A stretch of 48,089 nucleotides of DNA from Promethearchaeota archaeon (GTDB lineage: Archaea; Asgardarchaeota; Lokiarchaeia; Sigyniarchaeales; SOKP01), in contig JAEOTA010000074.1 in NCBI GenBank assembly GCA_016840085.1, forward strand, positions 1-48,089, given 5' to 3'. The position numbers and the translations under genes were made by a program. Position 1 is the stretch's first letter. The number at the start of each line of letters is the position of its first letter. This document shows, one piece after another, positions 1 through 48,089 of the stretch. A model generated the notes under the pieces. The model was not told where the DNA came from. It did no database searches and saw only the letters and a list, made by a program, of their open reading frames with translations.

Positions 1-118
1 ATAAAGAAAAAGTCAAAAAGTTAAAATCACGGGTTCTTTTTTAAGAAGTTGTGAATTTGTTTTTCTTTATATAGATTTAGTATAAGATCATATTAGATAC
101 ATATAAGGAGGTTATAGA

Positions 119-757
119 ATGAGGATTATTAAAGAAGGTAGATTAAAAGCTTCCGATGAATCTATTGAATTTTTTAAAAAATACTATAGAAGTATAGGAA
201 AAGTAAAATATTTTGTGCTTTATTATGCGGAAAGAGAATGGAAGATCAATCCAGATTTATATCATCAATATGTGATCGTCATAAGTGAGTATGCTCAATT
301 ATGGATGTCAGGTCTAACTTGGGGATATAATGGAACAGGACCGACAGATTTACGCGAGATAATGAATATGATTGATCCCGAGATTACCTGTAAACAGATT
401 ATAGATTTAGAGTGGATGGCCGATGATCCAATTGTGTTTGAAAATATGAATGGAAGACTGACTCTGAAGCCTTTCAATGACACAGTTCGTTCTTTACTGT
501 GCGACCAAGACAATAGATTACCATGGAGCATTAAAGGTTTTTATATAATTATTCTTATTATAAATCCTAATCGAAATGCAGTGAAAAGCTTCTTTCAAAC
601 GCTACCAGCCCAAACCACTCATCTAAATGGCTTCTTTCCGCATCCCCTATCTGATCCTCTTCCGCATTCGTTCTATGGGTTGAAAGTGTTATCACCCCAT
701 CGGAACGAGCCCATGAGCCGTCATTATCATTCGCAGAATTTTGCTTCACAAGGGTAA
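119..757 (+). CDS. Hypothetical protein with WGYxGTGP motif (DUF6166-like); C-terminal ~70 aa probably a spurious read-through
   Basis: Strong SD (aaggagg) before ATG. Motif LWMSGLTWGYNGTGPTDL. Composition changes after ...RLPWSIK, where the ORF runs antisense across the 567-893 fragment. Confidence 0.6.
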   Translation: MRIIKEGRLKASDESIEFFKKYYRSIGKVKYFVLYYAEREWKINPDLYHQYVIVISEYAQLWMSGLTWGYNGTGPTDLREIMNMIDPEITCKQIIDLEWMADDPIVFENMNGRLTLKPFNDTVRSLLCDQDNRLPWSIKGFYIIILIINPNRNAVKSFFQTLPAQTTHLNGFFPHPLSDPLPHSFYGLKVLSPHRNEPMSRHYHSQNFASQG

Positions 758-893
758 TTGGACATTGACTGAAATCATAATAGCTAAACTTGTGGCCATC
801 ATCATCCACGCCATCATTATCGCCGTCATTTTCCAAGATTGTCTCATAGGGTATCGTATTAATAGAACTTATGATTCCCGATTTCCTATGCAA
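567..893 (-). pseudogene. 3' fragment of an extracellular protein with an H-type-lectin-like repeat
   Basis: DFSQCPITLVKQNSANDNDGSWAR...EEDQIGDAERSHLDEWFGLVAFE resembles the C-terminal repeat of secreted lectin-like proteins. GC is higher than the flanks. An in-frame TAG lies 10 codons upstream; no SD or signal peptide. Confidence 0.45.
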
Positions 894-1063
894 AATTCCA
901 GAATGTAAGAGGTGTCCTGACTATATCTCATATGTAAAAAATTTCCCTTCAAAATATCATATTTTCTTTTTTCTTTAAATATTCCAAATTTAACTATCAC
1001 AAAAAAGTCTAAAGACAAAATAAGTTATATTGTTGCATTAGAAAAGATAGAAACCAAATCCAT

Positions 1064-1182
1064 GACTCCTATCAGACACCCTGGATTTTTGTCTTTTGGT
1101 AGTGTAAATTCTTACACGCTAATTTCGCCCTCCTACCCCTATGTTAGTTTGGACCTTCCATTAGGTCTTGCTGATAGGAGTC
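1064..1182. ncRNA. Candidate structured RNA (or MITE-like element) closed by a perfect 12-bp stem
   Basis: GACTCCTATCAG (1064-1075) is the exact reverse complement of CTGATAGGAGTC (1171-1182). Internal hairpins: GTGTAA/TTACAC (1102-1117) and GACCT/AGGTC (1152-1167). GC-rich island in AT-rich intergenic DNA. Confidence 0.4.
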
Positions 1183-1381
1183 GCCTTTTCCGATTAAATG
1201 AGAATATGCTTGCATCAAAATATTAAAGAATATATATTGACATGACATGTCCAAGCCTTAATAATATTCATTCATACTTCTCTAAAAAAGGAAGGGTTTG
1301 AATTAATAAATTTAGTTCCTGCTTTTATTCATAATTTACAACTCCCATCTAATTTAAATCATGTTAGAATATTAGATACAC

Positions 1382-1633
1382 TTGATGGTTAGTAAAAGCG
1401 ATAAGTGTAAACAAGCCAGAAGGGAGTTAATCCAACAAGCTTTAGATGAGATTTGTGAGACACCGGATTTTAACAGTCTTTACAGCAGAACATATTGCGT
1501 ACTCGCAAAATTCTGGCTTCATATAAAAGCAGAAAAGGAAAATCTATTCAAAGCAGAAGAATGGTCTAATCCTAAAGGTAGAGATGAGTTATTAAAAAAA
1601 ATTAAGGAATTTTTAATTAAACATATACGATAA
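1382..1633 (+). CDS. Small helical hypothetical protein
   Basis: 83-aa ORF with normal composition; probable start ATG 1385. Confidence 0.6.
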   Translation: MMVSKSDKCKQARRELIQQALDEICETPDFNSLYSRTYCVLAKFWLHIKAEKENLFKAEEWSNPKGRDELLKKIKEFLIKHIR

Positions 1634-1899
1634 TCTAAAAATAAGAACAAAACACTAATATATACCTACTATACGGCTACTTCATCCATCCATATATGCC
1701 TACTTCGACCATACCTATAAAGAACTGACCACTTGACAATGGTTCTTACTAGTGAAGTTCCAATGCATTTTATTTTTTATCAATAATTATAATATAATTT
1801 AGAATATATATTTTTTACATAAAAGACAATAAATTTTCTATCCAAGAAAATTATAATAATAATATAAAATATTTAAAATGATTCTTAATACGATAAAAT

Positions 1900-2070
1900 A
1901 TGAGAAAAGAGAAGACGATCTTTACTTTAGAAAATGTTAAATTATCTTCAATGGGCCCAGATACAATAGTTTACATTCCACGTGCTTTAATTAAGCATAA
2001 AGTTCTTGATCCTAATAAAATCTATAATATTCATTTCGAGGAAGTATCAGATGAGGATCACGGAAAATAG
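1900..2070 (+). CDS. 56-aa AbrB/MazE-like (swapped-hairpin) DNA-binding microprotein, not in ORF track
   Basis: Hand translation MRKEKTIFTLENVKLSSMGPDTIVYIPRALIKHKVLDPNKIYNIHFEEVSDEDHGK*. The pattern K-x3-G-x3-VYIP-x2-L...Y-x-I-x-F is typical of AbrB-like folds. Confidence 0.6.
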   Translation: MRKEKTIFTLENVKLSSMGPDTIVYIPRALIKHKVLDPNKIYNIHFEEVSDEDHGK

Positions 2071-2612
2071 GATTGTTTTTCTTCTCGATATGAGCAATGT
2101 TTAATAATCGTGAATTCTATATTATTATCTTCTAAAATTTTGACCATATTTGGATGATAATCTAATGCTATTTTCTTTTCTTCTTTGATTCTAATTGACT
2201 TAGGACTATAGATTTCATCAATAGGCTCCCTTAAGTGGATATAGCTTGATAAATATGCTGATTTATTATTATATTCAATATTGCAAATGTGATTTTCGAT
2301 TGGGATTATGATTTTATCCTTTCTTACTCCTTTAAATCGTACTGATACAGTTTTTTTATCATCTTCAATTTTAAAGTTTTTCACTAAATAAGGTAAATCA
2401 TCAGGATAAACTATTTTATAGAATTCTCGTTTCTTCCATTTTAGAATGTCATCTTTAGTATACCCAAAGATTTCTGTAAATCGTTTATTAAAGTACTTTA
2501 AAAATCCTCTCTGGATTATTAGAACTCCCATTATAGAATTATCTGCAACCCTGAGAAATGTTTCACTTCTCAATCGTGTAGTAAATTCCCCCTTTGTATT
2601 TATATCTGACAT
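2058..2612 (-). CDS. Stand-alone PAS domain protein (start revised to ATG 2612, MSDINTKG...)
   Basis: PAS signature NSIMGVLIIQ...YFNKRFTEIFGYTKDDI...VYPDD...RKD. No kinase domain. The N-terminus aligns with the paralog starting at 48028. Confidence 0.8.
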   Translation of the reverse strand: MSDINTKGEFTTRLRSETFLRVADNSIMGVLIIQRGFLKYFNKRFTEIFGYTKDDILKWKKREFYKIVYPDDLPYLVKNFKIEDDKKTVSVRFKGVRKDKIIIPIENHICNIEYNNKSAYLSSYIHLREPIDEIYSPKSIRIKEEKKIALDYHPNMVKILEDNNIEFTIIKHCSYREEKQSYFP

Positions 2613-2821
2613 TTTTTGCATTCTTTTATCTTCTGAGATTTTTTTGTCTAAAAAATTCCCTAATATATAAATTGATGATTTAATTTTAAATATTTTTGCC
2701 TTATTTAGTGATTTAATCGCCAATAATATTACAGAATTCATTTTATTTATCCTTTTTCAGATTGAACATTATGGTCCTATACGAGTTTTAGAAATTGCAA
2801 TCATTGACAGAAAGGTGAGAA

Positions 2822-2885
2822 GATTTATATACAAAAACTACTTAATGATCTATGGGATTTCTTATAGAAGTCCTTATAGAAATCT
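2822..2885 (+). promoter_or_regulatory. TATA box plus three 12-bp tandem repeats (copy 1)
   Basis: GATTTATATACAAAA (2822-2836), then CTATGGGATTTC / TTATAGAAGTCC / TTATAGAAATCT (2850-2885). Homologous to the reverse complement of 47780-47850. Confidence 0.6.
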
Positions 2886-2938
2886 AAATAAAATTTCAAA
2901 AATCTCCAAATATAAACAATATAAAGGAGTTGATGCGA

Positions 2939-3676
2939 ATGGCAAAAGAAATTTCGAAAATGATATTAGATGGAGAGGAATATTCGATATCTGAAGACCA
3001 GAAACATATTACGGGGCCTAAGAAGAAGTATACACAAGAAGATTTTAAAGAAGAAAAAGGAAAAAAAATACCTTTTTTAATAGCACCACCAGAAACAGCC
3101 AAAGATGGAATTATTTATGGTTTTTCTGATGAAGAGAAAATGGAAAAATGGTTAAAGGAAAAAAATCTGTTTAAAGAACATGAAAAACACAAAGAATTGA
3201 TGAAGAAAATTAAGAAAGAAAGATCCCCTGAAGAACTTGAGAAGATTAAACAATACCAAATTAAACAAGTAGAAAAAGATACTAAAAAATTCACCGAAAT
3301 CTTAGAGAAGCATAATCTAAAACCTGAACAAATCGACGAGTTAGAAAAGTTATCAGAAGATTATGATCCACATTTCAAACAAAAACCACGTAGTTTGTAT
3401 CTCTATGATCGTGTGTGGTGGGGGGGTCTGTATATAAAACTTAGAGGAGGACATCAATATTGTGGCAAGAGATATTCAATAGCTTATCCAGATCTTGGTT
3501 ATTTTGGCTTTGATAACAAAGCATCTTCACTAAAGATTAATTGCAGTAGCTATGGTTATATTTATACAGATAAATGGTATAAAGGAGCTTATTTTTATTT
3601 TTGGGTTAATCTACATGATTTAAATTTTTGGGGCTGGGGTTTCGGGAATTCTATATCATCTGCAATAGTATATTAG
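2939..3676 (+). CDS. Protein with a highly charged N-terminal region and a C-terminal beta/gamma-crystallin-like (inhibitor I36 / killer-toxin-like) domain
   Basis: Two Greek-key-type motifs: LYLYDRVWWGG...YPDLGYFGFDNKASSLKI and IYTDKWYKG...LHDLNFWGWGFGNSISSAIV. SD aaggag. Confidence 0.65.
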   Translation: MAKEISKMILDGEEYSISEDQKHITGPKKKYTQEDFKEEKGKKIPFLIAPPETAKDGIIYGFSDEEKMEKWLKEKNLFKEHEKHKELMKKIKKERSPEELEKIKQYQIKQVEKDTKKFTEILEKHNLKPEQIDELEKLSEDYDPHFKQKPRSLYLYDRVWWGGLYIKLRGGHQYCGKRYSIAYPDLGYFGFDNKASSLKINCSSYGYIYTDKWYKGAYFYFWVNLHDLNFWGWGFGNSISSAIVY

Positions 3677-4021
3677 AGCAACATAGTAACTGATTATTAG
3701 CTTGATAACTAATTATTAATCAATTTTTCTCTATCTATATTCCGTAATTAAAAATGTAAATGTTTGCATATTTGAATGTTTCTATAAAAATAGGGAAGAG
3801 AAATTTATTCAAAGATAATGTGAGCTAAACATTGGATTTCGCCCTTTATTAAACTCTATTGAGTTTAATCTCTCCCTGATATTTTTTAATTGCTCAAATT
3901 TCTTTTCTCTTCCCTTCTCTTTATGTCAGAATGTAGATAAATAACAAAAATTAAATTTAAATAAGTCGGGATATGGGATTAATATATTCTCAATACTACT
4001 TTTTGGAAATTTATTTTATAA

Positions 4022-4053
4022 ATGTGTACAAATATAAGTATGAGTACAAATAT
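4022..4053 (+). repeat. 14-bp direct repeat with 18-bp period (candidate operator)
   Basis: ATGTGTACAAATAT (4022-4035) and ATGAGTACAAATAT (4040-4053), 13/14 identical, just upstream of the 4080 microprotein. Confidence 0.5.
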
Positions 4054-4079
4054 TAATACACGGAAAGGAAGTGACTTAA

Positions 4080-4247
4080 ATAAGGCTAAAAGTATGTTTT
4101 AAATGTCATGAATACATACCTATTCTTGAGGATAATTATATCAATAAAGAAAAATTGGAAAAGTTTGATTCATTACATTTTGGCCATCCTGTTCAGATTG
4201 TAAATGAAGAAGAATTAGGGAATAAAAGAGAATGGAAACCATTTTAA
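4080..4247 (+). CDS. 55-aa CxxC...HxxH zinc-binding microprotein (copy 1, ATA start), not in ORF track
   Basis: IRLKVCFKCHEYIPILEDNYINKEKLEKFDSLHFGHPVQIVNEEELGNKREWKPF*. 41/55 identical to 46910-47080. SD-like ggaagtga; in-frame TAA directly before ATA. Confidence 0.8.
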   Translation: MRLKVCFKCHEYIPILEDNYINKEKLEKFDSLHFGHPVQIVNEEELGNKREWKPF

Positions 4248-4439
4248 TGAAAAGAAAATAGAATTAAGGTGCTAACTTTTATTAGTAAATTTGCTAAGAT
4301 TTTAGAATAATCTTTATCTTGCTAGAGAATTATCGCTTTAGTTATATCATTAAGAAAATTAAAAATGAAGGGACATAAAAAATAGTTAAGAAAAAGAAAG
4401 AAAAGGAAAGTTTAAAGAAGTAACTAAGGTAGGTGAGGC

Positions 4440-4562
4440 ATAATAGCTCAATTATCATACAACAGATATACACATCGCTATTGTAAGAAAGCTAAATGTA
4501 TCTTTTGTGAAAATGAATCACGCCCAGTATGTAGAAAAGGTGTTTATCTTTTTCTATTATAA
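4440..4562 (+). CDS. Candidate ~40-aa four-cysteine microprotein (ATA start)
   Basis: IIAQLSYNRYTHRYCKKAKCIFCENESRPVCRKGVYLFLL* behind SD aggtaggtgagg. No ATG/GTG/TTG in frame. Confidence 0.4.
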   Translation: MIAQLSYNRYTHRYCKKAKCIFCENESRPVCRKGVYLFLL

Positions 4563-4607
4563 TAGTAAAATCAAATTTTATCGAAGAAAGAACTTTATTT
4601 CACTAAT

Positions 4608-5036
4608 CTAGACAGTTTTTTTCATATATTTAAATAGAGTTTTAAGAATCTTATTTTGTAATACCAAACCAATTAGTTCATTATTTTCATTTACGACTGG
4701 AAGACGTTGTATTTTTTTTTCTAACATTATCTCTAATACCTGTATTAATGTATCGTTTATTTTTACGACAAAAGGTTCTGCAGTCATTAAATCTTTAACT
4801 TTTGTGTTAGGGGATTCTAGATTCATAGCAAATCTAGCTAAACGTATGTCTCTTTGAGTGATAATGCCAATTAATTCTTTGGTTTTAGGATTATTTACAA
4901 CAGGAAGCCCTCCTATATTTTTTCTTACCATTAAAAGTTCTGTAATACTAATTTTCTCATCAGGGGTTACAAAGACGGGATTTTTAATCATAATATCTTT
5001 TACTTTTATTTCAATGAATTGTCCTAAGCGGTCCAT
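4608..5036 (-). CDS. CBS domain pair protein
   Basis: VKDIM..P..V...IGGLPVV...LIGIITQRD and VKDLM...IQRLPVVNENNELIGLV. Confidence 0.9.
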   Translation of the reverse strand: MDRLGQFIEIKVKDIMIKNPVFVTPDEKISITELLMVRKNIGGLPVVNNPKTKELIGIITQRDIRLARFAMNLESPNTKVKDLMTAEPFVVKINDTLIQVLEIMLEKKIQRLPVVNENNELIGLVLQNKILKTLFKYMKKTV

Positions 5037-5103
5037 GATTAAAAATATGATTTTTTATTTACTCCTAACAAAAATAATAATTTGTGAAATTAAAATTTAT
5101 TTA

Positions 5104-5490
5104 TTAGTTTGCTCTTATTGTTTCTCTTAGTTTTTGTTCGATTTTTTCAATTTCTTTGAAATAATCATTATAGGTTTTCAAAAGATATTGACCCCAATTA
5201 TTTAATTTAACCCAACCTCCACCACCACTTCCTCCTTTACCAGTTATCACCACAGACATCCCTGTTCTTTTTTCAATTCTCTTTAAAATATTCCATGCAT
5301 ATTTATAAGAATAATTACACTCTTTAGCTGCTTGAGTTAATGAACCATCTTTCTTTCTTTCAATATTTTCAAGTAACTTAGCCCACCCCGCACCTAAAAT
5401 ACTTTTATTCTCAAATTTTAGCCAAAATTTTATTCCATAACTGATTTTAGATTTTAATTTTTCAATTTTGGGTTCATTTTCATTTGCCAT
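5104..5490 (-). CDS. ModE-family N-terminal winged-helix regulator
   Basis: KFWL...LGAG..KLLENI...GSLTQAAKECNYSYKYAWNILKRIE...GKGGSGGGG, the classic ModE N-terminal HTH. Confidence 0.85.
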   Translation of the reverse strand: MANENEPKIEKLKSKISYGIKFWLKFENKSILGAGWAKLLENIERKKDGSLTQAAKECNYSYKYAWNILKRIEKRTGMSVVITGKGGSGGGGWVKLNNWGQYLLKTYNDYFKEIEKIEQKLRETIRAN

Positions 5491-5591
5491 AATTATTATT
5501 TATTTATTTTCTAAATTTATATCTTTTAACAGAAAAAGATTAAAACAAGGGTAATTTTATTCGTTTAAAAGAAAGCTTGGAGTGAAATATT

Positions 5592-6341
5592 GTGTTCTTT
5601 TTTAAGGATGAATCTGAAAAAACAGGTAAAGAAGTTATCAAAAACCTATATTACTTCTCAGAAAATCAAATGCTCGATTGTAATCAATATATTATTGAAG
5701 ATCAGAGCTCTAATGAGTTAATTTTATTTGATGCTGGAAATGGAATTTCAATGAAAGGTTTATTTAAAGGTATGGAAAAATTTAAGCTAAATTATGAAAA
5801 TATTACAAAGGTGTTTTTAACGCATGAACATGTTGATCATGTATTGGGTGTCTACAAACTAATGAAACTTTTGGAGGATAATCCTCCAGAGATTTTTGCT
5901 TATGGAGAGACTGCAAAAATACTAGAAAAAGGAGAGGAAAGAAAGATTTTACCTGTATTTTTTGGTTTAACTGCAAGAAGATTCGAAGTTGAGATTATTC
6001 CTCTGAAAATTAATGATTTAAGTCATCTAAAAGAGATTGAAATATCACCAGAATTTAAATTTGAAATAATATATACACCAGGTCATTCTTTAGGTTCAAT
6101 ATGTTATTATGAATCTGAAAAAAAAGTGTTAATCCCTGGAGATTTAGTCTTTATAGGAGGTAGTTTTGGGAGATATGATTTTCCGGGAGGATCATTGAAT
6201 ACATTAATAAATTCAATAAAAAATGTAAATAATTTGGATGTAAAGTATTTGCTTCCTGGTCATATGGGGATAAGTGATCAGGGTAACCAGCAAATTGCTT
6301 ATTCTTATAGAATGATACAATCTATTAATTCCTTTTATTAA
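5592..6341 (+). CDS. MBL-fold metallo-hydrolase (glyoxalase II-like)
   Basis: THEHVDH, TPGHSLGS, GDLVF, GRYDFPGG, PGH motifs. Confidence 0.9.
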   Translation: MFFFKDESEKTGKEVIKNLYYFSENQMLDCNQYIIEDQSSNELILFDAGNGISMKGLFKGMEKFKLNYENITKVFLTHEHVDHVLGVYKLMKLLEDNPPEIFAYGETAKILEKGEERKILPVFFGLTARRFEVEIIPLKINDLSHLKEIEISPEFKFEIIYTPGHSLGSICYYESEKKVLIPGDLVFIGGSFGRYDFPGGSLNTLINSIKNVNNLDVKYLLPGHMGISDQGNQQIAYSYRMIQSINSFY

Positions 6342-6486
6342 GTACTACAAAAAGGCTAAAATTGGGAATTAAATTTATCCCTGCTAATTTATTATAAGTT
6401 AGTAGTAATTTTTTTTAATTTAAGTATCATATAAAATTTTGAGAAATACATTATTTATTAAATTAAAATATGACGTTCTGATTATA

Positions 6487-7152
6487 ATGGGAGAACAAAT
6501 AGAAAATAAAGAGAATTTTTTAGGAAAAGATGAAATTATCTTAAGAAGTTTTCCAAAAGCGATATTTTTTACTCCTTTATTTGTGATTTCGATTGTCTTT
6601 TGGATTATTCAGGCTTTTCTACCAACCCTGAATCCGTGGTTAGGGTCAATTTGGGTTATTATATTTTTCTCAAATTTTGCTGTATCATCGTTGGATTTTC
6701 CATCAACTCGATTTTTAATAATAATTTTAGGAACTCTTATTGCGGTGCTGCTTCTAATATTTCTTGGTTTGATTCCCATTTTGGCGCAATTAAGTTCAAG
6801 TATAAACTTAGGATTACCCGCAGAGTTTTACATGATATTGACCATAATTCTAGGTATAATTTTAGGTTTAGTTATTCTTAGTTCAAGATTTGATTATTAT
6901 AAAATCGAAAGAAATGAAATAATTCATAAAAAAGGCATTTATTCTACACATATTGAGCGATTTCCAGTAAGAGGATTACGAATTAAAAAAGAAATTCCAG
7001 ACATATTTGAATATCTAATGTTTAGAGCAGGATCATTAACTCTAATATTTTCCAAAGGTGAAATCGCTCATTTAAATACTGTTCTCAATGTTAAAAAAAA
7101 AGCTGAACAGATTGATTTTCTCTTAAGTAGTTTGCACGTGATGATTGAATAA
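6487..7152 (+). CDS. 4-TM membrane protein with C-terminal soluble (bacterial PH-like) domain, paralog 1
   Basis: Four hydrophobic segments, then YYKIERNEIIHKKG...KKEIPDIFE...AGSL. Start revised to ATG 6487. Clearly paralogous to 7373-8044. Confidence 0.7.
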   Translation: MGEQIENKENFLGKDEIILRSFPKAIFFTPLFVISIVFWIIQAFLPTLNPWLGSIWVIIFFSNFAVSSLDFPSTRFLIIILGTLIAVLLLIFLGLIPILAQLSSSINLGLPAEFYMILTIILGIILGLVILSSRFDYYKIERNEIIHKKGIYSTHIERFPVRGLRIKKEIPDIFEYLMFRAGSLTLIFSKGEIAHLNTVLNVKKKAEQIDFLLSSLHVMIE

Positions 7153-7372
7153 CTAATAGATAAAAAGAAAACTACCAGTATAGAAAAATAACATTATTTT
7201 TTAAAGCTCTTTTTTATAAATTTATGAAGATTAAATGAAGAATAAAATCAGTTCGATTAACTTTTAAGTTAACTCTATAAGATACTAATATTTAAATAAC
7301 ACATCTATCTATTATTTTAATAATCCTTTCTTTATTAAAAAAATATAAACGTAAAATATAAGTGGAAAATTT

Positions 7373-8044
7373 ATGACTGAAACTGAAAAAAAGGTCAAAT
7401 ATCCTAACGAGATCTACATACGATCTTATCCGAAAATAATTTTCTTCTGGCCATTGCTCATCACAAGCTTCATTTTATGGATGATTCAAGCGTTTATCGA
7501 TCCAAATTCAGTGTTAGGATATGTTTGGTTTATAGTTTTCTTTGTAAATATATTCGTAACTGCTTTTGATTTCTCCTCGACCAAATTCTTTGTATTAATA
7601 TTAGCTATTGTTATTGTCATCTTAGTTGTAATTTTCTTAGTTTTGCCAAATTTCGCAGTAAATATTGGAGGATTGCCTAGACTCGATCTAGGTTTACCAT
7701 GGACGTTCTACATGTTGATGACTATAATCTTGGCTATAATATTGGGGATTGTAATTATTAGCACCAGATTCGAATATTTTAAAATTGAGAGAAACGAGAT
7801 TATTCATAAAACAGGAGTTTTTAGCTCAGCTGAGAGATTTCCAGTGAAAAGTTTACGATTTAAAAAAGAAATTCCTGATGTGTTTGAGTTCTTCATGCTA
7901 CGGGCCGGTAAACTAACAATAATGCCAGGAAAGGCAGATGAGGTCATGATCCTTAATACAGTGCTCAATATTAATAAAAAGGAAGAACAATTAGATTGGC
8001 TCTTAAGCCATGTTTCTGTTGAGCCTGATGAAATTGATTCTTAA
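7373..8044 (+). CDS. 4-TM membrane protein with C-terminal soluble (bacterial PH-like) domain, paralog 2
   Basis: RSYPKIIFF...YFKIERNEIIHKTG...ERFPV...KKEIPDVFE; colinear with the upstream paralog. Confidence 0.75.
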   Translation: MTETEKKVKYPNEIYIRSYPKIIFFWPLLITSFILWMIQAFIDPNSVLGYVWFIVFFVNIFVTAFDFSSTKFFVLILAIVIVILVVIFLVLPNFAVNIGGLPRLDLGLPWTFYMLMTIILAIILGIVIISTRFEYFKIERNEIIHKTGVFSSAERFPVKSLRFKKEIPDVFEFFMLRAGKLTIMPGKADEVMILNTVLNINKKEEQLDWLLSHVSVEPDEIDS

Positions 8045-8150
8045 GCGATTCTAAAAATTTATTTATTATTTTTTTTTAATTTTTTATTCTTTTGAAGGTA
8101 GAATAAATATAGATAAATTTAATTATTAAATCGCACTTTTTAATACACCC

Positions 8151-8876
8151 ATGTCCCATCTACCTATAGTTTTATTAGATTTTGATGGTGTTATTATAAC
8201 ACAAAAATCTCTTGAATATACAGCTTCAATTTTTTTAAAAAAGAAATTTTATAAATGGAAAAATACCGAACACATGAGACTGATTGATTTTGCAAGGCTT
8301 TTTGAAGAAGCGGATTCAGAAAATAAGATATTAGCATTAAAAAGGATAGTCAAAATCTATAAAAAATATATCCCTAGTAGATGGAGGAGAATTCTATTTT
8401 TTATAAGATTCCGGGGAACTTATCCTAAATTTGAGAAATACGAAACTTTTAAACCAGAATTGGAAGAAGTTTTGAGAAAATTAAAAAAAAATAATATACC
8501 ACTAGCAATAGTGTCTAATACAAGAAGGAAAAGACTAAATCATTTTAGACAAAAATTAAATTTAGATAAATATATTTCTGTTTTTATTTCTCGAGACGAT
8601 ACCCCTTTTAGGAAACCAAGTGCCTATCCTATATATATTGCCCTTAATAAAATCAAGGAAAACAATAAATTATCAATAAATAAAGAATTGGTTTATTATG
8701 TTGGTGATCTTCCTCAAGATATTTTATGTGCAAAGAACGCAAAAATCAATAGCATAGCTTTATTATCTGGTCATGGAACTAAAGAAGGTTTAGAAAAAGT
8801 AAAACCTACTTTTTTGCTCAAAAATATTAATAGTATCGTAGAAATTAGAGAAATAAAAAAATTCTTATTAAATTAA
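8151..8876 (+). CDS. HAD-family hydrolase (phosphoglycolate phosphatase-like)
   Basis: DFDG motif I, IVSN motif II, RKP motif III, YVGDLPQDI motif IV. Confidence 0.9.
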   Translation: MSHLPIVLLDFDGVIITQKSLEYTASIFLKKKFYKWKNTEHMRLIDFARLFEEADSENKILALKRIVKIYKKYIPSRWRRILFFIRFRGTYPKFEKYETFKPELEEVLRKLKKNNIPLAIVSNTRRKRLNHFRQKLNLDKYISVFISRDDTPFRKPSAYPIYIALNKIKENNKLSINKELVYYVGDLPQDILCAKNAKINSIALLSGHGTKEGLEKVKPTFLLKNINSIVEIREIKKFLLN

Positions 8877-8895
8877 GTACTATATTACTTTAAAT

Positions 8896-11622
8896 ATGTT
8901 CAATCTGGAAGAATTTGATGATACTCTTATTCTTGAGAAAGTTGATAAACTAAACAAATTATTTAATAAAGATAAATTTTCAAAAATTTCAAAAATAGTT
9001 GATGAATTAGAGGAATTGTTGGATCAACAAAAGTATGTAGTGCCTATAACCTATATTTTAAGTATAATAGCAGAAAATAACGTTAGTTTATTTTCTGAAG
9101 ATTTAATCCAAAAAATTGATACTTATATAGATTCTGACAATGAAAAATTAAAGGTTAATTCCATTATTACTATAGGCTTTACTATGATGGCAGATCCAAG
9201 GTCTTGTAACAAATATTTTTATAAGTTTACAAGATTACTATTAGATAGCTCTATAGATATAAGAAATAATGTTCATTATTTTTTACAGCCACTAGTGAAT
9301 AAGAATCCAAATTTAGCAAATTCAGTTAAAAATAATTTAATTGAAGGTCTCTTTTTGGAAAAATCTAAAGATAATATAATATCACTATTGAGTGTTCTTG
9401 AAAAATGTACAAAATTAGACTTTGATCAATTATATCGTTTTAGAATTGTTTCAAAGTCTCTAATATCATCATTTAAAGATGATAAAGCATCAGACGTCTT
9501 TGGAAAACTATTACTACTTATAAAAAAATTTTTTCCTCTTTTACGTGATTTAGAATTGGAAAAATTAAGTATTGAAGAGCTAGATAATTTAGTGGAAAAT
9601 CAAGTGTTAATGAAAAAGCATAATTTTTCAGAAATTACTAGGGTTTCTGGGGTAAAATTAAAAGATTATCTTAATAAATTTAAAAATTCCCCCTTGAAAG
9701 ACAAAAAGATCTATTTCTACGCTAAAACAATAGAAAATAATATATATATTTATGAACTTGAAAAAGAGAAAATCATAAATTTTTTCGATGAGAAAATGAA
9801 GGTTTCTCATGAGAAAATTATTGAGAGATTTTCTCAAATAATCGAAGATGAATCAGAATTAGCAATTTTCATTAAAACTTTAATTAAATTGAAGATTATT
9901 AAAGGACATTATTCCAATATTGGTTATTTTTATCCGTATGAACATGTTAAAACAAATCTATTAAATGATTTGAATATCAACGGTATTATAAATTTAAAGA
10001 AATACAATTTCCTTCCTCCTGAGTTTTTAAAAAAAATTATTCAAGAAATCATTACGTCGACTAAAGAGAAATTATTGCTTGGTAAAACAGAAAATTCTTA
10101 TTATTCATTAAAAAAGATTCAAGAACATATAAATAATAATGCCGCGAAAAAGGTTACTATTGATTTAAGGTCATATAGAGAGAGATTAATGGATGAAGAT
10201 TTCATAAAATTAATTAAAAATTTACCAAAGGAGTATTTATCTGATTTTCGTAAGGGAACTCAATGGTTAACAAATCTAGGTACTTTAAGAATAACAGAAG
10301 AAGTTCAAAATTCCAAAATCGTTGGATATTTTGATATTTTTAAGATTTCTAAGAAATTAAATATTAGCCAAATTTTACTATTTGATGTATTTGAAAGTTT
10401 TGTTGATCAAAGAAGCGGTGTTTGGGATATCGAGAAAGAAATTTTTTATTACTCAAAATATTTAAAAGAGAGAATTAAAAATATTGGTTCAATTTCAGAA
10501 AAGTCAGAAAAAATGAATAAAATAGAGGAAATAGCCAAAGAACTTAATATTGATAAAAAACATATTATAACCAAAATTGATGAGAATTTACAATTAATCG
10601 GTGAAGAAATAAAGCATAAGAAGCAAATAAAAATCGATGATTATCTTGAAAAAACAGGAATGGAACTCGACTCGTTCTTGCAATTTATCAATGATTTAGG
10701 AATTATGTATTTTAAAAAAGCAGATCTACTTATATTTAAACCACACAAAATAGAAGAAGCTAAGAATGAAATTAAATACATGTTAATTGATAAATCAAAA
10801 TCAAATGATTATATAGCATTAGGAAATTATGATATTACATCAAGTTTAATAGAAGAACTTATTAATGATTTACTTAAGGATGGAAAGTTAAAAGGAATTT
10901 TTCATGTAGATGAAAGGGAAGTTCTTTTTTACACTGAACGGGGAATTCGCAACTTGATGTTGGAAAATAGTTTTCTTTTTTCTTTTAACGATTTATTTTA
11001 TGGGAAGGAATTAAATCAAAAAGAAATTGACTTATTAAGAGAAATTTTTGATGATTTAGTTAAAAAAAGAAAGCTAAGAGGTAATTTTGATGAAGAGACA
11101 TTAACCTTTTCTAGTGATGAGGTGTTATTTGCTAAAGATTATAATATAGTTTTATTTGAATTTGAAAAAATGGTTAGTAATTATATTAATAAGCTTGAAA
11201 CTGAATTTCAAAAAATAAGGAACATATTAACTAAAAGAGGAGAAACTATATTTCCACAAGAGATAAAAATAATTCAAGAAACTATTGATAAAGTAAATGA
11301 AAAATGTGTAATTTGGGGAAGCGGCTTAGAGGCATTTATTAGAAGAACTAATAAGAAGTTATTACGAGATCAAGGTATTAGTATAAAAAAATATAAGAAT
11401 CTCTTTTCAAAAGAAAAAAAAGACGAGATAATATCACTTGAGGAAAATCCTGAAGTAAATGAACTTCTGAATAACTTCCAAAGATGGGTAAAATTGTTTA
11501 ATAAACTTGAATTAAAATATCCTAATGTAATTTTTTATCAGAAAAGACTAATTAAAAATCCAGATGATGTTGATTCTACTAATAAACTAAAGGAATTATT
11601 AGATGAATTATTTTTAGTTTAA
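8896..11622 (+). CDS. Large protein with N-terminal HEAT/ARM-like repeats, multiple winged-helix (PCI/UFL1-like) repeats and a C-terminal helical region
   Basis: Helical repeat patterns (LLLDSSIDIRNNV). Repeated helix-helix-G-wing units: LIKLKIIKGHY, ISKKLNIS...SGVWD, LLKDGKLKGIF, LVKKRKLRGNFDEETLTF. Confidence 0.55.
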   Translation: MFNLEEFDDTLILEKVDKLNKLFNKDKFSKISKIVDELEELLDQQKYVVPITYILSIIAENNVSLFSEDLIQKIDTYIDSDNEKLKVNSIITIGFTMMADPRSCNKYFYKFTRLLLDSSIDIRNNVHYFLQPLVNKNPNLANSVKNNLIEGLFLEKSKDNIISLLSVLEKCTKLDFDQLYRFRIVSKSLISSFKDDKASDVFGKLLLLIKKFFPLLRDLELEKLSIEELDNLVENQVLMKKHNFSEITRVSGVKLKDYLNKFKNSPLKDKKIYFYAKTIENNIYIYELEKEKIINFFDEKMKVSHEKIIERFSQIIEDESELAIFIKTLIKLKIIKGHYSNIGYFYPYEHVKTNLLNDLNINGIINLKKYNFLPPEFLKKIIQEIITSTKEKLLLGKTENSYYSLKKIQEHINNNAAKKVTIDLRSYRERLMDEDFIKLIKNLPKEYLSDFRKGTQWLTNLGTLRITEEVQNSKIVGYFDIFKISKKLNISQILLFDVFESFVDQRSGVWDIEKEIFYYSKYLKERIKNIGSISEKSEKMNKIEEIAKELNIDKKHIITKIDENLQLIGEEIKHKKQIKIDDYLEKTGMELDSFLQFINDLGIMYFKKADLLIFKPHKIEEAKNEIKYMLIDKSKSNDYIALGNYDITSSLIEELINDLLKDGKLKGIFHVDEREVLFYTERGIRNLMLENSFLFSFNDLFYGKELNQKEIDLLREIFDDLVKKRKLRGNFDEETLTFSSDEVLFAKDYNIVLFEFEKMVSNYINKLETEFQKIRNILTKRGETIFPQEIKIIQETIDKVNEKCVIWGSGLEAFIRRTNKKLLRDQGISIKKYKNLFSKEKKDEIISLEENPEVNELLNNFQRWVKLFNKLELKYPNVIFYQKRLIKNPDDVDSTNKLKELLDELFLV

Positions 11623-11624
11623 AA

Positions 11625-11912
11625 TCACGTCTTATTGGTTTTATCGAGTTGAGAAAAAAAATCTTTAATATCAATTTTTTGATTTGTTGTGATCTTATAA
11701 GTTTTGGGATTTACTATTCCATTTATGGTTAAAATTCCTTCCTCTTCAAGAAACTTGAGAGATCGCCAGATAAAATTTATCTTAGAACGGTTTGATGATT
11801 TAATGTTATTGCATCTTCTAATTCTTTTTGTATTTACAATATTAACATTATTATCTATTAGCTTATTGAGCGCCTCGAGTGTGTCTTTCAAATTTTTCTT
11901 GAAAAAATCCAT
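11625..11912 (-). CDS. Small winged-helix domain protein
   Basis: INFIWRSLKFLEEEGILTING...PKTYKI is a recognition helix plus wing pattern. Confidence 0.6.
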   Translation of the reverse strand: MDFFKKNLKDTLEALNKLIDNNVNIVNTKRIRRCNNIKSSNRSKINFIWRSLKFLEEEGILTINGIVNPKTYKITTNQKIDIKDFFSQLDKTNKT

Positions 11913-12115
11913 TTTTAAACGAGATCCCTCTTAAAAGAAATTAATTAGCTATACTCTCCTCACTTAAATTATTATCTTTAAAAGTAAGATTGATTTTTTG
12001 AGCATTATAAAAGTATGCTTAGAACTTTATAAAGTTTTTTTATTCTAACCTCCAATTGTTTGAAAGAACTAAATGATTAAGAAGTATGAGATTAAACCTA
12101 AATTGGTTAACATTA

Positions 12116-13726
12116 TTAATGCCTGAACACCCGTTTTCCACAAAAGACTAAAGCACACCCTAATTCATCAGCTCGTTTGATGATTAATTCATCTCTCATT
12201 GAACCACCTGGATTAATTATAGCTTTTGCTCCTACTTCAACGGCTGCTTCTAAACCGTCAGGAAATGGAAAAAAAGAATCTGTACCCATTAAAGAATTCT
12301 TCAATTCGTCCTTGTGACCAAATTCTATTGCCTTTTGAGCAGCTAATTTAACTACATGTACTCTACTCTGTTGTCCTGCACCAATTCCAATTGTATAAAT
12401 TCCATCATTATAAACCTGGGCAAAACATGCAGAATTTGACTTAGCCCATTTTGAAACTTTATATGCAAAAATTAACGCTTCCTTTTCAGTTTCATTTACT
12501 TTCCTTTTACTCACTACATTCCATTCTTTAATAATAGGTTTAGTGTCATACTCTTGAATTAAAATCCCTCCTAAAGTAGAACGAATCTCTAAGTTTTTAT
12601 AGATCTCGTCTTTCTTATCGAGGAAATCACTTAATTCTAATATCCTCATATTTTGCTTTTGTTTCAAAATTTCGAGAGCTTCGGGTTCAAACGAGGGAGC
12701 TAATAATACGTCCACAAATATCTTTTCTTTATTTATGATAAAATCAGCAATGTCTGTAGTTAGTTCTTTATTTACACCCCAAATTCCTCCAAATGAAGAA
12801 AGTGGATCGCAACTAAATGCCATTTGGACTGATTTTAATAGATCCTTTTTATCAATAGCAATTCCATTTGGAGAAGTATGTTTTAAAATCGCTGTAACAT
12901 AATATGCAGATCCAAAATCCAATAACATTTGTATACATGAATCAATATCTAAATAATTATTAAAAGAGATTTGCTTACCTCCTAATTGCTTTAGATTATG
13001 TAATCCATATTTTGAGGAAACATCTCGATAGTAGGCAGCAGCTTGATCCCAATTTTCTCCATATCGACAATCTTGAACTTTTTCATACACTTTAAGTAAA
13101 GTATCAGGAAAAATAGATTCAGGGTTATAATATTTTTGCAGATAATTGGCGATAGCGGCATTATAATCTGCCATTATAGTAAATACATCGTGAGCTAAAA
13201 TCAATCGTGTCCTTTCTGTAATTGCTCCTTTATTTTTTCTTAACTCATCAATAATTTTATCGTAATATTCAGGGCTTGGGACAACAATTACGTCTGGATA
13301 GTTTTTCGCAGCAGCTCGAATCATTGTAGGACCTCCAATATCAATTAGCTCAAGAGCCTCTTTAATGTCTAAACCAGGTTTCTCAATTGCTTCTTTAAAT
13401 TGATATAAATTACATACAACCATATCTATGGGTGCTATATCATAAATTTCTGCATCTTGCACATCTTTTTTAAAATCTCTCCGGTAAAGTATTCCTCCTT
13501 CGATTTTAGGGTGTAAAGTTTTTATTCTCCCATCAAACATTTCAGGGGAGTTTGTATAATCTGAAATTTTTGTGAATTTGATCTTATTTTGATTTAATAA
13601 CATCCCAGTTCCGCCAGTTGATAATATCTCGATCCCAAATTCCTCAATTAAAGTTTTTACAAACTCAACAACACCACTTTTATCAAACACACTAACTATA
13701 GCTCTTTCGATTTTTTTCATAAACAA
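12116..13726 (-). CDS. purH: Bifunctional AICAR transformylase / IMP cyclohydrolase
   Basis: SVFDK, STGGT, GRIKTLHP, IDIGGPTMIRAAAKN, RYGEN..Q, SFNNYLD, GAGQQSR, DSFFPFPDG, PGGSMRD, C-terminal R.FRH. Confidence 0.97.
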   Translation of the reverse strand: MFMKKIERAIVSVFDKSGVVEFVKTLIEEFGIEILSTGGTGMLLNQNKIKFTKISDYTNSPEMFDGRIKTLHPKIEGGILYRRDFKKDVQDAEIYDIAPIDMVVCNLYQFKEAIEKPGLDIKEALELIDIGGPTMIRAAAKNYPDVIVVPSPEYYDKIIDELRKNKGAITERTRLILAHDVFTIMADYNAAIANYLQKYYNPESIFPDTLLKVYEKVQDCRYGENWDQAAAYYRDVSSKYGLHNLKQLGGKQISFNNYLDIDSCIQMLLDFGSAYYVTAILKHTSPNGIAIDKKDLLKSVQMAFSCDPLSSFGGIWGVNKELTTDIADFIINKEKIFVDVLLAPSFEPEALEILKQKQNMRILELSDFLDKKDEIYKNLEIRSTLGGILIQEYDTKPIIKEWNVVSKRKVNETEKEALIFAYKVSKWAKSNSACFAQVYNDGIYTIGIGAGQQSRVHVVKLAAQKAIEFGHKDELKNSLMGTDSFFPFPDGLEAAVEVGAKAIINPGGSMRDELIIKRADELGCALVFCGKRVFRH

Positions 13727-13846
13727 TCATTTTGATCAGTCTTAAGTGATTAATAATAATGATCTTAAGAAACTAAAGTTTATTGTAGTTAAAAATTATC
13801 TAATAGATATTTAATAAATGGGAATTTTCTGAGGTAATAGAAAAGT

Positions 13847-15313
13847 CTAAAATTTTCCAATAAGATCATGAGGGGCAGTCTCGCGTTGACCTACAATAGA
13901 GACGATACCAAGTTGTACTTTCTTCATATCATTAATAGATTCAGCGCCGGCATAAATCATTCCATTTGCTAAGCCTTCTTTTAAAGTTGCTAAAACTCCC
14001 AAAACGTCTCCTACATAAGGTACATAATTGGATACACCTTCTGTTAACATTTTTGACCCCTCAACATATCTATCCGAGATATATCCTGAAGTCCTTGCTT
14101 CTTTTGACCCCATACCCCTATAAACTTTTACTTTCCTCCCTGCAATGGTGTCTATAAATCCAGGAGATTCCTCAGTCCCTGCAAAGAAATGTCCAGACAT
14201 AATTAAATCTGCTCCTGCAGCAAATGCTTTTGGTAAATCACCTGGATTTTTAAAGCCACCATCTGCAATCAGTGATAGTTTCGGATTATAATCTTGTATA
14301 GCATCAGCTACTTGAGCTGTTGCAAAAAGAGTTGGAGCACCTACTCCAGTTTGTTGCGAAGTTGTACAAATTGACCCTGAACCCATTCCTACTTTTAATC
14401 CAATAAATCTCTCTTCAACAAAATCAGCTTTAGTGATTAAATATTCTGCTGCTTGATAAGTGCCTATATTACCTAGCACAAAATCAGATTCTAAAAATTT
14501 CATTAATTTTTCTGTACCCTCAATATCATCTTTCTTGTAGAAATCAGCTACATCAATAAAGAAAATATCCACATATTTATCTATCTCTTTCAATATCTCC
14601 TTGGCTTGGGAAGTTTCTGGAAATCTAGGAGATAAAGCCATTCCACACAGCAAGTGTCCTTCTTCATCTTTAGAAGCTAAAGGAAATTCTGGGGCTAAAT
14701 CCTTTTTTGTAATTAACCCTTCTAAAAAACCATCTTCATCTATAATGGGTAATTTTTCTTTACGGGAATCATATAGAATTTTCAGTGCTTCTTCTCGCGA
14801 TGCACCTGGTTTAATAGAAATCACATCTTTAGTCATGTAGTCTTTAATAGTTCCATTTTTTATATCTTGTTCAAAGAAAGGAATATCTCTTTTGGTAAAT
14901 ATTCCACACACCTTCTTTTCATCGTTTGTAACTACAATACCACTTATGTTATAATTTTCCATCATAAATTTAGCTTTTGCTACCTTCGCATTTGGCTTAA
15001 TAGTTGCTACGTCATCAATAACAAAGGACCTAGCTCTCTTGACGATCCTACACATTTCCAATTGTCTTTCATAAGAACAATTACGGTGTAGAACACCAAG
15101 ACCTCCATGTAATGCCATGTTAATTGCCATTAACTCCTCAGTGACAGTATCCATCGCAGATGACATTATAGGTAGATTGAAATGATATTTTCCTAACTTC
15201 GAGGATAAATCTACCTCGCTAGGACTAAAATTCGTGAATCCAGGTAGGATTAATACGTCATCAAATGTAGCAATGAGTTCTTTTGAGTGTATTTTTTCAC
15301 GGAAATTTGACAT
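13847..15313 (-). CDS. guaB: Inosine-5'-monophosphate dehydrogenase (with CBS pair)
   Basis: [39 protein letters not shown] (catalytic Cys), IADGG, YRGMGS, EGVS. Co-oriented with purH. Confidence 0.95.
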
Positions 15314-15423
15314 TTGTTAACCTCGATAAAGTTCTAATATAATCTTGAATTGATTAGATCTTTAAATTTTTAATAATAAAGATAAAAAGACTTATAAATC
15401 TTTTTATGGCTTAGAATGATAGG

Positions 15424-15630
15424 CTAATTCTTGGAAAAAAAAAGATTGTGCATACTCATAACGGGCTTAATATAGCCCTTTTTAATAGCCTTCAAATAAA
15501 TCCCAAAGAACCCAGGTTCTGTAAAGACATCTTCCACACAGAAGATACATAACCCCTCAGGGCAGAATTCATCTGGATATTCCCGATCTTCCTTGCATAC
15601 GGGACACTTTTTATATTTCACATCTCCCAT
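15424..15630 (-). CDS. Small zinc-finger protein (start revised to ATG 15630)
   Basis: MGDVKYKKCPVC...FCPEGLCIFC. The upstream extension in the ORF track looks like promoter DNA. Confidence 0.6.
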   Translation of the reverse strand: MGDVKYKKCPVCKEDREYPDEFCPEGLCIFCVEDVFTEPGFFGIYLKAIKKGYIKPVMSMHNLFFSKN

Positions 15631-15972
15631 GTCAAAAATTAGATTATATTTTGTATTTTTATCGGGTATAAAAATTTTTTTTTTTGATCTAACATCAATA
15701 TAAATAAAAAAAATTAAATAATTAAAGTTTAATAGGGAAGAAACCATCCAAGTAAACTTCGAATTTCACAATACTTCTCCATGGCAAAAGGAATTGCTCA
15801 AATTCATACCTAACTTTTATTTTTTTCTATTTCTCTTTGTATTTTGTTATCTTTCACTATGATGAATTTTAATTATATATAAAACTAAACTTATAAAATT
15901 TTGTCATGAAACTAATATTCTAAAAATAAATTAGCTCTGATTAAAGTTAAATAAAAAATAAAAAAATTAATT

Positions 15973-16788
15973 TTAAACAGGAATATCCCGTTTATTAAAA
16001 ATAATAATTGATACTAAAGTAATAATTAAGATATAAATCGAAAGAAACAAGATTTTTAATGGAACATCTCCCCAATTACCATTTACAAGTAGATTTGACA
16101 TATCTGCATAAAAGAAAATACTAATATATTTAATGTTTTGTATATTCTCGTCAAAGGAATTCCAAAATTGACCTATAGCGTAAAAAAACACTACAAGACC
16201 AAAGCTAAAAACAAGCGCCATCTTAGGGGTGTTAAAAGTTGAAAAGAAAAATGCTGTACTAATGATTGCATAATTAAATAATAAAATTATAAAAAATGCT
16301 GTCCACAATTCCGTAAAATTAACATCAATGGGATTTACATTCGGCATTATAAAAATTCCGAGTATTATAGATAAGAATACACTTCCAAGAACGATAGTCG
16401 CACCAATAATGTGATATAAGTATTTTCCTAAGGTTATATCCCTGCGAGTAATTGGTCGAGATAACATTAGATCAATAGTTTTATTTTCAATTTCTTTTGG
16501 GATATCTTGAGAAGATTTCAATATGAAATAAACCCCAAAGAAGAAAAATGACATTGAAAGTAGGTATACGTTCACAAAACCACCAAAAGTTGCGAGAGAG
16601 AAATATTCTCCAACCATATGTCTAATAGTTTCTGGATAGCCTTCCATAATCTCATTAAAATTTTCTAAAAATTCAGGATCGTATATTGACACAAACCAGA
16701 GATAAAATAGGCTCATTAAAGCAGTATAAATGAGTATGCCTTTCTTACTTGCTTTTAATTCCTTCCATACTATGTGTAATACTTTCAT
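15973..16788 (-). CDS. ABC-2 type exporter permease (cassette 1)
   Basis: 6 TM segments; EIENKTIDLMLSRPITR..I.LGK; C-terminal FNKRDIPV. ATGA overlap with the ATPase. Confidence 0.9.
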   Translation of the reverse strand: MKVLHIVWKELKASKKGILIYTALMSLFYLWFVSIYDPEFLENFNEIMEGYPETIRHMVGEYFSLATFGGFVNVYLLSMSFFFFGVYFILKSSQDIPKEIENKTIDLMLSRPITRRDITLGKYLYHIIGATIVLGSVFLSIILGIFIMPNVNPIDVNFTELWTAFFIILLFNYAIISTAFFFSTFNTPKMALVFSFGLVVFFYAIGQFWNSFDENIQNIKYISIFFYADMSNLLVNGNWGDVPLKILFLSIYILIITLVSIIIFNKRDIPV

Positions 16789-17741
16789 GCAATTTCACCC
16801 CCCTTTGAATTGACATCTTTATAATATTGCATAAAAATATCCTCTAATGTAGAATGTCTGATCGAGAAGTCTTTTACAGGAGTCCCAGCCCATTCTCTTT
16901 CACTGAGTTCACGTAAGATTTTTCTTGCTTCTTCAGGAGGAAGTAGAAATTCAAGTTGAATATCGAAATTATATTTCACAACGGCTTCAGGAAATTCATC
17001 TGATAAGAAAGAATGAAATGATTCCATACTAGTAGAGTTTTCAAAAATTAACTCGATATGTTTAAGATTTTTTGCTTTAAGATCTTGAATATTAGCAATT
17101 TCAGTAATTTTTCCTTTCTTTATAATTGCTACTCGATCACAGAATTTTTCCACTTCTGAAAGCACATGGCTACAAATAAAAACTGTGCATTTTGATTCTT
17201 TTTGACGCTCAGAAACAATCCTGTAGAATTCACTCTGATTCAAAGGATCAAGCCCAGAAGTTGGCTCATCCATTATTAAAATATCAAATTTCCCCATTAG
17301 GGCTGACAGCACTCCGACCTTCTGTTTATTCCCCTTGCTCAAAACTCCCATTTTTCGTTCCATATCTAACTTAAGACGTTCTGATACTTCAATGACGAAG
17401 TTCCAGTCTATTTCAATGTCATAAAGCTTCGCAAAATAGTTAATTAATTCATTTGCTGTCATATTTTTATAAATTCCTAATTCTCCTGGTAAATACCCAA
17501 TTCGATTCCGAATTTTTACATCTTTTTTTGGATTTATCTTTTCACCTAACAGAGTAATTTCTCCTGCATCTATGTTGAGAAATCCAAGTAAGCATCTGAT
17601 AGTTGTAGTTTTTCCCGCGCCATTAGGTCCAAGGAACCCAAAACGAGAGCCTTTGGGTACATCAAAAGAAATACCATCAACTGCTTTTACTTTACCTTTG
17701 TCATAATATTTTTTTAAGTTTTTAACTTCTATAGCATTCAT
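16785..17741 (-). CDS. ABC exporter ATP-binding protein (cassette 1)
   Basis: GPNGAGKTT, LSKGNKQK, ILIMDEPTSGLDP, SH.L.EVE. Confidence 0.95.
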   Translation of the reverse strand: MNAIEVKNLKKYYDKGKVKAVDGISFDVPKGSRFGFLGPNGAGKTTTIRCLLGFLNIDAGEITLLGEKINPKKDVKIRNRIGYLPGELGIYKNMTANELINYFAKLYDIEIDWNFVIEVSERLKLDMERKMGVLSKGNKQKVGVLSALMGKFDILIMDEPTSGLDPLNQSEFYRIVSERQKESKCTVFICSHVLSEVEKFCDRVAIIKKGKITEIANIQDLKAKNLKHIELIFENSTSMESFHSFLSDEFPEAVVKYNFDIQLEFLLPPEEARKILRELSEREWAGTPVKDFSIRHSTLEDIFMQYYKDVNSKGGEIA

Positions 17742-17755
17742 TTTCGATAATATTT

Positions 17756-17834
17756 TTCATATATTTTAAAATATATAAAGACACAATACTTAATAACAAG
17801 ACAACCTATATAAATGTTCTTCATATAATTTGAA
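17756..17834. promoter_or_regulatory. TTCA-N7-TGAA operator sites in divergent promoter 1
   Basis: TTCATATAATTTGAA (17820-17834) and degenerate TTCATATATTTTAAA (17756-17770), flanking a minus-strand TATA box. Confidence 0.65.
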
Positions 17835-17880
17835 ATCTACAAAAAATTTATTAAATTGAAAAGATATTTAATTTATAGGA

Positions 17881-18390
17881 ATGACTAAAATTGATGAAGA
17901 TTTTCAATTTGAAGGAACAATTCAAGAAATTGAAAAAGAACTTATAAAAATAATTGTGGATTTGGGAAGCAATAGTCCTTTATCTCCAAAATTAACTGAA
18001 ATTTTAGGCTATCTTTTACTTCACGGTGAATTAACTCAAGCACAATTAAAAAAATTAACAGGATTCTCCATAGGTACCATATCATCTCATCTAAATCAAA
18101 TGATTGGCCTAAATATCGTCCGTAAGCAATTGATCCCTAAAACGAGGACATATAAATACATTTTTCTTGGAGGTAAGGGGAGTATAGAAATGCAAGCGAG
18201 TTTCATGAAAGTAGAAACTGTTTCTGCTTCGATAAATTTCTTTGAACAAAAACATAATGAACTTATGAAATTGGAAAATGAGAAGGGGTATGAATTACTA
18301 CTTGAAAGAGTAGAATCAATGTTAAAATTTTTCCAATGGCATAAAAAAGTCATAGTAGAAAAATATACAAAACTAGGAGTTTTTAAATAA
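17881..18390 (+). CDS. GbsR/MarR-like winged-helix regulator, subunit A of a split pair
   Basis: ILGYLLLHGELTQAQLKKLTGFSIGTISSHL...RTYKY; aligns with the N-half of 20609 and 24101. Confidence 0.85.
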   Translation: MTKIDEDFQFEGTIQEIEKELIKIIVDLGSNSPLSPKLTEILGYLLLHGELTQAQLKKLTGFSIGTISSHLNQMIGLNIVRKQLIPKTRTYKYIFLGGKGSIEMQASFMKVETVSASINFFEQKHNELMKLENEKGYELLLERVESMLKFFQWHKKVIVEKYTKLGVFK

Positions 18391-18391
18391 T

Positions 18392-18889
18392 TTGGGAGAA
18401 AAAGAGAAATTTAGTCCAGCTTTATTGAAAATTGAGGAGGAAATCATTCAATTTTTATCAAACTCTCCACTTTTTTTCACTAAAGATCAATTTATCAACC
18501 AAATTAGGTCATACTTCATAACTCGAAAAAAGTTAACTCAAAAAAAGCTACAAAAAATTACTAAATTATCACCCGGTAAAATCTCCCAAGTCTTAAAAAC
18601 TTTAATAAAGTGGAGATTAATTGAGAAAACGGATGTTTCAAGCATGGGAGAATATACCTACAGTATGGAGTCGATAGATAAGGCTCTCATTAATTATTTT
18701 AATATTCTTACAGAAGAAATGGAGAAATTTGTAAGACCTTTGGAAGAATTAAAAAATAAATTAGATAATAGTGGCGATAAGATCAAAAATCTTAGAGGTT
18801 ATGATAAGATTAATTACTTATTGCCATTATTCTTGGATGCTATTAAGGTTAATATTGAAATTATGGAAGAATTTAAAATAAAACCTTGA
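18392..18889 (+). CDS. GbsR/MarR-like winged-helix regulator, subunit B of a split pair
   Basis: YFITRKKLTQKKLQKITKLSPGKISQ...LRGYDKI; aligns with the C-half of 20609 and 24101. Confidence 0.85.
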   Translation: MGEKEKFSPALLKIEEEIIQFLSNSPLFFTKDQFINQIRSYFITRKKLTQKKLQKITKLSPGKISQVLKTLIKWRLIEKTDVSSMGEYTYSMESIDKALINYFNILTEEMEKFVRPLEELKNKLDNSGDKIKNLRGYDKINYLLPLFLDAIKVNIEIMEEFKIKP

Positions 18890-19021
18890 AAATTAAGACA
18901 AACAAAAAATTCGCTAATAACTGAAAAAGAATTGAGGGAATTACAATAAAATATAGCTTGGAATAAGAGAATATCTATATGTTTTAAAAAAAAGAAATAA
19001 AAAAATTTGATTAATAAATAA

Positions 19022-20455
19022 TTATTTACATTTTATGGCTTCCATTAAGATTTGATGAGCTCTATCTCTGATTTTCAGAATTTTTTCCGAAGAGATTGAT
19101 TCTTCCATGTGATTCAAAGTTATGCTCAGAGTTCCTCCATGAGTGACCACACCTAAGACTAATTCGGTGTAGGGTGAACAAGAAGGCATTAAAATCAGAT
19201 TTTTCAAGATTAAATCCCCAAATTTTTCTGGAAAGTCCATCTTACCAAGATTAGTCATTATTTGGGCCATTGCGAATCCTTTCAAAAGTCGTTTCTTGAC
19301 CATTTTATTTACTATATTTTTTTTATCCGAAATAAATGCTTGAATTTTTTCATAACTTTTTGAAGTTGGCAATATTAAGTGACCGAAAGCAGCGAAGAGT
19401 TGAGCTTCATAAAAAGTTGAGCTTAGGGCAAAAGCATTTAGTGTCCCTACTAATGCTTGTTTTCTTGCTTTAGCAGGTTCTACTTTATTGTGAATCTTTT
19501 TTGCCGCCCCCCAGAAGGTGTCTTTATCAGAATATTTAAATTTTAGCTGCATTCCTCCCGCAAATAAACCAAATTGTTCCGAGATAGGTTTCTTGAGAAG
19601 ATCCCTTATATTTACAGCAAATGCAAAATTCTGTAAATATTTTGGAGATTCAGGATTTAACTGGTTTTGAGCCATTGCAAAGGCAATAATCAAAGCCGTG
19701 TTCACGGTCACTGCATTTTTACGGCAAGCCATAATCAGCGCCTGTGTATCTTCTTTGGAAAGCTCGTATAAGTGTGCTTTATAAGTGTAATTCTTCCAGT
19801 ATACCTCGTGTAGCGCGTAAAAATCATCATAGTTAATAAGCACTTCACTTTTTTCCCATTTCTTATTAATTGTTTTACCTAAGATTCGCATTACTAAACT
19901 AGGTTTAATATCAGAGGGTATATTATCTTCGTTAACTAATGGAGCGGGGGTTAGCAATTCAACTTCTTTGATCGGATCTCCTAAATATGTTATTATATCT
20001 CTTGCTAAATATGCTAAGGACATGCCATCACAGATGGTGTGCTGACAAAAGATTATTAAATCTGAAATTTCAGCCGAATGTAGTAAGATGAACCTGATTA
20101 AGGGACCATGCTCCATATCAAATGGGATTTTATGTTGTTTTATGATTTCATCCCTCCATTGGTCATCAAAGGTACGTTTGATTACTTTTAATGGAATTTC
20201 TAAGTTACCATCTACTAAAAAATAGAGTTCTTTTCCCTGAGGTTGTAAGTGTGCATTAAGTATAGGATGCCGTTGTTGCACTTTTTTAATTACTTTTTTC
20301 AATTCATCAATAGAAACGTTCCCAAGGATGGTTGCTATCATAGATATGTTTGAATTTGGTACTTTTGAGTGTGTCCTTTCTCTTTGATTTAATTTTCTTT
20401 TAAAATTATAAGTTAAGGCTCCTTTATGATTATTTAATTCTATTTGTTCTAACAT
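19022..20455 (-). CDS. Stand-alone condensation-domain / CoA-dependent acyltransferase (PapA5/alcohol acetyltransferase-like)
   Basis: RHPILNA, PFD...GPL.R, catalytic HTICDGMS (HxxxDG), CR...VTVN, VNIR, TNLG. Confidence 0.85.
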   Translation of the reverse strand: MLEQIELNNHKGALTYNFKRKLNQRERTHSKVPNSNISMIATILGNVSIDELKKVIKKVQQRHPILNAHLQPQGKELYFLVDGNLEIPLKVIKRTFDDQWRDEIIKQHKIPFDMEHGPLIRFILLHSAEISDLIIFCQHTICDGMSLAYLARDIITYLGDPIKEVELLTPAPLVNEDNIPSDIKPSLVMRILGKTINKKWEKSEVLINYDDFYALHEVYWKNYTYKAHLYELSKEDTQALIMACRKNAVTVNTALIIAFAMAQNQLNPESPKYLQNFAFAVNIRDLLKKPISEQFGLFAGGMQLKFKYSDKDTFWGAAKKIHNKVEPAKARKQALVGTLNAFALSSTFYEAQLFAAFGHLILPTSKSYEKIQAFISDKKNIVNKMVKKRLLKGFAMAQIMTNLGKMDFPEKFGDLILKNLILMPSCSPYTELVLGVVTHGGTLSITLNHMEESISSEKILKIRDRAHQILMEAIKCK

Positions 20456-20475
20456 TTTTTGATCACCTATTAAAT

Positions 20476-20579
20476 TTCACTTAATATGAATTTTCATAGA
20501 AAGTGAAAATCCCAATAATTGATAGAGTAATAGCCTATTTAAATGTTTTCATTTTTCATGAAATTTCATAACATTTAAA
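20476..20579. promoter_or_regulatory. Two tandem pairs of TTCA-N7-TGAA sites in divergent promoter 2
   Basis: Perfect sites at 20476-20490, 20493-20507 and 20548-20562; degenerate site at 20565-20579. Spacing is 17 bp within each pair. Confidence 0.7.
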
Positions 20580-20608
20580 TATTTGAAAGATCTTATTATA
20601 TTTAAGTA

Positions 20609-21727
20609 ATGTCTAAAAAATGCGAGGATTTTATATATCCCGAAGAAATAAGGAAATATGAAAAAGAGTTACTTGATTTTATAGTAGAATCTGGTAAAAA
20701 TAAAAGAAGATCTGATATAGAATCCCATATTTTAGGATATTTTTTGGTACATCAAAGTCTTACCCAAAAAGAGATTCAGATATTATCGACAAAATTTCGA
20801 TCAAGGCGTATATCAAGTGGTTCAATTTCTAATTTTTTAAATCAATATACTTCATATGAACCAAGAATAATTCTGAAAGAGAAGGTTCCTAATAATAAAA
20901 ACAAGTTTAGATATTATATCATTTCAGAAAATATTAAAGAAATGTTTGCTGTAGGCAAAGAAGCTGGAGTCAATGTTTTGTATGAAAGTATTAGAAATAT
21001 AAAGGATATATTAAAAATTTTAGAAAAATTAAACCCTAATGAAAAAGATATTAAACTTTATAACATAATCTTGGAAAGAACAAAAGAATTACTAGTTTAT
21101 CTTGAATATCACTTGTCCTTATTTGATAATTTTATGGAAAGTGTGATTGGACAAGAGTATTCCTTAAAAAAAGGTACTAGAATCCAAAGAACAGATTCCA
21201 AATTTATAGCAAAGAATCGAAATTTAAAATCAATTGAACAAAAGCTAATCAATTTAGTTTTAAAAAGTGAGCTTTTTATTATTGAAGAGATAAAATATCA
21301 TCCCGTTATAGCATATTTAATTACTCGTAAAAGTTTAACTCAATTAGAATTAAAAAAGTTAACAGGTTTATCAGCTGGTCTAATATCTGAAGGATTAAAT
21401 TATTTGAAGGAGCAAGGTTACGTCGATATTCAAAAAGTCCAAGGGGAACGTCAGCGAAGATATACCCTGGTGTCAGTTGGTTATTTTAATTTCTTAAAAT
21501 TTTATAAACGCTTCAAAAATATAGCTCATAATAAATTTAAATTAGAGCGTATTTTAGATGAATTAAATAAAAAAGAGGACGAATTAGGAGAAATAAATGG
21601 CTATAATGTAATTAAAAACCGGGTAGAAGAATTCTTAGACCAATTTAATGTAATAGATTTTGGAATTAAGATCTTTCAGAAAGCTTTAGAAGATTTCAAA
21701 AAAGTTAATAATAAAAACAAATGGTGA
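20609..21727 (+). CDS. Fused double winged-helix (GbsR/MarR-like) regulator
   Basis: Two HTH units: ILGYFLVHQSLTQKEI...SSGSIS and AYLITRKSLTQLELKKLTGLSAGLISEGL. Confidence 0.85.
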   Translation: MSKKCEDFIYPEEIRKYEKELLDFIVESGKNKRRSDIESHILGYFLVHQSLTQKEIQILSTKFRSRRISSGSISNFLNQYTSYEPRIILKEKVPNNKNKFRYYIISENIKEMFAVGKEAGVNVLYESIRNIKDILKILEKLNPNEKDIKLYNIILERTKELLVYLEYHLSLFDNFMESVIGQEYSLKKGTRIQRTDSKFIAKNRNLKSIEQKLINLVLKSELFIIEEIKYHPVIAYLITRKSLTQLELKKLTGLSAGLISEGLNYLKEQGYVDIQKVQGERQRRYTLVSVGYFNFLKFYKRFKNIAHNKFKLERILDELNKKEDELGEINGYNVIKNRVEEFLDQFNVIDFGIKIFQKALEDFKKVNNKNKW

Positions 21728-21768
21728 AAATTTATTAGAACTAGATTATTTTATAGCAAAATTTATTG

Positions 21769-21963
21769 TTAAGATTTGCTCCTTCTGTGTCCATAAAAGA
21801 TAGCATATTTGATAATTCCTGTTTGAGGATTAAAAGTCCACTCGGTGTCACAATTATTACAAATTAATTTGATCCCCGATTTAGAAGTAAGCTTTTGTTT
21901 ACATATAGGACATAATTTTTTTTTAAAATTCTCTTTATTATTAAACTGGTTTCCAGAATTAAT
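21769..21963 (-). CDS. 64-aa zinc-ribbon microprotein (probable ATT start), not in ORF track
   Basis: INSGNQFNNKENFKKKLCPICKQKLTSKSGIKLICNNCDTEWTFNPQTGIIKYAIFYGHRRSKS*. CxxC-x13-CxxC. SD-like gagggctga; no ATG/GTG/TTG in frame. Confidence 0.55.
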   Translation of the reverse strand: MNSGNQFNNKENFKKKLCPICKQKLTSKSGIKLICNNCDTEWTFNPQTGIIKYAIFYGHRRSKS

Positions 21964-22038
21964 GAACTTTTCAGCCCTCTTTGATTAGTCCCTTGTTTAT
22001 TTATTTATATTTTTAAGAAAAATTAGAAAAAAAAGAAT

Positions 22039-22860
22039 TTAAATGGGAATATCTTTCTTATTAAATATTAGAAGACTAGCTACAATGAGCACAGCATTAA
22101 CACACCCTAATACTATAAAGTCACGTATAAAAAGACTAAAATCTGAGTGAACAATATAATCAGAAGGATTGAAATAGTAGAACACAGAAATATATTTTAT
22201 GTCTTGCACTGCTTCATCCATATATGGATAAAATTCACCAAGAAAGAACATTAGGAATAAAACCATCACTCCAAATGCCATTGCTTTTTTACCATTAAGG
22301 AAAATCGTTGAAAAAAACTTAGCAAACATCGCCAACGCCCCAAGATAGAGTACAACTATTATATAGGTCAACCAGAGACGACCAAAATAAAAACCCTCAT
22401 CTTGGAATACTGAAGAGGATGCCATACCAGCCATAGTAATAACAAAAAAAATAGCTAATGCAGTTATAATGAATAAATAGAGGAAAGCTATTTTACTTCC
22501 TAGAAAATTAAATCGAGTTATTGGTTTGGAAAGAGAAAGATCTATCGTTTTTTCTTCTATTTCTTGTGTTAATAACGTACTTGCCATATAAACAATATAT
22601 ATTCCAGCATAGAGCCACATAAAAGATAGAAGTTCTAAAGTCCAAAAACCATAAGGATTCGTAAATGATTCTACATCTCCAAAAAATTCGAGCATTCCTT
22701 CTGGCCACATACTGATAATTTCTTCTATTGCTGATAGATCCATACCTTCTATCATATATATAACAAAATAACTTAGTAAACCAATTACTCCCCCTAAAAT
22801 TAGAAGAATTATTTTTTTTTCTACAAGGGATTCTTTCACACAGATAATGAATCGTTTCAT
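22039..22860 (-). CDS. ABC-2 type exporter permease (cassette 3)
   Basis: EIEEKTIDLSLSKPITR, IKYISVFYY, FNKKDIPI; paralog of 15973-16788. Confidence 0.9.
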   Translation of the reverse strand: MKRFIICVKESLVEKKIILLILGGVIGLLSYFVIYMIEGMDLSAIEEIISMWPEGMLEFFGDVESFTNPYGFWTLELLSFMWLYAGIYIVYMASTLLTQEIEEKTIDLSLSKPITRFNFLGSKIAFLYLFIITALAIFFVITMAGMASSSVFQDEGFYFGRLWLTYIIVVLYLGALAMFAKFFSTIFLNGKKAMAFGVMVLFLMFFLGEFYPYMDEAVQDIKYISVFYYFNPSDYIVHSDFSLFIRDFIVLGCVNAVLIVASLLIFNKKDIPI

Positions 22861-23826
22861 TTAGGATTTCACCTCCACTTTCCTTTTAGTGTTATTCATT
22901 GATTTCGTTTGAGTTGAAGATGTCTCATAATATTTTAAAAAGATATCCTCAAGTGCAGGACTTGCAACATCAATATCTATTACGTCAGACTGAGAGAGAA
23001 GATTTAAAATCTTGGGTAATTCTTCACGAGAAATCATAAATGAAACATGTGTCTCATTTAACATAATAGAATCAACCACTTCAGTAGGCATCTTCTTTGA
23101 GAATTCTTGGAGGGCTGCTTTAGTTTTGAATTCAACCTTAATTTCTTTCATAGCCATATTTTTTAACTGTTGAATTGTTGCAACTTCTACGACGGAACCT
23201 TCCTTGATTATACCTACTCGATGGGCAACCTTTTCGACTTCTCCTAATAAATGTGAGCTTAATAGAACTGTAGCTCCAGTTTCTTCCTGTTGCTTTCTAA
23301 GTATATAATAAAATTCAGCAGTTATCAAAGGATCAAGCCCTGACGTTGGTTCATCTAGTATTAGTAATTCAACTTTAGGCGCTAAAGCAAGTATTATCCC
23401 TACTTTCTGTTTATTACCTTTACTTAGCTCTTTTACTTTACGATCTAGATCAAGATCAAATATTTCTGCTAATTCCTCAATTCGTCTCAGAGGGATATGA
23501 TTTTCATAAAGCCCTAAAAGATATTGAAGATTTCGTCTTGCTGTTTTATTTTGGTATAATCCTAATTCGCCAGGGAGATAGGCTGTACGCTGACGAATTT
23601 TAGTAGAGTGGTGGTGGATATCAAGATTAAATATTTTTGCTATGCCAGAAGTTTTATAGATCAAATCAAGAAGTAGTCTACAAGTTGTTGTTTTTCCTGC
23701 CCCATTAGGTCCAAGTAATCCAAAAATCTCTCCTTGATAGATCTCAAGATTAAGATCTTCGATACCTCGCGATTTACCATAGTATTTAGTGAGATTTTGG
23801 GTTTGAATTATAATTTCTTTAGACAA
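22861..23826 (-). CDS. ABC exporter ATP-binding protein (cassette 3)
   Basis: GPNGAGKTT, LSKGNKQK, LILDEPTSGLDP, SSHLLGEVE. Confidence 0.95.
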   Translation of the reverse strand: MSKEIIIQTQNLTKYYGKSRGIEDLNLEIYQGEIFGLLGPNGAGKTTTCRLLLDLIYKTSGIAKIFNLDIHHHSTKIRQRTAYLPGELGLYQNKTARRNLQYLLGLYENHIPLRRIEELAEIFDLDLDRKVKELSKGNKQKVGIILALAPKVELLILDEPTSGLDPLITAEFYYILRKQQEETGATVLLSSHLLGEVEKVAHRVGIIKEGSVVEVATIQQLKNMAMKEIKVEFKTKAALQEFSKKMPTEVVDSIMLNETHVSFMISREELPKILNLLSQSDVIDIDVASPALEDIFLKYYETSSTQTKSMNNTKRKVEVKS

Positions 23827-23938
23827 TTTAATAACACCTAAAAATTTTAATTTTTTATTTAAAAGTTTTAAATTTTTTTACTTTAATTTTACTAAATTAG
23901 TCACACCTAATAAATTATCTTCTATATTTATATTTTTG

Positions 23939-24004
23939 TTCACAAATTTTGAACTATAAAAATATTAGAGTATAAAGTATTTAAATGTTTTCATAAAATT
24001 TGAA
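23939..24004. promoter_or_regulatory. TTCA-N7-TGAA operator sites in divergent promoter 3
   Basis: TTCACAAATTTTGAA (23939-23953) and TTCATAAAATTTGAA (23990-24004). Confidence 0.7.
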
Positions 24005-24100
24005 ACTTAAAAAGATTTATATATTAGAATGTGCTTATAATTATCAAAGAGAGTTTAAAATGAAATAAATACGACAAGATACATATTAATAATATCAACT

Positions 24101-25162
24101 ATGACAGTAGAAGAGGAACAAAGTCATCTTTTTGATGGTAAATTACGTAAATATGAAGATAGGCTTGTAGAAATTCTTTTAGATATCGCGAAAAGCAAAA
24201 GGACCACTCCCAAAATGTCGACAATCGCCTCTTATTTACTTATTCACGGGAATTTAACCCAGAAAGAATTGAAAAAATTGACAGGACTTTCAATGGGTAC
24301 AATATCGACATATTTATCAGTTATGATTGGTACAGGAAACTTTCGGAAACAACGCATTCCTGGAACTCATACATTTATTTATTCTTTTTCAGGCGAACTT
24401 GAAGTTCTTACTACTAGAGCGATAGAGATCGCATTAAGTAGCCTTGGTTCCTTAGAAAGTTTTTTAAAAAATAAAAGGGAAGTATTAAAAAAGTTAATTG
24501 AACAATCTAAGGAAGGAGCTGAACACCTTTCACAAAGAATTGAAGATTTACTTGAAAGCTTTGAAATATATAAAAAAATATTTCCACCTAATGGGACTTC
24601 AGCTGAAGGAATTCAAAAACAATCCTCAATAAAACCTTTTAAACTATTAAAAAGTGAGCAAAAAGAGGTGAAGGAGATACAATTTGATCCTGAAGTTTAT
24701 TTAGTTGAGGATGATATTATAAATCAAATTTTAGCTTCACCTATGTTTTCTACCCGTGATCCAATGTTCATTAAAATATTAGGATATTTCATTACAAGGA
24801 AATATCTCACTCAAGAGACAATAAAAAGGATTACAGGTTTATCATCTGGTAAAATTTCTGAGGAAGTAAATCGATTTTTAGAAGATGATCTTATACATAA
24901 AGCAGAGGTTTCATCTAAGGGTAAAATAACATATTATGCTGATTCGTTAATATTACTCAAATTTTCAAGACATATTATCAATAAAATGGCAAAATGGGAG
25001 AAAGAGTTAGAAAATATGAAATTAGATTTAGAAAATAATATGTCTGAATTAGAAATTTTAGATGGTTATGCTCAGATTTATAAAATCTGTGACTATACCT
25101 TGGATGTTACATTAAAATATCTTGAATATATTAAAAGGATGGATAATTTGGTTGAGTTATGA
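24101..25162 (+). CDS. Fused double winged-helix (GbsR/MarR-like) regulator
   Basis: YLLIHGNLTQKELKKLTGLSMGTIS and ILGYFITRKYLTQETIKRITGLSSGKIS. Confidence 0.85.
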   Translation: MTVEEEQSHLFDGKLRKYEDRLVEILLDIAKSKRTTPKMSTIASYLLIHGNLTQKELKKLTGLSMGTISTYLSVMIGTGNFRKQRIPGTHTFIYSFSGELEVLTTRAIEIALSSLGSLESFLKNKREVLKKLIEQSKEGAEHLSQRIEDLLESFEIYKKIFPPNGTSAEGIQKQSSIKPFKLLKSEQKEVKEIQFDPEVYLVEDDIINQILASPMFSTRDPMFIKILGYFITRKYLTQETIKRITGLSSGKISEEVNRFLEDDLIHKAEVSSKGKITYYADSLILLKFSRHIINKMAKWEKELENMKLDLENNMSELEILDGYAQIYKICDYTLDVTLKYLEYIKRMDNLVEL

Positions 25163-25193
25163 AATAAACTTTGCTAATTCTTCTCTTAAATTT

Positions 25194-26117
25194 TTACATA
25201 CGAGTTAAGTTTTTTCTTGGCAAATTTTTAATTCTTGGATGATTAATATAGTAATCCAGAGTTTTCAGAAACATTTCTCGATCCTCTTTAATGTTAGGAG
25301 TTTCTATATCACAATAATTACTAATATGGTCGTTAAACACTTGGGAAGTTATATTTTCACCCAAATTTGCTATTATATCTCTTTCTTCTATTAGGTTTTC
25401 AACAGGAGATAATAGTTCAAAATCTCCATTTTTCCAATCAGTCCAAAGGTCAGAATGTGGTCCGATATTCAATGTTCGAAACCTAAATATCGTGGGATTA
25501 ATTTCAGTTAGTACTCTTGCTGTTTCTGTTACATGGTCTTTGGAATATTTTTTTCCTCCTAACCCTAAAATTATATATAAACTTAGTTTAATTCCAGCAT
25601 TTAATAGTTTCTTTCCCGCTTTTATCATTGATTCTGCATTTGTCCCCTTTCTCATAATCCTTAATACCTTACTACTCCCACTTTCTAATCCCATATAGAC
25701 AATATCTAGTCCTGCATCCGCTAATTTCTTAAGTTCCTCCTCAGTTTTTCTTAATATGTCTAAAGCTTTGGAATAGCAACTTACTCTTGGAACATTGTGA
25801 ATTTTTAATCGAACGTATTTTATAATTTCTGCAAGATAATCAGTAGGAGCAGAGGTTGGATTTCCTCCTGCTAAAAATACAGGAAAACCATGTCGATTAA
25901 TATTGGCATAGTAGTCAATATCATTTTTGACATCTTCAATCGGTCGAATTCCATAATCTTGAATGACACCATATGCACCTTTATAGGTATTACAGAATTT
26001 ACACTTATTCCAAGAACACCCTCCAGTAACAGCAATCAAGGTTGATAAGGAACTTCCCTCAACAGGGGGTCTTATAATTATTTCTTCGATTGGTACCTTT
26101 GTAAACATAAGATTCAA
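25194..26117 (-). CDS. Radical SAM protein
   Basis: RPP.E..S, GCSWNKCKFC cluster motif, YMGLESGS, ILGLGG, DHISNY. Confidence 0.9.
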   Translation of the reverse strand: MNLMFTKVPIEEIIIRPPVEGSSLSTLIAVTGGCSWNKCKFCNTYKGAYGVIQDYGIRPIEDVKNDIDYYANINRHGFPVFLAGGNPTSAPTDYLAEIIKYVRLKIHNVPRVSCYSKALDILRKTEEELKKLADAGLDIVYMGLESGSSKVLRIMRKGTNAESMIKAGKKLLNAGIKLSLYIILGLGGKKYSKDHVTETARVLTEINPTIFRFRTLNIGPHSDLWTDWKNGDFELLSPVENLIEERDIIANLGENITSQVFNDHISNYCDIETPNIKEDREMFLKTLDYYINHPRIKNLPRKNLTRM

Positions 26118-26240
26118 TATACAATTTTCTTAATAGTACTATTTTAATATCTTTACTACAATTAATTAAAACAAAATAGATTTTTAGATATTATTATTAT
26201 AATTTGCAATAATTTGATTCTAAAATAAAAGGGATACACA

Positions 26241-27851
26241 ATGAAAACACCTTTTAATTGGGATTTTTTTTACACCTCCAAAAGGATACCCGTTTTAGCA
26301 CATAACATAGTTGCAACGTCTCAACCCTTAGCTTCTCAAGCTGGACTTCAAATGATTAAAAATGGAGGTAATGCTATTGATGCGGCTATTGCTGCAGCAA
26401 TAACTTTAACTGTTGTTGAACCGACCATGAATGGTATTGGAAGTGATGCTTTTGCAATATTATGGGATGGTAAAAAAATAATAGGATTAAATGCATCAGG
26501 TAGATCACCAGCAGTATGGACACCAGAACTTTTTTCTCATTATGAAATGATGCCATTGTTAGGTTGGGAATCTGTGACTGTCCCTGGAGCAGTATCAGCT
26601 TGGGTTGAACTTTCAAAAAGGTATGGTCAGCTTTCTTTTAAAGAATTATTTGATCCCGCTATTAAATATGCTGAAAAGGGATTTTTAGTTTCACCCATAA
26701 CAGCGGAAGTTTGGCAGCATTCAATAAATTCATATGAAAGATTTATTCCTAATTTCAAAGAGAATTATTATAAATTTTATAATGCTTTTACGCGTAACGG
26801 AGAAGCCCCAAAGCCAGGAACTCTTTTTAAATTTCCTGTTCAAGCACAAACTTTAAAATTAATAGCAGAAACAGAAGGAGAAGCATTTTACAGTGGGAGA
26901 TTAGCTAAAAAAATTGTAGGATTCGCTGAAAAAACAGGAGGATATTTAACGCTAAAAGATTTGGAAAACCATAAAGCCACTTGGGAACATTCACTTAATA
27001 TTGGTTATGAGGGAATAACTTTGCATGAAATTCCTCCAAATGGTCAGGGTTTAGCAGCATTAATTATGCTCGGAATTCTAAAAAATTTTGATTTAAATTC
27101 ATATGAACCAGATTCTCCTGAATCCTTACATCTTCAGATTGAGGCTATGAAATTAGCATTTGCTGATGTTTATCGTTATGTTTCTGATCCAATATCTTTA
27201 GAATTTGATCCAATGAATTTCTTGGATTCTGAATATTTAAAGAAAAGAGCATATATGATTGATTTGAATAAGGCTAAACAATATAAAGCGGGAATTCCAA
27301 AAAATGGAGATACAGTATATTTAACGACAGCAGATTCTGAGGGTAAGATGGTGTCTTATAATCAATCGAATTATGCGGGTTTTGGGTCATGTATTATAGT
27401 TCCTAATACAGGAATTAGTCTTCAAAACCGTGGTAATGGTTTTTCATTAGAAGAAGGACATCCCAATCAAGTAGGTCCTAGTAAACGTCCATTTCATACA
27501 ATTATTCCTGGATTTGTTACAAAAAAAGGAAAACCTTTAATGAGTTTCGGAGTCATGGGAGGGGCAATGCAACCACAGGGCCATACCCAATTGATGATTC
27601 GAATATTTCAGTATGGGCAAAATCCTCAAGCAGCGCTTGATGCTCCACGATGGCGATTTTCCCGAGAAAAAAAAGTTTTTCTCGAATCTGGATATAACCA
27701 TGAAGTTTTTAAGGGATTATCCCAATTAGGGCATAGGATTTCTAAGCGTGATTTTACAAGATTTGGTGGGGGGCAGATAATCTTTAAACTTGAAGATGGG
27801 TATTTAGGTGCTTCAGATTGGCGTAAAGATGGGCAAGCAGTAGGTTTTTAA
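26241..27851 (+). CDS. Gamma-glutamyltransferase family protein (YwrD-like)
   Basis: GGNAIDAAIA, VVEP..NGIGSD, VPGAVSAW, DTVYL (Thr nucleophile), QNRG, KRPFHTIIP, GVMGG.MQPQGH, SD.RKDG. Confidence 0.93.
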   Translation: MKTPFNWDFFYTSKRIPVLAHNIVATSQPLASQAGLQMIKNGGNAIDAAIAAAITLTVVEPTMNGIGSDAFAILWDGKKIIGLNASGRSPAVWTPELFSHYEMMPLLGWESVTVPGAVSAWVELSKRYGQLSFKELFDPAIKYAEKGFLVSPITAEVWQHSINSYERFIPNFKENYYKFYNAFTRNGEAPKPGTLFKFPVQAQTLKLIAETEGEAFYSGRLAKKIVGFAEKTGGYLTLKDLENHKATWEHSLNIGYEGITLHEIPPNGQGLAALIMLGILKNFDLNSYEPDSPESLHLQIEAMKLAFADVYRYVSDPISLEFDPMNFLDSEYLKKRAYMIDLNKAKQYKAGIPKNGDTVYLTTADSEGKMVSYNQSNYAGFGSCIIVPNTGISLQNRGNGFSLEEGHPNQVGPSKRPFHTIIPGFVTKKGKPLMSFGVMGGAMQPQGHTQLMIRIFQYGQNPQAALDAPRWRFSREKKVFLESGYNHEVFKGLSQLGHRISKRDFTRFGGGQIIFKLEDGYLGASDWRKDGQAVGF

Positions 27852-28078
27852 AATAAGTAAATAATAAGTCCGAAATATTTAACAATGTCAAAAAATTTTA
27901 TTCTTTTTCCTTTTTCTCTTTTGTAGAAACTGTAAGTATTACAAGTTCAATAAGATTACGAGCAAATTATTTAAGTTTACAATAATTTTCTGTAATAAAT
28001 TTATAGAATAAATTCACATTATACAACTTATATAAGAATCGATTGTAAGATTTTACAAATTCAAAGGTATCAAAATCA

Positions 28079-28675
28079 ATGAGTTATGATCAAAAAAATA
28101 TCTTGTATAGTGCTAAAATAGTCATATGCGGAGCAAGCGCTGTTGGTAAGACATGTTTATTCAATCGTTATTGTTTCAACTCATTTAATTTTGATACTTC
28201 TCCAACAATCGGTATAAATTTTCATTCTGTCTATCTGAAAATTAATATTGAACACAAGCCTAATGATTTAAAAGAAAACTATATTGTAAATTCTATCTTT
28301 GATTTTGGTGGACAAGAGAGATTTATACCACTGATTCCTAAATTTATAGAAGGTGCAAACGGAGCATTATTAGTGTTTGATTCAGGAAATTCATCTTCTT
28401 TTAATCAATTAGACTTTTGGTATGAACAGTTAAAAAAGAATGCTGTGAGTCCAAATATTCCAATTATATTAGTAGGAAGTAAAAGTGATTTATTAGAAAT
28501 AACACCTAAATCTGAAATAATTGACGATAGTATAATAAATAAATATGTAGAAGAAAAGCAATTAAATGGTTTTTTCAGGACTTCTTCTTTAGAAAATTAC
28601 AATGTTTTAGAAGTGTTTAAAGAACTTAATAATTTAATCTTAAAAAGACATAGTTTACCTTATGTTGTAGTCTAA
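28079..28675 (+). CDS. Rab-like small GTPase
   Basis: G1 GASAVGKT, G2 PTIG, G3 DFGGQERF, G4 variant SKSD, G5 TSSL. No C-terminal Cys motif. Confidence 0.9.
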   Translation: MSYDQKNILYSAKIVICGASAVGKTCLFNRYCFNSFNFDTSPTIGINFHSVYLKINIEHKPNDLKENYIVNSIFDFGGQERFIPLIPKFIEGANGALLVFDSGNSSSFNQLDFWYEQLKKNAVSPNIPIILVGSKSDLLEITPKSEIIDDSIINKYVEEKQLNGFFRTSSLENYNVLEVFKELNNLILKRHSLPYVVV

Positions 28676-28686
28676 TAATTAAAAAA

Positions 28687-29763
28687 TTAATAATTTCTTT
28701 GATATACAAAATCTGAGAATTCATTGAAGAATAATTTTTGGTCCTTATTTAGGTCAGGATAAACATCTTTTAAATTATTTTTTGCTTGTTCTACTAAATT
28801 TTTTGCTAAATGTTCAGCAATTATTAAAGCGTTCGTCTCGTTAAAAATATCTTTCACTTCTTTAACATCATTCTCTGTTAGGTTATCTTTATGATATATT
28901 TCATTTAATCTCTTAGATTGATTCTCATCAGTATTTTGAATTGCTAAAATATATACTATTTTTGAATGATTTTTTGACCTAATATCATTTTCCATGTCAA
29001 GAATATCATCTCGAATTGCATGGGCTTGACCAATACTTAATAGTGAATCTGATAATGGTTTTATTTGATAATGAATATTTCCCTTAGCTAAAATAGCTCC
29101 AATTTTAGCAGACTTTTCAAACAATCTAGCTCTTTGATATTCAGCTATATTTAAATATTGTTCTAATGTCATAGTAATATTGTGGTAATCCATATACTCT
29201 TCGACTAACTGTCCTTTCATTAAATAGTCCATAGATTCTGTATATTCATTAATAGCCAATAGTTTCAGGTGTTCTGGGAATTTTGAGGATTTCAAAATAT
29301 TTAAACCCAATAAATATCCTTGAGAGCCACCCAGAATCGACATATCTCTGCCATAAAGATTTATTAAATTATCCTTATGAGGAATATTGATATCTTTATA
29401 GACTTGATTTATTTCATTCTTTAACTGCATATGAAATGTAGGTTTACCTCTTCTTGTATTATCATCATCTAAAAGGTCATCATGAATTATATGCCCACTA
29501 TGTAATAATTCAACCGCTATTGATACTTCACGTATTTGATCTATTTGATCTTCTAAATACATTGGATTTACAATACCAGAAAAAGCTGCAGTTAATAATA
29601 TAGGATGAATTCTTTTTGCTTTTTCATTCATTATAAATTCTTCAAGTTGGGTAATAAAATCTTTAAGAAGTAAATCTTTCTCTTGTTTATTTAAATGAGT
29701 AAAGTATTTTTCTAATTCATTGTCGATAAATTGTTTTTCTGTTTTGAAGAAATCCTCTATCAT
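28687..29763 (-). CDS. Polyprenyl diphosphate synthase family protein (divergent)
   Basis: KRIHP, ELLH, FARM IHDDLLDDDNTRRGKPT, GQ, SARM IRDDILD. Confidence 0.85.
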   Translation of the reverse strand: MIEDFFKTEKQFIDNELEKYFTHLNKQEKDLLLKDFITQLEEFIMNEKAKRIHPILLTAAFSGIVNPMYLEDQIDQIREVSIAVELLHSGHIIHDDLLDDDNTRRGKPTFHMQLKNEINQVYKDINIPHKDNLINLYGRDMSILGGSQGYLLGLNILKSSKFPEHLKLLAINEYTESMDYLMKGQLVEEYMDYHNITMTLEQYLNIAEYQRARLFEKSAKIGAILAKGNIHYQIKPLSDSLLSIGQAHAIRDDILDMENDIRSKNHSKIVYILAIQNTDENQSKRLNEIYHKDNLTENDVKEVKDIFNETNALIIAEHLAKNLVEQAKNNLKDVYPDLNKDQKLFFNEFSDFVYQRNY

Positions 29764-29868
29764 GTCATAATCACAAAATTTTCATTAGTATTAATATAAA
29801 ACATATAATAATTTAATTTAATTATATCTAAATTCTATAAATTTTAAACCATATTAGTGTTTTTAAGA

Positions 29869-30381
29869 ATGAAAATAGCAGTTATAAGTGATACACATGA
29901 TAATCGAGATAATATAATAAAAGTTATCTCTATCATTAATGAAAGAAATGTCAATGCAGTTATTCACTGTGGAGATTATGTTGCTCCTTTCGTCAAAGGG
30001 TGGTTTGATAAACTTGGAGATTCGATAAAAAAGAACTTTTATGGAGTTTTTGGCAATAATGATGGTGACAGAGTATTTTTAATGCAAAATTTAGGCCAAA
30101 TTTGTGAATTTGCTCAGAATGGTAATGAATTAATTCTCGAATTGGGAGGAAAGAAAATTTTTGCATCACATATGCCTAAACAAGAGACTTTAGAAGCATT
30201 AGCTCATTCAGGTAAATTTGATATTATCTTATCAGGTCATACCCATTCGTTAGTAATCAATAAGTATGAGAATGGTGTTTTAGTAGTAAATCCCGGTGAA
30301 GTTTGTGGTTATTTAACAGGCAAATCGACGTTTGTAATAATAGATACTGACAAAATGGAAGCAGAGACAATTGAATTGTAA
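29869..30381 (+). CDS. YfcE/MJ0936-family metallophosphoesterase
   Basis: ISDTHDN, HCGD, GNND, GHTH, NPG. Start revised to ATG 29869. Confidence 0.92.
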   Translation: MKIAVISDTHDNRDNIIKVISIINERNVNAVIHCGDYVAPFVKGWFDKLGDSIKKNFYGVFGNNDGDRVFLMQNLGQICEFAQNGNELILELGGKKIFASHMPKQETLEALAHSGKFDIILSGHTHSLVINKYENGVLVVNPGEVCGYLTGKSTFVIIDTDKMEAETIEL

Positions 30382-30444
30382 AGTATTTATTGATTTTTTC
30401 CTTATCTTATTTTATTTATCTTAATTCTTCTTAATGTTATTTGA

Positions 30445-31884
30445 ATGGCAAAATTATCTCCGATAAGGATTTATAAAGATTTTACACGAGGAAGGTTAGA
30501 TAAGGGTAAAGCCTCAGATTTAATAATTTCTTTAATAGAAAATACAAATGTTCAAGATTATAAATCCGAGATTTTAAGCATTAAACTCTTAGGTTTAATA
30601 GGATCAAAAGAATTAAGGATTTATAAGTTTCTTGAAAATTTATTGATTTCACACATGAATGAAAATATTCGAGGATTTGCTGCTAGTGTTATTATTAAGA
30701 ATTTCCCTAATAAAGCGTTCAATCCGATAACATGGGCGTTGAATAAAGAGCAATCAGAATCCTGTCTAATTCTAATAATCAAAGCATTAGAAAAAGTTGA
30801 AGATCCCAAATTAAAATCTTTATTGAATATTAGAAAACATGTTAGTTATGAAGGAAATATTTATTTTCCTTTTGGAGCTGATCTGGCACTTAATTTAAAT
30901 AATAAAAATGTTGATGATATTTCAAGAGTTAAGGGTTTAAGAGCTTTAACAAATATTAAAAAGTTATTTTTAAATTTTAATCAAATTACTGAAATAAAAG
31001 GCTTGAATAACTTAATTAATTTGCAAACATTGCAACTTCAAGGTAATAGAATAAGAGAAATTAAGGGATTGGAAAAACTCAATAAGTTAGAGTATTTATA
31101 CTTAAATAATAATGAAATATCAAAGATTCAAAATATAAATTACCTTCCATATCTAAAATCGTTACAACTTTATGATAATAGAATTTCTAGTATCCAAAAA
31201 TTAGATAGTTTAATGAAACTAGAGATATTAAATCTTCGGAATAATAACATTATTGAAATTAAGGGATTAGAGGATCTTACGAATTTAAAGCGACTTGATC
31301 TAAGTAATAATCAAATATCTAAAATTAAAGGATTAGAGAATCTCAGTAAATTAGAATTTTTAGATCTTAGTCATAATCAGATATCAGTTATTAGTGGAAT
31401 AGACGCTTTAAAAGAATTAAAGTTCTTGGATCTTAGAAATAATGAAATTAATAAAATTAATGGTTTGATAAATTTAAAAAAATTAAATTTAGAAAAATTA
31501 CAACATTTATATCTAGGATTTAATAGAATCTCAGAGACGGAAGATTTTGATATGTCTAATGATATTAAAATCCTTGATAAACTAAAAATTGAAAGTAATA
31601 ATCTACCAAATTCTTCTTTTGATTTTTACAATTCAAAAAAAATGTTTGAAAGTCTTAGTAATAAACAAGAGTTAGAAATAAGAGATATTAAATTTATATC
31701 ACCTTTATTAAAAAGACCAATTTTAATTAAAGAGTTTAAGCAAGGAAAAAATTTGTTAGATTCTTTGATGAATTCTTTATGGATAATTATCTGGAATAAC
31801 TATGAGTTTGAAATTTTTAGATTAAGCAAATCTGGAAAGATAACATGGTTTCAAAAAAATAAAAAACGTTTTCTATTTAGATAA
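30445..31884 (+). CDS. HEAT-repeat plus SDS22-type leucine-rich repeat protein
   Basis: About ten 22-aa repeats L..L.L..N.I..I.GL..L. N-terminal FLENLLIS..NENIRGFAA HEAT-like segment. Confidence 0.9.
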   Translation: MAKLSPIRIYKDFTRGRLDKGKASDLIISLIENTNVQDYKSEILSIKLLGLIGSKELRIYKFLENLLISHMNENIRGFAASVIIKNFPNKAFNPITWALNKEQSESCLILIIKALEKVEDPKLKSLLNIRKHVSYEGNIYFPFGADLALNLNNKNVDDISRVKGLRALTNIKKLFLNFNQITEIKGLNNLINLQTLQLQGNRIREIKGLEKLNKLEYLYLNNNEISKIQNINYLPYLKSLQLYDNRISSIQKLDSLMKLEILNLRNNNIIEIKGLEDLTNLKRLDLSNNQISKIKGLENLSKLEFLDLSHNQISVISGIDALKELKFLDLRNNEINKINGLINLKKLNLEKLQHLYLGFNRISETEDFDMSNDIKILDKLKIESNNLPNSSFDFYNSKKMFESLSNKQELEIRDIKFISPLLKRPILIKEFKQGKNLLDSLMNSLWIIIWNNYEFEIFRLSKSGKITWFQKNKKRFLFR

Positions 31885-31951
31885 ATTAATGAAATCTTTT
31901 TACCACGATTTTCGAAAATTTTTTTATTGAATTACATAATTTTTAATTATC

Positions 31952-33154
31952 ATGTTACCTTTAGAAGGAAAAGTCGTTTTAGATCTTTCAAGGATGTTAC
32001 CTGGTCCATATTGCTCAATGATACTTAGTGATCTTGGAGCAGAAGTTATTCGTATTGAGGACCCAAATTACGCTTATAGTAATCCTCCGCCATTCTATCA
32101 AAAAGGTGCTTATAGAGAAAGTGCATTTCATTCCATTCTAATGAGAAATAAAAAGTCTATTACTCTTAACCTAAAAAAAAAAGAAGCAAAGGAAATCTTC
32201 TATGAATTAGTAAAGCACTCAGACGTTGTTCTCGATACTTTTAGACCTAAAATAATGGAAAAACTAAAAATTGATTATAACACATTATCTTTAATAAATC
32301 CCTCAATAATTTGCTGTTCTCTAACTGGATATGGTCAGTATGGTCCTTATGAACAAATTGCGGGTCATGATCTTAATTACATAGGAATATGTGGAATTTT
32401 AGATTTGAATAAAGAAAGAAAGATTTTTAGTAAGGAAGATGAAATTAGATCCCCTATAAATCCAGGTTTTCAAGCAGCTGATATAGGTGGTGCATTGGTT
32501 ACAGCAATAGGAATTTTAGGTGCTATAATTGAAAGAGAAAATAACCCCGAGAGAAAAGGTCAATATATCGATATTTCAATGACAGATTCAGTTTTTTCTT
32601 TTATCCCCTTAGTATCAGCTTATCATTTTTCAAATGATTTAAGTGATGGAAAAGATTTATTGCATGGAGACTTTCCATTTTATTCAGTTTATAAAACTAA
32701 AGATAATAAATTTTTATCTGTTGGAATTATTGAAGTTAAATTTTGGAGAGAGTTCTGTAAAGGACTCAAGCGTGATGATTTATTGTTGAAACAGTTTGCT
32801 CAAGGTATAGCAAGGGAGCATTTATTTGTGGAAATTCAAAATGAATTTTTAAAGAAAACACAAAAAGAATGGATGGAAATGTTTATTAACTTAGATGCAT
32901 GTGTTATGCCGGTAAAATCTTTTGCTGAGGCCTGTGAAGACCCTCAAATAAAAGCACGTAATATGTTGGTTGAAATAGATCATCCCAAATTAGGAAAAAT
33001 CCAGAATATAGCTTCACCTATCAAATATTCTCGAACTCCATTAACCATAAGAAGTACCTCTCCCAAAATTGGACAAAACACCAAAGAAATTTTAAAAAAA
33101 TTGGGATATACCAAGGATGAGATTCGAGAATTTTTAAAAAAAGGGATAATTTAG
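31952..33154 (+). CDS. CaiB/BaiF family III CoA-transferase (alpha-methylacyl-CoA racemase-like)
   Basis: PLEG..VLDLSRMLPGP, RNKKSITLNLK, GYGQ.GPY, GHDLNY, ADIGG. Confidence 0.93.
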   Translation: MLPLEGKVVLDLSRMLPGPYCSMILSDLGAEVIRIEDPNYAYSNPPPFYQKGAYRESAFHSILMRNKKSITLNLKKKEAKEIFYELVKHSDVVLDTFRPKIMEKLKIDYNTLSLINPSIICCSLTGYGQYGPYEQIAGHDLNYIGICGILDLNKERKIFSKEDEIRSPINPGFQAADIGGALVTAIGILGAIIERENNPERKGQYIDISMTDSVFSFIPLVSAYHFSNDLSDGKDLLHGDFPFYSVYKTKDNKFLSVGIIEVKFWREFCKGLKRDDLLLKQFAQGIAREHLFVEIQNEFLKKTQKEWMEMFINLDACVMPVKSFAEACEDPQIKARNMLVEIDHPKLGKIQNIASPIKYSRTPLTIRSTSPKIGQNTKEILKKLGYTKDEIREFLKKGII

Positions 33155-33161
33155 GTTTTTA

Positions 33162-33554
33162 TCATAAGAACTGGAATTCGAGAAGTATTATCAATATTGA
33201 AATTAAAAGAGAAACAAATGTAAATACAATTAAGGCAACAAACATTGGCCAATCTTTTAACTGTCCATAAAAACCTGCTGCGTTTATCGTAGAATAAATT
33301 GCCATCCCAATAGCAATAAAGAATAGCGCTACGCCCCACGATTGATTCATTATTAATCCAATTCCTCCAATTATTAGTATGAGAGATGTTAGAAATTCAG
33401 CAACTAAATGAAAAAATATTTGTGTCGGCTTAGTCTTAAGTTCTGGTACTTCTCTCTTCACTAATAATAAAAGCCACATACACAACATAGCGATTCCTAT
33501 TATAATTGTATAAACTGAAGCAATTATTTCTATAACTATTGTACTCACCTTCAA
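33162..33554 (-). CDS. Small 4-TM membrane protein
   Basis: Four hydrophobic helices, FHLVAE motif. An SD (aaggtga) lies inside the annotated start, suggesting initiation at ATA 33539. Confidence 0.7.
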   Translation of the reverse strand: MKVSTIVIEIIASVYTIIIGIAMLCMWLLLLVKREVPELKTKPTQIFFHLVAEFLTSLILIIGGIGLIMNQSWGVALFFIAIGMAIYSTINAAGFYGQLKDWPMFVALIVFTFVSLLISILIILLEFQFL

Positions 33555-33658
33555 AGTTTTAATTAAATCAAATTTATTAATAATTAAATTTAATTAAATT
33601 TTTTGTAAATTAAAATTACCTAAATTAGCATTCAGAATTAATCGGATTCTTTTATGAT

Positions 33659-33832
33659 CTAGTCATAAAAATCAAATACAACTTTCACAGCATGAAATTA
33701 CGATTTATTTGCTAATAAATTGAAAGCATCTTGATAATTTTCAAGTGGAAAGTTATGAGTAATTAAAAGGGAGGGATCAATTCTTTTTGCTGCCAGAAAT
33801 TCCATAAAAAATTCAGACGCATGAGATCTCTT
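33659..33832 (-). pseudogene. C-terminal remnant of a medium-chain (zinc-binding) dehydrogenase
   Basis: KRSHASEFFMEFLAAKRIDPSLLITHNFPLENYQDAFNLLANKS*FHAVKVVFDFYD*: the ITH.FPL....AF...KVV tail with an internal stop and no N-terminus. Confidence 0.7.
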
Positions 33833-33954
33833 ACTATTTCAAATTTTAAAGATGAGTATCAAGATCACAAAATCATATTTATCTTAAAACTGAAAAAATA
33901 TCAAAGTTATTTATAATCATTAGTAAAAAATGTACGAGTTATATGTGAATTACT

Positions 33955-34455
33955 ATGAATATAGATTCAAAATTATATAAGATGATAAAATCATCAGGAA
34001 TAGATCTAATCTTATCATTGCCTTGTATTATGTTAAAGGATTTATTGAATATTATTGATATAAAAAAAGAAATTCAACATATTCCAATAACGCGAGAAGA
34101 GGAAGGGGTAGGAATAGCTGCTGGCGCTTACTTAGGTGGAAGAACTCCGGCAATATTAATACAAAATTCTGGTCTAGGTAATTCAATTAATGCCATAAAA
34201 TCTCTATTACAATTATATAAGATTCCTGTTGTATTTATAATGAGTCATAGAGGAGCTGAGGGAGAAAAGATAATTGCGCAAATTCCAATGGGTCAACTTA
34301 CACCTAATTTATTAGATCTATTATCTTTTAAAAAATTCATAATAGATTCGACCGAAAAAATTAAAGATATAGAAAAAGCTGTTAATTTTAGTAAAAAATC
34401 ACTAGATTCAGTAGGCATTCTCTTAAAAAAACAATTATGGGGGAAAATAATATGA
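33955..34455 (+). CDS. comD: Sulfopyruvate decarboxylase subunit alpha
   Basis: SLPC..L, TREEEGVGIAAGAYLGG, QNSGLGNSINA, SHRG..GE.I.AQ.PMG. Confidence 0.85.
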   Translation: MNIDSKLYKMIKSSGIDLILSLPCIMLKDLLNIIDIKKEIQHIPITREEEGVGIAAGAYLGGRTPAILIQNSGLGNSINAIKSLLQLYKIPVVFIMSHRGAEGEKIIAQIPMGQLTPNLLDLLSFKKFIIDSTEKIKDIEKAVNFSKKSLDSVGILLKKQLWGKII

Positions 34456-35009
34456 AAAGATATGATGTTATAAAAAAGATTGTTCAGTCTTTAGATGATG
34501 AGATAATTATCTGTAACCTTGGAGCGCCTTCGAGAGAATTATATAACATCAAAGATCGAAATGAAAATTTTTATATGCTCGGATCGATGGGCTTAGTTTC
34601 TTCTATTTCTTTTGGTGTAGCTATTTCTAAACCAAATAAAAGAGTGATATGTATTGATGGAGATGGATCTTTATTGATGAATCTAGGCAGTTTATGTACA
34701 ATTGCAAATAACCATCCACAAAATCTAACTGTAATAACCATAGATAATTCTTCATATGGTTCTACGGGTGATCAAAAGACTTATACAAGTAATAAAACAA
34801 ATCTGGAGGTTATAGCAAAGGGCGCAGGATTTGAATCTATTATTGTAATAAAGAAAGTAGAAGATATAATCCCAAGGTTGAAGAATTTAGGAGTTGGATG
34901 TCATTTTGTACTAATTAAAGTTGATCCTGGAAATGCTCAAGTAGAAAATGTCCCATTACTACCTGAAGAACTTAAGGAGCGTTTTATGAAAGTGATTTCT
35001 AGGGAATAA
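34452..35009 (+). CDS. comE: Sulfopyruvate decarboxylase subunit beta
   Basis: NLG.PSRELY, NFYMLGSMGL, TPP motif DGDGSLLMN...DN..YGSTG.Q. ATGA overlap with comD places the start at 34452. Confidence 0.85.
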   Translation: MKRYDVIKKIVQSLDDEIIICNLGAPSRELYNIKDRNENFYMLGSMGLVSSISFGVAISKPNKRVICIDGDGSLLMNLGSLCTIANNHPQNLTVITIDNSSYGSTGDQKTYTSNKTNLEVIAKGAGFESIIVIKKVEDIIPRLKNLGVGCHFVLIKVDPGNAQVENVPLLPEELKERFMKVISRE

Positions 35010-35129
35010 TTAAAATCAGGTTAATGGATTTTATTTAAAGTTGTTTTTATAAATTGATTAGGGATAATTTTAATTAAGAACACACTTATTATTTTTTTAG
35101 ATAATATATCTAAATTTGGAATAGTTAAA

Positions 35130-36764
35130 ATGTCAGAGGATTTCAAAAAACCGATTGATGATGAAAAATCTAAAAAAGATGATTTAAAAAAAGAAAATTT
35201 AGAATTTGATTTAGAAAAGGAAGAAATTAATGACGAGAATCAAAAACAAAAAATAGGTAAACCTGTTGTTATTAGAGCAGATGCTTATAAGACAATAATT
35301 TTATATGCCAGTAGATACGCAAATAAATCAATTCCTTCTGAAGAATGGAAAGAAATATATGGTATTTTAATTGGTAGTTCGGATGAAGAATTAGTATATA
35401 TAGAACACGCTGAAGCCTTAACTTTTGGGCATGCTACAGATGTTCAGTTGGATGAAAGACATTATGGATTTATTGAGGAAATTCAAGAGAGACTTGATAA
35501 AGATGGAAAGGAATACTATATGGTTGGATGGTTTCATAGTCATCCAGGTTTAAACTTATTCTTTTCATATATAGATTTAATTAACCAATTAGGCTTTCAA
35601 CAAAATAATGATGATTTTTGTGGGTTAGTATTTGATCACACGCTTCTAGGAAAGAAGAAAGAAGAAAAAATTATAGGTGAAGATGGTTTAGAACATTCTA
35701 TGACAAAATATGATACTGGTTTTGAGATTTACCGAATAACCGATGTAAATATGGATGTTAATGATCCAGAATATGATAACAATTATCATAAAGTAGACTA
35801 TATTATAGATGGATTAAGTAAATATTTTTTTGCAAATGTTTTATCTGAATTATCTGCTCTTGTTACAGAAGGGAAACCTCTGCAATCCGCATATAAGGAA
35901 CAATTTACATCAAAATTTAATGATCTTGAAACCATAGATATAAAAACAGAAATCGAAGAAAATATTTTACCTCCTACTTCTAATCTAAATGAAATTCCAA
36001 GTAGAGATATGTTAACAGAGATACCTATGGATGAAGATATCTCATTTAATGTCGATGATTTTTTCTATGGTCAAGTTAATGGAGAAAAAAGAGAAGGAGA
36101 GAAAAAAATAAAAGAAGAGGCAGAGCAATTAATTTATGAGGGAAATCAAGCTTTTGAGAATAAGGATGCATTTTCTGGAATTGAAAAATATAAAAAAGGG
36201 ATTAAAAATTATAAAGAGATAAAAGACTACAATAGAGTTATGGAATTGTTAAGAGTCGTATCTCAAAAGTGTATTTCTAATAATCATCTAGTTTTTGCAA
36301 AAGAATTTACAGAAGATCTACAAAAACTAGCTAAAAAACAAAAAAATCTTTTTTATATTGGTGTTACCAATTACACATTAGGATATTTACTATTAAAAAA
36401 AGGAGAAAATGAAGTTTTAGAAGAAGCTTTGAATAAAATACAGAGCGCTGCTGTAAATTTCGAAAATGAAGGCGATTACGCGGGAGCTGGCATGTGTTTT
36501 AATAAAATTGGAACAATCTATCAATCAAGGTTAAATAAATTAGAAAATGCTTGTTTATTCTATAAAGCTGCAATTGAAAATTTTAATAAAGCAATTTTAA
36601 AGGGTCACCCTTTAAGAACCTCTTTTTGGAATAAATATAATAGACTAATATCAAAAATTGTAGAATTAAGAGACATCATTGAAGAACTAATACCTAATCT
36701 TAAGAATATCAAATTAAAGAACAAAATATTAGGAGACCTAAAGAATTTGCATTATAATTTCTAA
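35130..36764 (+). CDS. MPN+/JAMM metalloprotease domain, acidic linker and TPR/SNAP-like helical repeats
   Basis: KEIYGILIG...VGWFHSHPGLNLFFSYID is an intact E-HxH-x7-S-x2-D motif. C-terminal helical repeats (AGAGMCFNKIGTIY). Confidence 0.85.
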   Translation: MSEDFKKPIDDEKSKKDDLKKENLEFDLEKEEINDENQKQKIGKPVVIRADAYKTIILYASRYANKSIPSEEWKEIYGILIGSSDEELVYIEHAEALTFGHATDVQLDERHYGFIEEIQERLDKDGKEYYMVGWFHSHPGLNLFFSYIDLINQLGFQQNNDDFCGLVFDHTLLGKKKEEKIIGEDGLEHSMTKYDTGFEIYRITDVNMDVNDPEYDNNYHKVDYIIDGLSKYFFANVLSELSALVTEGKPLQSAYKEQFTSKFNDLETIDIKTEIEENILPPTSNLNEIPSRDMLTEIPMDEDISFNVDDFFYGQVNGEKREGEKKIKEEAEQLIYEGNQAFENKDAFSGIEKYKKGIKNYKEIKDYNRVMELLRVVSQKCISNNHLVFAKEFTEDLQKLAKKQKNLFYIGVTNYTLGYLLLKKGENEVLEEALNKIQSAAVNFENEGDYAGAGMCFNKIGTIYQSRLNKLENACLFYKAAIENFNKAILKGHPLRTSFWNKYNRLISKIVELRDIIEELIPNLKNIKLKNKILGDLKNLHYNF

Positions 36765-36849
36765 ATATCTACTTTAAAACTTTTATTCTTCTACATTTTA
36801 ATAAAAATTAAATTTTAAGAATCATTATTTTACATACTTCTTTTGGTGA

Positions 36850-37545
36850 TTGCTTATTCCCAGACGTAAACAAAAAATTAAATATTCTAGAAAAGTAGTT
36901 TGTAAACATCTTGAACCTAAGGGTGATATAAGTACCAGCCTCCAATCATTATGCTATTGCTCGACTAGAGATTTAACCCTAGGAACTCGAGCATATGTTT
37001 GTCAAGTATGTGAACTATATGAACCTGTAAAAAGTAATCGTAGATTCGCAGATTTGTATGACGAAAGCAAAAAAATTGCAGAAAAGAAAATTAAAGAAAA
37101 GCAAATTAGATTAGACGAATATGAACTTGCTGCAATAAAATCAGATGAAGAAATAGATTTATCTATTGAGGAATTTGAAGAAGAAGATGAAGAGACTCCA
37201 TTGAAATTTGAAAAAAGAAAAGCAGGAAAAGCAGGTATTGAGGATTCTGAAGAATTTGCTGAAGTTGAATGCCCATTCTGCGGAGAATTATTTGATGATC
37301 TCGCATCACATATTCAAAGTTGTGAATTTGCACCTGATGATGCAAGTATTGAGGATATTATGCCAACTAAAGGGAAGAAAAAAAAGAAAAAAAAAGGCAG
37401 TGCTAAAGCAGAAACAGTGGAAAAAGGGTCTGCTGAAAAACAAAAATGTCCATATTGTGGAAAAGAATTCATTAGGCTTGGAAGACATTTAAATTCTTGC
37501 CCTAAGAAACCTAAAGATGCTGATGATGATATGAGCAAAGAATAA
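36850..37545 (+). CDS. Multi-zinc-finger protein with two C2HC (UBZ-like) fingers
   Basis: CPFC-x9-HIQSC and CPYC-x9-HLNSC; N-terminal CKH..CYC..CQVC cluster; acidic and poly-Lys tracts. SD spacing suggests an ATT start at 36856. Confidence 0.7.
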   Translation: MLIPRRKQKIKYSRKVVCKHLEPKGDISTSLQSLCYCSTRDLTLGTRAYVCQVCELYEPVKSNRRFADLYDESKKIAEKKIKEKQIRLDEYELAAIKSDEEIDLSIEEFEEEDEETPLKFEKRKAGKAGIEDSEEFAEVECPFCGELFDDLASHIQSCEFAPDDASIEDIMPTKGKKKKKKKGSAKAETVEKGSAEKQKCPYCGKEFIRLGRHLNSCPKKPKDADDDMSKE

Positions 37546-37595
37546 TTTAATTTATTAGATAATAAATAACTTAATAGAATCTTAATTTTACAAAA

Positions 37596-37787
37596 ATGCA
37601 ACAACGTAATGAGATATATTATTGTAGACCTGTTTTTCGACCTCCAAGCGAAGCTAACTCTCTATTAATACAAGTTTCTGAAGGATGTAGTTTTAAATGC
37701 GATTTTTGTATGTCGAATTTACGAAAGAAATTCTTAATTAGAGAAATAGAAGAGATTAAAAAAGATTTAGATATTAACTTCCTTTGA
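37596..37787 (+). pseudogene. 5' fragment of a radical SAM gene
   Basis: VFRPPSEANSLLIQVSEGCSFKCDFC...IREIEEIKKDLD matches the N-terminus of 25194-26117 but stops after 63 aa. Confidence 0.8.
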
Positions 37788-37870
37788 AACTGATATATTA
37801 GAAAAAAAATCCCCTCTTTTTTCTCTAATTGAAGAGGAAAAGACCAATAAAGAAAAAGTAGATGAAGAGT

Positions 37871-39295
37871 CTAAATAGAATGTGTAGTATCATTTTTTAC
37901 ATATAACTTTCTTAATTTATAAATTGTGCCAATAGATATTACTCCAAGTAAAATTAATAATTCATATCCTGATATGATCTGCTCACCTTTATTCTTATCA
38001 TTATCCTCATTATCATTATCGTCATTTCCGTCATTAATATCATTTTTTATTAGAATGACATGAGCATATCCTAAATTTCCAACAATGTCAATTGCATAAA
38101 AATTAATGAAAATCTCATCATTTTGAGTTAATGAATCCCATACAGCATTCCATAAAGTTTGATTTATTGTACCAATCTTAGAGCAAGTTACATTATTTTT
38201 ACCATTATCAACTGAATACCATATTGTTTCCAGATATTTTTCATTGATTTTAATCTTAAAGCTAGGAGCAGTTCTGTTTGCTTTTGCTCCTTGTTTTGGA
38301 TAAATAATAGTAATAACTGGATCTGTTGTATCTTTATTAATTGTTATGTTCTTAGAGGTGATATGGCCAAAAATGTCATTTACGAAAAATTCCAATAAAA
38401 CCATACCATCCGTACAATTTAACCACGTACTTGCATTAATAGTCCCATTTTGAGAAAAGAAATGTTTCATTGGTGAACAATTTAGAGTATACCACATTTT
38501 GTCCAAAGTCGATGGATTTGTTTTGATGGAGATTTCAGGTGGATCTGAATATAGTTTATTTTTTAGTGGTTTGATAATAGTAAAATTAAGTCCATCGCCC
38601 CAAATTGGTAAATAATCAACACCCTGACTTAGTATATACGGCTCATCACCTATTCCATCATCATTCTGGTCAACTCCTTCATAATCATCCCAGTAATTCC
38701 CAATTTGAGAATTATTCCAATTACTAATGAATGTACCAAAAAATTGAATTTTCTTTCCAAAGAAATAATTACCAAAGAAATCATTATAGTTAGCAACTTC
38801 CCATAGAGAAATTGCATAAGCATTCTGTAATTCAAATAGATTATACGAAATAGTATTATAATTACTCCCACCACTTCTTCCCCGCAAAGTAATTCCAATT
38901 ATATTTTCAGAAAATGTATTATTGGAGATTGTATGATAATTTGAGCCATATGTAATACCATTAATATGAACTCCTTCCTTGTTATTTAAAAATTTACAGT
39001 CAATTATCCTAATGTGATGTGCATTGGTTATAATATAAATACCAGTATCTTTATTTCCCTTGAAAGTGCAATTAAGATAATTATTATGATGGGTGTGACC
39101 AAATTCTCCATTGAATGCTCCACCATCATCCGAATAGCTCACTCCATTATAATTTGCAGTAAGTAATGTAATGTTATTATGATTTCCACCAATATATACA
39201 CCATACCTTTCATTATAATTTGTGGTATTATTAAATAAATTATTATAATTCGAATTTGCTAACCAAATACCACGACCAAAATGGTAGAAATACAT
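37871..39295 (-). CDS. Cell-surface protein, probably 5'-truncated: NosD/parallel beta-helix, two Ig-like repeats and a Loki-CTERM-like sorting tail
   Basis: GI.L..S..N.I..N repeats; GNYWDDY.G.D.NDDGIGD.PY; two LD..WY.L/V...F...D..G.......I.KD units; D/N linker, then ISGYELLILLGVISIG-TM-KLRK. No signal peptide. Confidence 0.8.
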   Translation of the reverse strand: MYFYHFGRGIWLANSNYNNLFNNTTNYNERYGVYIGGNHNNITLLTANYNGVSYSDDGGAFNGEFGHTHHNNYLNCTFKGNKDTGIYIITNAHHIRIIDCKFLNNKEGVHINGITYGSNYHTISNNTFSENIIGITLRGRSGGSNYNTISYNLFELQNAYAISLWEVANYNDFFGNYFFGKKIQFFGTFISNWNNSQIGNYWDDYEGVDQNDDGIGDEPYILSQGVDYLPIWGDGLNFTIIKPLKNKLYSDPPEISIKTNPSTLDKMWYTLNCSPMKHFFSQNGTINASTWLNCTDGMVLLEFFVNDIFGHITSKNITINKDTTDPVITIIYPKQGAKANRTAPSFKIKINEKYLETIWYSVDNGKNNVTCSKIGTINQTLWNAVWDSLTQNDEIFINFYAIDIVGNLGYAHVILIKNDINDGNDDNDNEDNDKNKGEQIISGYELLILLGVISIGTIYKLRKLYVKNDTTHSI

Positions 39296-40054
39296 TCTGA
39301 TTCTTTAATATCAATATCTTTGTCAATAATAAATCAACTTAAAAAAGATAATTGCCAAAAATATATTGAAAAAGAATGATATCATTAATATTATAAAGGA
39401 GGAGTAAATAAAAGCATCAGAAAGCATCATAGGCAATGCGTTGATAAAATAATTTGGAAGACTTTAGATACTCATATATTCCTCAGAACTACTGGAAGTA
39501 TAGGTCGAATACCATAACAATAAAGGTGTGAAAAGAAAAAATTTACACTTTTGGCAAAAACATAAATAGAACAATGATTATTATGATCATAAAATAATCC
39601 ACATTTAGATTTTAATTTAGTCAAGGAAAATAATCAAACATTTTAGAATGTCAAATAAAGAAAAAAGAAAATCTAAAAAAAGAAAGATCATCATACAGCA
39701 AGGAGTAAGGCAAAGTTCACACCTTTCACAAGATTTTAATCTAAAAAAAACAGAGCCTTCCGCTGAAGTGTTTCCTTGCATGCGTAAGGGGGTGAATTCT
39801 TGGGATCGCCATATGATGTTAATCTTCAATTTCTCAAGGAGGATCTAATTAGAATAAATTAGAAGTAAACTTTATCTTAAGAAGCTTAATCCTTTAATTT
39901 TTTGTAATTATAACAAAATAAGTTGAATTTTAAAGATATTTCCAGTATTATATATAGTTCCTTCTAAATCCAGTTGTATGATTATTTAGAAGGAAAGATT
40001 TGGAATCCTTTGACCGATCAGCTATAATAAGACACGATTGTCCATTTGTTATAG

Positions 40055-40411
40055 AGCTTTTTATACTCAGGAACAAAGAGTGATATAATATATCATTACG
40101 TTGATACACTTCCAATTTTTACAGGACAGGAAAAAGGAGAAGAATACGCTCAAATAACCGGATACCAATTCCGAGATACGATAACAGAAGTTGATATTGT
40201 ATCTTTTTTCACTAATCCGAAAGATGGGAAATTTGAACACCATATCTACCAAATAGGGAGAAGGTATGGATCTGATGAATTGACTCTTAACGGTTTATTT
40301 GGATTAGGAGAGCTTAATTATGAGATACAAGATTATGATAAAGCGAATGAATTTGAGTTAGATCCAGATGACCCTGAATTAAAGGGACATTTTGAACAAC
40401 TTAAAAATTAA
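40055..40411 (+). pseudogene. Start-less 118-codon frame ending in a degenerate TPR repeat
   Basis: ...GLFGLGELNYEIQDYDKANEFELDPDDPEL...*. Bounded upstream by an in-frame TAG; no ATG. Confidence 0.45.
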
Positions 40412-40498
40412 ATAAAAAAGATAATAAAATAAATGAATTTTACGGAGGAATAAAAAATAAAGCATTAAACCAACTACAATTCGTGTTTCAAAGCCTAA

Positions 40499-41500
40499 TT
40501 AATTACTTTTTATAAGATTTTTAAGGTATTTTTTATAATTTTGTGTTAGATTACCTTTATAATATGGGTTTCTTCCTGTATCTTTCCTATATTTTTTATG
40601 TAATCTGTTTTTCCAATTTTTAAAATTTTTAGTTTCAGATTCATTCCATATTGCATTCTTACCAGTTAAGGTTTCAAAGATTTTCTTTTCTGAAATCTCT
40701 TTGCTTTGTTTAGTAGAATTCGAGGCATTTTTATCAAGGTTTTTTATTAGCTTTTTGTTCTTAATAGGTTTTTTATTAATCAAGTTTTCTAAATATAATG
40801 AGAATTGCTTTGTAGGTTTTCCTCTGTAATAAGTAATTTTCCCCGTTTTTATTCGATATTTGTTCTTTATTTTTGCTTTCCAGTTCTGAAAGGCTTTTGT
40901 TTCAGATCCGTTCCAAATAGCATTTTTATTAGTTAATTTCTCAAATACGAAAGCTTCTAAATTATTAATTTCAGGATCTTTTACCTGTTTAGATTTTTTC
41001 TTTAGAATGTCTTTTTTAGTTTTGATTATTGGTTTTGTGTTTTTATTAATAATTTCTAAAATTTCAGACCCATTTATTTTTCTTCCACTGCCAATTGTAA
41101 AAAAAGGTTCATCTATTATATCTAAATGAACAGAAAAGTCAAATACTTGATGATTATCCACTACAGGTCCTAAATATTTTGCTAAAACTGTTATTGTACC
41201 ATTATTTTGTGATAAATCAATAAGATTATTCGAACTTTTGGTAGCTTGATATAAAGAAAGATGGGTAAAGTCACTAATTTTATCAATTTCTTTAATATTT
41301 TCCTTGTTTTTAATGAGAGCACTATACCTCGATTTATTTTTTCCATTAATTGAAACATCAAGAGCTGTTAAGTTATATCCTGCTTCTTTCTTTAATGTCT
41401 TTTCTATAATAAACTTAATAAATTTCTTAAGTTGAATCCATTTTGACTTTTTAGCCAATCCTATTATTTCTCTTAAACTCTCTTCAGGCATCAATAACAC
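40499..41500 (-). CDS. Basic protein with four C-terminal ~28-aa repeats (T-G/N-K..I/Y-W/Y..G..T..F/Y)
   Basis: FEKLTNKNAIWNGSETKAFQNW / YRIKTGKITYYRGKPTKQFSLY / FETLTGKNAIWNESETKNFKNW / YRKDTGRNPYYKGNLTQNYKKY. Confidence 0.75.
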   Translation of the reverse strand: MLLMPEESLREIIGLAKKSKWIQLKKFIKFIIEKTLKKEAGYNLTALDVSINGKNKSRYSALIKNKENIKEIDKISDFTHLSLYQATKSSNNLIDLSQNNGTITVLAKYLGPVVDNHQVFDFSVHLDIIDEPFFTIGSGRKINGSEILEIINKNTKPIIKTKKDILKKKSKQVKDPEINNLEAFVFEKLTNKNAIWNGSETKAFQNWKAKIKNKYRIKTGKITYYRGKPTKQFSLYLENLINKKPIKNKKLIKNLDKNASNSTKQSKEISEKKIFETLTGKNAIWNESETKNFKNWKNRLHKKYRKDTGRNPYYKGNLTQNYKKYLKNLIKSN

Positions 41501-41768
41501 TTAAATAAAACAAATAGAAATTCCTTAACCCGTTAGGAATAAATCTTACATTTATTTACACAATATACATAAAAAAAGTACTTAATATATCTTTATTTTT
41601 AATGATGTTATTCTATGAGTGATTTTAAACAATTTTTTAATCAATCATAGGAGATACCAAATGAAGAATATATTAGTTTTAAGAAAAAGAAGAGCAAGGC
41701 AGAGAACAACGATAAATAGCACTAAACAAATTGCTAAATTGTAAGGAATCTTTTACTTTCTTACTTTA

Positions 41769-41957
41769 CTAGGAGCGTACATCCATCATTGAATATTCCT
41801 TCCAACCGCGTTTTGACTCCCCTTTTGTGCCAATCATTTCATCTTTAATCCATGAATCGAAGATTTCCCACATTTGATCTTCATTGTCAGTAACTTTCAA
41901 GTTGCGTTCAAGAGGTTTTTTGCGGTTTTCGCTATAATCAGAATAATAAATTGCGTA
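41769..41957 (-). pseudogene. Start-less C-terminal fragment resembling the tail of DNA-ligase-like proteins
   Basis: YAIYYSDYSENRKKPLERNLKVTDNEDQMWEIFDSWIKDEMIGTKGESKRGWKEY...; in-frame TAA immediately upstream. Confidence 0.4.
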
Positions 41958-42281
41958 TTATTATCTAATAACAAGTTTAAAAAATTATTGCTGAAGTGTT
42001 AAGTGATTGGTTTTTTGACTTGGCAACATCTACGTATGATGATATTGGAGATAATAAAAAGATGGACTAATCTATCATACCGAAACGAATGAATATCAAA
42101 AAGGGGTGTTATTAGCGAAAGAAAGACTACTTCAAGAACATATCATGAAAGAAAATTCTGATATTAAAATCATTGCTGCTATTAAACGAGGGATGCATAG
42201 ATTCTATGGTGAAGAAAAGTGATAGGTTAGGCACCTCACCTCTCCCGATGAGAAATTGTCGCTTCATGCGTGGGTTGAATA

Positions 42282-42581
42282 CTATGTTCCAAATATCGGA
42301 TAGATTAATTGAAGGATTGCGTAATGAATTGTTAATCTAAGAAATAGGACTCCCTTTAGATTTCCTTCTACTATATAATCTCGAGGGAGATTCCACATAT
42401 CCTCATGTGCTTCAGTTCTAGAACCATACTTTAAAATAAATATTCTAATCTCAGGGTAAATGATTAATTTTTCAAGGAAATCAACTCCAAGCAATTTATG
42501 ACCGCCCCCATGAGAGATTATATTAAGATTTAAAAGATAATCGTATGTCCACTCTTCAATTATTCTTGAATTAAAATATTT
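42282..42581 (-). pseudogene. Gene fragment with SHGGGH motif
   Basis: The frame extends upstream of the annotated TTG (…IIEEWTYDYLLNLNIISHGGGHKLLGVDF…) to a stop at the end of the M50 gene; no proper start. Confidence 0.35.
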
Positions 42582-43738
42582 TAGTTAAAATATTCAATAA
42601 GGATGTTTGAGGAAATATATCTATTCTTCAATATTTTAGTAGATTTTAAAGCAGAAGTCAGATCTTTTTCTTCGATAATGCCGATAATTTCTTCTTCTTT
42701 CTTACCCTTAACACCAACAATACGTGGTATTTTCTTCATTTGGATTAATTTAATCATTGCGTCTTTTCCTGTTCCGTTTATGTAAATTGAAGGAAATTCT
42801 GAAATTTTTTTCATAGCGTATCCAACAATATATCTTGATCTTCGTTTAATTGGAATTCTTTTAATGTCATCTGAATGAAGTATACCTGTAATTTTATCTT
42901 CTAAAACAATTGGAAAGTAAGATCTATTATATAATGTGAAATAATCTTTTATTGCATTAATTATTAATGTATCAAATGGAATAACTCTTTCTGGTTTCCT
43001 TATAATGTCTTTAATTTTGATGTTTGAAAGCTTTATTTGATATAATGTCCAAATATAAGTCTTTCGTGCTGAGGATACAAGAAACATTCCAATTAACACA
43101 AACCACAAGCCATTGAGAGATCGAAAAATTATCATCTGAAAAAACCCAAAAAGTGAAAAAAATTTTCCAAAAAAGAAGCCAACTTTGGATGTAGTTCGAG
43201 TTGCAGATAAAAAATCGTTTCTTTTCTTCCATAAAAAAGCTCTTAATATTCTCCCTCCATCAATTGGAAATGCAGGTATTAGATTAAACATCGCTAAACC
43301 TATATTAGAGATTCCAGAGTAAAAGCAGGTTCCTAAAACGAATGGTGGTAAATTCGCAAATAAAAAAGTGATTAACAATAGATTAGCACCCAATAATAAG
43401 TTTGAAATCGGACCAATTGCGACAATTGTCATTTCACTTTTAGGAGTTTTTGGTTCGTCTAGTATTTGAGAGGATCCTCCAAAGATATCAAGTTCAATGT
43501 GGGATACCTCTAGCCCGTGTCGTTGTGCTATTATTGAATGCATTATCTCGTGTACTAGTATCGAAAATACCATGATTAAACCGTTAATTATACCAAACAA
43601 GAAAAGTTCCCATATTGGTATAGTGTTAGGTATTAAATCGCAATAAAATAATACCGCATGGAATCCAATAAAAACGACTATTAATAAAGTTGAGAAATGG
43701 AGTCTAATTTCAATATCTTTAATTTTTCCTAATTTCAA
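42581..43738 (-). CDS. Site-2 protease (peptidase M50) with C-terminal CBS domains
   Basis: HEIMH, AIGP.SN, FNLIPAFPIDGGRILRA, CBS pair. Confidence 0.92.
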   Translation of the reverse strand: MKLGKIKDIEIRLHFSTLLIVVFIGFHAVLFYCDLIPNTIPIWELFLFGIINGLIMVFSILVHEIMHSIIAQRHGLEVSHIELDIFGGSSQILDEPKTPKSEMTIVAIGPISNLLLGANLLLITFLFANLPPFVLGTCFYSGISNIGLAMFNLIPAFPIDGGRILRAFLWKKRNDFLSATRTTSKVGFFFGKFFSLFGFFQMIIFRSLNGLWFVLIGMFLVSSARKTYIWTLYQIKLSNIKIKDIIRKPERVIPFDTLIINAIKDYFTLYNRSYFPIVLEDKITGILHSDDIKRIPIKRRSRYIVGYAMKKISEFPSIYINGTGKDAMIKLIQMKKIPRIVGVKGKKEEEIIGIIEEKDLTSALKSTKILKNRYISSNILIEYFN

Positions 43739-44053
43739 AACTGATATCCAAATTTATTATTTTCTCATTAATTATTATTATAATTATCCTTTTATTATTT
43801 GCTCAAAAGAAGTTATACTTTGTTCTCATCTTAAATGAAAAAAATGAATTTCTTTATTAATATAAGATGAGTTAAGAATTGCTCTATTTTGAAGAATAAA
43901 TGAATTCATTTTAAACACTTATTCGGGATTAATTGTTCTTATTATCATTTCAAAATCTAATAAATTTATATAACATTAGGGATATTTTCAAATAAATAGG
44001 TAAAATTTGAAAATTCAAGTGGAAGATCAATATAATTTGTAAGACTTAAATAA

Positions 44054-44470
44054 ATGAATTTTAGTTCAATATTAATAGACATAATATTTTTTTTAGTATT
44101 TTTATTTGTAGGCACGATACTTGTAAAATGGTTAGTGCAAAGAAAAGGATGGGACGATTCATATAAAACAGCATTTATTTTCACTTTAATCTGGAATTCC
44201 ATAGATTTAGGTATAAATTTATTTATGGATTTTTTTTTTGAATATCTTTTTGTGGTAGCCGGATTAAATGTACACATTATTATAATTATTTTTATAATTA
44301 CGAGTATTATTACTTTAAGTATTGTTTTAGTTATTTCCACTTTATTTTTTAAAATTTTATATAAAAGAGAGATTTGGGAGTCATTTGTCGTAGTAATCAT
44401 AAATATACTTATCAAATGGCTTTTAGGATTTCTCCTTTCTCAAATTTATTTAGTGCTACCTTTCGTCTAA
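44054..44470 (+). CDS. Small 4-TM membrane protein
   Basis: Four hydrophobic segments with charged loops (QRKGWDDSYK, YKREIWES). Confidence 0.65.
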   Translation: MNFSSILIDIIFFLVFLFVGTILVKWLVQRKGWDDSYKTAFIFTLIWNSIDLGINLFMDFFFEYLFVVAGLNVHIIIIIFIITSIITLSIVLVISTLFFKILYKREIWESFVVVIINILIKWLLGFLLSQIYLVLPFV

Positions 44471-44860
44471 CTTATTTAATATATACTTTCATATGAACTT
44501 TCGCAACGTAAAAAAGAGAAAGCTACAAAAACTAGACGTAATCAGAAATTTTGATTGATAATATTTCAGGAGTATCATAAGTAGAAACACAGATCATTTT
44601 CCGATCCTTTAAGAAGATCCTCAATTCTTTGGGTCTTTTCAAAATCCTCCATTTTTAATCCCTATTATAGTTTCTATATAAATAGGATTCTAGAATTTAA
44701 ATTGTCTTTAGATTTTAACTAAAAATTAAAGAAAATAGGATTAAATAAGTTTATAATAATCAACTTTTATTAATTTGTTGATGCTATTTATCTATTTAAT
44801 TAATTTAAATCAATTAAAACTCAGATCTCCTTTATAAGGAAATTATAAAATAGTGATTAA

Positions 44861-45235
44861 GTGAAAGTTAATAAGATACCGATAAGACCAAATAAGATAG
44901 GAATAGATCTAATATTGTGTCCAAAAACAAATTTATATTTACAAGATTTATTTTGTCGTAGATGTCCTTATTTTGAATTCGATAACGAAAAATTTATTCA
45001 GTGTAATTTTACAGGACATAGATATGGTAAGTCAGATCCCGTTAAAGATAGATTAATTAAGGATCTTTCTGATGCATTTATTAGAGAACTTCCAATAAAA
45101 GATAAAAAAAGACCAATGACTAATTTTACAGAGAGGTTAAAAAAGCCTAAATCACCAAAAACTAAAGAAGAATTATTAATGGAAGAACTTTCTCAACATT
45201 TAAAAAAAAAGACTAAGAATTTCCATAATAATTAA
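44861..45235 (+). CDS. Four-cysteine metal-binding protein with basic/helical tail
   Basis: CP-x10-CRRC-x12-C; C-terminal KEELLMEELSQHLKKK. Confidence 0.6.
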   Translation: MKVNKIPIRPNKIGIDLILCPKTNLYLQDLFCRRCPYFEFDNEKFIQCNFTGHRYGKSDPVKDRLIKDLSDAFIRELPIKDKKRPMTNFTERLKKPKSPKTKEELLMEELSQHLKKKTKNFHNN

Positions 45236-45386
45236 AGGAAAGACCAGATATTTAACATTTGTAAGATTAAAAATTTTTATAATTATTAAAGAAAAAAAAT
45301 ACATCATTAAATACTGAATTTTAAAAAAAAAAATTTAGTGATTAAATAGAATTTATAAATTTAACTCAAAAAATCTAACAACAGAA

Positions 45387-46103
45387 TTAATAAGGTATTC
45401 CACATTCTTCCAATCGCGCTGCATAAAGAAAATAATTTACCCAATGTAAATCTTCTGGTAGTATTAACTGGTGATCATAATTAAACGATTCCACAAAGGT
45501 TCTTAAATTATTGCATTCAGCACATATCAAAGCTTTCATGTACTCACCAGTATTATTTCTACATTGCACCATTACTAAATATGTCGTCCATGAAGGATAA
45601 TTCATATTCATTATTTCATCACATGTCAAATATGCTTCCTCAGCAACTAATTCCTGAAGAGCCTCTGTCCCGACTGTGATAATGACTGTATCATCCTCTC
45701 CCTCCCCATTATTATCACTTGCCTCTGCCGCTACAACAATTATTATTATAACCACTACAACCACCCATTCAACCCAGCTATAGAGTCCAGCACCAGGAAA
45801 AGTTGGAATTTTACCAAGATCTATGATATCATCTAATTCAAGCTCCAATTTTTTATTAATTCTCTCTATTATTCGTTTTTTATACTTATCTTTAAATAGT
45901 TTAATGAGAGAAATCAGATTATTTAACCGCTTTTTTGCCATTTCTATTAAAAATTTTTCGTTGAATCTGTTTTTGAGATTTATTATTACGCTATTTTTTG
46001 ATTTTTCACCAAGATACACAGCTCGCATTGATTTCCAAAATTTATATTCCTTTCGTAAATAATTATCAAAATTATATTTTTCTAAATTCAAAAAATAAAT
46101 CAC
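45387..46103 (-). CDS. Hypothetical single-pass protein: basic N-terminal domain, poly-Val/Ile segment, acidic Cys-containing C-terminal domain
   Basis: WVEWVVVVVIIIIVVAA; five Cys in the C-terminal part. SD ggagggtga overlaps the annotated GTG, so the true start is likely a few codons downstream. Confidence 0.65.
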   Translation of the reverse strand: MIYFLNLEKYNFDNYLRKEYKFWKSMRAVYLGEKSKNSVIINLKNRFNEKFLIEMAKKRLNNLISLIKLFKDKYKKRIIERINKKLELELDDIIDLGKIPTFPGAGLYSWVEWVVVVVIIIIVVAAEASDNNGEGEDDTVIITVGTEALQELVAEEAYLTCDEIMNMNYPSWTTYLVMVQCRNNTGEYMKALICAECNNLRTFVESFNYDHQLILPEDLHWVNYFLYAARLEECGIPY

Positions 46104-46352
46104 CCTCCTATATCTTATTTAAAATATATATTAAGTTGTGTAAAAGATACCTATTGGACTAGGCGAATATCATAATGATAAGATAATTAATAAATCTTAT
46201 TGTCATTAAAGTTACAATTAAAAAATAACACCTTACTTTGGTATATTTGGGACTTGTTCACAATACTTTACACGCATTTAATAAAATTTTCTAATGTTGA
46301 GGTTGAGGTCAATGCTGTTCAATAAAATCTGCTATCTTTTCTGTCTTGGGAG

Positions 46353-46766
46353 TCAATTCCCAAAGAATCCATCAAATTTATTCGCATCATAATCCCAATC
46401 TAATATCTCATCTTCTGAATACCGTGAAAAGAATCGTGTCAGGATTGCATATAATTCCTTAGAACATTTCTTTTCTTTTATCAACTGGAAAATTTTCAAA
46501 GTATATTTCTTGATTGGATATAATCCCATAAATATAACCATAACTTCTTCTTCTCCTCTTATTATTTTTTTAGATATTAACTGTAATTGAGAATTGTCTA
46601 AAGTAATTGTTTTAACACTTTCAGAAAATGTGCTTTTGACAGCAGTAAAGAGCGCCCCCATTATTCCCGCTAAAATTGTATCATCAACTTCTATTATATC
46701 ATTTTTTTGATATAATAACACTCCAAGATCTTTAAAAATCCATAAAGCTTTGATATATTTTATCAT
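46353..46766 (-). CDS. Longin-like (profilin-fold) domain protein
   Basis: IKALWIF..LGVLLY...DDTILAGIMGAL..AVK..F.E.VKTITL...L matches the beta-beta-alpha-beta-beta-beta longin pattern common in Asgard archaea. Confidence 0.7.
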   Translation of the reverse strand: MIKYIKALWIFKDLGVLLYQKNDIIEVDDTILAGIMGALFTAVKSTFSESVKTITLDNSQLQLISKKIIRGEEEVMVIFMGLYPIKKYTLKIFQLIKEKKCSKELYAILTRFFSRYSEDEILDWDYDANKFDGFFGN

Positions 46767-46909
46767 TTGTTTTTAAGTTAGTTAAATTCCAAACCCAATG
46801 CAAGATTTTGATTATTACTATGCAACAAACATTATTTCGAGAATTTCTATTCTTCATTTATTTTTCCCTCTCTTCAAAAAATATAATAACTTTCTTTTTC
46901 TTTTTTTTT

Positions 46910-47080
46910 TTATAAAAAAGGTTTCCACTCCTCTATATTCATTATTTCTTCTTTATTTACAATCTGAACAGGATGACCAGAATGTAATGAATCGAATTTT
47001 TCCAATTGTTCCTTATTCAAATAATCATTTTCAAGAATCGGTATATATTCACGGCACATAAAACATACTTTTACTCGCAT
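46910..47080 (-). CDS. 56-aa CxxC...HxxH zinc-binding microprotein (copy 2), not in ORF track
   Basis: MRVKVCFMCREYIPILENDYLNKEQLEKFDSLHSGHPVQIVNKEEIMNIEEWKPFL*. Strong SD gaaggagaggt. 41/55 identical to 4080-4247. Confidence 0.88.
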   Translation of the reverse strand: MRVKVCFMCREYIPILENDYLNKEQLEKFDSLHSGHPVQIVNKEEIMNIEEWKPFL

Positions 47081-47108
47081 TAATTTTATACCTCTCCTTC
47101 TTTAACAA

Positions 47109-47645
47109 TTAAGCATAACCTTCAAATTTCATTATAGTTCTTGTTAAAAATTCAAACATCTTATCAACATTTTTTCCAGTTTTAGAGGAGCATTCGAAAT
47201 ATTTAAAGAATTTATATTTTTTTGAGATTTTTTTAGCAGATCTTCGAGATATCATTCGTTTTTTAGAGAGATCTAACTTTCCACCAACCATTAATATAGG
47301 GATTTCTTTTTTATCATCAGATAAACTTTCTTTAAATGCTCCTAACCAATCTTCTATATTCCTTAAACTGGAATATTTAGTAATATCATACATAAAAATT
47401 CCTCCTGCTGCCCCTCTTGTAAAAGCGGGGAAAATAAATTTAAAGCTTAACTCAGTTCCAAGGATCCAAATTTGAAGAGTTATTTTAAAAGAATCTATTG
47501 TTAACGTCTTAACTGCAATATCAACACCCATAGGTGGCTTAGTATTCTTATTGAACGTTTCAAGAGCAAATGTACGAATTAATAAAAATTTTCCAACATT
47601 CTTTTCGCCAAAAATACATATTTTGAAGATTAAATCCTTGTTAAT
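47109..47645 (-). CDS. Degenerate Rab-like GTPase (pseudo-GTPase); extended 38 codons upstream to a probable ATT start
   Basis: The upstream in-frame segment INKDLIFKICIFGEKNVGKFLLIRTF...TKPP supplies beta1 and the P-loop. SD gaggtg lies 7 nt before ATT, with an in-frame TAG just upstream. G4 GKLD, G5 CSSK. Confidence 0.8.
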   Translation of the reverse strand: MNKDLIFKICIFGEKNVGKFLLIRTFALETFNKNTKPPMGVDIAVKTLTIDSFKITLQIWILGTELSFKFIFPAFTRGAAGGIFMYDITKYSSLRNIEDWLGAFKESLSDDKKEIPILMVGGKLDLSKKRMISRRSAKKISKKYKFFKYFECSSKTGKNVDKMFEFLTRTIMKFEGYA

Positions 47646-47779
47646 TTTCTTACACCTCTAATTTTTTAAAAGCTTCCAAGTTTTCTTTTACCTATAGAAT
47701 CTATTAATCATTTCTATTGGCATTTTTTATCTAACTTAAAAGTAAAAGTAAATCCTTATACCTTATTTTATTATAACAG

Positions 47780-47850
47780 GGGTTTTTATAGGTGACCCTA
47801 TAGAAGATCCTATATAACAATAAAATAGTCAAAAATTTTGTATTTAAATC
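47780..47850 (-). promoter_or_regulatory. TATA box plus three 12-bp tandem repeats (copy 2)
   Basis: Minus strand GATTTAAATACAAAA (47850-47836), then ATATAGGATCTT / CTATAGGGTCAC / CTATAAAAACCC (47815-47780). Confidence 0.6.
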
Positions 47851-48027
47851 TTTACTTCTTTATTTTTTCTTTAAATAATTTTAGTATTATTGATGATGTG
47901 CGTCATTTTCTATAATAGAAATACTAAAGTGATTAATTTAATAAAAGATAAATATTATAATTTTATCTTATTTATAGTAAGATTAAAAGCATAAGAATAG
48001 AATTTTAATTTAAGGAGTGTAAAATAA

Positions 48028-48089
48028 ATGTCAGAAGCAACAATTAATGAGGAATTTACTACTAAACTGAAAAATGAGCAATTTCTCTA
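48028..48089 (+). CDS. Start of a second PAS protein paralog (cut by the window edge)
   Basis: MSEATINEEFTTKLKNEQFL vs MSDINTKGEFTTRLRSETFL (10/20 identical, ungapped); SD aaggagtg. Confidence 0.65.
   Translation, partial: MSEATINEEFTTKLKNEQFL

What the first reader, a model, noticed from the sequence alone, without database searches (positions are those of the whole stretch)
46353..48089. Duplicated PAS / repeat-promoter / variable-cargo / zinc-microprotein module; the right copy carries a pseudo-Rab and a longin
Seen: the same architecture occurs at 2058-4247 and, inverted, at 46910-48089. It comprises a stand-alone PAS gene (N-termini 10/20 identical), a divergent homologous promoter (GATTTAWATACAAAA plus three 12-bp repeats, ~215-240 bp from the PAS start), one cargo gene and a CxxC..HxxH microprotein (41/55 identical). 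The cargo differs: crystallin-like protein on the left, degenerate Rab-like GTPase on the right, where a longin-like gene follows. Established: longin domains are the scaffold of eukaryotic Rab GEFs (Mon1-Ccz1, TRAPP, uDENN), and PAS domains are sensors. Inference: an undescribed Asgard signalling cassette coupling a kinase-less PAS sensor and a Zn microprotein to a small-GTPase/longin switch, with an exchangeable cargo slot.
Basis: partly seen in the sequence, partly recalled or inferred. Interest (0 to 1): 0.85.

Follow-up and report, generated by a model that had tools for sequence, protein, structure and literature searches.

The report
Small repressor switch controlling Asgard pseudo-GTPase
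In a group of Asgard (Loki) archaea, a tiny AbrB-type DNA-binding gene paired with a PAS sensor gene travels with a rare three-repeat promoter site placed in front of swappable genes, most often a Rab-like GTPase that has lost its switch residues; this is a testable candidate for how these relatives of eukaryotes control such genes.

Summary
The conserved unit is a 56-aa AbrB/MazE-like gene converging on a stand-alone PAS gene (47/61 assessable loci). Upstream of PAS lies a TATA-like box followed by three 12-bp-period CTATAG palindromes (44/61 loci). This array is rare in the genome (about 10 sites, period 12 only) and faces a variable gene. That gene is most often a monophyletic Rab-like GTPase lacking the G3 Asp and Gly (27/57 loci), often followed by the Zn microprotein (12/21). 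The contig-end ORF is a true PAS paralog (19/20 aa identical to a full-length copy). The longin is a real Mon1-type domain, but it follows the GTPase only here and in two 87-91% identical relatives, and in none of 19 held-out loci. Best reading: a lineage-restricted, multi-copy, recombining regulon repressed by the AbrB-like protein; binding is inferred, not shown. Many of these genes appear to start at ATT/ATA. I found no paper describing it. First-stage readers of this scan noted the same PAS+AbrB cassette on other DNA; I saw those notes after reaching this reading.

The parts
1900..2070 (+).
   Evidence: AF2 model pLDDT 84, hairpin then helix; 6 of 7 weak Foldseek hits (E 2-10) are RIFT Ph1, MazE or VapBC2 chains; Atlas MazE_antitoxin cluster TM 0.58; dN/dS 0.13; convergent with PAS in 47/61 loci
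2058..2612 (-). Stand-alone PAS protein (184 aa): PAS domain plus a conserved ~50-aa C-terminal segment ending S(Y/F)REE; no kinase domain
   Evidence: dN/dS 0.21
2822..2836 (+). TATA-like box facing the cargo gene
   Evidence: TT(T/A)A(A/T)AT lies 22-33 bp upstream of the repeat array in 13 of 17 loci
2847..2882 (.). Three 12-bp-period palindromic units (core CTATAG): candidate operator
2939..3676 (+). Left cargo: 245-aa protein with a C-terminal beta/gamma-crystallin-like domain; homologs elsewhere lack the operator and PAS
3750..3960 (.). Dispersed ~200-bp non-coding repeat upstream of the left microprotein; not PAS-linked
4080..4247 (+). CxxC..HxxH microprotein, left copy; begins at ATA directly after an in-frame stop
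   Evidence: dN/dS 0.34 among ATA copies
46353..46766 (-). Stand-alone Mon1/Fuz-type longin domain protein; lineage-specific passenger
46910..47080 (-). CxxC..HxxH microprotein, right copy; 28 bp behind the GTPase stop, with its own Shine-Dalgarno site
   Evidence: dN/dS 0.23; Promethearchaeota family of unknown function
47109..47645 (-). Rab-like GTPase of a G3-degenerate subfamily (WILGTE instead of WDxxGQ; in this copy also GKF in G1); probable ATT start 7 nt after GAGGTG
   Evidence: dN/dS 0.38
47783..47818 (.). Three 12-bp-period palindromic units: candidate operator, right copy
47836..47850 (-). TATA-like box facing the GTPase
48028..48089 (+). First 20 codons of a PAS paralog, cut by the contig end
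   Evidence: 19/20 aa identical to the full-length C18/C27 paralog; G015 carries the whole locus at 90% identity, with full PAS and AbrB-like genes

Best explanation
A small, lineage-restricted, multi-copy regulon of Loki-type Asgard archaea. Shown: a constant gene pair (AbrB-like gene converging on a stand-alone PAS gene) travels with a rare array of three 12-bp-period CTATAG palindromes placed just downstream of a TATA-like box and mostly 25-75 bp before the start of a variable gene. That gene is most often a Rab-like GTPase without the G3 Asp and Gly, followed by a Zn microprotein or a ~220-aa helical protein; TIR, crystallin-like, membrane and other genes also fill the slot. Inferred: AbrB-like dimers bind the three palindromes over the transcription start and block RNA polymerase, as MDR1 and LrpA do downstream of the TATA box, and probably also control their own promoter. 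The PAS protein is the probable sensor that modulates this repression; its ligand is unknown. The GTPase most likely still binds nucleotide but cannot cycle, so it would act as a low-level (near-cognate start codon) scaffold or decoy rather than a switch. Cargo is reshuffled by homologous recombination among paralogous copies. The longin is a recent passenger.
For: Linkage: AbrB convergent in 47/61 PAS loci, array in 44/61, GTPase first in 27/57. Specificity: 11 strong hits in 4.68 Mb at period 12 versus 0-1 at periods 10, 11, 13, 14, 15; held-out loci give 24 hits at period 12 and 0 at the other four periods tested. The array stays beside the AbrB-like gene where PAS is absent or deleted (G001, G014, G016, G030, G097, G103), and two arrays lie between two divergent AbrB-like genes with no PAS in another genus (G081, L209). 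Two PAS loci without AbrB lack the array (L168, L173). One unit lies 53 bp upstream of the AbrB start in 37/50 loci. Fold. E. coli MazE, the same fold, binds a three-site operator (PMC4333400). Repression downstream of TATA is established for LrpA and MDR1 (PMC2995911). G3 loss in all 27 members of one clade, support 0.97. Purifying selection on the core genes. Mosaic junctions at gene ends, 47098-47104 and 47644-47647.
Against: No binding or expression data. Each fold hit for the AbrB-like protein is weak alone (E>=2), and Pfam has no AbrB match. Strong arrays occur in genomes with no detected AbrB gene (G018, G019, G022; 79-92% complete), and some AbrB copies have no array nearby (G005, G026, G096:C29). 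The unit at -53 may simply be the AbrB gene's TATA box. Loci are kin and partly the same organisms, so the counts are not independent and linkage may reflect descent. The window's own GTPase copy is more degenerate than most (GKF; only an ATT start) and may be non-functional.
Confidence: 0.58

Rival explanations
1. One reading: PAS and the Zn microprotein feed a GTPase/longin (GEF) switch as a protein-level signalling cassette.
For: The longin is a real Mon1-type domain and co-oriented 143 bp behind the microprotein. The microprotein follows the GTPase in 12/21 loci. A second, 27% identical longin sits behind an array in G025.
Against: Longin on the cargo side in 3/38 loci, all close kin, and 0/19 held-out loci. 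G3 is lost throughout the subfamily. Loki genomes carry about 41 longin domains (PMC10933270), so chance neighbours are expected. The microprotein family mostly occurs away from GTPases.
Confidence: 0.07
2. The array is bound by another factor (the PAS protein's C-terminal segment, or a regulator encoded elsewhere); the AbrB-like gene is only linked.
For: The array lies directly upstream of PAS in most loci; arrays exist in genomes without a detected AbrB gene; the PAS C-terminal segment is conserved.
Against: The array persists next to AbrB after PAS loss and lies between divergent AbrB-like genes in G081. The PAS C-terminus models as one short helix with no recognisable DNA-binding fold.
Confidence: 0.12
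3. A selfish, addiction-like or stress/defence unit: the AbrB-like protein acts as an antitoxin-type repressor and the cargo genes (dead GTPase, TIR and others) are toxic effectors kept silent.
For: MazE/VapB-type fold and three-site operator; patchy, multi-copy distribution (24/53 genus members, up to 4 copies); a ThsB-like TIR cargo; weak start codons.
Against: No known toxin, PADLOC or PHROG match for the core or usual cargo; none in viral contigs. The AbrB-like protein has only a short tail and is not co-transcribed with the cargo. No transposase, integrase or terminal repeat was seen consistently beside it, and some loci are syntenic across species.
Confidence: 0.13
4. No functional unit: a patchwork of duplicated accessory genes in plastic genome regions, held together by descent alone.
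For: Many dispersed repeats and mosaics surround these loci; G000 has 7.6% contamination; the left microprotein and the crystallin gene move independently.
Against: Constant geometry at dS near 1; dN/dS 0.13-0.38; array conserved with strict 12-bp period while flanking non-coding DNA diverges; several copies lie on single contigs (this window; G096:C24).
Confidence: 0.1

Closest known systems
MazE / VapB2 / AbrB swapped-hairpin regulators (e.g. E. coli mazEF 'cab' operator, PMC4333400)
   Same: Small swapped-hairpin protein; three adjacent AT-cored palindromic sites in a promoter; probable autoregulation.
   Different: No cognate toxin in an operon; partner is a convergent PAS gene; operators lie before other, variable genes; archaeal TATA promoter; no Pfam match.
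Archaeal repressors MDR1 (Archaeoglobus fulgidus) and LrpA (Pyrococcus furiosus) (PMC2995911)
   Same: Sites immediately downstream of the TATA box, over the predicted transcription start.
   Different: Different DNA-binding fold (my knowledge); sensing would here be by a separate PAS protein.
Asgard Rab-like GTPases with longin/roadblock regulators (PMC10933270; PDB 7EZB)
   Same: Rab-like fold (E=2e-26 to Thorarchaeota Rab); Mon1-type longin domain nearby.
   Different: G3 Asp and Gly absent; GTPase-longin adjacency not conserved. That paper notes that MK-D1 GTPase genes generally lack such operons and suggests transcription-factor control.
Eukaryotic atypical or pseudo small GTPases such as the RGK family (from my own knowledge)
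   Same: Altered G3/switch II with P-loop, G4 and G5 mostly retained.
   Different: Independent origin within a Loki Rab-like expansion; no relationship to these families was tested.

Membership tests
AbrB/MazE swapped-hairpin regulators | beta-hairpin, helix, strand topology forming a swapped dimer | tested here: inconclusive
   Monomer model shows hairpin and helix; 6/7 Foldseek hits are from this fold but E>=2; Atlas TM 0.58 to a MazE cluster; dimer not assessed
AbrB/MazE swapped-hairpin regulators | Pfam MazE_antitoxin/AbrB profile match | tested here: not met
   0 of 25 aligned members
AbrB/MazE swapped-hairpin regulators | Binds palindromic operator DNA | not testable with these tools
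   Only co-occurrence with the array
Type II toxin-antitoxin module | Cognate toxin co-transcribed with the antitoxin | tested here: not met
   Neighbour is a convergent PAS gene; no toxin match
PAS domain proteins | PAS fold | tested here: met
Two-component sensor kinase | Kinase output domain | tested here: not met
   About 180 aa with only PAS matches in all aligned members
Canonical Rab/Ras GTPase switch | G1 GxxxxGK(S/T) | tested here: not met
   Window copy has GKF; most paralogs keep GKT/GKS
Canonical Rab/Ras GTPase switch | G3 DxxG | tested here: not met
   Absent in all 27 clade members; Asp present in 51 of the 58 GTPase-like ORFs of G000
Canonical Rab/Ras GTPase switch | G4/G5 guanine-binding motifs | tested here: met
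   GKLD (an xKxD form common in this genome) and ECSSK
Longin (Mon1/Fuz first longin) domain | Profile homology to longin domains | tested here: met
   Family profile hits Mon1, SRX and AP-1 mu; Fuz_longin_1 in 16/18 members, though not the window protein alone
Longin GEF for the adjacent GTPase | Conserved partnership with the GTPase | tested here: not met
   3/38 and 0/19 loci
Autonomous mobile element or provirus | Transposase/integrase, terminal repeats or viral occurrence | tested here: inconclusive
   None seen consistently in ORF listings; no IMG/VR hit; no dedicated terminal-repeat search was run and many contigs are short

The most novel reading that the evidence does not exclude
This is a dedicated transcription factor-operator pair, tuned by a stand-alone PAS sensor, that controls a eukaryotic-signature small GTPase gene in Asgard archaea; the controlled GTPase is a non-cycling pseudo-GTPase that works with a Zn microprotein as a decoy or scaffold for the cell's large Rab-like network.
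Probability: 0.3. Interest if true: 0.8.

Novelty: new variant of a known kind. Interest (0 to 1): 0.58.

Why it matters
How Asgard archaea control their many eukaryote-like small GTPases is open; one structural study suggested transcription-factor control because operons are rare (PMC10933270). This locus offers a concrete candidate: a 56-aa protein, a 36-bp site and a defined set of target genes, testable in vitro without culturing the host. It also defines a pseudo-GTPase subfamily under purifying selection. The scope is limited: it was found in one family of Loki-type archaea, so it is a lineage-specific invention and says little directly about the eukaryotic ancestor.

Tried and rejected
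Complex prediction of two AbrB-like chains with the PAS protein gave no verdict (score 0.17, mark 0.32); it is not used as evidence either way. A loose pattern (YTATAR x3, 1 mismatch) did not discriminate from its control; a stricter pattern and a weight matrix did. I first read the window GTPase as a start-less pseudogene (note 2) and withdrew this: ATT aligns with ATG in paralogs and has a Shine-Dalgarno site at the right distance; loss of function is still possible. The 1-nt spacer insertion near 47645 is matched without difference by a public-run contig, which may come from the source sample. PADLOC, PHROGs and IMG/VR gave nothing for the core. A single-sequence PDB search for the crystallin domain gave only antibody noise; the profile search worked. 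No Rfam match for the dispersed repeat. Paper searches for Loki AbrB regulators, Asgard pseudoGTPases, Asgard non-canonical starts and Asgard regulons found no description of this locus.

Full report
Setting. The window is the whole contig C71 of a 4.68-Mb assembly, 98.8% complete and 7.6% contaminated. Atlas clusters for its proteins are Promethearchaeota. It carries 58 small-GTPase-like ORFs, and the best public runs are marine sediments.

Observation. The contig-end ORF at 48028 is a PAS paralog: window 47098-48089 is 91% identical to the end of contig C18, whose PAS gene continues into C27, and a relative (G015) has the entire right-hand locus at 90% identity with full PAS and AbrB-like genes. 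The PAS fold is confirmed by Pfam and by structure. The crystallin-like and longin labels both hold with family profiles.

What was missed. A 56-aa gene at 1900-2070 converges on the left PAS gene. It is the most conserved part of the unit (dN/dS 0.13) and lies in this position in 47 of 61 assessable PAS loci from genomes and metagenome contigs. Its model has a hairpin and a helix, and its structural neighbours are RIFT, MazE and VapBC2 chains, each weak alone but consistent. It was found in 24/53 other genomes of the genus, 7/81 of the rest of the family and 0/19 of other families searched, in up to four copies.

The repeat promoter. The three units are palindromes with core CTATAG and a strict 12-bp period. 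A matrix trained on other PAS loci and these two finds 11 strong hits in the genome at period 12 and 0-1 at five other periods; locally shuffled DNA gives 2 hits at a looser cut-off that gives 15 in the real genome. In 19 held-out loci there are 23 arrays and none at four other periods. A TATA-like box lies 22-33 bp upstream in the cargo direction, so the array covers the expected transcription start (inference from standard archaeal promoter geometry). It stands mostly 25-75 bp before the start of whichever gene follows: GTPase, TIR, crystallin-like, microprotein, a second longin, membrane or secreted proteins. This is where LrpA and MDR1 block polymerase (PMC2995911), and MazE uses a three-site operator (PMC4333400).

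Which protein reads it. The array remains beside the AbrB-like gene where PAS is missing or reduced to a C-terminal stub. In G081, another genus, two arrays lie between two divergent AbrB-like genes with no PAS. Two PAS loci without AbrB lack it. One unit lies at -53 of the AbrB start in 37/50 loci, against 6% of shuffles scoring as well, though it may double as a TATA box. Counter-examples exist: arrays in G018, G019 and G022 with no AbrB hit, and AbrB copies with no array. The assignment is probable, not shown.

Cargo. The first divergent gene is the GTPase in 27 of 57 loci. After it comes a microprotein in 12, a ~220-aa helical protein in 6, a longin in 1 and other genes in 2 of 21 assessable loci. 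The GTPases form one clade (support 0.97) in which G3 DxxG is always replaced, while G4, G5 and usually G1 remain; dN/dS is 0.38. By established GTPase chemistry this removes Mg2+ coordination and the gamma-phosphate switch, so a normal GEF/GAP cycle is unlikely. The window copy also has GKF in G1, shared with one metagenome contig whose GTPase is 96.6% identical but has different flanks. Homology among copies breaks at the gene ends, which fits exchange by homologous recombination; I saw no specific recombination site. The crystallin-like gene occurs elsewhere without array or PAS, so it was recruited. The left microprotein travels with a separate dispersed repeat, so the left copy is a mosaic.

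Longin. Close homologs exist only in this genome, G015 and three metagenome proteins, 87-96% identical. It is on the cargo side in 3 of 38 loci and in none of the held-out loci. More distant family members have no GTPase or PAS within 1.5 kb. With about 41 longin domains per Loki genome (PMC10933270), one lineage-specific adjacency is weak evidence.

Start codons. At the homologous start position the GTPases have ATT (12), ATA (5), ATG (4), TTT (3) or ACG (1). Several, including the window copy, have no canonical start in frame and a Shine-Dalgarno site 6-7 nt upstream, while others have an in-frame GTG three codons earlier that could serve instead. Five microprotein copies start at ATA directly after a stop and remain under selection. 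An earlier follow-up in this scan reported non-ATG starts in a Loki genome.

Caveats. Counts mix kin and possibly the same organisms, and the automated tally includes a few partial PAS hits. No expression or binding data were available.

Verdict. A real and apparently undescribed regulatory unit, best filed as a new variant of swapped-hairpin repressor modules. Interest 0.58.

Noticed in passing
window 47645 and 4080; GTPase and microprotein paralogs in L068-L180: ATT, ATA and ACG replace ATG at the homologous start position behind a Shine-Dalgarno site, in several copies with an in-frame stop just upstream; suggests near-cognate initiation.
   Followed up: partly
window 3750-3960; also C4, C18, C27, C34, C49, C54 and loci L072, L074, L081, L083, L142: Dispersed ~200-bp non-coding repeat, 81-95% identical, folding better than mononucleotide shuffles (z about -3.5), no Rfam match; possible MITE or structured RNA.
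   Followed up: partly
L209 (G081:C37, locus 5471-5928): Two divergent AbrB-like genes with two triple arrays between them and no PAS gene.
   Followed up: partly
L068:7885-8538, L070:4083-4802; G000 C18:27548-28228: Frequent cargo of ~220 aa, helical and internally repeated, with no family match; related repeats occur on C19 around 222100-225500.
   Followed up: no
L076:1639-2130, L067:7822-8235: Stand-alone ThsB-like TIR genes placed directly behind the array (PADLOC E=2.8e-10 for the L076 copy).
   Followed up: no
G000 C84:24078, C3:318, C1:7153: The array precedes three near-identical genes for a probably secreted protein, away from any PAS or AbrB-like gene; likely targets in trans.
   Followed up: partly
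window 44861-45235: 124-aa Cys-rich protein with related copies on C1, C20 and C78 and in other genomes, sometimes near array-bearing loci.
   Followed up: no
G000 C34:688-948: Microprotein copy behind a GTPase is intact for only 24 codons and then replaced by unrelated sequence.
   Followed up: no
L163:1287-3155: GTPase gene interrupted by about 1.1 kb of other sequence, with an intact copy beside it.
   Followed up: no
window 1-123: Overlaps contig C10 exactly; C10 carries accessory genes including what looks by eye like an MCM N-terminal fragment, suggesting a plastic region to the left of the window.
   Followed up: no
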